Origin: Candidatus Enterousia sp. | Lineage (GTDB): Bacteria > Pseudomonadota > Alphaproteobacteria > Rs-D84 | Length of the DNA stretch: 46,660 nt | Assembly (NCBI GenBank): GCA_045648885.1 | Contig: JAZROV010000014.1 | Coordinates: 1-46,660, forward strand | Direction: 5' to 3' | In this document: piece by piece, positions 1 through 46,660 of the stretch | Position numbering within the stretch: position 1 is the stretch's first letter | Layout of the letters: the number at the start of each line of letters is the position of its first letter | Position numbers and translations under genes: made by a program | The notes under the pieces: generated by a model | The model's database searches: none | What the model saw: only the letters and a program-made list of their open reading frames with translations | What the model was told of the DNA's origin: nothing

Positions 1-21
1 TATTATATTTTGTGTTTTCAT
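1..21 (-). CDS. 5' end of a gene running off the left edge (MKTQNII...)
   Basis: Minus strand reads AAAGGAGAAATA-ATG AAA ACA CAA AAT ATA ATA: a strong SD then ATG at 21. Only 7 codons are visible. Confidence 0.55.
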
Positions 22-59
22 TATTTCTCCTTTTGCTTCCTGTTCTTGTTATTTCTTTC

Positions 60-180
60 GGTCACCCCCACCACCCTGCGGGTCCCCCGCCCCCGTGGGG
101 CGGAATTTAGGGCTGGGTGCACTGCTTGTTATTCTCCCCCATTGGGGGAGTGGCGCACCGCGCCGTGGGGGGTAACCCCA
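60..180. repeat. GC-rich REP-like palindrome pair
   Basis: 60-109 is identical to 46437-46486. The same modules (ACCCCCACCACC...GGGGCGGAATT, linker, TTCTCCCCC..GGGGGAG) occur in the 29539-30000 array. Confidence 0.85.
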
Positions 181-204
181 AAAATCTTGTTCGCGTTTAT
201 CAAA

Positions 205-390
205 CGCAAAAAACCACCGGAAAATTCAGGCGGTTGGAGGTTAGAAACAATTTAAACCGAAAATTGCGTCGTTTATTCAAAATATTCACGACCCTCCAAC
301 CCCGTGGTTGGAGATATTTAACGTCGTTGTAGACGCGGTTTAAAAGAGGTTTCTAAGCCCCATCGGAAAAATACTTCCCGACGCTTTCAA
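205..390 (-). ncRNA. C4/CI-like antisense RNA with attenuator leader
   Basis: Minus-strand promoter TTGCAT..TGaTATTAT (419-390), then three short hairpins. TTAGAAAC (356-349) and TTTAAACCG (344-336) are complementary to 248-241 and 259-251. Alternative GGTTGGAGG pairings and a U-tailed terminator at 235-208. Confidence 0.55.
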
Positions 391-429
391 TAATATCATA
401 TTTCGCACTTTTGATGCAAGGGGGAATTT

Positions 430-1647
430 TTATTCGTATCTTAAACTGTCAATCGGGTTTAATTTGGCCGCTTTGATTGCAGGCATCACACCCGACGCCA
501 ATCCTACGACCGCCGCGACCGATATCGACACCACCACCGGCCAAATACTGAACGGAACATTATAGTGTAATATAAATCGACCCACGCCTTGGGACAACCC
601 AACGCCCAGAATCAAACCAAACATCGACCCAATGAAAGATATCATTATTGATTCGGATAAAAATTGAATGATAATTGTGCTTTCTTGGGCGCCGATTGCT
701 TTGCGAATACCGATTTCGCGCGTGCGTTCTGCGACCGACACCAACATCATGTTCATAATACCAATTGACCCAACCAGCAACGATACCGCCGCAATCGCAA
801 CCAATAACAAAGTCAAATAACTGCTGATGTTGTTCATGGTTTCCATGACTTGCTTCATATCAGTAATTTGGAAATCGTCGTCATCGCCGTCTTTTAATTT
901 ATGCCGTTCGCGCAAAAGTGCAGTTATTTGATCAGACACAACATTATTGTCTGCATCTTGATATAATTTCAGCGACACACTTTGCACAGCGTTCGGAAAA
1001 CGCGAACCATTTATACGCTTTTTCAAAGTCGTTATTGGCACGATTACCATATCGTCTTGGGACATCATACCCGAATCACCCTTTGCCTTCGTTACACCAA
1101 TAATGGTCAGGGGGGTATTACGAACACGAATGACTTCGCCAATTGGATTTTTTGGCAAATCTAATTCTTCGGCTGTATCGTGGCCAATCACTGCATAGGT
1201 CGACGCATTACGAACGGCAGACGTATCAAAAAACGAACCGTATTCCATTTCTATATTTTGAACGATTGTATATCCAGGATACACCCCCACCACAGATGTC
1301 GCCCAATTTTTATTACCGTATACAACCTGGGCCGAACTGTTTTCAACCGGCGAAACCGCCGCCACATCTGGTAATTTAGACAACGCCTCTACATCGTCCA
1401 TCGTCAAAGTCATACGATTGCCCATGCGAACACCCGCACTTTGCGCCGCACCCGCACGTATCATCAATGTATTCGTTCCCAATGATGAAAATTGATCTGT
1501 GATTGATTGTTGAACCGTTTCACCAACTGCGACCATTATCACCACCGCCATAATGCCAATAACTATACCCAACACAGTCAAAAAAGACCGCATTTTGTTG
1601 CCACTGATTGAAAGCCACGATTCGTGCACAATGTCATAAAGTGTCAT
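430..1647 (-). CDS. ABC transporter permease, MacB/FtsX family
   Basis: RSFLTVLGIVIGI N-terminal TM helix, large periplasmic domain, GIMNMMLVSVAERTREIGIRKAIGA motif. Confidence 0.93.
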   Translation of the reverse strand: MTLYDIVHESWLSISGNKMRSFLTVLGIVIGIMAVVIMVAVGETVQQSITDQFSSLGTNTLMIRAGAAQSAGVRMGNRMTLTMDDVEALSKLPDVAAVSPVENSSAQVVYGNKNWATSVVGVYPGYTIVQNIEMEYGSFFDTSAVRNASTYAVIGHDTAEELDLPKNPIGEVIRVRNTPLTIIGVTKAKGDSGMMSQDDMVIVPITTLKKRINGSRFPNAVQSVSLKLYQDADNNVVSDQITALLRERHKLKDGDDDDFQITDMKQVMETMNNISSYLTLLLVAIAAVSLLVGSIGIMNMMLVSVAERTREIGIRKAIGAQESTIIIQFLSESIMISFIGSMFGLILGVGLSQGVGRFILHYNVPFSIWPVVVSISVAAVVGLASGVMPAIKAAKLNPIDSLRYE

Positions 1648-2426
1648 TTTCGATGCGCCTTTTGTTCTGATTTTACCAACACAGATTCATTTTTAGGAAT
1701 CGGACCATCATACGTAATATGCCCGTCATAGATATGTATAACGCGTCGCGCGTATTGCGCAATTTCAAATTCGTGAGTAATCATAACTATCGTTATACCG
1801 ATATCTTGGTTTAATTTTTTGAAAAACCGCAAGATTTCATTCCCCATTTTGGAATCTAATGCCCCGGTTGGTTCGTCTGCCAGAATGATTTTTGGATCGC
1901 CTGCCAATGCACGCGCAATCGCAACACGCTGTTTCATACCACCAGACAATTGAGTCGGCAAATAAGTTTCAAATTTTTCCAGATTTACCAATTTCAACAT
2001 TTCACGCGCACGCGATTCACGCTCTGCCATCGGCAAACCACGATACATCAATGGCAACATCACATTATCCAAAATATTGCGTTTCGGCAGCAAATTAAAA
2101 TTTTGAAACACAAAGCCAATATATTCATTGCGAACGCGCGCTAATTCATCCGGGGTCATGGTAGTAATGTCTTTGCCATACAATTCATACGTCCCAGACG
2201 TCGCAGAATCTAATGCCCCAATAATATTCATACATGTTGATTTACCAGACCCCGACGGTCCCATAATCGCAACAAATTCCCCCGGCATAACGCTGAACGT
2301 GTTGTCAAATAAAACCTGCTGCTGCCCGCCGATTTCCAGCGGATACGTCTTGCAGATTTTTTTCATAGAAATTATTGGTGTCTGTTTCATATCTTCGACC
2401 TTAACGTGGGCCACCGCCTGGGCCAC
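1644..2426 (-). CDS. ABC transporter ATP-binding protein, MacB/LolD-like (true start may be 2390)
   Basis: Walker A GPSGSGKS, signature LSGGMKQRVAIARAL, Walker B ILADEPT. Confidence 0.93.
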   Translation of the reverse strand: MAQAVAHVKVEDMKQTPIISMKKICKTYPLEIGGQQQVLFDNTFSVMPGEFVAIMGPSGSGKSTCMNIIGALDSATSGTYELYGKDITTMTPDELARVRNEYIGFVFQNFNLLPKRNILDNVMLPLMYRGLPMAERESRAREMLKLVNLEKFETYLPTQLSGGMKQRVAIARALAGDPKIILADEPTGALDSKMGNEILRFFKKLNQDIGITIVMITHEFEIAQYARRVIHIYDGHITYDGPIPKNESVLVKSEQKAHRK

Positions 2427-3576
2427 CCATCATACCATTGCGTTTCGCCGCAGATTTAGACGCCTGGCCGACATAGCCAACTATGATTTTATCACCGTCA
2501 ACAATTTCGTCTGATATAATCTGGGTTTCTGTGGCGGTCGATAAACCTTTGGTATATTTTACGAAAACTATATCTTTGTCGCGTTTTATTGCTAAATGCG
2601 TTTTCGGCGTGACATCAGCATCTGGAACCGCAACTATATCGTCAAAAGACCGCAATAAAAATGCAGAATTTTGCGCTTTCCATGTGTCTTTGGCCGCCTG
2701 GATAATAATCGTCACGAACGCAGTCATACCCGGCATCAAACGCAAATCAGAATTATCTACGTCAATCACAACCGTATAAACAACAACGTTCGAAGTCATT
2801 GTCGGCGACAAACGAATCTGGCGCACCGAACCTTCAAATTTCTGGTTCGGATATGCGTCCACAGTGAATGTCACAGATTGTCCCTCTTTGATAACACCGA
2901 TGTCCGCTTCGGATACAGATGTTTCAATCTGCATTTTGGTTAAATCTTCGGCAATTTCAAACAAATCAGGCGTCTGAAACGATGCAGCCACCGTTTGACC
3001 TTTGTCCACTTTGCGCGAAATCACAGTTCCATCAACCGGCGAAGTAATCGTCGCATAGCCCAAATTTGTCACCGCACGATTGTATGTGTATTTCATTTGA
3101 TTGACACGTTGTTCCGCCTGTTCGAATGTCGTCTGAGATTGTTCCATTTCTGCGCGCGAGATATACCCGTCGTTATAAAGTGTTTTATTGCGTTCATATT
3201 CTGATTTAGCATATTTTAATTGTGATTCAGCAGACACCAGCGACGCTTTGGCTTCGTCAACCGACGATTGCAAAACAGATGTATCAATTTTCAACAATAA
3301 ATCGCCCTGCTTTACTTTCGAATTATAATCAACATACAATTCTTCAATGGTACCAGAAACCTGGGACCCAACACTGACCGTGTTCAACGGCATAATTTCC
3401 CCGGTTGCAGTCACTGTCTGGGACAAATTTCCGCGCGTAATATCGACTGTGACATAACTTTTGGCAGTCTTTGATTTACCGCCAATACCCAAAATCAAAA
3501 TACACCCGACAATCGCCAACAAAAAAATGGTCAGCCATTTATGACGTAAAACCCAAAATTTCTTTTTCTTATTCAT
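2401..3576 (-). CDS. Efflux periplasmic adaptor subunit, MacA-like
   Basis: N-terminal TM helix, VGSQVSG lipoyl-like motif, helical hairpin, SPVDG..GQTVAASFQTP; lies between tolC and the ABC genes. Confidence 0.9.
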   Translation of the reverse strand: MNKKKKFWVLRHKWLTIFLLAIVGCILILGIGGKSKTAKSYVTVDITRGNLSQTVTATGEIMPLNTVSVGSQVSGTIEELYVDYNSKVKQGDLLLKIDTSVLQSSVDEAKASLVSAESQLKYAKSEYERNKTLYNDGYISRAEMEQSQTTFEQAEQRVNQMKYTYNRAVTNLGYATITSPVDGTVISRKVDKGQTVAASFQTPDLFEIAEDLTKMQIETSVSEADIGVIKEGQSVTFTVDAYPNQKFEGSVRQIRLSPTMTSNVVVYTVVIDVDNSDLRLMPGMTAFVTIIIQAAKDTWKAQNSAFLLRSFDDIVAVPDADVTPKTHLAIKRDKDIVFVKYTKGLSTATETQIISDEIVDGDKIIVGYVGQASKSAAKRNGMMGGPGGGPR

Positions 3577-4888
3577 TCATCTCTCCCTCTAATTCAGAGC
3601 GCAAATCACCAATCGCCAACGCCACGGCAGCACGTTTAATAAATAAATCATATTTCGCACTGTTGCGCTGATTTTTCGCATTCACTAATTCAGATTGCGC
3701 CGTCTGCCAATCTAACATTGTCGCACGTCCAACCTTGTACATTCCGGACGTCACACGTTCGCTTTCTGTTGCAGATTTTAATAATGATTCAGTTTGATCC
3801 AACACAGTCCGCGCAGTCTTGTAATTCTGATATGCAGTAAAAACATCCATCATCGCATTATTGTTCGTCGCCAATTCATTATATTTTGCACGTTCATAGT
3901 CCGCTTCGGCTGCGCGTAAATTATACATATTGGCAAAGCCTGCAAACAACGGCATCGATGCGCGAATACCAATCGACCCGTTTGTTTTATTTGATTCAAA
4001 CATATTCGACAAATCATCATTGTTCCAACCCACCGATGCACTGGCAGAAATTGACGGTAAATTTTTCAAGAACGCGCTGTTTCGTTTATGCCACGCGGCA
4101 TCTTTGTTCGCACGCGCACGCAGCAAATCAGGTCTTTTTTCTTGGGCAATTTTTATCAATTCATCAATACTTTCATTTTCTGCATCGCTTCCAAAAGACG
4201 AAGACATATCTGCAATTTTTATATCCTGGTCTGCCGGAAAAGAAAGTTTGTTTAACAATGTCGCTTTTGTAATTTCACGATTGTTTTTTGCGCGTTCCAA
4301 TGCCAATTTAGAAGACGCCAATGTGGTTTCAGATTTATAAACGTCGGCTTTAGCCACCGCCCCAGCCTTAAACTTTTTTGATGCAGTATCATATGCAGTC
4401 TGGGCCACAGTCAACGCAGATTGCGCCGCATCGACATTCGCATTTGCGTTTAATAATTCATAATAAGAACCGACCAAACCATAAACAAAATTTTGAACGG
4501 TTTCACTGTAATCAAAACCGGCCGCACGATATGCCGATATCAATTGATTCATATCAGATGTCCGTTTACCAAAATCAAAAATCAAATACGAAGCAGAAAT
4601 CGATGCACCATACGACCAATCTTGCCATTGTTTATCCCTGTAATCTTTACCAGCCGAAACCGACGCAGACACATTTGGCAAATAATTTGCATAGCCTGCA
4701 TTTTTACTGAAATGCGATGCACGCAGCGACTGATACGCCGCCGCAGTTTGTGGATTACGACACAGGCCCAATTCAATAACATCTTGCAATGATTGTTCGG
4801 AATCTGGCATATTGCGCATTGTTGCACAATCATCTGACCCGAATGCAACAGACGGCAAAACACACAGCGCAACAAACCATCGTTTCAT
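3569..4888 (-). CDS. TolC-family outer membrane efflux protein
   Basis: Signal peptide, two OEP-type repeats, position at the head of the MacAB-type operon. Confidence 0.88.
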   Translation of the reverse strand: MKRWFVALCVLPSVAFGSDDCATMRNMPDSEQSLQDVIELGLCRNPQTAAAYQSLRASHFSKNAGYANYLPNVSASVSAGKDYRDKQWQDWSYGASISASYLIFDFGKRTSDMNQLISAYRAAGFDYSETVQNFVYGLVGSYYELLNANANVDAAQSALTVAQTAYDTASKKFKAGAVAKADVYKSETTLASSKLALERAKNNREITKATLLNKLSFPADQDIKIADMSSSFGSDAENESIDELIKIAQEKRPDLLRARANKDAAWHKRNSAFLKNLPSISASASVGWNNDDLSNMFESNKTNGSIGIRASMPLFAGFANMYNLRAAEADYERAKYNELATNNNAMMDVFTAYQNYKTARTVLDQTESLLKSATESERVTSGMYKVGRATMLDWQTAQSELVNAKNQRNSAKYDLFIKRAAVALAIGDLRSELEGEMNE

Positions 4889-4974
4889 TGAAAAAAACTC
4901 CTACAATACAATGATATTTATCCTATCAGAGATTATGAAAATTTACAACAAAAATTAAATTTTGTTATAAAAAT

Positions 4975-5004
4975 AAAAACATCGTCAAACTGGACGATGT
5001 TTTT
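4975..5004. terminator. Intrinsic terminator after nrdG
   Basis: AAAAACATCGTC-AAACTG-GACGATGTTTTT hairpin. Confidence 0.75.
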
Positions 5005-5018
5005 ATCGATTTTAAATT

Positions 5019-5768
5019 TTATTTATCACGCCAGATTACACTTTCAAACATTGCATCTATTTTTTGACGCAATTCTTCATCTACAAAAAATTGCATTCTG
5101 GCCGCGTCAGTCGTTTGCGGATGCGTATTGTCATTGTGTGTTTCGTTATGACATCCACATTTTTCGCAATCACATTCATGATACGGACTATATTTTTGAA
5201 CTGCGAAATTTTTAGCGCCCATTGACGACGTAATTTGTGCAATTTCTAATAAATCAGTTTTGCTGACGTATTCAGGATCACAGGTTGTGCGCACTTCCAA
5301 TCCGCGTCCAGTTGACACCCAATATTTCAAAGATTCAATCATACGGTCATAGCCAACTTCAACCCCAGTTAAATCTTTATATCGTGCCTTGGTCGCTTTG
5401 AAATCAAGCCCAACCCAATCAACCGTGTCTGACACTTTCTTTAATAAATCTGGATAAAAACCATTTGTATGCAATCCGATTGCGAAACCCAATTCACGCA
5501 CACGACGCATATAATCAATCGTCGCATCGGCCTGCATCAATGCTTCACCGCCGGAAAAAACAACGCCCTCTAATTTTCCAACACGGTTTTTCAACCATTC
5601 GAAAACTTTATCCGGATCGTATTCCCCATCACCCAATGGTATCAGATGCGGATTCGAACAATACGCGCATTTAAACGGACATCCACAAAGAAATAATACA
5701 GCGGCCAGTTTCCCCGGAAAATCAATCGTTGTAAAGGAAACCAGGCCGCCAATTTGAATTTGTTTCAT
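5019..5768 (-). CDS. nrdG: Anaerobic ribonucleotide reductase activase (radical SAM)
   Basis: CPFKCAYC (CxxxCxxC), SGGE and GLHTNG motifs; adjacent to nrdD. Confidence 0.9.
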   Translation of the reverse strand: MKQIQIGGLVSFTTIDFPGKLAAVLFLCGCPFKCAYCSNPHLIPLGDGEYDPDKVFEWLKNRVGKLEGVVFSGGEALMQADATIDYMRRVRELGFAIGLHTNGFYPDLLKKVSDTVDWVGLDFKATKARYKDLTGVEVGYDRMIESLKYWVSTGRGLEVRTTCDPEYVSKTDLLEIAQITSSMGAKNFAVQKYSPYHECDCEKCGCHNETHNDNTHPQTTDAARMQFFVDEELRQKIDAMFESVIWRDK

Positions 5769-5783
5769 GTTGACAATGAACCC

Positions 5784-5963
5784 TTATGCGGCCTTTTTCA
5801 TCAATTCTACGTGACGCGCACCAGTTGTCAAACAATTCGATTCAGTGAATGTTTTACGTTCGCAAAATTCAGCATATTTTCCTGTATTAAAATTGCTGAC
5901 AGGTCTGATATATCCCATTGCACGTGAAAATTTTTCGCATGGTGTTCTGGTTTGTGGGTTCAT
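5784..5963 (-). CDS. 59-aa NrdD C-terminal glycyl-radical module, absent from the ORF track
   Basis: Own SD (GGAAAGGAG). Translates MNPQTRTPCEKFSRAMGYIRPVSNFNTGKYAEFCERKTF..., matching the NrdD C-terminal SRxxGYxRPV..N.GK..EF..R motif. Confidence 0.88.
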   Translation of the reverse strand: MNPQTRTPCEKFSRAMGYIRPVSNFNTGKYAEFCERKTFTESNCLTTGARHVELMKKAA

Positions 5964-6005
5964 TTTACTCTCCTTTCCTTAGTATGTTTTTTGTTATTAT
6001 TTTGT

Positions 6006-8060
6006 TTAATTGTTGCCGCAATCTTTGCATTGCAAATCATTGCTGTTCGCAGCGATTTCTGCATCACATTTCGGACAGAAATCATGCGCACCCGGCAAAT
6101 AGCCATGTTTTGGACAGATTGAAAATGTTGTTGTCAATGTCATATATGGCACTTTGTAATTTTCGAAAATCGTCCGAACAATCTTTTCAGCCGCATCACC
6201 CGAAGACACAGGTTCACCCATATAAAGGTGCAACATCGTGCCGCCAGTATATTTACGCTGTAATTCTTCTTGGTGTTCCAAGGCGACAAATGGGTCGTCT
6301 GTGAAATACACCGGCAATTGAGTTGAATTTGTATAATATGGTGCGTCCGGCGTTCCCGCAGTTATAATATCTGGATAATTCTTTTTATCCGTTTTTGCGA
6401 AACGATATGCACAACCTTCTGCTGGGGTCGCTTCCAAATTATACAGGTTTCCGGTTTTTTCTTGGTATTCAACCAAATTCGTACGGATGAAATCCATAAC
6501 TTCCAAAACCAAATTTTTACCGAACACAGTTGCAATATTATCACTGCCGTTTGTGAAATTCATAACCATTTCGTTCGCACCGTTCACACCAATGGTCGAA
6601 AAATGGTGGTTCCAGCTGCCCAGATAACGTTTTGTAAATGGATACAAACCATGTTCCAAATTTTTCGAAATAATCTTGCGTTTGATTTCCAACGAATCAC
6701 GCGCCAAATCTAACAGACGTTTTAATTCGCGGAACAAACCTTCACGGTCACCCTTGTGCAGATATCCCAAACGCGCCAAATTGATTGTGACAACGCCAAT
6801 AGAACCGGTCTTTTCAGCAGATCCAAACAACCCGCCACCACGTTTCAACAATTCACGCACATCCAAACGCAATCTGCAACACATAGAACGCACATCTGTC
6901 GGATTCAAATCAGAATTCAAGAAATTCTGGAAATTCGGTATGCCGTATTTCGCCGCCAAATCAAACAAAGGTTTGACGTTCGGATGATCCCATGGAAAAT
7001 CGTCTGTGATGTTATATGTTGGAATTGGGAACGTAAATGGACGACCCAATGCGTCACCTTCAGTCATGACTTCTATGAACGCTTTGTTAATCATATCCAT
7101 TTCAGGTTGCAAATCACCATATGTGAAATCAACCATCTTTTTACCAACAAACGGACGTTGATCGCGCAAATCTTTCGGACACGTCCAATCAAACGTGAAA
7201 TTGATAAATGGTGTCTGGGTTCCCCAACGGCAAGGCACAGAACAATTGAACACCAATGTCTGCATAGAATTTTTCACATCAGCATAAGATAATTTATCCA
7301 AACGAACATATGGCGCCAAATATGTGTCAACCGATGAAAACGCCTGGGCCCCTGCAAATTCGTTCTGTAATGTGCCCAAAAAATTCACCATATGAGAAAC
7401 AGCAGTCGCCATATGACGCGCCGGTTCACATTGCAAATAACCCTTTACCCCGTTAAATCCTTCGTATAACAATTCGCGCAAAGACCACCCGGCACAATAA
7501 CCCGTCAACCAACCCAAATCATGGATATGGAACGCGGCAGATTTGTGTGCTTCGGCCACTTCGCGTGGGTATAAACTCAACCAATATTCCGCGGTCATAC
7601 GTTCACTGGTTCTTAAAATCAAACCACCAATCGAATAACCGATATTAGAATTTTCTTTCACGCGCCAATCTGCTTCGGAGACATAACCGTTGATAACTTC
7701 TACTGCATCAACCAACGAATTACGAATCTCAGAACGTTTCTGACGATATATTATATAAGATTCAGCAGTCTTATATGCGCGTGCATCCATCAATGTTTGA
7801 ATAACAACTTCTTGGATATTTTCTACATCTGGCACCTGGTCAGCATATTTTTTATCCAAACGTTTCAAAACATCTTGGGTTATTTTGACAATATCAGCAT
7901 CAGAAATTTCGCATGTGACATCCACGGCCTTTTTAATAGCTTCAAAAATCTTTTTTGCATCAAACGGAACAACTTCACCTGAACGTTTTTTAATAGATTC
8001 CAATTTGCACGTCAGTGTTGATACAACCTGTATTTTAACTTCGTTTTCCATATTCGCCAT
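6006..8060 (-). CDS. nrdD: Class III ribonucleoside-triphosphate reductase large subunit, lacking the glycyl-radical tail
   Basis: N-terminal ATP cone (KKRSG..VPFD..KI), HIHDL, GYCAGW, SMCCRL, EATPAEG, YTGGT and Zn site CPKH..CPKC. Confidence 0.93.
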   Translation of the reverse strand: MANMENEVKIQVVSTLTCKLESIKKRSGEVVPFDAKKIFEAIKKAVDVTCEISDADIVKITQDVLKRLDKKYADQVPDVENIQEVVIQTLMDARAYKTAESYIIYRQKRSEIRNSLVDAVEVINGYVSEADWRVKENSNIGYSIGGLILRTSERMTAEYWLSLYPREVAEAHKSAAFHIHDLGWLTGYCAGWSLRELLYEGFNGVKGYLQCEPARHMATAVSHMVNFLGTLQNEFAGAQAFSSVDTYLAPYVRLDKLSYADVKNSMQTLVFNCSVPCRWGTQTPFINFTFDWTCPKDLRDQRPFVGKKMVDFTYGDLQPEMDMINKAFIEVMTEGDALGRPFTFPIPTYNITDDFPWDHPNVKPLFDLAAKYGIPNFQNFLNSDLNPTDVRSMCCRLRLDVRELLKRGGGLFGSAEKTGSIGVVTINLARLGYLHKGDREGLFRELKRLLDLARDSLEIKRKIISKNLEHGLYPFTKRYLGSWNHHFSTIGVNGANEMVMNFTNGSDNIATVFGKNLVLEVMDFIRTNLVEYQEKTGNLYNLEATPAEGCAYRFAKTDKKNYPDIITAGTPDAPYYTNSTQLPVYFTDDPFVALEHQEELQRKYTGGTMLHLYMGEPVSSGDAAEKIVRTIFENYKVPYMTLTTTFSICPKHGYLPGAHDFCPKCDAEIAANSNDLQCKDCGNN

Positions 8061-8085
8061 TTACCTTTCCTTATTTTTGGCAAAA

Positions 8086-8134
8086 ACACTATATATAGTA
8101 TCTTTTTGGTTTCCTAAGACACAATATACAGTAT
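8086..8134. promoter_or_regulatory. Tandem NrdR boxes
   Basis: ACACTATATATAGTAT (8086-8101) and ACACAATATACAGTAT (8119-8134) match the acaCwAtATaTwGtgt consensus. They are 33 bp apart, just upstream of nrdD. Confidence 0.8.
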
Positions 8135-8429
8135 TTAATATTTATTCTCATTATTAAAAAAAAATTTTTTTTATTTTTTTTTGTTGCAATTCTCTATACC
8201 GCATGGGCTGTGGCTTTGGGACGATTTTCATACTACCGATTCGGTTGTATTTTGGACACTAAATATATTTTTGTATTTATTTTCGTCAAAAAAAGCAAAA
8301 AAATCCGATTCGAATCGTGCAAAAAATCAAAATATAGGCAAAAAATTATCAATTTGAATCAACATATTGATTTTTTGACGTTATCTCGTTGAATAAAGGC
8401 ATTTTTATAAATATTTTCCGAATCTGTTC

Positions 8430-8544
8430 AAAAAAAACGCACATAAAAACTAAACAAACAGGGTGATGGGACCGACCCGAAAATCAGGATTTTTTTGCGA
8501 AAGCCACCACCCTATTTTTATACTCTCTCACTCTGCTTTCGCAA
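8430..8544 (-). ncRNA. Candidate pseudoknotted small RNA
   Basis: Minus-strand TTGATA-N18-TATATT promoter. Stems 8544-8535/8504-8495 and 8513-8504/8469-8460 interleave (H-type geometry); U-rich 3' end. Confidence 0.4.
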
Positions 8545-8580
8545 TAACAATATAACACATTAAATAAAATATTATCAACA

Positions 8581-8607
8581 AAAAGAATGCCAAAGCGGCA
8601 TTCTTTT
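8581..8607. terminator. Intrinsic terminator after the DUF378 gene
   Basis: AAAAGAATGCC-AAAGC-GGCATTCTTTT. Confidence 0.75.
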
Positions 8608-8629
8608 GAAAGAAATACAACGATAAAAT

Positions 8630-8860
8630 TTAATTACGACGTTTTACGTATTCTTCATCACGTGGGCTTTCACCGAATATCCACACCAAAGCCCAAATCA
8701 ACGCGGCCAAACCGATAACGGCATAGACCAATCTGGACATCAATGTCATCGGTCCAAAAATCCAGGCGACTAAATCGAATCTGAAAAACCCGACCAATCC
8801 CCAGTTTAATGCACCGATTAAAGACAACGGTTTTAACACATAATGTAACAAAGCACCCAT
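8630..8860 (-). CDS. DUF378 small membrane protein
   Basis: IGALNWGLVGFFRFDLVAWIFG...SRLVYAVIGLAA motif; SD ACAGGAG. Confidence 0.85.
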   Translation of the reverse strand: MGALLHYVLKPLSLIGALNWGLVGFFRFDLVAWIFGPMTLMSRLVYAVIGLAALIWALVWIFGESPRDEEYVKRRN

Positions 8861-8974
8861 TTTTTTCTCCTGTGGTTAAATAATGGTTGTTTAAGTCTTA
8901 ACGACAAATACATTATAAATAAATATCAAACCCATTTCCGTAGGAACGATATCTTAAACAAAAAATCTGGCATA

Positions 8975-9006
8975 ACAAAAACCCCGACGGTTGGTCGGGG
9001 TTTTGT
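8975..9006. terminator. Intrinsic terminator after ppdK
   Basis: AAAAACCCCGAC-GGTTG-GTCGGGGTTTT. Confidence 0.8.
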
Positions 9007-9023
9007 GTTTGTTTGCACGTAAA

Positions 9024-11684
9024 TTATTTTTTACGTGGGAATTTGACCGCTGCCTGGGCCGCTGCCAGACGTGCAATTGGCACACGGAACGGACTGCAAG
9101 AAACAGAATTGAATCCACATTTATGGAAAAATTCAATTGATTCAGGGTCGCCACCGTGTTCACCGCAGACACCCAAATGGATATTATCGCCTTTGGTATC
9201 GCGTGCTTTCTTAACAGCATCTTTAATCAACAACCCCACACCCAATTGGTCAACCGATGCAAACGGATCGGCAACATATACACCGCGCGCACGATATTCG
9301 TCCAAAATCTTGCCGGTATCATCACGCGACATACCCAATGTAGTTTGTGTCAAATCGTTTGTTCCAAATTCAAAGAATTCACAACTTTCTGCGATTTCAT
9401 TAGCCAAAACCGCCGCACGTGGCAATTCAATCATAGAGCCAACTTTGTATTCAATCGATTCGCCGCTTTCTGCAAATACTGCATTTGCAGTTGCATCAAT
9501 AACAGCTTTGACGATATCAACTTCTTTTTTGGAACCAACCAATGGGACTTCGATTTCTGGGAACACACGCACACCCATCTTTTTGCATTCAATCGCAGCA
9601 AACAAAATAGCACGTGTTTGCATTTCGCAGATTTCAGGATATGTAATCGCCAAACGGCAACCACGATGTCCCAACATTGGATTTTGTTCTTTCAACGCTT
9701 CGCTGCGTGCTTTCACGAATTCAACTGGTTTGCCAATATGTTCGGCCAATTCTTTCATGTCCGCTTCAGTATGTGGCAAAAATTCGTGTAATGGTGGATC
9801 AATCAAACGAATCGTCACTGGCAAACCATCCATAATTTTGAACAATTCGATAAAGTCCGCTTTTTGATACGGCAACAATTTATCCAGCGCAGCACGACGA
9901 CCTGCTTCATCATCCGCCAAAATCATTTCACGCATATCTTGAATTCTGGATGGGTCAAAGAACATATGTTCTGTACGTGCCAAACCGATACCTTCGGCAC
10001 CGAAATCACGGGCCTGTTTTGCATCTTTCGGTGTTTCAGCGTTTGCTTTCACAGTCAAAGTTTTGATTTCATCAACCCATTTCATCAATGTTCCAAAATT
10101 ACCAGTCAATTCCACAGATACTGTTGGAACCGCACCTTCGATAATTTGACCCTTTGCGCCATCGATAGAAACCCAATCACCTTCGTGAATTGTGACACCT
10201 GACGTGGTTTTCATCGTTTTTGTTTCATAATCGATTTTGATGTCTGGGGAACCAGAAACACACGGTGTTCCCATACCACGCGCAACCACCGCCGCATGAG
10301 ATGTCATCCCACCACGCGCAGTAATCACACCCTGGGCCGCATTCATACCTGCGATATCTTCAGGTGATGTTTCAACGCGAATCAACATAACTTTTTTGCC
10401 TTCTTTTTTCCAGGCTTCGGCATCTTCGGCGTTAAATACCGCCTGACCAACCGCAGCACCTGGGGACGCAGGCAAACCCGTTGCAATAACTTTCTTTTCT
10501 GCTTTTGGGTCCAACATTGGATGTAACAAATGATTTAATTGGTCCGCACCAACGCGCAAAATGGCTTCTTCTTTCGAGAGCAATCCCTCTTCGACCATTT
10601 CTACCGCCATACGCACCGCCGCTGCCGCAGTTCTTTTTCCGTTACGGCATTGCAACATCCACAATTTTTTATGTTCAATTGTGAATTCCATATCTTGCAT
10701 GTCTTTGTAATGTTGTTCCAATTTGTTGCGAACATCGACCAATTCGCCGTATACTTCTGGCATAGCCTCTTCCAAAGAAACGCGACCAGAATCATCTTTG
10801 GCCATTGGCTGGGGCGTACGAATACCAGCCACAACGTCTTCACCTTGGGCGTTAATCAAATATTCACCATAAAATTTATTTTCACCGGTCGCAGGGTCAC
10901 GTGAAAAGCACACACCAGTTGCAGAATCGTCACCAGAATTACCAAACACCATCGCCTGGACATTCACAGCAGTTCCCCAATCACCCGGGATATTGTTCAA
11001 TTTACGATACGTGATTGCTTTCTTAGACATCCAAGAACCAAACACCGCACCGATACCCAATTTTAATTGTTCCCATGGATCTTGTGGGAAAACTTTACCG
11101 ATTTTAACACCAATTTCTTTGAATTTTTCGACCAAATCTTTCAAATCATCGGCGGTCAATTCAGTATCAACTTTGTATCCTTTGTCTTCTTTCATACGTT
11201 CCAAAGTATGTTCGAACAAATCGATATCTGCACCCAACACAACATCAGAAAACATCATGATAAAACGACGGTATGAATCATATGCGAATCTTTCGTTATT
11301 TGCAGATTTTGCCAATGCTTTGACCGTTTCATCATTCAAACCCAAATTCAACACAGTATCCATCATACCCGGCATAGAAACACGTGCCCCAGAACGAACC
11401 GATACCAACAATGGGTTTTCCATATCTGCGAATTTTTTACCCATAATAGATTCAATATGCGCGATTCCAGTCTTTACCTGGTCCATCAAATCAGACGGAT
11501 ATGTCTGTTCATTTTCATAATAATATCTGCAAACATCGGTTGTGACCGTAAATCCCGCAGGAACCGGCAAACCGACCAAATTCATTTCTGCCAAATTGGC
11601 ACCTTTGCCACCCAACAAATCACGCATATCTGCGCGACCTTCGGCAGCACCATTTCCAAATGTATAGACCCATTTATTAGCCAT
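9024..11684 (-). CDS. ppdK: Pyruvate, phosphate dikinase
   Basis: LLGGKGANLAEM, SVRSGARVSMPGMMDT, GGMTSHAAVVARG phospho-His site, EFGTNDLTQ, GVCGEHGG. Confidence 0.97.
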   Translation of the reverse strand: MANKWVYTFGNGAAEGRADMRDLLGGKGANLAEMNLVGLPVPAGFTVTTDVCRYYYENEQTYPSDLMDQVKTGIAHIESIMGKKFADMENPLLVSVRSGARVSMPGMMDTVLNLGLNDETVKALAKSANNERFAYDSYRRFIMMFSDVVLGADIDLFEHTLERMKEDKGYKVDTELTADDLKDLVEKFKEIGVKIGKVFPQDPWEQLKLGIGAVFGSWMSKKAITYRKLNNIPGDWGTAVNVQAMVFGNSGDDSATGVCFSRDPATGENKFYGEYLINAQGEDVVAGIRTPQPMAKDDSGRVSLEEAMPEVYGELVDVRNKLEQHYKDMQDMEFTIEHKKLWMLQCRNGKRTAAAAVRMAVEMVEEGLLSKEEAILRVGADQLNHLLHPMLDPKAEKKVIATGLPASPGAAVGQAVFNAEDAEAWKKEGKKVMLIRVETSPEDIAGMNAAQGVITARGGMTSHAAVVARGMGTPCVSGSPDIKIDYETKTMKTTSGVTIHEGDWVSIDGAKGQIIEGAVPTVSVELTGNFGTLMKWVDEIKTLTVKANAETPKDAKQARDFGAEGIGLARTEHMFFDPSRIQDMREMILADDEAGRRAALDKLLPYQKADFIELFKIMDGLPVTIRLIDPPLHEFLPHTEADMKELAEHIGKPVEFVKARSEALKEQNPMLGHRGCRLAITYPEICEMQTRAILFAAIECKKMGVRVFPEIEVPLVGSKKEVDIVKAVIDATANAVFAESGESIEYKVGSMIELPRAAVLANEIAESCEFFEFGTNDLTQTTLGMSRDDTGKILDEYRARGVYVADPFASVDQLGVGLLIKDAVKKARDTKGDNIHLGVCGEHGGDPESIEFFHKCGFNSVSCSPFRVPIARLAAAQAAVKFPRKK

Positions 11685-11861
11685 GATATCTCCTTTGATA
11701 TATATTCATTCAGCCCGCGTATTTTGGAAAAAAAACCGCCAGAAAGCAAGCACAAAATGCACCAAAAAGCAATTTTTTTAAAACCGTAAAATCTACAGAA
11801 ACATTGACAACCACGCGAATATCTATTACCATTTTCAACAGACAAAAAATGGATTGAAAAA

Positions 11862-13667
11862 ATGCAAAAATTATCAAAAGCCGTTAAAAGACAGGTTCTC
11901 GAAAATATGTTTGTAAAAAATTACAAACGCATGTGGAAATACGTGAAACCGTATTGGGGACGTGCTTTGTTGACATTATTGTTGGCAATTCCTGTTGGAT
12001 CAATGGACGCAGTAATTGCATGGGCAATAAAACCGTATACTGACGCGGTTATGGTTGAAAAGACTTTGACTGCCGGTTGGTACATACCAATTTTGATTAT
12101 CGGCTTTACATGTGTCCAGGGTGCATTGACATACACTTTAAATTATTTAAACACATGGGTTGGCGGAAAAATTACTAATTTATTAAAGGCCGATTTATTC
12201 AAAAAATTGCTGACATTCGAACCAGAATTTTTCAATCTGCAAAATTCAGGCGACATCATAATGAAATTCAATTCAAATGCGGATACGGCCTGTGCAGGTC
12301 TTTTGAACAATCTTAAATCTTTCATTCAGAAATTTTTCACATCTGTTTCATTGATTGTTGTTTTATTTTATAATTCGTGGCAATTGGCCCTGGTTTGCGT
12401 GACAATTTTATTGTGCGCTTTTTTGCCGATGGCATCATTAAAAAAGCGTGTTTCACCGGTATTGCATAAAAACATGGAAGCCGGCGCCAGATTGACAACA
12501 AAATACAATGAAACGTATTCAGGCAACAAAACTATCCTGTCGTATAATCTGGAAAAATACCAAGAAAAAAGATATCTGGGCGTATTGAATGAAACGTTTG
12601 ATTTAAGTATGAAATTATTCAAACGCACACGTTGGTTAACACCTGTTATGCACATTGTCTTGTCGGTCGGAATTGCAGCAGCACTTTGGTATGGTTCGCA
12701 TTTGATTTTAACAGGCCGTTTAACTCCTGGTGGTTTTGTGTCGTTTTTAACATCTTTGATATTGTTGTACACACCGATAAAAACTATTGGAAACAATTAT
12801 AATTCTGTGTTGGTATCTTTTTGGGCAATTGAACAAGTTTTTGAAATTCTGGATGCCCGACCAATCATCAAAGATTCACCGCACGCAATTGAAATGCCGA
12901 AAAAATTGAAACAAATTAAATTCAATGATGTATCTTTTGAATATGTGAAAGATGTCCCGGTTTTAAAGCATCTGAATTTAACAATAAAACACGGCGAAAC
13001 ATTGGCGATTGTTGGAAATTCAGGTGGTGGCAAAACAACGATTATAAGTTTATTACCACGTTTTTATGATGTCTCAGATGGCAATATTACAATTGATGGC
13101 ACTGATATTCGTGATTTTACTTTGAAATCTTTGCGCCAAAACATAGCCGTCGTATTCCAAGATAATTTTTTATTTGGTGGAACAATTCGCGAAAATATTA
13201 TGATTGGAAACGCAAACGCAACCGATGCAGAATTAAAAGCAGCATTAAAATCGGCATATCTGGATGAATTTCTGGCAACCCTGCCAAAAGGTCTGGATAC
13301 AGAAATTGGCGAAAATGGTCTTTCGTTATCTGGGGGGCAAAAACAACGTGTTGCAATCGCCCGTGCATTTTTGAAAAACGCCCCGATATTAATTCTGGAC
13401 GAAGCGACATCTGCATTAGATAATAAATCTGAGGCAGTTGTTCAAAAAGCCATCGAAAACCTGATGCACGATAAAACAGTTTTTGTTATCGCACACCGTT
13501 TATCAACGATTCGAAACGCAAATAAAATTATCGTCGTCAATGACGGACAAATTGTTGAATCTGGAACACATAACGAATTATTGAAAAACGAATGTGGCGC
13601 ATATAAAATGCTTTATGATATGCAATTTAAAAACGAACCTGGGGATAACGACAAAGATGAAAAATAA
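11862..13667 (+). CDS. ABC exporter, MsbA-like (fused TMD and NBD)
   Basis: Six-TM domain followed by GNSGGGKT, LSGGQKQR and ILDEATSALD. Confidence 0.88.
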   Translation: MQKLSKAVKRQVLENMFVKNYKRMWKYVKPYWGRALLTLLLAIPVGSMDAVIAWAIKPYTDAVMVEKTLTAGWYIPILIIGFTCVQGALTYTLNYLNTWVGGKITNLLKADLFKKLLTFEPEFFNLQNSGDIIMKFNSNADTACAGLLNNLKSFIQKFFTSVSLIVVLFYNSWQLALVCVTILLCAFLPMASLKKRVSPVLHKNMEAGARLTTKYNETYSGNKTILSYNLEKYQEKRYLGVLNETFDLSMKLFKRTRWLTPVMHIVLSVGIAAALWYGSHLILTGRLTPGGFVSFLTSLILLYTPIKTIGNNYNSVLVSFWAIEQVFEILDARPIIKDSPHAIEMPKKLKQIKFNDVSFEYVKDVPVLKHLNLTIKHGETLAIVGNSGGGKTTIISLLPRFYDVSDGNITIDGTDIRDFTLKSLRQNIAVVFQDNFLFGGTIRENIMIGNANATDAELKAALKSAYLDEFLATLPKGLDTEIGENGLSLSGGQKQRVAIARAFLKNAPILILDEATSALDNKSEAVVQKAIENLMHDKTVFVIAHRLSTIRNANKIIVVNDGQIVESGTHNELLKNECGAYKMLYDMQFKNEPGDNDKDEK

Positions 13668-14217
13668 TTTTTTGCAAAATCCGTCAGTATCTGAAATCCA
13701 GAAACATTTTAAAATGTACCAAAACGAAATTCAGCCGTTGGTCGCAAAAGTTTGTATTCAAAAAATGGACGGCATGCACGGGTTAAACACGCATACAGCA
13801 TCAGTGGTATTTCGTGGCACTGATTATGCACTGTCATTAAATAGAAATCCGCTGCCTGTGATATTTGCATGTGCGTTTCATGACATGGCACGAACAAACG
13901 ATGATTTTGATATTGAACATGGGAAAAATGCAGTTCCACTGGCCAAACAAATTATGGAAAAATTCAATCTGGACAAACGCGTTCAGCAATCAATAATTTT
14001 CGCGATTGAAAATCATACCACGGGAACCAATGCACCAGATTATATATCCGCATGTCTTTGGGACGCAGACAGAACACGCCTGTCGTGGCTGTACGGATAC
14101 CAACCAAAATATTTCAACACATTACGCGCACAACACATTGCGTCTTCGAATTATCAAGAATATATAAAATTCCAACAAAAATGTTTTTCAGATTTGCCCT
14201 GGGACAAAATATATTAA
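13657..14217 (+). CDS. HD-domain phosphohydrolase-like protein
   Basis: H..H...ACAFHDMAR...HG...IENH...LWDADR. ATG at 13657 overlaps the end of the ABC gene. Confidence 0.7.
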   Translation: MKNNFLQNPSVSEIQKHFKMYQNEIQPLVAKVCIQKMDGMHGLNTHTASVVFRGTDYALSLNRNPLPVIFACAFHDMARTNDDFDIEHGKNAVPLAKQIMEKFNLDKRVQQSIIFAIENHTTGTNAPDYISACLWDADRTRLSWLYGYQPKYFNTLRAQHIASSNYQEYIKFQQKCFSDLPWDKIY

Positions 14218-14293
14218 AAAACAAAAATCTTGTTTTAAATTGCAAATAATATTAGAATAAATTGTCCGATATAAAAATCTAAAAGGAGAAAGT

Positions 14294-14914
14294 ATGAAAA
14301 CAAATTTATTTTTAACAGGTCTTGGCACAGTCTTATTATCTTTAACTGGTGCGAACGCGGTTGAATATCATCCATTTATCGGGGCAACAATGGGCGTCGC
14401 GGATCTTGGTTATTCCAGCGAAGCGGACAATTTCGCACGTGTGAACGGAATTGACAATCCTTCTGATTTCTTTTCATTTGGTATCGAAGGCGGTGTCCGT
14501 TTTGGTAATTACAACGAAATCTATAATGGTGGTGTCACATTGAATATAGACATGACAGACACCCAAAAAATTCGTGATAAATTTTCAAACGCTAAATTCG
14601 CAGATACAAGAACATTTGCAATGTCTGCGACATACGATAATTATTTGCGTTTAAGTGGTGATAAAACATCGCGCATTGATTTGGTTTTGGGCGCGGGTAT
14701 TGGAACTATGAATTACGATATTGATTTTGAATCATCAGCGTTATCTGATGAAACGGTTTATTCACCAATGTTCGCGTTCAAAGCAGGACTGGATTTCGAA
14801 TTGACTCACAATGTCATATTGTCGGCCCAGGCACGTATGTTCGCGCCAACACGTTCGCACTATGACATCAATGCACAATACATTTTTGGTGGTGCAATCA
14901 AATATCAATTCTAG
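14294..14914 (+). CDS. Small outer membrane beta-barrel protein
   Basis: SD AAGGAG, signal peptide, amphipathic beta strands, C-terminal KYQF barrel signal. Confidence 0.8.
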   Translation: MKTNLFLTGLGTVLLSLTGANAVEYHPFIGATMGVADLGYSSEADNFARVNGIDNPSDFFSFGIEGGVRFGNYNEIYNGGVTLNIDMTDTQKIRDKFSNAKFADTRTFAMSATYDNYLRLSGDKTSRIDLVLGAGIGTMNYDIDFESSALSDETVYSPMFAFKAGLDFELTHNVILSAQARMFAPTRSHYDINAQYIFGGAIKYQF

Positions 14915-14929
14915 AATTTGATATTAATG

Positions 14930-14959
14930 AAAAACGACCCATCTGGGTCGTTTTTTTTT
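14930..14959. terminator. Bidirectional terminator
   Basis: AAAAACGACCCA-TC-TGGGTCGTTTTT between convergent genes. Confidence 0.8.
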
Positions 14960-14975
14960 AATCAGAATTTTTTTA

Positions 14976-16277
14976 TTATAATCTGACAATTTGATTTGGA
15001 TTATCTTGCAGTGAAGATACAATCGCATCGATACGCGCTTTGTATTCCATAAACAACGGTTTGTTTTTTGAATCTAGATTATTTATAGCCGGCAATTTTA
15101 CCGTCAACGGATTGACATGAACACCATCTTTGATAATCTCATAGTGCAAATGCGGGCCGGTTGATAACCCTGTGGAACCAACATAGCCAATTGTTTGCCC
15201 CTGTTTCACAACGGTGCCAACATTCACACCCTTGGCAAAACGCGACATATGTGCATACAGTGTTTCATATGTTCCGTTATGACGAATTTTCACAAAATTA
15301 CCATGTCCACGATTAAAACTGCGCGCGACGACACGACCTGCGCCTGCAGCCGGAATCGGAGTCCCAGTTGACGCGCGAAAATCAACCCCTTTGTGTGCGC
15401 GGGTAAAGCCCAACACAGGATGTTTCCGACGGCCTGAAAAACTGGATGTCACTTTTGCATTATTTATAGGTGTCCGCTTCAAAGACTTTATTGCACCATT
15501 TCCATTTTCATCATAATATCCAACACCGCCATCACTTTTCACAAAACGATACATACGCACATTCCCACGCAACGCATGGAACGACACAGCAATCACACGA
15601 CCATTATCAACTTTTTTTTCTGATGCAAAATTTTCTTCGTATAAAACAAAGAATTTTTGACCGGCACGAACATCACGTTCAAAATCCATTTCAAACGCCA
15701 ACAAATCATAAACATCTGCCAAAATACCGGTTGGAATACCAGCCCGTTGCCCGGCCAAATAAAAACTATCCCCGTCCAAAATTTCACCTTCGCGATAGGC
15801 AACACGTGTATCGCGTTCAATTTCGATTTTTTGACATTGCCATGCACCTTCGGCGCCACAATCTATTTCGATACGATTCCACGGGCCATTCATAATAACT
15901 ATTTTTGATATCGGCAAATCAGCCGCAGGCCGCACAAAATCGATTTTATCTTTACCTGCATATAATGTAGTAAATTTGACATCTTTCTTTAAAGTTGTTG
16001 AAATGTTATTTATATCTTGGATAGAAAAGCCCTGCCCCTGCAAAATCTTAGAAAGCGTATCCCCAGATTTAACCTCTATGATTGTATGCGATTCAGGTGG
16101 CACAACCACTATATTTTTCACAGGTTTATACAACAACACGACACCGACCGCAATCAGCGTCATTGCAACTGCAACAAACAAAACCATACGCAATAACGAA
16201 CGAACATTACTGATTTTTCGATATGATTTTTTAACAACTATTTTTGTCTTTCTGATAATATATTTTGCTTTTTTCAT
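14976..16277 (-). CDS. M23-family peptidoglycan endopeptidase, MepM-like
   Basis: N-terminal TM helix, LysM-like VKSGDTL, HKGVD (HxxxD) and PHLHYE (HxH). Start set at ATG 16277. Confidence 0.9.
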   Translation of the reverse strand: MKKAKYIIRKTKIVVKKSYRKISNVRSLLRMVLFVAVAMTLIAVGVVLLYKPVKNIVVVPPESHTIIEVKSGDTLSKILQGQGFSIQDINNISTTLKKDVKFTTLYAGKDKIDFVRPAADLPISKIVIMNGPWNRIEIDCGAEGAWQCQKIEIERDTRVAYREGEILDGDSFYLAGQRAGIPTGILADVYDLLAFEMDFERDVRAGQKFFVLYEENFASEKKVDNGRVIAVSFHALRGNVRMYRFVKSDGGVGYYDENGNGAIKSLKRTPINNAKVTSSFSGRRKHPVLGFTRAHKGVDFRASTGTPIPAAGAGRVVARSFNRGHGNFVKIRHNGTYETLYAHMSRFAKGVNVGTVVKQGQTIGYVGSTGLSTGPHLHYEIIKDGVHVNPLTVKLPAINNLDSKNKPLFMEYKARIDAIVSSLQDNPNQIVRL

Positions 16278-16313
16278 AAACGCCATTATAATAAAAATAT
16301 GAATATAAATCAA
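16265..16313. promoter_or_regulatory. Overlapping divergent sigma70-type promoters sharing one palindromic -10 box
   Basis: Plus strand: TTGCTT-N16-TATAAT-N6-ATG (16299). Minus strand: TTGATT-N17-TATAAT-N7-ATG (16277). Shared core ATTATAAT at 16285-16292. Confidence 0.6.
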
Positions 16314-17066
16314 GCGTTCTCAATATTGCAATCATCAGGCGACATTCGTGCCGCCCGTATAATCACGGAAAAAAGAAAAAAACTGTCATTTTTGCGCACA
16401 ATGTATTATGCGTGGTGCCTGCGCCGCGGTATTCCAGTGGCAAAAATCATACATTCTAAATGGTTTTATGGGTTGGAATTTTATACGAACAAATATACTT
16501 TGGATCCACGCCCAGATACAGAAACATTGGTGACGGCTGTTATCAAAGACTGCATCAACGACAAACCCCGTCGTGTATTAGACCTTGGAACCGGAACCGG
16601 ATGTATAATTTGCGCACTTTGTAAAAATATAAACAACGTCAGTGGTATCGGAATTGATAAATCAAAACGCGCACTTTGGGTTGCCAAAAAAAATGTAAAA
16701 TCTTTACAATTAAACGACAAAATAAAAATCAAATATGGCGATTTCAATAATTTCAAAGCCAAAGAAAAATTTGACATTATTGTTTCAAATCCCCCATATA
16801 TCGCAACAAACGACACACGGGTTGATAATGGTGCAAAACACGATCCTAAAATGGCGCTTTATGCAGGCAACAATGGTTTGGCGGCATATGAAGCGATTGC
16901 GAAAAATTCTTTGAAACTGTTGAAAAACGACGGGAAAATTTATGTTGAAATTGGGGTTGGACAATCAAACCCAGTTATAAAAATATTTAATTTTTTTGGT
17001 TGGAAATTCGAACGTGTTGAAACAGATTTATCGGGTATCAATCGTGTGCTGGTATTCACGCTTTAA
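16299..17066 (+). CDS. prmC: Release factor glutamine methyltransferase
   Basis: PRPDTE, LDLGTGTG, SNPPY and EIG motifs. Confidence 0.9.
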   Translation: MNINQAFSILQSSGDIRAARIITEKRKKLSFLRTMYYAWCLRRGIPVAKIIHSKWFYGLEFYTNKYTLDPRPDTETLVTAVIKDCINDKPRRVLDLGTGTGCIICALCKNINNVSGIGIDKSKRALWVAKKNVKSLQLNDKIKIKYGDFNNFKAKEKFDIIVSNPPYIATNDTRVDNGAKHDPKMALYAGNNGLAAYEAIAKNSLKLLKNDGKIYVEIGVGQSNPVIKIFNFFGWKFERVETDLSGINRVLVFTL

Positions 17067-17703
17067 AAAATTGATTATGTTTTTTCAAGCCACCAATTGT
17101 AGAATCTAAACCATGGCCGTGAACCACATAAGTATCATCGTCCAAATCTGTTTCATATAAATTATGTATTGATTGTTTTAATTCGTCAGTATTGCCGCCC
17201 GGGAAATCAGTCCGCCCAACACTGTCGCGAAAAAGAGTATCACCCGTCATCAAAATTTTATATTTTGGGAAATAAAACATAACACCACCCGGTGTATGAC
17301 CTGGGCTTTCTATTATTTCCATTTTGACATCTGGCAAAATTTCGATTGTCCCAGCCGAAATATGAATTGGTTTTTTATACCCCAAATGAATATGCGGAAT
17401 ACCAAACATATCCAATAATTCATTACCCCAACCAATTAAATATTCATCATTTTTATTCAAAAACCAATCAACATTGAACGCTCGCGACAACCCGGGCGCA
17501 GCCGATATATGGTCTGGATGTCCATGTGTTGAATATATCGCACGCAATTTTAATCCGCGTTCTAACAAAACCCGCTCCCAATCAGCAGCGCGCCCCCACG
17601 CATCAAAAATAACAGCATCCATCCCGCGCGACACCAACAAAGAATTAGTATTCATTGGTGGCATACGTAAAATTTCAAATTTCACATCGTTATTTTTTTG
17701 CAT
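17056..17703 (-). CDS. MBL-fold metallo-hydrolase, glyoxalase II-like
   Basis: THGHPDH, PGHTPG, TGDTLF..SVGRTD, HGHG. Confidence 0.88.
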   Translation of the reverse strand: MQKNNDVKFEILRMPPMNTNSLLVSRGMDAVIFDAWGRAADWERVLLERGLKLRAIYSTHGHPDHISAAPGLSRAFNVDWFLNKNDEYLIGWGNELLDMFGIPHIHLGYKKPIHISAGTIEILPDVKMEIIESPGHTPGGVMFYFPKYKILMTGDTLFRDSVGRTDFPGGNTDELKQSIHNLYETDLDDDTYVVHGHGLDSTIGGLKKHNQFFKA

Positions 17704-19600
17704 TTGTTTTCCGAGATGTTTTTTTCACGGTTGCTTTTTTATTTTTTCCAAAAACGATTTCGCGAATTTCTTCGCCAGTCAACGTTTCTTTGTCTAATAA
17801 CGCTTTTGCGATTTTTTCGACCGTCGATTTGTTTTTAGACACCAAATTTTTCGCATCACGATACGCAGCATCCAACCAATCGCGAATTTCAGCATCCACC
17901 ATTTCGGCTGTCTTTTCAGATGCATTTTCCAGTGCCATTTTTTGTCCGAATGAATTTGCTTGATTTACTGCAACCATACCAATTTTCTTTGACAACCCTG
18001 CCATAGTAATCGCATAGCGTGCAATTCTGGTTGCCATCGCGATATCGCTTTCCGCACCAGTTGTGATTTTATTTGGACCGAAAAAGACTTCTTCGGATGC
18101 ACGTCCCGCCAAATCAACGGACAAATTAGCCTGTAATTCATCCAACCTCTGCGACACTTTATTATCAATTGGCAAATGTTGCACCATACCCAATGCACGA
18201 CCACGCGGAATAATCGTTGCTTTGTGAATTGGGTCAGTCACACCCGAATAATGCATACTGACGAACGCATGCCCTGCTTCGTGATATGCAGTCAATTTAA
18301 TATCTTCGGGACGTAATTTTTGATTTTTCTTTGGCCCCATTAAAATTTTATCGCGAGCTTCTTCTATATCACTTTGTTCAACCGCCGTATGATTACTGCG
18401 CACCGCATGCAAAGCCGCTTCATTCAACAGATTTTCCAAATCAGCCCCAGAAAATCCAGTCGTTCCACGCGCAACATCCATCATATTTAAATTTTCATCT
18501 ATTTTGAATTTTTTCGCATGCAAATTCAAAATGTCGCGACGACCGTCTAAATTCGGCAATTCAATATGTATCTGACGATCAAAACGCCCAGGCCGCAATA
18601 ATGCAGTATCCAACATATCTGGTCGATTCGTCGCAGCAATAACAATGATACCGGTTTCATTTGCAAAACCGTCCATTTCAATCAGCAACTGGTTCAAAGT
18701 TTGTTCACGATCGTTGTCATTAAAAGAATGTTTACTGCGACTTTGTCCAATGGCATCGATTTCATCAATGAACAAAATGCAAGGTGCGTTGCGTTTCGCC
18801 AATTCAAAAATCTCTTTGATTTTTGCAACACCTAAACCAACAATAATTCCTGAAAAATCACTGCCAGACGTAGCAAAAAATGGGACATTGGCTTCACCTG
18901 CAACCGCACGTGCCAACAAAGTTTTTCCGGTTCCAGGTTCACCCGACAACAAAACACCACGTGGCACACGCGCACCCAACGCTTTGAATTTTTCTTTGTT
19001 TTTCAAGAAATCAACAATTTCCATCAATTCTTGTTTTTCTGTATCAATACCCGCAACATCTTTGAAAGTAGTTTTTGTTTTACCAGTTGTAATTTTCGTC
19101 GGGTTTTGCCCGATTAAACTACGCGTGATTCCGCCACCATTTCCACCACCACGCATTAAACGCAACAACCATACAAAGAACAAAGCACCAACCAAAATCG
19201 GCAACCATTTTGCAACAGAATCAAAAACCGAATCAGAATTATCAATCGAAACCGCTGTCCCGTTTTCAGAAAATTTTTCCAACAATTCAGGGTTATAAGT
19301 AATCGTCGCGCGATACGGTGTCCCATCTTTTAATTTTCCGGTCGCAATATCACCCTTGCGAATGTCCATAGTTTTAATTTCACCCCGACGACGCAACACA
19401 TCAGAAAAAGACAATTCGATTGGTGCTTTGGCAATTGCAGAATTACCCGCGGCAACATTTGCATTGTTTATTGCGAACGATTGTTCCGCATTTCCACCCA
19501 AAAATGCCCGTGCAATCAAACCAATGAATAAAATACTGAAAAGTATTAAATATAAAACAGACCCGTCTTTTTTTCTAAATATATTTTTTTCGTTTTTCAT
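17690..19600 (-). CDS. ftsH: ATP-dependent zinc metalloprotease FtsH
   Basis: Two TM helices, GEPGTGKT, FIDEIDAIG, TNRPD..LLRPGRFDR, HEAGH; follows tilS. Start set at ATG 19600. Confidence 0.93.
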   Translation of the reverse strand: MKNEKNIFRKKDGSVLYLILFSILFIGLIARAFLGGNAEQSFAINNANVAAGNSAIAKAPIELSFSDVLRRRGEIKTMDIRKGDIATGKLKDGTPYRATITYNPELLEKFSENGTAVSIDNSDSVFDSVAKWLPILVGALFFVWLLRLMRGGGNGGGITRSLIGQNPTKITTGKTKTTFKDVAGIDTEKQELMEIVDFLKNKEKFKALGARVPRGVLLSGEPGTGKTLLARAVAGEANVPFFATSGSDFSGIIVGLGVAKIKEIFELAKRNAPCILFIDEIDAIGQSRSKHSFNDNDREQTLNQLLIEMDGFANETGIIVIAATNRPDMLDTALLRPGRFDRQIHIELPNLDGRRDILNLHAKKFKIDENLNMMDVARGTTGFSGADLENLLNEAALHAVRSNHTAVEQSDIEEARDKILMGPKKNQKLRPEDIKLTAYHEAGHAFVSMHYSGVTDPIHKATIIPRGRALGMVQHLPIDNKVSQRLDELQANLSVDLAGRASEEVFFGPNKITTGAESDIAMATRIARYAITMAGLSKKIGMVAVNQANSFGQKMALENASEKTAEMVDAEIRDWLDAAYRDAKNLVSKNKSTVEKIAKALLDKETLTGEEIREIVFGKNKKATVKKTSRKTNAKK

Positions 19601-20552
19601 GTCTTTTCCTAAAACTTGTTCGTTTTCCTTCTGGAACAATCAAAATTCTGTCATTTAATCTTCGAATCGTGCAATGTCCCAATGTAAATTTACAATCGCT
19701 TTGTAAATTACATAGTGCTTTTTTCAAAGAATTCAACCGCACAGGATAATCATTCCCCCCTATGATTTGAATCAACGATCCAAGGAACTTTAATCTAATT
19801 TCCTCTGCTTCGTCAAACAAAAAAGCAGTAGCAAACATCGCACCCCACGAACGAATGACCAATTCAATTCGCGACGAAATGTATTTATCGACCCATTCGC
19901 GCGTCCGCCCCAGATTTTGAATTGCCAGCAAAAGCCGCGAATCTGTTATTCCCAAATCATCATCTAATAAATGACGATTTTTACGAATTTTAACACGCGT
20001 GTAATGTTCATCACTGTTCATAGAATCGATAAAATATTTAATATTGTTATCATCACAATATTTTTTAATTTCAGCACGTGACACTTCTAATAACGGGCGC
20101 AAAATTTTAATGCCGTTGCGTTCAGATTGTGGCAACATCCCAGACAGACCATACAAACCACTGCCCCGCGATAAATTCATTAAAAACGTTTCAATCTGGT
20201 CATCAGATTGATGCGCTGTCAACAAATATTCAATATTATTTTCATGACAAAAATCTGTCATCATTTGATAGCGCGCTTCACGTGCGGCAGCTTCCAATCC
20301 ATTTTCAGGTTTTTCACCATCCCAATAAAAAATCTGGCATGGAACATCTAAATTTTTACAGACATTTTGAACATATTCAGTTTCGATGTCTGCTTCGCGA
20401 CGCAAACGATGATTTACATGCAAACAGACAACATTCGCACCGATTTTATGCAGCCAATATAATAAACACATAGAATCAACACCACCACTGACCGCGACAG
20501 CCATGCGAATATTTTTGTATTTATTCATAAAATCTATAAATTTTTGATTCAT
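19575..20552 (-). CDS. tilS: tRNA(Ile)-lysidine synthase
   Basis: AVSGGVDS PP-loop, HVNHRLR, AREARY, TAHQSDDQIET, RPLL; tilS-ftsH synteny. Confidence 0.92.
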   Translation of the reverse strand: MNQKFIDFMNKYKNIRMAVAVSGGVDSMCLLYWLHKIGANVVCLHVNHRLRREADIETEYVQNVCKNLDVPCQIFYWDGEKPENGLEAAAREARYQMMTDFCHENNIEYLLTAHQSDDQIETFLMNLSRGSGLYGLSGMLPQSERNGIKILRPLLEVSRAEIKKYCDDNNIKYFIDSMNSDEHYTRVKIRKNRHLLDDDLGITDSRLLLAIQNLGRTREWVDKYISSRIELVIRSWGAMFATAFLFDEAEEIRLKFLGSLIQIIGGNDYPVRLNSLKKALCNLQSDCKFTLGHCTIRRLNDRILIVPEGKRTSFRKRHEKRKKYI

Positions 20553-20599
20553 AATTGACTATTTTATGTTATAATTTCGAAAAATAAAGGAAAAATACG

Positions 20600-21181
20600 A
20601 TGAATAAAAAAATTAAATCAGTAGCAGTATATTGTGGACATCAACCTGGAACGAACCCTGAATTTACTCGTGATGCCCAGCGCATTGGCGAATTGTTGGC
20701 CCGTAATAAAATCACTTTGGTTTTTGGTGGCGGCAACGTTGGTTTAATGGGCGCGGTATCCAGCGCGGCATTGGACAACGGCGGCCAGGTTATTGGCATT
20801 TCAACCACACACGTTTTATCATTGCAAGAACCAGCCCTGGAAGGAATCGATGTTAAAATCGTAGACGGACTTTCCACCCGCAAACAAGAAATGTATGATT
20901 TATCTGACGCGTTTGTAATCTTGCCGGGCGGCATGGGGACTTTGGATGAAATGACCGACATCATGACAAAACAACAGGTCGGCGAATCTTGCAAACCTAT
21001 ATTTTTAATGAACACCGCAAAATATTGGGAATTTTTCGGTGAAGTAATGGTTCATATGCAAAACGCAGGTTTTATTGAAAATCCTGACGATTATAACATA
21101 CACATCGTCAACACACCTGATGAATTGATACAAAATTTAATCGATTGTGATAGTTTTTTCGCGAAATGCAAGGCCCTTTGA
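20600..21181 (+). CDS. LOG-family nucleotide phosphoribohydrolase
   Basis: GGGNVGLMG, RK and PGGMGTLDE motifs. Confidence 0.88.
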   Translation: MNKKIKSVAVYCGHQPGTNPEFTRDAQRIGELLARNKITLVFGGGNVGLMGAVSSAALDNGGQVIGISTTHVLSLQEPALEGIDVKIVDGLSTRKQEMYDLSDAFVILPGGMGTLDEMTDIMTKQQVGESCKPIFLMNTAKYWEFFGEVMVHMQNAGFIENPDDYNIHIVNTPDELIQNLIDCDSFFAKCKAL

Positions 21182-21367
21182 TATCTTGATTCGCGATTTT
21201 GGAACATCAAAATATTCAGACAACAATTCAATAACCGCCCCATTGGCACGACCTTTTTCTGGGGCGGTTGTTGTATAAACGCGCAAAACACCGTCGCTTT
21301 CTACGACTTTGTTTTGTTTGGCATGCGGCGTGACGCGCACTTTAAAATTCTTCGACAAATCTTTCAT
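21137..21367 (-). CDS. DUF167 (YggU-like) protein
   Basis: VRVTPHAK..APEKGRAN..LSEYFDVPKSRIKI.KG motif. Confidence 0.82.
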   Translation of the reverse strand: MKDLSKNFKVRVTPHAKQNKVVESDGVLRVYTTTAPEKGRANGAVIELLSEYFDVPKSRIKISKGLAFREKTITID

Positions 21368-21698
21368 CGCTCATAATATGAATATGAAAATGCATAACAG
21401 ATTGCCCTGCCCCACGTCCAGTATTAGCAATCATTCTGAAATTATCGCGCAAGCCTAATTTTTCAACAGTATTACGCACCCCGCACCAAAAAGCCAATTG
21501 AACATCTGCCGGTGCATTTTGCGTAAAATCAAAAACATCTGTATATTCGCCACGCGGTATCACCAAAACATGAACACGCGCCCGTGGTGAAACGTCATAA
21601 AATGCCAAAACGTTATCATCACTGTATACCGTTTTATTTGGAATTTGACCATTTAAAATTTTTGCAAAAACATTATTTTTATCATACATCAAAACCAC
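21342..21698 (-). CDS. HIT-family nucleotide hydrolase
   Basis: YDKNNVFAKIL, HVLVIP, GQSVMHFHIH histidine triad. Confidence 0.9.
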   Translation of the reverse strand: MVLMYDKNNVFAKILNGQIPNKTVYSDDNVLAFYDVSPRARVHVLVIPRGEYTDVFDFTQNAPADVQLAFWCGVRNTVEKLGLRDNFRMIANTGRGAGQSVMHFHIHIMSDERFVEEF

Positions 21699-21756
21699 CT
21701 TTTGTTTTTATTACCGATGGGAATATAATACACTTCAATCTATTATAAAATCAAGA

Positions 21757-21784
21757 CTTGAAATACGAAATTTTTTCACTATAT
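21757..21784 (+). promoter_or_regulatory. RpoH (sigma32)-type promoter of groESL
   Basis: CTTGAA-N16-CTATAT resembles the alphaproteobacterial RpoH consensus. No CIRCE element seen. Confidence 0.55.
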
Positions 21785-21810
21785 TTCACGCATAGCAAAG
21801 GAGTTATATT

Positions 21811-22095
21811 ATGTTTAAACCATTGCATAATTATGTTCTGCTGGAAAGAATCGAAGAAGAAAACAAAACAGCAGGCGGAATTATTATTCCTGATAACGCA
21901 AAAGAAAAACCATCTCATGGTCGTGTAATCGCGGTTGGCGACGGCATATTTGAAAACGGACAAAAAATACCGATGACGGTAAAACCGAATGATGTTATAT
22001 TGTTTGCCAAATGGGCGTCGTCTGCGAACGAAGTCAAAATTGACGGACACGATTATGTTTTAATCAAAGAATCTGATATACTCGGAATTTTATAA
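21811..22095 (+). CDS. groES: Co-chaperonin GroES
   Basis: FKPLH..., [21 protein letters not shown]. Confidence 0.96.
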
Positions 22096-22110
22096 AAAGG
22101 AATTAAACAA

Positions 22111-23733
22111 ATGGCAAAAGAAATTGTTTTTAACACAGATAAATTATCAATTGGTGTTGATAAATTGGCAGACGCTGTAAAAATCACTATGGGGCCAAAG
22201 GGTCGCACAGTTGTCATCGAACGTTCGTATGGCGCGCCAATCGCAACCAAAGACGGTGTCACCGTTGCAAAAGAAGTTTCATTAAAAGATCCAACTGAAA
22301 ACATCGGCGCAAAAATGATTCAAGAAGTTGCGAAACGTGCCGGCGACAGTGCTGGGGACGGAACTACGACTGCAACCGTGTTGGCACAAAACCTTTTCCG
22401 TGCAGGCCGTCGTGTAATCGCAGCAGGTATGAATCCTATGGACATTAAACGCGGTATTGATATCGCTGTTGACGCCGTTGTGAAAGACATTGAAAAACAC
22501 GCACGACCGGTCAAAGATTCATCTGAAATCGCCCAGGTTGCAACTATTTCTGCAAACAGTGATTCTGAAATCGGACAAAAAATCGCGGATGCTATGGACA
22601 AAGTCGGCAAAGAAGGCGTCATCACAGTCCAAGAAGCAAAAGGTCTGAACACTGAAATCGATGTCGTCGAAGGAATGCAATTCGACCAAGGTTTCATGTC
22701 GCCCTATTTCGTCACGAACAGCGAAAAAATGTTGGCAGAATTGGAAAACGCACAAATTCTGGTATCTGAAAAAAAGATTACTGGTTTGCAGGCATTATTG
22801 CCAATTTTGGAACCAATTGCTCAATCTGGTCGTCCGCTTTTGATTATTGCCGAAGATGTCGAATCTGAAGCATTGGCGACATTGGTGTTAAATCGTCTGC
22901 GTGGGGGGTTGAAAGTTTGCGCAGTGAAAGCCCCAGGCTTTGGCGATCGTCGCAAAGAAATGTTAAAAGATATCGCGATTGTGACTGGCGCAACAGTTAT
23001 ATCTGATGATATGGGTATGACATTTGAAAATATCACACCGGCGGTTCTGGGGTCTGCCAAACGCGTTGTTGTATCCAAAGATAAAACTTTGTTAGTCAAC
23101 GGCAACGGCGACAAAGATGCGATTAAAAACCGCGCTGATGAAATCCGCAAATCTATTTCCACATCAACCAGCGATTATGACCGCGAAAAATTGGCTGAAC
23201 GGTTGGCTAAATTGGTCGGCGGCGTCGCGGTCATCCATGTTGGCGGTATGACAGAAGTCGAAGTCAAAGAAAAGAAAGATCGTGTTGATGACGCATTGGC
23301 TGCAACCCGCGCTGCAGTCGAAGACGGTATTGTCGCTGGTGGCGGTGTCGCATTGGTTCGTGCAGTAGAATCTTTGAAAGATTTACACGGTGCAAATTCT
23401 GACCAAGATGTCGGCATTGATATCGTCAGAAAAGCAATTATTTCACCATGTATGCAAATTGCAGAAAATGCAGGTGTATCCGGCGAAATCGTTGTAGGCA
23501 AATTGATGGAAAACAAAGATTACAATTTCGGATACAACGCACAAACTGGCGAATACGTAGATATGATGAAATCTGGAATTATTGACCCAGCCAAAGTGGT
23601 AAAAACCGCGATCCAGGCGGCCGCATCAACCGCGGGTGTATTATTGACCACAGGCGCAGTTATGTCTGAAATTCCCGAAGAAAAATCTTGCTGTGGCGGC
23701 CACAACGGTGGTGCAATGCCCGGTATGATGTAA
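22111..23733 (+). CDS. groEL: Chaperonin GroEL
   Basis: [35 protein letters not shown], Gly/Met tail. Confidence 0.97.
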
Positions 23734-23741
23734 AAAAATCT

Positions 23742-23777
23742 AAAAAAAATATCCCGCAATTTGCGGGATGTTTTTTT
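23742..23777. terminator. Bidirectional terminator
   Basis: ATCCCGCAA-T-TTGCGGGAT flanked by A and T runs. Confidence 0.8.
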
Positions 23778-24486
23778 ATCTGGCATTATATAAAGCATAT
23801 GACAATTCTGATTCACGATATTTTGCCAAAGTCTTTTCTCTGCCATTATATTTTATAAAATCTTTACCATTTGACAAACGTGTTGCAATACCATCTATTT
23901 GTTGATTGTTGTTCACATAAACAAAGATTGGTTGATGTTCATATTGTTTCAATGAATTTATATCAATTTCCAGATTTAATTTCGCATTTAATTCATCACA
24001 CCATTCAAACACAGGTATAATACCACTGACAGGTTTTGACAATTTTTTGCCCAAATAAAAACCAGGTCTGCGATAATCATATCCATGCGTTTGATAAAAA
24101 TGAATTGCATTATCCAAAGGCATCAATAACATATCTGATTTTATTAAACTGGCAGATTGTTCCGCTGATTGTAATAACTTTGTTCCGACGCCGAAACCGT
24201 GATAGATTGGATCTACGAATAAACTGTCCAGTTTTATTCCATCGCTCATCGTGTATCCGTCTGAAAAACCAATCATTTCATTTTTATAGAATCCTGCGAA
24301 TGCAAACGCATTTTGTTCATTGGCATTTTCTTTGTGATATTTCCAACACGATTGAATGTATTCTGGGATATAAACCCCGCCCAACCAATTATTACAACGT
24401 AATTCAATACGTTCAAATTCTTTGCAGATTTCATCTGAAAGATTAAAAATCGGTCGTATTTCAAAATTTAAAATTTCTTTATACAT
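23776..24486 (-). CDS. GNAT-family N-acetyltransferase
   Basis: LFVDPIYHGFGVGTKLL acetyl-CoA motif A and NAIHFYQTHGY. Confidence 0.8.
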   Translation of the reverse strand: MYKEILNFEIRPIFNLSDEICKEFERIELRCNNWLGGVYIPEYIQSCWKYHKENANEQNAFAFAGFYKNEMIGFSDGYTMSDGIKLDSLFVDPIYHGFGVGTKLLQSAEQSASLIKSDMLLMPLDNAIHFYQTHGYDYRRPGFYLGKKLSKPVSGIIPVFEWCDELNAKLNLEIDINSLKQYEHQPIFVYVNNNQQIDGIATRLSNGKDFIKYNGREKTLAKYRESELSYALYNAR

Positions 24487-24605
24487 TCTTCATCCTATGT
24501 CACCTTATATATTTTATACAAAATATTTTTTATGTCAACATATATCTCAAAATTTGCAAATACGCTAAAATACTGATAAAATTATCAACAACAAAGGTGA
24601 AAACT

Positions 24606-25373
24606 ATGTCAAAAAGATTCAGAAAGATTTGGAAAAAATTTTGGACACCAATTCTGCATAATTCTGTTGTCCAGTGGATATTGGTTGGAATATTGGGTGG
24701 CATAACTTGGTTTATATTCCTGACATCGCGTCATAAATTCACAAACATCCAATCGTTAAAACAATATCGCGACAAACCGGCGGTCTTTGTATTTTTCCAC
24801 GGACGCTGTTCAATGTTGTCACCGGTTATAAAATCTGCACACATACGCGCATATTGCGTTGCTTCGCGCCACAAAGACGGCCGCATGATGGCACGTTTGC
24901 AACGGTTATTTGGTATGCGTGCGATCTATGGTTCAACATCTGATGGTGCTGTCGCGGTTTTACGCACTGGCGTCCGTGTAATGCGAGAAAACAATGTTTC
25001 GATGTGTGTTCCGGTTGATGGTCCGTCTGGTCCATCGCTGCACGTCCAAGACGGCGCATTGTATTTTGCCCGAATGACAGGCGCACCGATTATCCCGTGT
25101 TGTTTTTCTTGTTCACGACCAATTTATATGAATCGATGGGATAAATTTATGATACCGAAATTATTCGGAACAATATCATGCAACATTGGCGACCCGATTT
25201 ACATAGATTCGAAATTGACCGGCGAAGCATTTGATAAAAAACGCCAAGAAATTCAAAACATTATGCAAAAGCAATTACGTGAAATGGACGCTGAATTTAA
25301 TTTACCAGTTATCGAAAGCGGTCTGGACGCAACAACATATAAAGAAAAAATTCGCGCTCAAAAGAAACGATAA
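24606..25373 (+). CDS. DUF374 / lysophospholipid acyltransferase family protein
   Basis: FFHGR, ASRHKDG, VDGPSGP and WDKF motifs. Alternative GTG start at 24597. Confidence 0.75.
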   Translation: MSKRFRKIWKKFWTPILHNSVVQWILVGILGGITWFIFLTSRHKFTNIQSLKQYRDKPAVFVFFHGRCSMLSPVIKSAHIRAYCVASRHKDGRMMARLQRLFGMRAIYGSTSDGAVAVLRTGVRVMRENNVSMCVPVDGPSGPSLHVQDGALYFARMTGAPIIPCCFSCSRPIYMNRWDKFMIPKLFGTISCNIGDPIYIDSKLTGEAFDKKRQEIQNIMQKQLREMDAEFNLPVIESGLDATTYKEKIRAQKKR

Positions 25374-25403
25374 AAAAACCGCCGTAACCGGCGGTTTTTT
25401 TTT
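25372..25403. terminator. Bidirectional terminator
   Basis: AAAAAAACCGCCG-TAAC-CGGCGGTTTTTTT. Confidence 0.8.
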
Positions 25404-25442
25404 ATGATTCGCACCCATTATAACAAACAGTTATAAAACTTT

Positions 25443-25817
25443 TTATTTAGTTTTTGCCAAAAATTCTACTGTTGCCAGTTGTTCTGGATTCATTTCAGAT
25501 TTTTGCACAGAAATTTTTCCCATTTCTTCTCTTGCCGTTTTCACAGCTTTAACAGCATCTAACATCAATTTCAAAGTATTATCCGACCATGCCATAGGTC
25601 TGTCGTCCACATGCAAGAAAATCTTATCAAAACCTTTTAAACTATGCGATATTGTAAAAATAGTTCTTGAACCTTTCGTCACAGAAAAAACTTCACTTGT
25701 ATTTTCTCCTGTCATACCATCCTTAGTGTTACCACCAGTAATTTTAACATCAGGATCATACAAGCGCCCCAACAAAATCAGTGCCACCGATCTTTCAAAA
25801 GACTCTGCTTTCATCAT
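25443..25817 (-). CDS. Hypothetical protein
   Basis: 124-aa ORF with SD AAAGGAG; no recognisable motif. Confidence 0.65.
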   Translation of the reverse strand: MMKAESFERSVALILLGRLYDPDVKITGGNTKDGMTGENTSEVFSVTKGSRTIFTISHSLKGFDKIFLHVDDRPMAWSDNTLKLMLDAVKAVKTAREEMGKISVQKSEMNPEQLATVEFLAKTK

Positions 25818-25964
25818 AAAAACTCCTTTGATAACAAACTTCTACCTACCAGTAATAATTGCAAAAACAAACATCAAAGTCAACACAGTTTTAATCTGTC
25901 CAAAACACAAACAATACACCGCCCATTTGGGCGGTGTTTGCAATTCAAACATATAAACACATTT

Positions 25965-28900
25965 TTAAAATGCTTTGAATCTGTATGTTGTTCCTGCGCG
26001 GAATGAAACATCCGAACTGGACACGCCGGCACCCGCATTCACAGACCATCTCTTAGACAATCCCATCGCAGCACCGAACGCAGCAGCCGATTGACCATTG
26101 TAATATCCATATCCGCCACTGACTGCCACTTCACCCTTTTGCACGCCGGACGCAGCCACAGATGTCAACGCAATCGCACTGGCGATACCAGAAGACAAAT
26201 CTTTGTCCAATTTTTCGATACGTTGATCGGTGTACGCGACAGATTGATTCAGCGTCAAAGCATTATTCGCTGCCATTGCATTATTCAACGTTGCAATCGC
26301 AGCCGTATTTCCATTGATTGCGACTGTGTTTTCATCGATTGCGCCCTGGATAGTTGTCGCAGTCAACCCAGACACAGTATTATCATAATCTGCATCTGCC
26401 GCAGTATTTTTCACAGTATTCGCAACCGAACCAGCGATATCCACACCACCGTTCAGCGTCAATATTGCATCAGCATTTGTTTTCGCCTGGGTATCCAACG
26501 CGGTCAACGCAGCCCCCACAGTATGTGTTGCATCTGCATCGACATACGAATTGGTTGTTGAATCGTATCCATTAGACCCAGCGATATAATTGCCTGCATT
26601 CCAATCGCCCAGTTGATCATGCATACTTGAATTATTCACCAATTTATTACTGAACACGACATCGTCACCGTCTTGGGTAACATCGGTATAATAATTCATA
26701 TTGCCCGAGAAAGTTAAATCATCGGCCAACGCAGCACCACTAAGATTCAACGTATACGAACCCTGGGATCCATATTCATTTGAAACGATGTTGATGTTTT
26801 TGACCACAGATGTTGATGCATCCGCAAAGCGGTCGATATCACCCGATACACTGGCCAATTCAGCATCGACATACAAATCTGCACCGGACACAGTCCCAGA
26901 CACATTATCTATCGCTTTGTTTTGCGTATTCAAATTTCCGCCGACCAAAGCGCCATCGAAATCTGCACCCAACGCCAATTTCACAGTATTCCCGGACGCA
27001 GTGTTATTAAAGTGCGTTGTTCCGTTGACTAAATTCGTCACCCCAGAACCGGTAATTGTTGCGCCCGATTCGAAAGTGACATCATTTGTCATATTTGCAA
27101 CACCATTATTTGCTAATACCGCTGTTGCTGTGAATGTATCGTTATCGAACGACGCAGTCCCTGTATTTGTGACTGTCGCAGAATACGTTGTCGGGTCAGA
27201 ATACAGCGTCCCCGCATTATTCAACGCGACATTAACATTTGAATTATTGATGTACAACACGGCTGTTTCGACATTGTTCAGCGCACCGTTTCCTGCCAAT
27301 TTCAAATCGTTGATTTCAACAATTGCGCCATCTGCGATTGTCAAATTCGCATCAGCCAATTCCAGCCCCTGGTCAGCATCATCAATTCCGTCGCCATTCA
27401 GCACGAAATTGTTTTGAATTTGTTTACTGATTGCCAATTGTTCATCTTCGGTCAATTGATATTGGATATTTTGAACTGTCGCAGACGCATCAGCCGCCGC
27501 CGCGACACCGCCGTCAAATCCGCGAACAATCATACTGCCATCGGCCGCAGACGTAGATTCGAACGTCGCACCATTTTCAGACGTCCATTGTGCTTCGCTG
27601 ATATCGACAGTCGCACCGTCAGACACGACCTGGATAGTTTTTGAACCTTTGCCAATATTGCCGATTAAATTACCGACTTTGTAATTGACAGTACTGCCCG
27701 AACCCGCAGCATACATATCTGCGACCCCGTCCAAGAAATTAACGTCGCCTTTGATATTGGCATTGTTATTCAAAGAGATAATTCCCGAATAATCATTGAT
27801 GACGTTATCAATAGTATTGATTGTCCCGCCACCATTGACAGTCATCACAGACCCGGCCAAATTAGAACCATCTGTCGCGCCATCCGACAACCACAATTCT
27901 GCGCCATTTACGACAGTGATTGTCTGGTTATTTATCGCGCCAGTTAAATTGACCGTCCCAGTACCTTTGATATTGACTTTGTTTGTTGCCAACGTGCTGG
28001 ATGCGCCATTAATACCGCCGTCCATTGCGAAATTTAACACATCATCAGCGGCAGCTGTGATATTGACAATGCCAGTGTTATAAATATCGCTGACATTTTC
28101 TTCGGCATTATTTTTGCTGCCACTGAACGATGTATCACCTGCGAAATTGACGATACCTTTGTTATAAATTATTCCGTCTTCGGCGACGTTATTTGTAAAT
28201 TCCGACGCCCCGTTGAAATTCACAGTCGAACTGGCAACATTATAAATTACACCTTTGCCGTACGAATCGTTATGGTTCACGACCAGACCATCACCAAAGG
28301 TTATCGTTGAATTAGCAGAATTATTATTCGCGACCACACCATCACCATTCATATAAACCCATGTAGAACCACCGCCTAAATCGAACAATGGGTCATGGTT
28401 ATCTTGGAACAACGCGTTATCGCCAATAGTTATACTGCTGCCATTTCCTTTGTTTGCCAAAGTAATAAACTGAGAATTTTTGAATTGCGCATTATCGCCG
28501 ATTACATAAGACCCACCGAAATTAGTAATCACACTGCCGTTGTAATCAAATACAGCATTATCACCGATAACGTGCACTGTGTTGCCTTCGTTATTAAGCG
28601 CTTGGCCGATATTGTGGAAATATGCATTATCGCCGATTGTGGTATGGCTGCCATTCATAGTAAAGATACCGGTATCATAGGCATCATCATAAATCGGGTC
28701 TTGATATGTTGTACGTGTGAACACCGCATTATCCCCGATGGTCAAAGTTCCAAAATTTTTGACATCGCTGCCACCGTATGGGTTTGAACCGTATTCAGCG
28801 GTATTATCTTTGAACAGCGCATTATCACCAACCGACAAATTTCCACCATTCGCATTATAAATCGCGCCCCCAGATTTTGAAGAGTTTCCAACGAAAGACG

Positions 28901-29387
28901 TATCATCACCAATTGTCATTGTACCGCTGTTGTAAATGGCGCCACCACCAATCGTCACAGTATTATTATTGAACGAAGTATTGGTTATATGTGCAGTACC
29001 TGTATTATAAATCGCACCACCCCACACAGAAGAATTATTTGTAAATGTTGAATTTGATATATCTAATACATTCCAGTTATTGATAATACCATTATAACCA
29101 TTTGAATTCCCGTTTTCCAAAGTTCCGAAAATCACATTGTCCAAAGTTAAATTACCACCATTTTCAACGATTGCCCAATCATTAGCAGCCCGTTCAGACA
29201 CGCCTGAAAAGGTTTCATTTGAAATAGTCAATTGGGTTCCATTGCCAACATTCAATGGCAATGTTGTTTCTGCCATTGCAGGTGCGGCGACCAGGCCTAA
29301 TGCGATGGCATTACATAAAATACCACGTTTCAAGACCGCCGAATACATCGCGGATAATTCTTTGATGGTTGTCTGTGATTGTTTCAT
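25965..29387 (-). CDS. Trimeric autotransporter adhesin with YadA-like anchor and Pmp-like beta-helix passenger
   Basis: SD AAAGGAG before ATG 29387, extended signal peptide, FxxN..GGAIYN and IGDNAxF repeats, coiled stalk, C-terminal SGIASAIAL...GYYNGQSAAAFG...F anchor. Confidence 0.85.
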   Translation of the reverse strand: MKQSQTTIKELSAMYSAVLKRGILCNAIALGLVAAPAMAETTLPLNVGNGTQLTISNETFSGVSERAANDWAIVENGGNLTLDNVIFGTLENGNSNGYNGIINNWNVLDISNSTFTNNSSVWGGAIYNTGTAHITNTSFNNNTVTIGGGAIYNSGTMTIGDDTSFVGNSSKSGGAIYNANGGNLSVGDNALFKDNTAEYGSNPYGGSDVKNFGTLTIGDNAVFTRTTYQDPIYDDAYDTGIFTMNGSHTTIGDNAYFHNIGQALNNEGNTVHVIGDNAVFDYNGSVITNFGGSYVIGDNAQFKNSQFITLANKGNGSSITIGDNALFQDNHDPLFDLGGGSTWVYMNGDGVVANNNSANSTITFGDGLVVNHNDSYGKGVIYNVASSTVNFNGASEFTNNVAEDGIIYNKGIVNFAGDTSFSGSKNNAEENVSDIYNTGIVNITAAADDVLNFAMDGGINGASSTLATNKVNIKGTGTVNLTGAINNQTITVVNGAELWLSDGATDGSNLAGSVMTVNGGGTINTIDNVINDYSGIISLNNNANIKGDVNFLDGVADMYAAGSGSTVNYKVGNLIGNIGKGSKTIQVVSDGATVDISEAQWTSENGATFESTSAADGSMIVRGFDGGVAAAADASATVQNIQYQLTEDEQLAISKQIQNNFVLNGDGIDDADQGLELADANLTIADGAIVEINDLKLAGNGALNNVETAVLYINNSNVNVALNNAGTLYSDPTTYSATVTNTGTASFDNDTFTATAVLANNGVANMTNDVTFESGATITGSGVTNLVNGTTHFNNTASGNTVKLALGADFDGALVGGNLNTQNKAIDNVSGTVSGADLYVDAELASVSGDIDRFADASTSVVKNINIVSNEYGSQGSYTLNLSGAALADDLTFSGNMNYYTDVTQDGDDVVFSNKLVNNSSMHDQLGDWNAGNYIAGSNGYDSTTNSYVDADATHTVGAALTALDTQAKTNADAILTLNGGVDIAGSVANTVKNTAADADYDNTVSGLTATTIQGAIDENTVAINGNTAAIATLNNAMAANNALTLNQSVAYTDQRIEKLDKDLSSGIASAIALTSVAASGVQKGEVAVSGGYGYYNGQSAAAFGAAMGLSKRWSVNAGAGVSSSDVSFRAGTTYRFKAF

Positions 29388-29538
29388 GGGGTTCTCTCCT
29401 TTGCTTATATTCCTAATGCCCAGCATAGCGAGTTAAAGGAAATAAATCAAATATTTCTTGTCCGCACCACCCACCGCGCGTTTGGGTGTATATACATAAA
29501 AACGAATCGCCCCGCTTGTCATTACGACGAAGCCTAAG

Positions 29539-30065
29539 TTCTCCCCCAACGGGGGAGTACGTTCGAAGAACGGGAGGGGGGTTACCCCCACCACCGCAAG
29601 CGGTCCCCCGCGCCCACGGGGCGGAATTTGGCTTGGGTGCATTGCTTGTTATTCTCCCCCAACGGGGGAGTGCGGCGCCAGCCGGAGGGGGGTCACCCCC
29701 ACCACCGCAAGTGGTCCCCTCCCCCCACGGGGGAGAATTTATTCCGCGACAAAGCCTAAGTTCTCCTCCGCCGGGGGAGTACGGCGCCAGCCGGAGGGGG
29801 GTCACCCCCACCACCGCAAGTGGTCCCCTCCCCCCACGGGGGAGAATTTAGTCTGCAACGTGTCCGCAATTCTCCCCCAACGGGGGAGTACGGCGCAGCC
29901 GGGAGGGGGGTCACCCCCACCACCGCAAGCGGTCCCCCGCCCCCATGGGGCGGAATTTAGCCTGGGTGCATTGCTTGTTATTCTCCCCCAACGGGGGAGT
30001 ATGCCCCACCCTTGCGGAGGGGCCGACGAGATAAAGCGTCAGCGTAAATCGAGTCGAGGGCGGGT
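29539..30065. repeat. Tandem array of GC-rich REP/BIME-like palindromic units
   Basis: Units start at 29539, 29652, 29761, 29870 and 29981 (periods 113, 109, 109, 111 bp). Each is an inverted pair joined at GGGGGT(C/T)ACCCCC. A variant unit lies at about 30001-30065. Confidence 0.9.
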
Positions 30066-30114
30066 CAGACAAAAATCTCAGACAGATAAATAATCAAGAA
30101 AAATATATTTTTAC

Positions 30115-30286
30115 CCGCCCCCGCATCGAACCAACGGTTCTCTGCGACCCCGCCGCAAGGGCGGGGTTTACAATTTTTACCCCGCCGCTGACGCGGCGGG
30201 GAAAACGCATTACGCATTACGCGGTAACGGCCGTTTCGTCCGTGGCCGACGGCAATTCGCATACTCGGCCGACGCATTGTCGGCCC
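30115..30286. other. Cluster of GC-rich hairpins immediately 3' of the Cys-rich gene
   Basis: On the minus strand: GGCCGAC-AATGC-GTCGGCC, CCCCGCCGC-GTCA-GCGGCGGGG and ACCCCGCC-CTTGC-GGCGGGGT. Confidence 0.7.
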
Positions 30287-30296
30287 TTTCGCTACA

Positions 30297-30764
30297 TCAA
30301 TTTGTCGCGACCGAACCAAAAAGCCCCGCGCGGCGCGAAGCGTGGGACCGGACGCCGGCGCCGCAGTTGCTCGTGCAATTCGACGCGCAATCGGGAGCTG
30401 AGCTGAACGTGTTGGAGAAAGCCCAAAGCGACACCGCCGGATGAGTCATTTTACACCAACAATATCTACCATTTTGTTCACCACCAATGACGCGCGCGCC
30501 ACTGTCACTTAACTGGCTGACGGTACCACCCAAAGATTTGCTGTAATTCGATGATAAACAGGCGCTGACGCCGCTGACGGTGCCCCAACTGAACGTCGTA
30601 GTCCATTTCCCAACGTTATTGTCATAATCGTACCCCGTCCCGTTATTGGTCGGGTCCAATATGACCGCGACATTATCATTTTGGACGCACATAGTCGTTG
30701 AAAAAGCCGGCGCAATAAATGCCAGCGCGCATGCACATGATGCAATTATTTTGATTGTTTTCAT
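30297..30764 (-). CDS. Secreted Cys-rich protein, candidate DGR target
   Basis: SD GGAAAGGG, signal peptide, YCWCKM..W...CxxxCxxxC C-terminus, adenine-poor GC-rich 3' segment. Confidence 0.75.
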   Translation of the reverse strand: MKTIKIIASCACALAFIAPAFSTTMCVQNDNVAVILDPTNNGTGYDYDNNVGKWTTTFSWGTVSGVSACLSSNYSKSLGGTVSQLSDSGARVIGGEQNGRYCWCKMTHPAVSLWAFSNTFSSAPDCASNCTSNCGAGVRSHASRRAGLFGSVATN

Positions 30765-30851
30765 TGTTTTCCCTTTCCTTGAAGCGTTTTATTATATTTA
30801 CTTCAATTTTTATCTTAGTAAAATTTTCCCACCCTGCGCAAGTGTTTTTTT

Positions 30852-30912
30852 ACCCCCCCACCCCGCCCGTTGGGCACCCCTCCGTGGGAGGGGAACTAGC
30901 CAGAGGGGAACT
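30852..30912. repeat. Single REP-like palindrome
   Basis: CCCCCACCCCGCCCGTTGGGCACCCCTCCGTGGGAGGGGAACT is also present at about 46576-46618. Confidence 0.8.
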
Positions 30913-30951
30913 TAGCGCCCGTCGCAGAATATCGTATATGTGAGGATGCCG

Positions 30952-31590
30952 TTATTTTGTGCGGTTGCTGTATTGCAACAACAACACGGCAATATCTAAA
31001 TTCGGCAAAATTTTTCCGTCGCCACGCGCCGACATAATATAGCCCTGTTGTTTCGGGTTAAATTGAATTGTAATATCGGGTTGCAAACCTGCTGCATGAA
31101 AATCTTCCAGATTACATGTGTTTGTTTGACGCACACGCATATCATCTGGCATATTTTGACGATTTTTAACGACTGATTTCGAATTTAACATCGGTTGAAA
31201 CCACATAATTTTAAAATCATAGTTGTTAGCCAACCGTTTTTTGTGGAACCAATCTATCATCTGGCGAACATAACGCGGTTGAATCACGTCGTATGTAAAA
31301 TTTTGGCCGATGTGGTCAAAAATCTCAAATTCTGGCACGCCGTAAAGCCATTTCGGAACACCCGGTTTCCAGAATGCTTCGTTGACCCAAAGTTTAGTAG
31401 CAAATTTTTCGGTTTCAAAATATTTTTCATCACGAAAATAATATTCGCGACCGTTCATTTCGCCGTCGCGCATAGGACGTGTTGTAGCAGATTTCAAATT
31501 ATAAAACGAATTTATTGGTAAAACATTTTGTATAAAATAACTTTTGCCACTGCCGGACAGACCTGTACAAAATAAAACTGTATTTTTCAT
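30952..31590 (-). CDS. Divergent guanylate kinase-like P-loop protein
   Basis: GLSGSGKS P-loop and SATTRPMRDGEMNGREYYF guanylate-kinase signature. Start set at ATG 31590 after AGGGG. Confidence 0.7.
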   Translation of the reverse strand: MKNTVLFCTGLSGSGKSYFIQNVLPINSFYNLKSATTRPMRDGEMNGREYYFRDEKYFETEKFATKLWVNEAFWKPGVPKWLYGVPEFEIFDHIGQNFTYDVIQPRYVRQMIDWFHKKRLANNYDFKIMWFQPMLNSKSVVKNRQNMPDDMRVRQTNTCNLEDFHAAGLQPDITIQFNPKQQGYIMSARGDGKILPNLDIAVLLLQYSNRTK

Positions 31591-31644
31591 TTTTTGTCCC
31601 CTTTGGTTCAAAAAAGCCCGCAAAAATCATGCGGGCGGGTTTGT

Positions 31645-33744
31645 TTAATCTTCCAAGAAACTGCGCAGTTTGCGAGCGCGGGTTGGATGCTTTAATTTAT
31701 TCAGCGCTTTTTGTTCAATCTGGCGGATGCGTTCACGTGTGACGCCGATGTATTCGCCGACTTCTTCCAAAGTGCTGGTTTTATTCGTAGACATACCAAA
31801 ACGTTGACGCAAGACCGTTTCTTCTTTTGGATCCAATTCAGATAAAATCTGGGTGACGATTTTACGCAAATTCTTTTGCGCCGCCGATGTAAACGGATTT
31901 TTCGCAGTTTCGTCAGCAATGATTTCTATGCGCGAACTGTCGTCTTCGGTGCCGACTGGCGCTTCCAAAGAAATCGGGCGCAGATTGACTTTCATTGCTT
32001 TGTGAATCTTGTCGACCGGCAGATATATAATCTTTGACAATTCTTCGGCAGTTGGTTGACGCCCGTATTTATGCATAAACTGACGCGATGCACGTTGAAT
32101 TTTATGAATGTTATCAATCATATGCACCGGGATACGGATAGTGCGCGCCTGGTCTGCGATGCTGCGCGAAATACCCTGTTGTATCCAATTCGTGGCATAG
32201 GTAGAAAATTTATTACCCAAACGATAATCGAATTTATCCACCGCTTTCATCAAACCGATATTGCCGTCTTGGACCAAATCTGAAAAATCAAGCCCCAGAC
32301 CGCGGTTGCTAGATTTTTTTGCAAATTTGATAACCAGACGTAAATTTGCTTCTATCATTTCGCGTTTTGCGCGCGCCGCTTCGGCCTGGCCACGACGAAC
32401 CAATTCGACCACTTTCTTGTATTCTGCGGTTGGTTGACCGGTTTCTTGAGCAATTGCCGTAATATCTTCTTGGATTTTCAAGACGTTTTCTTGGTGGGTT
32501 TTTGCGAAATTCTGCCATGCAGCACTTTTGTTTTTCGCCAATTTCTTTACCCAATTACGATTTAATTCGTTTCCAACGTATTCAGCCAAGAAATCTTCAC
32601 GTTTAATTTTGCACGCCAACGCCAGACGTAACATACGACCTTCAAGTCCCATCAGCAACTGGTCACGCTGGGTCAATTTTTCCATAATTTCGGCAATTCT
32701 GTCGTCATTCAGACGAATTTTACCCACGTATTCGAATAATTCCAGGCGCGCTTTGTTATATTTCTTTTCCAATGTTTCATCCGGTTTAGAAGATGTAATC
32801 AAATTTTCCAGACGTTTTGTTTGCAATTTCTGCATACCTGTAAATATGCGTTTTATCTTTGCAAAAAGTTCGGTTATCATCGGCAAAAGCGCTTCTTCCA
32901 TAACCGGAATTGGAACGCCCGACGAACCACGCTGAGAATCGTCTTTTTTGCCATCTTCGTCGTCATCATCGTCCAAATCGTCATCGTCGTCATCATCTTC
33001 ATCAGATGCGACTGATTCTTCTAAATCATCCAAATCATCATCGTTTAAATCGTCAACCTGGTCTACACCCTTGGATTTCAAAGTGTCATTCAAAACAGCC
33101 AAAGATTTTTGTTCAGATTCACTGGAATACATCACTTCCAAATTTATGATGTGACGCAAACGAATATCGCCATTCAGCAATTGTTGATACCAATCTAACA
33201 TCGCCTGGATGGTCATAGGGCTTTCGCAAAGGCCATATACCATCAAACGAGATGCTGCTTCAATACGTTGCGCAATTGCGATTTCACCAGCAGCGGTCAA
33301 CAATTGAACCGTACCAATTTGTTTCAAATACGATTGAACAGAATCTTGGACACCCAACACCAGATTACCAGTCGAACTGCGTTCCAATTGTTTTGCATAA
33401 TATTCGTAATCTTCGTCGTTGACGTCAACCTGCTCTGCGTCAGCATTCAATAAATCACGGGTTTTATCACGATTATAGTTTTCATCGTCTTCTTCATAAT
33501 ATTTTTCCATTTCGCGGGAAAATCTGTCTGGATCTGTTTCCAGAACTTCCAAGCCCAAATCTTGTTTAAAGAAATCTAAGACTTCTTGTTGTTCTTCGTC
33601 CGGGACTTCATCGGCCTGGATAGCGGCATCAAAATCCATTTTGGACAAATATCCAACTTCGTTCGCAGACAACGCTAATTCTTTAAGACTTTCTGGCAAA
33701 GAATCTATCAATAATGTCGTCGCTTCGTCTAGTTTTTTAGCCAT
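31645..33744 (-). CDS. rpoD: RNA polymerase primary sigma factor
   Basis: Region 1.2 DSVQSYLKQIG, acidic non-conserved region, EANLRLV, ADQARTIRIPVHM, TLEEVG..VTRERIRQIE. Confidence 0.95.
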   Translation of the reverse strand: MAKKLDEATTLLIDSLPESLKELALSANEVGYLSKMDFDAAIQADEVPDEEQQEVLDFFKQDLGLEVLETDPDRFSREMEKYYEEDDENYNRDKTRDLLNADAEQVDVNDEDYEYYAKQLERSSTGNLVLGVQDSVQSYLKQIGTVQLLTAAGEIAIAQRIEAASRLMVYGLCESPMTIQAMLDWYQQLLNGDIRLRHIINLEVMYSSESEQKSLAVLNDTLKSKGVDQVDDLNDDDLDDLEESVASDEDDDDDDDLDDDDDEDGKKDDSQRGSSGVPIPVMEEALLPMITELFAKIKRIFTGMQKLQTKRLENLITSSKPDETLEKKYNKARLELFEYVGKIRLNDDRIAEIMEKLTQRDQLLMGLEGRMLRLALACKIKREDFLAEYVGNELNRNWVKKLAKNKSAAWQNFAKTHQENVLKIQEDITAIAQETGQPTAEYKKVVELVRRGQAEAARAKREMIEANLRLVIKFAKKSSNRGLGLDFSDLVQDGNIGLMKAVDKFDYRLGNKFSTYATNWIQQGISRSIADQARTIRIPVHMIDNIHKIQRASRQFMHKYGRQPTAEELSKIIYLPVDKIHKAMKVNLRPISLEAPVGTEDDSSRIEIIADETAKNPFTSAAQKNLRKIVTQILSELDPKEETVLRQRFGMSTNKTSTLEEVGEYIGVTRERIRQIEQKALNKLKHPTRARKLRSFLED

Positions 33745-33778
33745 GAAAAAACCTTTGATTTATTGTGAATGGTGCAGA

Positions 33779-34306
33779 TTATTTGTGTGATTTTTGCGCT
33801 TTGGCAATTGCTTCGTGCAACGCAGATTCAGAAACCAAACCCAACACAATCGGGCTTTGAATTTGAATCAAAGAATACGATTTGTGCGTTTTATCACGAA
33901 TAGATTTCACAGTCGGATTCGTGCTGCGCATCAGGCGCGCAATTTGACCGTCTGACAATTCAGGATAATTTTTGATAATCCACAAAATTCCACCCATACG
34001 ATTTTGACGGTGCAATTTCGGAGTATAACCAACGCCTTTTTTGTTTTGTTTCTTTTGCGCTTCGACAATCACATCACGCAAAGTCAGACGTGCATCCGGA
34101 TCTGCTTCGCATTTTTCGATATCTTCGCGAGTGACCTGGCCGTTGATGATTGGGTTTAAACCCTGCATTTTATTTGATTCTGCATCGGCGATGTTTTTGA
34201 CTTCTAATTCGTGCAAACCGCAGAATTCACCGATTTGTTCAAATGTCAGTGCTGTATTTTCAATCAACCAAAGGGCTGTAGATTTTGGCATATATGGGTA
34301 ATTCAT
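33779..34306 (-). CDS. trcR: DUF1013 / TrcR-family RNA polymerase-associated regulator
   Basis: MPKSTALWLIENTALTFEQIGEFCGLHELEV..IAD, YTP, PELSDGQIARL...T.PT motifs. Confidence 0.85.
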   Translation of the reverse strand: MNYPYMPKSTALWLIENTALTFEQIGEFCGLHELEVKNIADAESNKMQGLNPIINGQVTREDIEKCEADPDARLTLRDVIVEAQKKQNKKGVGYTPKLHRQNRMGGILWIIKNYPELSDGQIARLMRSTNPTVKSIRDKTHKSYSLIQIQSPIVLGLVSESALHEAIAKAQKSHK

Positions 34307-34381
34307 GAATATTCCTCTTTTAAAGACGTGTTGTAATATAGCACAAAACGCGCTTTATTCAAGTGGTTTTTTTAATATTTT

Positions 34382-35797
34382 TTACTGTTTTTTTACCAAT
34401 TTAAAACCATCAACCGTATCCATAACCGTCCAGCCCGCTGCGTCAATTTGATTGCGCAAGGCATCCGCCGTAGCAAAATCACGTGATTTTTTTGCGCTAA
34501 GGCGTTTTTGCGCCATTTCTTGGATTTCAATCGGTGCGGTTTCTGACTCTAAATCGTGTAATTTTTGGGCATGTTCCATCAATTGCAGTCCCAACAAATC
34601 ATCAACAAATTTAACCAATGCTAATTTAGTATCTGAATTTACATCTTTGTTTTTTAATAAATCTTGGAATACAACCAAAGATTCCGCAGTTTTCAAATTA
34701 TCAGATACCGGAGCCAAAATTTTATCGTGCCATTGTTGGTATAAATCTTGGTCAATTTTACCAGAATTATCGTTCATCAAATCAGCAATTTTGCGAACCA
34801 AGTTTTTATAACCTGTGGCCGCCGCATCTAATGATTCTAATGAAAATTCCAATGGTTGCCGATAGTGCGATAACGTCATGAGATATCTTAAAGCCATCGG
34901 ATCATAGCCACGCGAAACCAAATCACGCACAGAATAAGATGTACCCGAAGATTTTGACATTTTACCTTCTTTTAAAATCAACCACGCCCAATGAACCCAA
35001 TACCGAACCCATGGTTTTCCGACAATTGGTTCTGATTGAGCAATTTCATTTGTATGGTGTACTTTGATATGTTCTTGACCAGCAGTATGAATATCAAAAT
35101 GGTCGCCCAGATATTTCATACTCATAGCGGAACATTCAATGTGCCACCCTGGGAAACCAACACCCCACGGCGAATCCCATTCCATTTGCCGTTTCACATC
35201 CTTTGGCGAAAATTTCCAGAGCGCAAAATCAGTTATATTACGTTTATTGTTGTTTTCTATGCGCGCACCCGCCTTTAATTCAGACAAATTCTGTCCACCC
35301 AAAGCACCATAATCTGGGAATTTAGATGTATCGTAATAGATGCCATCGCCCGGAATTTCATAGGTAAAACCGCGTTCTTCAAGTTTTTTAACCAATTCAA
35401 TTTGTTCTTTGATATGGTCTGTGGCACGCGGGGTATGTGTTGGCAGAATAATGTTCAATGATTTCATGTCTTCCAAGCAGATTTTTATGTATTTTTCAGC
35501 GACTTCCCATGCGGTCATATTTTCACGCGCTGCGCCTTTTTCCATTTTATCTTCACCAGTATCACCATCGCTCGTTAAATGACCAACATCTGTGAAATTC
35601 ATAACATGATTTACACTGTATCCATTCGCCAGAAACATGCGTTTTAATATATCTGCGTTAAACAATGAACGCATATTGCCAATATGTGGGTCCCAATAAA
35701 CCGTTGGACCACAATTATAAAAACCAACATGATTTGGAGTTATCGGTTTGAAATCTTCAATTTTTCGGGTCATAGTATTATATAATCTGATTTGCAT
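34382..35797 (-). CDS. cysS: Cysteine--tRNA ligase
   Basis: [32 protein letters not shown]. Confidence 0.96.
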
Positions 35798-35930
35798 GGC
35801 TTTTTCCTTACTTTATTTTCGCAAATTATGATAATAGAAACAGATAAAGATTGCAAACATAATGTTCGCAAAACAAACAATTTAACAACAACAGTAAAAA
35901 TTTATAAATAACACTGTCATAATCTTAAAG

Positions 35931-36019
35931 TGGCGGAGCGTATAGGACTCGAACCTATGGACCGCTATAACACGGTCACGGATTAGCAATCCGCTGCATT
36001 ACCACTCTGCCAACGCTCC
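35931..36019 (-). tRNA. tRNA-Ser (GCT)
   Basis: GGAGCGT acceptor stem, TTGCTAA anticodon loop, long variable arm, GGTTCGAGTCC T-arm, encoded CCA. Confidence 0.95.
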
Positions 36020-36081
36020 GCAGGGTGAAACGATTATATCAAACCCGATTTGAAAAAATCAAGCACAATTTAATAAAAATA

Positions 36082-37821
36082 TTAAACCTGTTTTTCTTCG
36101 CTGACATGTTCAGGCTGGTATATTTCGACATCGCGCGTCATAGATAAAAATTTTCTTGCACGCAGCAACGGCAATTCGTCTGTGGGTGTTTCGCGCAATT
36201 CATTTATCGCATCTGCAACAGACTTTGCAACCAATTCCATTGTTGTTTGCCAATCTGCCTGGGCCCCGCCAGACGGTTCATTGATGATTTTATCAATAAC
36301 ATTTAATGACGCCATATCGCGCGCAGTCAATTTTAATGCAGTTGCAGCCTGGGCCTTAAACTTATTATCTTTCCATAAAATGCTGGCACAAGATTCAGGT
36401 GCAATAACCGAATAAATTGCATTTTCCAACATCATAACACGATCACCAGTTCCAATCGCAATTGCACCACCAGAACCGCCCTCACCTACATTTACTGCAA
36501 CGTATGGCGCCCGCATTTTTAAGCCGGCCGCGATAGTCGCAGCCACCGCCTGAGATTGTCCACGTTCTTCGGCAGCACCACCTGCAAATGCGCCCGCAGT
36601 ATCAAACAGCGAAATCAACGGCAAATCAAATTTTTCAGCCAATCGCATCATACGTTGCGCTTTGCGATAACCTTCGGGATTAGGCATTCCAAATCGATGT
36701 TGCTGACGGGTTTCGATTGTGCGACCTTTTTCTTGGCCAATTATGACAGCCGGAATTCCATACCAACAGCCAATACCAGAACCCATTGCCGCATCTTCAC
36801 CAAAACATCTGTCGCCTGCCAGATACGTCCAATTATCCACAATTCCAGACACATAGTCCAAAAAGTGCGGTCTGTTTTCGTTTCGCGCCATTAAAACACG
36901 GTCGTATTCAGGTGTTTTTCCCATGTCGCGTGATTTTTTCGGCGCGTCAAATTTAGGCATTTTAACATCAATAACTTTTGCTTCACATGGTTGTTTGGTT
37001 AAAACTTTTAACATGCGTTCCAATTTTGTTTTCAATTCGACACGTGGCACAACCATATCGACCATACCGTGTTCATACAAATAATCTGCAGTCTGGAAAT
37101 TAGACGGTAATTTTTCATGTATATTTTGTTCAATTACACGGCGCCCCGCAAACCCAATACGCGCACCAGATTCTGCAATGTGTATATCACCCAACATAGC
37201 AAACGAAGCGGTCACCCCACCAAACGTTGGATCGGTTAAAATGACTATGTATGGTAATTTGTTTTCATGTAATTTATTCACGGCGACCGTTGTGCGCGCC
37301 ATTTGCATCAATGCCAATATGTTTTCTTGCATACGGGCGCCCCCGCTGCACGTCACCATGATAAACGGATGTTTTAATTCGATTGCATGTTCAATGCTGG
37401 CCACAATAGCGTCCCCTGCTGCACGCCCCATAGACCCCATCATAAAATCACCGTTCATAACACAAACAGTAGAATCTATGCCACCGATTTTACCGTCCGC
37501 AGTTGATATTGCATCATTTGCACCGGTATCGTTGCGCGCTTCTATCAATCGGTCTATGTATGAGACACGATCCACAAAATTCAACGGGTCGTCTGTATTT
37601 TGTGGTAATTCAAATCTTTGATACGAAATATCATCAAACAGCAAATCAAATCTTTGCTTTGGCGTCATTATAAATGCGCGCCCACAGCGCGGACAAACAT
37701 AATTATTATTTTTGTAATCTTTGTAATATACCAAACGACCGCACGCTTCGCATTTTATCCACATCAAACGGCGGACGCGTTCATATTTATCACGGTTATG
37801 ATTTTTTATTCCAACAGACAT
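36082..37821 (-). CDS. accDA: Fused acetyl-CoA carboxylase carboxyltransferase beta-alpha (AccD-AccA)
   Basis: AccD half: WIKCEAC..CPRC Zn finger, SGGARMQE, PTFGGVTASF. AccA half: FGMPNPEGYRKAQR, GEGGSGGA, YSVIAPESCASILWK. Confidence 0.92.
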   Translation of the reverse strand: MSVGIKNHNRDKYERVRRLMWIKCEACGRLVYYKDYKNNNYVCPRCGRAFIMTPKQRFDLLFDDISYQRFELPQNTDDPLNFVDRVSYIDRLIEARNDTGANDAISTADGKIGGIDSTVCVMNGDFMMGSMGRAAGDAIVASIEHAIELKHPFIMVTCSGGARMQENILALMQMARTTVAVNKLHENKLPYIVILTDPTFGGVTASFAMLGDIHIAESGARIGFAGRRVIEQNIHEKLPSNFQTADYLYEHGMVDMVVPRVELKTKLERMLKVLTKQPCEAKVIDVKMPKFDAPKKSRDMGKTPEYDRVLMARNENRPHFLDYVSGIVDNWTYLAGDRCFGEDAAMGSGIGCWYGIPAVIIGQEKGRTIETRQQHRFGMPNPEGYRKAQRMMRLAEKFDLPLISLFDTAGAFAGGAAEERGQSQAVAATIAAGLKMRAPYVAVNVGEGGSGGAIAIGTGDRVMMLENAIYSVIAPESCASILWKDNKFKAQAATALKLTARDMASLNVIDKIINEPSGGAQADWQTTMELVAKSVADAINELRETPTDELPLLRARKFLSMTRDVEIYQPEHVSEEKQV

Positions 37822-37826
37822 AATTA

Positions 37827-38105
37827 TTATCCATTCATTTTCTTTATCAATTCACGACTGGGTTTAAATAAAATCGTTTTATTCGCAGGCAAAAATATAG
37901 ATTTGCCAGTACTGGGGTTATAGCCGTTTTTTGTTGCACGGGTGCGTTGTTGGAAAGTTCCAAAACCACGAATTTCAATTCGTTCACCACGCGCCACTGC
38001 GTTTTTCATTTCGTCTATAACCGTATTCAACATCGCCACAGCATCTGTTGTGCGCATGTTTTTAAATTGCACTTGGATACTGCGTATTAAATCAGAACGT
38101 TTCAT
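37827..38105 (-). CDS. HU/IHF-family DNA-binding protein, IHF-beta-like
   Basis: MKRSDLI, RIEIRGFGTF, GYNPSTG, FKPS. Confidence 0.9.
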   Translation of the reverse strand: MKRSDLIRSIQVQFKNMRTTDAVAMLNTVIDEMKNAVARGERIEIRGFGTFQQRTRATKNGYNPSTGKSIFLPANKTILFKPSRELIKKMNG

Positions 38106-38266
38106 TCATAAACCTTTTTGTTATTACGATATATATTATCATATCATATTTTACAAAAAATAAAGTATTTTTATTTGGTTTTTATTTTTTAAGGGTATAA
38201 GAAAACGGTCTTGTTGTCGTGATGCGTTCAGACTGGTAAAATTTTTTATGACCAAAGGAGTTCACT

Positions 38267-38983
38267 ATGCCAGATTGTAATGATAATTTTGAAAAATCTT
38301 TTCCTTTAATTGGCGACACAGCACCAACATTCACAGCCAACACTACAAACGGTCCAATCAAATTTCCTGAATCTTTTCATGGACATTGGGTTATTTTGTT
38401 TTCGCATCCATTAGATTTTACCCCGGTTTGCACCAGCGAATTTATGGCTTTTCAATCAGAAATGCTCGAATTTGAAAAAATCAACACTAAAATCATGGGG
38501 TTATCTGTGGGGGCGATAACTTCGCATCTGGCATGGTTTCGGGCTATACATGACGAAATAGTCTTTAATGGTTGGAAAAATGTAAATATAACGTTTCCTG
38601 TAATTGAAGATTTAGATATGAAAATATCAAAACTATATGGGATGATTCACCCAGGAATATCAGATACTAAAACCGTCCGCGCAGTGTTCGTTATTGACCC
38701 GAACGGAATTATCAGAACTATTTTGTATTATCCGCAAAGCACCGGTCGAAATATTCACGAAATTAAACGAATATTGATTGCGTTGCAAACAACAGATGAA
38801 TTCAAAGTTTCAACTCCTGTTGATTGGACACCTGGGAAACCGGTCATTGAATCTGCACCTAAAACCGTGTCAGAGATGCAAAAACGTTTAAAAGATAAAA
38901 AATTAGACGTTCAATCATGGTTTTTCGCACTGCGCAAATTGCCGGAATCAAAAATTTATGAAAAAATAAAACGCAAAAATTAA
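38267..38983 (+). CDS. Peroxiredoxin, Prx6 (1-Cys) type
   Basis: FSHPLDFTPVCTSE, YYPQSTGRN, TPVDW. Confidence 0.9.
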   Translation: MPDCNDNFEKSFPLIGDTAPTFTANTTNGPIKFPESFHGHWVILFSHPLDFTPVCTSEFMAFQSEMLEFEKINTKIMGLSVGAITSHLAWFRAIHDEIVFNGWKNVNITFPVIEDLDMKISKLYGMIHPGISDTKTVRAVFVIDPNGIIRTILYYPQSTGRNIHEIKRILIALQTTDEFKVSTPVDWTPGKPVIESAPKTVSEMQKRLKDKKLDVQSWFFALRKLPESKIYEKIKRKN

Positions 38984-39327
38984 AATTTAATCGGCATATC
39001 GCGTAAATCAATAGGAGCATTCAGACTTTCTGGGCGCCAGCGATATTTTTCAACATCTATTTTACCGTCCGCGGTAAAACCTATGCCCTCTGCGGTCAAT
39101 AAATCACGTTGAACCTGTTCCCATTGACCGTCCCATGTTCGACCATCTGAAAAAGTGACACGATGCCATGGCAAATTATCTGTTTCGCATGATGCATTCA
39201 TGGCATATCCGACAAATCTGGCGGCACGTGGACGCCCCAGCATTTTCGCAATATCACCATAGGTCGTCACCGTCCCCGGGGGAATTTTTGCAACTGTGTC
39301 ATAAACTTGTTGATAGAACGTTTTCAT
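38980..39327 (-). CDS. Alkyltransferase-like (ATL) protein, MGMT family
   Basis: TYGDIA..G.PRAARFVG, with PWHRV in place of the catalytic PCHRV. Confidence 0.85.
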   Translation of the reverse strand: MKTFYQQVYDTVAKIPPGTVTTYGDIAKMLGRPRAARFVGYAMNASCETDNLPWHRVTFSDGRTWDGQWEQVQRDLLTAEGIGFTADGKIDVEKYRWRPESLNAPIDLRDMPIKF

Positions 39328-39437
39328 AGGTTGAATTATAGTTTATAACGTCTGAAAAATCAAAAGGAATAAAATACAAATTAAACCGTTGATTTTTTAT
39401 TTGATATAGATATAATTGCAACTGCAAATCAGTTTAT

Positions 39438-39528
39438 GGAGATATGGCAGAGCTGGTTGAATGCGCACGACTCGAAATCGTGTATACAGGCAACTGTATC
39501 GAGGGTTCGAATCCCCCTATCTCCGCCA
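39438..39528 (+). tRNA. tRNA-Ser (CGA)
   Basis: GGAGATA acceptor stem, CTCGAAA anticodon loop, long variable arm, GGTTCGAATCC, CCA. Confidence 0.95.
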
Positions 39529-39702
39529 TAAATAAAAAGCGACCCTTGTGGTCGTTTTTTTATTTGTCGTGTATAGGTTTGAGATTAGGCCCCGAAACGA
39601 AGTTTCTGGGTTCGACTATGAGTAAGCGAAAACAAGTGATAACGAAGTTTGAGCGCTAACGAATGCCGCGCAGGCATCTATGCCGAGCGAATCCCCCTAT
39701 CT
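39508..39702 (+). repeat. tRNA-linked element bounded by a 15-bp duplication of the tRNA 3' part
   Basis: CGAATCCCCCTATCT at 39508-39522 and 39688-39702, 180 bp apart. Terminator at 39531-39565. Confidence 0.7.
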
Positions 39703-39778
39703 TTTATATGTCCAATATAAACTCTGGACAAAATGTTTGGTTTTCATTATGATTCGCGTGTTATAAAAAGGAAAAACC

Positions 39779-40894
39779 ATGATTATACACAATGATATAC
39801 AACTTGATTTTGATGATGTTTTGATTGCACCACAAACAACAACTATCAACCACAGGGCCGAAGTAAATATTATTCGCACTTTTGATAAAATCGCCCTGCG
39901 GTGTGTGCCGATTATGTCTGCAAATATGACCCAGACAGGGACATTTGAAATTGCAAAACAATTATTAAAAAACAAATTGTGTGCGACATTACATAAATTT
40001 TACAGTGCAAATCAAATTATCGATTTTATAAACGACATTTTAAAGAAACCCGAAAATCACGACGCAATTGACGATAACGGGGTTGACGGTTGTGATGCAA
40101 TGGCGCGTTTATTTGTGACGGTTGGCAAACGGAATTGGGATGGCGAATTAAAAAAACTGTCTGAAATCGAAGCAAAAACAAATGTCCGTTTCAGTATTTT
40201 ATTAGATGTTCCGAATGCCTATATTCCTGAGATAACAGATTGTGTAAAAACTCTGCGTGAAATGTTCCCAGATAAAATCATCGCCGTTGGAAATGTTTGC
40301 AGTGGCGACGAAACCCAGAAATTGATTCTGGCGGGGGCAAATCTGGTAAAACAAGGCATCGGCCCCAGTTTGATTTGTATGACACGTAATCAAACAGGTT
40401 GTGGGCGGCCACAACTGTCTGCGACCATAGATTGTGCGAATGCTGCGCACCAGGTTGGCGGTTATGTCATAGTTGATGGCGGTTTTAAACAAAATGGCGA
40501 TTTTTGCAAGGCTTTTGTTGCAGGCGCAGATTTCTGTATGTCGGGTTCTATGTTTGTCGGATGCGAAGAATCAGACAGCAATAAAATCGTTAAATACATC
40601 CAAACAAACGAAATCAACCCGACTACAAATCAACCAATTGTAAAACAAGAATATTTCAAAGAATATTGGGGTATGAGCAGTTTTCGCGCACAACAGGCGA
40701 ATTATGGTGAAACGACTAAATCAGGAACCAGCGAAGGTGTCGAATGTAAATATGTTCCGTTCACAGGCCCAATTCAAGATACTATAAACGATATCTGTGG
40801 TGCCCTGCGCAGTTGTGGCAGTTATATCGGTGCAAAAAACATTAAAAATTTCAGTCGCCAGGGTATGTTCTATAAAGTGAACAGAATAAAATAG
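39779..40894 (+). CDS. guaC: GMP reductase-like protein (IMPDH/GMPR family)
   Basis: LDFDDVLI, PIMSANM, TLHK, GIGP..IC.TR, DGG, KAFVAGADF, YWGMSS, SEG, LRSCGSYIGA; no CBS domains. Confidence 0.8.
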   Translation: MIIHNDIQLDFDDVLIAPQTTTINHRAEVNIIRTFDKIALRCVPIMSANMTQTGTFEIAKQLLKNKLCATLHKFYSANQIIDFINDILKKPENHDAIDDNGVDGCDAMARLFVTVGKRNWDGELKKLSEIEAKTNVRFSILLDVPNAYIPEITDCVKTLREMFPDKIIAVGNVCSGDETQKLILAGANLVKQGIGPSLICMTRNQTGCGRPQLSATIDCANAAHQVGGYVIVDGGFKQNGDFCKAFVAGADFCMSGSMFVGCEESDSNKIVKYIQTNEINPTTNQPIVKQEYFKEYWGMSSFRAQQANYGETTKSGTSEGVECKYVPFTGPIQDTINDICGALRSCGSYIGAKNIKNFSRQGMFYKVNRIK

Positions 40895-40945
40895 ACAAAA
40901 TCGGCAAAACATGTTATGATTACACTTGATAACAAAAGGGGTTTT

Positions 40946-41563
40946 ATGATGGAAAACAATTTGATAGATGTAATAGGCCAATACAATATTGAAGCAAAAT
41001 CTATCCAGGGTTATATTCCAACTGCTGATATCAAAGAAATATATATTGTGGATGGGTTAAAAAAATTACTGACCGCGAAATCAGATATAGACGCAACCAA
41101 AGCAATTATTGAAACAAACAGGTATTTTCAAGATGCTGTTGGTTTTGAACCATCACACCGATTGTTTGATGCTGAAAAATTGAAAGCATTGGTAAAAAAA
41201 TATGCTGTCGCAGCAATCAAACAAAAACAGATGTCATCCGAAGAATTGTTGGCACAAATGCGCGATTATCAGTCGTTGGTTATGAAACAAGAATCAGAAA
41301 AAAAAGAATTAACAGATCAAACATTTTTATTGAATAACGTTTTGGAAACAACCCTGCAATCCGGCGTGAACAGCGCATCTATCACTGCAAAATCAACAAA
41401 AAAACGTTTTGAAAAAGCAATCCAATTGTTAAAAGATCCGTCTTTCCAGGCACTGCACGGAACACAGCAAGCGATAATTTTAAACGATGTTGTTGTTGCT
41501 GGCGAAAGTGCTGAATCCGCTTTTAAACGTCAATTGTTTAACATGCAAAATGAAAAAGAATAA
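40946..41563 (+). CDS. Hypothetical helical protein
   Basis: ORF with SD AAGGGG before ATG 40946; no recognisable motif. Confidence 0.65.
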   Translation: MMENNLIDVIGQYNIEAKSIQGYIPTADIKEIYIVDGLKKLLTAKSDIDATKAIIETNRYFQDAVGFEPSHRLFDAEKLKALVKKYAVAAIKQKQMSSEELLAQMRDYQSLVMKQESEKKELTDQTFLLNNVLETTLQSGVNSASITAKSTKKRFEKAIQLLKDPSFQALHGTQQAIILNDVVVAGESAESAFKRQLFNMQNEKE

Positions 41564-41580
41564 TTGATATACATTATGAT

Positions 41581-41608
41581 AAAAAAACGGTCAACCGACC
41601 GTTTTTTT
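41581..41608. terminator. Bidirectional terminator
   Basis: AAAAAAACGGTC-AACC-GACCGTTTTTT. Confidence 0.8.
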
Positions 41609-42788
41609 ATACATCAAAATCATACGCGTTCACAGATTTTACAATCGCGGCAACCAGTTTGTTTTGATAATCATCTGATTTTAATAATTTTTCTTCTTTC
41701 TTATTCGATAAATGTCCTAATTCAATTAATGCACCAGGCACAGTCGAACGCAAAACCGCGAACGGCGCATGACGAACCGCAGGGCCGGGTTGCTGTTCAA
41801 TAGATGCACGATTCATAGTTTTTGCACAACCGTTGGCGTATTCTTCGCTGAGCTCTGCGACCGCATGTTGTTGCAATGCAGAAAGCGCAACACGAATATC
41901 TTTTGAAAAATGTTCGAAACCGCTGACATCTATTTTATCGGCAGCATTTTCAGAATCCGCCAATTTTTGCGCTTCTTCGTCAGATGCTTTTTCAGACAAA
42001 GTATAAATTGAAAATCCCTTCATATCGCGACTGGGGTTCGCGTTGGCATGCAAAGATATAAACAAATCTGCGTGTTTCTTTTCCGCGATTTCTGCACGTT
42101 CTGCCAATTTTAAATATGTATCGTTTGACCGCGTCAAAAACGTTTTATATCCGTTTGCATCTAATTTTGTTTTTAATTTTTTCGCAACCGATAACACGAT
42201 TGTTTTTTCCTGGGTTCCGCCCTTACCTATGCACCCCGGGTCTTTGCCGCCATGCCCAGCATCAATAACAATTATATGCTGGTTCGTATTTGGCTTAGCA
42301 GCCGCGGTATTTTTTTCAGATTTTGTTGCGGATGCAGCAGGCGCATTCGAATTTATACCGCGCCCTGACCCAGATGCAAAATCGATTACCAATCGGAAAT
42401 CATTGTCGCCATTTGGTTCTAATATCATAACCTGGTTCTTTTCAATCGCATCGATTGCACCAGATAATGTAGCAACAATTTGCAGTTTAGAGCCGTCTTG
42501 GATTTGAGTAATTCTTTTAATCAATGTGCCATTCGCCAGATTTGGTTTAACATCGCCCCGCCCATTTGTGTTTGATAAATTTACAATCAATTGATTTTCA
42601 CCGTATGAAAAAGAATATGATGGTCGTGATGAAGTTTCAATAACCAATCGCGTTTTGTTTCCAGGCTGGGCCCCAGTGCGAATATTTTTCAATGCGTTTG
42701 GCGCAGCAAACACAACGCGTGGCGACATCCCAACAAACAATGCCCCAAAACTGACCGTTTTCAAAAGTTGTCTTCGTGTTATTTTCAT
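41607..42788 (-). CDS. amiC: N-acetylmuramoyl-L-alanine amidase, Tat-exported, AMIN plus Amidase_3
   Basis: MKITRRQLLK twin-arginine signal (start 42788), IDAGHGGKDPG, SLHAN, ELGHLSN. Confidence 0.9.
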   Translation of the reverse strand: MKITRRQLLKTVSFGALFVGMSPRVVFAAPNALKNIRTGAQPGNKTRLVIETSSRPSYSFSYGENQLIVNLSNTNGRGDVKPNLANGTLIKRITQIQDGSKLQIVATLSGAIDAIEKNQVMILEPNGDNDFRLVIDFASGSGRGINSNAPAASATKSEKNTAAAKPNTNQHIIVIDAGHGGKDPGCIGKGGTQEKTIVLSVAKKLKTKLDANGYKTFLTRSNDTYLKLAERAEIAEKKHADLFISLHANANPSRDMKGFSIYTLSEKASDEEAQKLADSENAADKIDVSGFEHFSKDIRVALSALQQHAVAELSEEYANGCAKTMNRASIEQQPGPAVRHAPFAVLRSTVPGALIELGHLSNKKEEKLLKSDDYQNKLVAAIVKSVNAYDFDV

Positions 42789-42898
42789 GGCAATAATTAT
42801 ATCAAAAAAATTAGATTTTTTCAAGATTATGCATATATTTTTTTCAAAATAAAAAACCACCCGATTGGTGGTTGTTGGTTATCTTTGTGTTTTTTTAA

Positions 42899-44155
42899 CT
42901 ATCGGCTGACACAATTTGCAAAAGATTGCGCCATCAAAGACTTTTCAGACTGATTTAATGTTGCAACCGGCACCATATAGCAACGCGAACTGTCGCGGAT
43001 GACGAAAACTTTGGTTCCGCGAATGTACGCAGTTTGCATATTATCCATTTGCGCCGAAGTCAAAAACGAATTCGGTGTTGATACTGCATTATTCGTCAAA
43101 CCTGCCTGGACAACCGTATTCGCAGTCGCATAATCATAAATTTCCGACATAGATGTTATTTCCATATATAAACTTTGCGTTGCGTATGGGTTTTCAGTCT
43201 TTGTGTTTGCCGTTGGAAACGCAACCCCAGTTAAAACCGCCGCCGCTGTTTGCAGTGTTGGATAACCGTCGGTTGTTTCATGCGGTGTTGTATTCAATTT
43301 TAAATCGTCACCGCACGCCAAATTCATACGATTTGTATAACTGGCCAATACAGAATCAACCGCAGATTCCCAGTTGTTTCCTTTGGAATTCGCCTCTAAA
43401 TTCACGATTTTTTCAGCCCAACCCCAAATATTCGCACCAACATTACCTGCGTTTGCAAAACGCGTCACCATTTCAGCAGATCCGCCAACGACACCGGCAC
43501 CGCAATAATCAGACAACATTGTTTTTAATTTACTGTCTGTTTCGTTACCATACGCCAGCGCCACCGAATGACATGCCATTGCAGCCTCTAATTCACGACG
43601 ACGTTGCAAACACAAATCAGAATGAGATTTAGTCAATTTATCCGCCATATTCGCCATTGATAAATACGACATTATTTCCTGTTGCACATACGACGGGCAC
43701 AACCGCGCCGCGGTATTCATTCCGCCCGAACCATTTTTAGTTATCGTATTATATTGTGGCAATAAAATTGATGTATCTTTCTGTAAACACAACAGCGCAT
43801 AATTATACAATTCGCTTTCTGTTGCGAAACCGTTTGCGCAACGACCAGAAGTTTTGCCTGGAACGACCGTCACATCACCGCAATAATCAGATAAACATTT
43901 ATAGATTTTCTGACGACATGCCGTATCAACATCCGGTTGAGTTATCATAAAATAAGTATTTTTTTGATTTTGAACATATGCGTTAACCACGCCTTTTTGT
44001 CCACGTGATCCACCAGTAGAATTTCCGGCAGAATTCACATAAATAGTTGACGCGCGCGCGCCGTCATTCGCAGTCGTTCCCGCCGACAAACCGAACGCAG
44101 AATTCATCATACAAAGCGCACCAATACACGTAAAGGCTGTTAAAAATTTATTCAT
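42899..44155 (-). CDS. Hypothetical secreted Cys-containing protein
   Basis: SD GAGAGGG, signal peptide, many spaced Cys residues, terminator at 42851-42873. Confidence 0.75.
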   Translation of the reverse strand: MNKFLTAFTCIGALCMMNSAFGLSAGTTANDGARASTIYVNSAGNSTGGSRGQKGVVNAYVQNQKNTYFMITQPDVDTACRQKIYKCLSDYCGDVTVVPGKTSGRCANGFATESELYNYALLCLQKDTSILLPQYNTITKNGSGGMNTAARLCPSYVQQEIMSYLSMANMADKLTKSHSDLCLQRRRELEAAMACHSVALAYGNETDSKLKTMLSDYCGAGVVGGSAEMVTRFANAGNVGANIWGWAEKIVNLEANSKGNNWESAVDSVLASYTNRMNLACGDDLKLNTTPHETTDGYPTLQTAAAVLTGVAFPTANTKTENPYATQSLYMEITSMSEIYDYATANTVVQAGLTNNAVSTPNSFLTSAQMDNMQTAYIRGTKVFVIRDSSRCYMVPVATLNQSEKSLMAQSFANCVSR

Positions 44156-44274
44156 GGAATATCCCTCTCGTTAGGATAATTATATCATGATTGTTTCGTC
44201 GACGCAATAAAACTTTCACTGATTTGCATAAAAAAGTTGATTTAAAGAAAAATATTGGTATATTTTCAAATGTT

Positions 44275-45343
44275 ATGGCCATAGAAACAGACGTTTTTGA
44301 ACAAATTCGCGACGACATTTCTGCCGTCAGGGGGTTTCTTTGACCCGAATAAAATTCAATCTGAAATTGATAAATTGACCGAAATTTCAAATGGGCCTGA
44401 TTTATGGGATAACCCAGATTATGCGCGTGGCATTTTACAGAAAAAATCAAGTTTGGAAAAACAAATCAACGAATTAAATCATTTGGAAAACGAATATAAA
44501 AATCTGGTTGAATTGTACGAATTATCCCCAGACGACCCAGATGTAAATACTGCGATTTTAAAATTATCAGATGATGCACATAGTGCGAAATTTATCACTT
44601 TGTTTCGCGCCCCCGAAGATAACAATGGTGCTTTTTTGTTTATCCAGGCTGGTGCTGGTGGTACTGAAGCCCAAGATTGGGCACAAATGTTGTCGCGTAT
44701 GTATACCCGTTGGTGCGAAAGACACGGCTTTACAACAGAAATTGTCGAAGAACATCCGGGTGATGTTGCGGGCATCAAAAGTATTACCGTTCGTATTTCT
44801 GGCGAACGCGCATTTGGTTGGTTAAAAAACGAAATTGGCGTGCATCGATTGGTTCGAATTTCACCGTTCAACGCGAACGGTAAACGCCAGACCAGTTTTG
44901 CATCTGTGGATGTGTGGCCTGATATTGACGATTCTATCGAAATTGAAATTAACGAAAAAGACCTACGCATTGACACATATCGTTCATCTGGCGCAGGTGG
45001 GCAACATGTTAACAAAACAGACAGTGCAGTTCGCATAACCCATATCCCGACAAACACCGTTGTCACATGCCAGAACGAACGCAGTCAAATTCAAAACAAA
45101 GAAATGGCAATGAAAATATTGCGTTCGCGTTTGTATGAACTGGAAATGCAAAAACGCGCTGCCGCTGAAGATGCCGCAAAAGCAAACCAGAAAAAAATCG
45201 AATGGGGCAGTCAAATTCGCAACTATGTTCTTTATCCGTATCAACTGGTCAAAGATGTTCGAACAAACGTTGAAAAAACAGATTCAAATGCGGTTTTGGA
45301 CGGAGATTTAGACGATTTTATGTTGGCGATGTTGGCACAGTAA
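44275..45343 (+). CDS. prfB: Peptide chain release factor 2, translated through a +1 frameshift
   Basis: ORF0 MAIETDVFEQIRDDISAVRGFL* from ATG 44275; the +1 frame continues DPNK... with SPF and GGQ motifs. Confidence 0.96.
44329..44344 (+). promoter_or_regulatory. RF2 programmed +1 frameshift site
   Basis: AGGGGG-TTT-CTT-TGA-C: internal SD plus the canonical CUU-UGA-C site. Confidence 0.95.
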
Positions 45344-45348
45344 AAGAT

Positions 45349-46119
45349 ATGAATACACAAAACGAACGAATTTCAACAATAAAAAAACTTAGCGGCGAAA
45401 AAACGGTCGTATATAAACCTGAATTATTAGGGATTGCGCACGATATTTATATTGCTGAAAATGGGGGCAATAAAACCGTGTACAGATTTGAAAATGAAAT
45501 TACTGCGAAACACAATTTGTTCGCCAGCCAAAAATTAAAAGCAATCGGTTTATCAGTCCCAGATGTATCAATACATAATGTCGACGGGCAATATTTTGAA
45601 ACATATCCGTTCTTAGAAGGAAAAACTTTTCATGACCGCATTATTGAAGGTATGTCGCCTGAAAAACAAGACATGGTATATAAACAATTATTTGATATAT
45701 CGTACCAGATATCAAATATACCGTATAACGAACAATTTGAATTGAAATTGCCTTTGGTTTTAAAGGCTACATCTTTGCTGTTTAAAATATGCGGTGTAAA
45801 ACACAAAAAACTTTATCATACTGATTTGCATGCGAAAAATGTTATCTTAGACAGCCAAGATAATATTTGTGGACTGATAGATTTGGACGCAGTGTATCCT
45901 GAATATTTTTCAGTGGTTTTAATACATTTAATCAAAGACGCAAAAACATACGGATATGACACTGAAAAATTAAAGACTTTTTCAAAATCTGCATATAAAC
46001 AAATTGATTTTTTAAATCTGGAAAAACAGATGAAATTGTATTCAGGCATACGAAACACATTTCGATTATTTGTGAACGATTTTATGTATAAACAATTATT
46101 GAAAATACGAATAAAATGA
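45349..46119 (+). CDS. APH/choline-kinase-like phosphotransferase
   Basis: HTDLHAKNV (Brenner motif) and GLIDLD. Confidence 0.72.
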   Translation: MNTQNERISTIKKLSGEKTVVYKPELLGIAHDIYIAENGGNKTVYRFENEITAKHNLFASQKLKAIGLSVPDVSIHNVDGQYFETYPFLEGKTFHDRIIEGMSPEKQDMVYKQLFDISYQISNIPYNEQFELKLPLVLKATSLLFKICGVKHKKLYHTDLHAKNVILDSQDNICGLIDLDAVYPEYFSVVLIHLIKDAKTYGYDTEKLKTFSKSAYKQIDFLNLEKQMKLYSGIRNTFRLFVNDFMYKQLLKIRIK

Positions 46120-46149
46120 TGTAACATAGATACATTCGTAAAAACATCT

Positions 46150-46226
46150 GCACCCATAGCACAACTGGATAATGCGTCGGCCTCCGAAGCCGGAGATTGC
46201 AGGTTCGAATCCTGCTGGGTGCGCCA
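46150..46226 (+). tRNA. tRNA-Arg (CCG)
   Basis: GCACCCA acceptor stem, CTCCGAA anticodon loop, GGTTCGAATCC, CCA. Confidence 0.95.
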
Positions 46227-46445
46227 TAAAAATCAAACCGACTTTTGTCGGTTTTATTTTTATCTGGGTCACCCCAGGGTTCGAACCGAAAAGCAGGTTC
46301 GACCCGCAGACGAAAGGCAGACGGAAGTATGCCGGTTCGCAAAGCGAATGAGTCAAGGGCGTGAAGCAAAGCGTAACAATCCCGCTGGGTGCGCCATAAA
46401 AATCAAACCGACTTTTGTCGGTTTTATTTTTATCTGGGTCACCCC
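46208..46445 (+). repeat. 68-bp direct repeat (tRNA 3' end plus terminator), 170-bp period, RtT-like
   Basis: 46208-46275 and 46378-46445 differ at one position. Confidence 0.88.
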
Positions 46446-46660
46446 CACCACCCTGCGGGTCCCCCGCCCCCGTGGGGCGGAATTTATTCCGCGACGAGTG
46501 CTAAGTTCTCCTCCGCCGGAGGAGTACGGCGCCAGCCGGGAGGTGGGGGTATTTGAACATACTTATTCTTTTTCACCCCCACCCCGCCCGTTGGGCACCC
46601 CTCCGTGGGAGGGGAACTTTTTTCCGCGACAAGTGCAAAGATTCTCCCCCACGGGGGGAG
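46437..46660. repeat. REP-like palindrome cluster running off the right edge
   Basis: Same modules and TTCCGCGAC linker as the 29539-30000 array; copies match 60-109 and 30856-30897. Confidence 0.88.

Follow-up and report, generated by a model that had tools for sequence, protein, structure and literature searches.

The question raised by this locus is whether the adenine-poor 3′ end of a small gene for an exported protein has been written by a DGR encoded elsewhere in the genome, as the original prediction proposed. The window, i.e., the whole stretch of 46,660 nucleotides that was analysed, is a complete contig (C14) of a Candidatus Enterousia sp. assembly of 835,793 bases in 21 contigs, which is 94.5% complete. 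The gene is listed among its open reading frames at 30297..30764 on the minus strand (TGA stop at 30297-30299) and encodes 155 amino acids, the translation of which begins with a hydrophobic, signal-like N terminus (residues 1 to ~22); this segment is followed by a predicted β-sheet core and a predicted C-terminal helix pair that bears the adenine-poor part. The base counts for 30306-30440 on the coding strand are 13 A, 47 C, 44 G and 31 T, with a third-position A in one of 45 codons (TCA) and with TGC used three times; the 324 nt upstream within the same gene hold 88 A (27%). The GC fraction is 0.62-0.67 at 30250-30449 as against 0.46-0.53 deeper in the gene and a contig mean of 0.409, and stretches of 135 nt with 13 A or fewer make up 0.059% of the 1,665,958 counted over the whole genome on both strands. 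The features that had drawn attention to the segment, namely its poverty in A, the codon strings quoted for it, the single third-position A and the threefold TGC, were all reproduced on recounting. The segment is real, although the repeat boundaries fall at 30307-30441, one base off from the 30440-30306 first given.

A search of the genome itself identified a 135-nt copy of the segment, with 90% identity, on another contig (C20:37543-37677, minus strand). Fourteen positions are mismatched, 13 of them at an A of the C20 copy and one a T>G change. The fact that 13 of 26 A differ, but only 1 of the 109 bases of other kinds (Fisher p 3e-10), identifies the C20 copy as the template repeat (TR1) and its counterpart in the window, at 30307..30441 on the minus strand and covering residues 109-152, as the variable region (VR). 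A genomic copy differing almost only at adenines is what had been expected of a DGR. In another species, represented by genome G007, template A are the only positions at which the core of TR and VR differs. The frame of TR1 is open for 59 amino acids only, and there is no homology upstream of the repeat. When the assembly was scanned with A as a wildcard, TR1 and the window VR were the only hits, making this the sole VR for TR1, and a reverse transcriptase (RT) query matched C20 only; the window itself holds neither a template repeat nor an RT, as had been stated. The term ‘orphan’, at first applied to the VR, is thus apt for the window but not for the genome, in which TR1 and the RT are found on C20. 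The window VR is a non-adjacent target of the DGR, at a distance from TR1 of at least 22,991 bases (16,219 + 6,772, if C14 and C20 abut at their nearest ends), and the claim that the window gene is the remote target of a DGR encoded elsewhere is upheld by TR1 and the Brt-like RT on C20. We consider it very probable that 30307-30441 is the VR of a chromosomal DGR acting in trans.

An account that dispenses with a retroelement would have a GC-rich flanking repeat inserted into the gene, or gene conversion and selection acting among paralogs. The target gene does sit amid GC-rich repeats, with an array of four to five copies of ~110 nt downstream of it (29525..30003), and 12 other family members are available for sequence exchange. 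Nevertheless, the flanking repeat was rejected as a source of the A-poor segment, to which it has no similarity; the only close match of the VR is the non-coding copy beside the RT, with adenine-specific differences, and outside the mutable codons no other part of the family is as well conserved as the segment. An origin of this kind seems to us barely credible.

The VR of a DGR, on the other hand, should vary where its template carries A, and the codons of TR1 specify where this is. Sixteen template codons contain an A, 15 of which are able to change the residue (codons 117-121, 125, 129, 131-133, 136, 137 and 139-141), while in codon 122 (TCA) the template A is a silent third position. The mutable core, codons 117-141 at 30342..30416 on the minus strand, is delimited by the codon table of TR and VR together with the column entropy of 47 homologs, and in the template its recodable codons are ten AAY plus ACG, AGC, GAT, ACG and CAG. 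Enumeration gives 5.9e14 possible protein variants and no reachable stop codon.

The homologs place their variation at the same codons. A database search returned 57 metagenomic homologs of similar length, or 58 proteins including the window's own, of which 47 were aligned and 11 left out, either as shorter or near-duplicate rows (P0017, P0026, P0032, P0038, P0042, P0044 and P0051) or as the weakest partial matches (P0055-P0058). Across the 47 sequences, the 15 A-templated positions have a column entropy of 2.68 bits, compared with 0.66 for the 29 other VR positions and 1.54 for residues 26-108, and the invariant elements of the alignment are CWCKMTHP, W114, C130, C134, R145 and FGS. The peak of entropy at the A-templated codons therefore marks a family-wide hypervariability of amino acids exactly at the template adenines, in agreement with the original prediction.

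The template repeat was further predicted to lie beside a DGR-type RT, and it does. On C20, TR1 is followed on one strand by ~250 nt of non-coding sequence, which includes a conserved spacer of ~230 nt, then by an open reading frame of 108 amino acids (C20:36966-37289), situated between the spacer and the RT, and by an intact RT of 344 amino acids (C20:35922-36956) that begins 587 nt downstream of TR1. The RT matches RVT_1 in Pfam (E 1.1e-13) and phrog_1423 in PHROG (E 1.1e-98), and among solved structures its best match is 8ub7_A, over the full length (E 9.5e-46), which group II intron and retron RTs trail at E 1e-19 and weaker. The aligned residues of 8ub7_A are the same as those of the record of Bordetella phage BPP-1, which identifies it as Brt, and the annotated Brt of that phage is 30% identical to the present RT over 318 amino acids (E 7e-53). 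The IGNLTSQ of the RT aligns with IGSLTSQ of Brt, and a motif of the IGNLTSQ type is a hallmark of DGRs. The RT also matches 156 phage records, including crAss-like phages, the ANMV-1 virus and five Bordetella phage records, and these phage relatives are DGR-bearing phages. The cassette itself is chromosomal, with rpoD, a YadA-type adhesin, rfbC and clpB-like genes as neighbours, and the RT query found one copy, on C20, in this 94.5% complete assembly.

One part of the prediction needs correcting. An avd-like gene was expected beside the template, and a gene for a 108-amino-acid, OB-fold-like protein stands there instead. Avd (PF05635) has no match in the genome, 94.5% complete as assembled, and the profile of the accessory protein aligns to BPP-1 Avd with an hhalign probability of 0.1%. 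Avd is required by the prototype phage DGR. It is not universal among DGRs, according to the survey of Wu et al. (PMC5758913). The accessory protein (pI 8.5) is predicted to form a β-barrel plus helix and to be OB-fold-like; the OB folds of SSB, PriB and RPA domains are barrels of five strands, the third and fourth of which are linked by a helix. Its gene occurs in 7 of 41 genomes, always within an RT cassette: it adjoins the RT in six and is separated from it in G007, where the target gene sits in between. All seven genomes with that region assembled carry it, the eighth close RT lying at a contig start, and among the 41 genomes none without that RT has the gene. Gene linkage thus suggests that the OB-fold-like protein may replace Avd in this system. 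The nearest phage RT, that of Caudoviricetes sp. vir525 (46.8% identity), does not account for the OB-fold-like gene, as in that phage a tail-protein target lies directly upstream of the RT and the accessory is absent between them. Within the literature searched, which stopped short of the supplementary catalogues of the surveys, there is no description of an OB-fold DGR accessory or of this target family.

The conserved stretch between TR1 and the accessory gene recurs downstream of a second template repeat, TR2, with 73% identity over 231 nt. A consensus structure built from only five sequences, namely the stretches that follow TR1, TR2 and the template repeats of three other species, has 41 pairs, 7 of them with compensatory changes, and a search of Rfam with the cassette and spacer returned no match at E<=1. 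A preprint on the prototype (bioRxiv 10.1101/2023.10.23.563531) describes a 140-nt Sp that lies downstream of TR, provides the primer for cDNA synthesis and is wrapped around the complex of RT and Avd, and by analogy the conserved ~230-nt stretch probably represents the spacer RNA of the present DGR.

TR2 is non-coding, contains 30 A and lies at C2:179952-180086, 487 nt from the end of its contig. It matches 11 paralogous VRs, which belong to a family already anticipated in the original prediction: paralogs ending in CWC..W..C...C...C..R..FG were foreseen, and tblastn finds 12 further members of the target family in the genome. Most are secreted proteins of ~400 amino acids, with a tail behind the domain that resembles Listeria-Bacteroides repeats (E 2e-4 against Flg_new, below the Pfam cut-off). 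Each TR2 site is mismatched at 13-21 of the 30 A. Sorted by mismatches elsewhere, five sites have none, one has 1, two have 4 and one has 5; a further site with 8 carries an in-frame TGA, and the last has 17. Downstream of TR2 comes the shared spacer, with neither the accessory gene nor an RT after it. As TR2 has no RT or accessory of its own, shares its spacer with TR1 and is found in an assembly with one RT, the C20 RT probably serves both templates, and most likely TR2 would diversify about nine paralogous secreted proteins of ~400 amino acids. The 13 family genes add up to ~13.1 kb, or 1.6% of the 0.84-Mb genome, a sum of stop-to-stop lengths in which several genes are cut by contig ends. 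Copies of the ~110-nt GC-rich repeat flank most DGR target genes of the genome. Beyond this genome, a search of 1.84 billion cluster representatives with the domain profile retrieved 1,440 of them at E<=0.001, among which 526 reach E<=1e-10. The domain family includes proteins of 4,750 and 6,218 amino acids with 5-6 copies.

The decayed TR2 sites provide a measure for a different reading of the window VR, namely that it is a relic, in which the DGR wrote the segment in the past, homing to this remote copy has since ceased and the footprint is frozen. The target shares its contig with neither TR1 nor the RT, while in the two-contig genome G003 a 150-amino-acid ortholog with its VR stands directly beside the cassette and is followed, in order and on one strand, by TR, accessory gene and RT. 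TR1 and the VR also differ at one position that is not an adenine. The distribution of the family is likewise compatible with a relic. Of the 41 genomes searched with the 47-sequence profile, the target domain is found in 18 of 24 others of the same genus and in none of 16 from other genera of the order. The RT is matched in 8 of the 24, seven times closely and once, in G013, distantly (33% identity). The domain being more widespread than the RT, the scaffold therefore persists without the DGR. Set against this, a single non-A change compares with the 8 and 17 non-A mismatches in the genome's own decayed VRs, and the RT, accessory gene and spacer are intact. DGRs with remote targets are documented in the survey of Wu et al. 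(2018, PMC5758913).

Metagenomes speak to the same point. The locus occurs in runs from bovine, goat and other gut metagenomes, four of which were examined as assembled contigs, which by their nature do not show variants within a sample. The TR1 locus, known by its flanks, is present in three runs from three studies, and its mutable positions read T on the plus strand there. In run X1, the best holder of the locus, the gene contig ends at 30476 among the contigs listed, and the sole piece listed for 30307-30441 stems from the TR locus, as its loose ends reveal. Run X4 holds a diverged target gene, with 37 differences and 5 gaps over 538 nt (~7% in the upstream gene). Its VR has the template base at no fewer than 7 positions that are mutated in the window VR, and another allele at template-A positions. 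The only non-adenine difference among those listed for the X4 VR, at 30432, is common to the X4 TR contig, which fits homing after the divergence of the strains and is to be expected if homing was recent. We think a relic unlikely on balance, and the DGR may well be currently active at the window VR.

We propose the following mechanism for how a DGR acting in trans would diversify the window gene. An RNA comprising TR1 and the spacer would be reverse-transcribed with random misincorporation opposite adenines, and the cDNA would take the place of the VR at the 3′ end of the 155-amino-acid target gene, recoding residues 117-141 without ever making a stop codon. The details of priming and homing are modelled on known DGRs. 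Homing may proceed via the A-free, GC-rich homology with which the VR ends, 35 nt at 30307..30341 on the minus strand that span residues 142-152 and run two bases into codon 153; judged by its position, this part would be an IMH-like homing segment. It contains the lone non-adenine difference between the repeats, a T in the template and a G in the VR, which turns codon 144 from Leu to Arg. The GC-rich hairpin with a 7-bp stem and 5-nt loop that folding places at 30267..30285 on the minus strand, beginning 22 nt downstream of the VR, may also contribute to target recognition, by analogy with phage BPP-1, the homing of which requires IMH and cruciform. In G003 and G007, the orthologous VRs are likewise followed, after 18-24 nt, by hairpins, albeit of different sequence, and folding finds none at the corresponding place after the templates. 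The 116-nt stretch with the hairpin folds only marginally better than its shuffles (z -1.59), and downstream of the internal, TR2-type VRs the stems are weak and inconsistent.

At the level of the protein, the variable residues would occupy the end of a β-strand and one face of the C-terminal helix, while the opposite helix face would carry the invariant CxxxCxxxC ladder against a sheet with the invariant CWC, to which it is probably disulfide-bonded. The result would be a small, hypervariable protein, which is putatively exported to the surface and would probably bind ligands there. An AlphaFold model built from the 47-sequence alignment has a mean pLDDT of 81.7, and of ~95 for residues 40-150, and predicts strands at 44-48, 53-58, 61-70, 101-106 and 114-119 and helices at 123-140 and 142-150; the VR is therefore the last strand and both helices. 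In this model the mutable residues are shared between the end of the last strand (117-121) and the first helix. Projected onto an ideal helix, 7 of the 9 variable helix positions cluster in an arc of 220-340 degrees, with Cys126, Cys130, Cys134, Ala127, Thr131, Gly135 and Val138 at 0-180 degrees. The CxxxCxxxC part is modelled as α-helix, consistent with the helical scaffold suggested for it at the outset, and Cys69, Cys102 and Cys104 on the sheet are candidate disulfide partners of the helix Cys.

The domains that carry VRs are regarded as C-type lectin folds, with exceptions described as rare and uncertain in the surveys (PMC5758913, PMC8144416), and a scaffold of the above kind would be unusual. 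The target protein has no match in Pfam (E<=1), NCBIfam or PHROG, and none among PDB sequences at E<=10. Foldseek finds no PDB chain for the model at E<=0.001, nor is there a match in the viral structure library BFVD at that threshold, while the best feature score in the ESM Atlas, 0.81, is uninformative. The 47-sequence profile aligns to Mtd with an hhalign probability of 0.2%; taken together, Pfam (E<=1), NCBIfam and the Mtd alignment reveal no similarity of the target to Mtd, DUF1566 or FGE-sulfatase domains. The predicted VR is largely helical, and the fold matches listed include no chain with an Ig domain. It is nonetheless conceivable that the domain is a highly diverged C-type lectin fold and thus an ordinary DGR target, a reading that touches the scaffold claim only. 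Wu et al. (2018, PMC5758913) report that the CLec2 and CLec3 classes of VR initially went unrecognised as lectin folds. The present model was predicted from 47 sequences that are related to one another, and by the fold-search tools' own statement a missing match is no proof of different folds. We consider a lectin fold doubtful, and the predicted structure makes a scaffold different from the C-type lectin the most likely one for this VR domain.

It is with moderate confidence only that we put forward the joint claim: a Cys-stapled helix scaffold that is not a lectin and represents a large unannotated family, diversified, in a genus of gut Alphaproteobacteria with small genomes, by an Avd-less DGR with an OB-fold accessory, in which one RT serves two template-spacer RNAs and at least 10 genes. 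Structural work on DGRs has found in the C-type lectin fold a recurring answer to the problem of tolerating massive variation. A confidently modelled VR domain that varies on a helix face and shows no detectable relation to lectin and Ig folds, if true, would be an independent solution to that problem, and a domain of ~130 residues would, on the same proviso, offer a compact scaffold for engineered, DGR-based protein evolution. An OB-fold-like accessory in the place of Avd bears on the minimal DGR ribonucleoprotein. That a genome of 0.84 Mb should have about ten targets and two template-spacer RNAs for one RT also suggests that surface variation is central to the way these gut bacteria live.

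Comparison with the DGR of phage BPP-1 (mtd-VR, avd, TR, brt) shows much in common. The TR and VR of both systems are ~134-135 nt long (134 nt as annotated in BPP-1) and are mismatched specifically at adenines, the VR forms the 3′-terminal part of the target ORF and has an A-free, GC-rich end, a structured non-coding spacer follows the TR and the RTs are 30% identical over their full length. However, the present system is chromosomal rather than phage-borne, with a target at least ~23 kb from the cassette. It lacks Avd and has the 108-amino-acid OB-fold-like protein between spacer and RT, and its target has no profile similarity to Mtd and a different predicted fold; it also possesses a second template repeat.

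Another close parallel is the DGR of Treponema denticola (TvpA), which is likewise cellular and has several non-adjacent targets that are exported proteins. In the survey of 372 DGRs, the maxima were eight targets in a cassette and seven non-adjacent ones (PMC5758913). The Treponema targets carry lectin domains of the FGE-sulfatase type and the cassette an HRDC accessory, according to the same source (PMC5758913), whereas the present target has no Pfam match, and two templates with 1 + 11 VR-like sites are found in a 0.84-Mb genome. The absence of avd is shared with architectures A (TR-RT only) and E (CH1) of Wu et al. (2018), and with architecture E also a small, conserved, RT-linked gene whose family is unknown. 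CH1, as described there, has 160-169 amino acids and is acidic, with a pI of about 4.7 (PMC5758913), and this description sets it apart from the present accessory, which at 108 amino acids is shorter, has a pI of 8.5 and is OB-fold-like. The target itself is reminiscent of Legionella LdtA/DUF1566 (CLec2), in that both are small exported proteins that consist mostly of the VR domain and have conserved cysteines; here, however, there is no match to DUF1566, and the VR is predicted to be helical and not part of a lectin. The locus thus belongs to a known kind of system, from which it departs in the fold of its target, its accessory protein, the use of two templates per RT and the number of targets in a tiny genome.

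In this genome, most of the 13 genes that share the target domain (the DGR-target family) are accompanied by a GC-rich repeat, an element roughly 110 nt long that includes the palindrome CTCCCCCAACGGGGGAG. Copies lie at 29525-30003, 60-152 and 46436-46535 of the window and also occur genome-wide, where 36 matches form 27 clusters. Fourteen of these clusters are found less than 1 kb from a target-family gene, mostly at 12-300 nt, while 11 lie less than 400 nt from a contig end and the remaining 2 elsewhere. Counted from the side of the genes, 10 of the 13 have a cluster within 300 nt. The three without a nearby copy are the C9 gene, which carries the most decayed variable region (VR), the short paralog at C15:4078-4605, which matches no template, and a gene on C3 that is truncated by a contig end. 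The repeat could mark the boundary of a cassette, serve as a site of recombination or act as a signal for transcription.

The genome also carries a second template repeat (L009:7953-8087, equivalent to G000:C2:179952-180086), which has its own copy of the spacer, the conserved structured stretch downstream of the template, and no adjacent reverse transcriptase (RT). The VRs of 11 paralogous genes, distributed over contigs C1, C3, C6, C7, C9, C11, C12, C15 and C20, match this template. These paralogs carry the VR internally, with a tail of about 60 residues after it. Many of them are located at contig ends, and the family therefore breaks the assembly.

Across the genus, the target domain is more widely distributed than the RT, being present in 18 of 24 genomes, whereas an RT match was obtained in only 8 of 24. 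The RT query found no match in G001 (89% complete) despite 19 domain matches, nor in G020 (96% complete) despite 10. It seems that the target-domain scaffold outlives the retroelement, or is served by something that the RT query missed. Cassette order also varies between genomes: in G007 (L023, G007:C2:80000-92000) the accessory gene and the RT are separated by the target gene, with the template repeat upstream of both accessory gene and target gene. Domain copy number reaches at least five within a single 3,974-aa open frame on G009:C10.

Downstream of the RT on C20 lies a run of five secreted proteins, all on the minus strand (L008:178-1449, 1954-3051, 3481-4503, 4538-5086 and 5046-5852), the first three of which have in common a signal peptide and, at the N-terminus, the motif TSYV.GAYN. 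The one protein of this run that was scanned gave no Pfam match. These proteins may represent another family of surface proteins that clusters with the DGR cassette.

In the window, the gene upstream of the target (30952-31623, minus strand) has a weak, partial guanylate-kinase match that covers residues 19-69 only and falls below the Pfam cut-off (E 5e-5); it is followed by rpoD, which bears a long acidic insert (31645-33744). Just downstream of the target gene, past the repeat array, is a 1,153-aa protein (25965-29426, minus strand) of the trimeric autotransporter adhesin type, whose membrane anchor is YadA-like (PF03895, E 7e-9).
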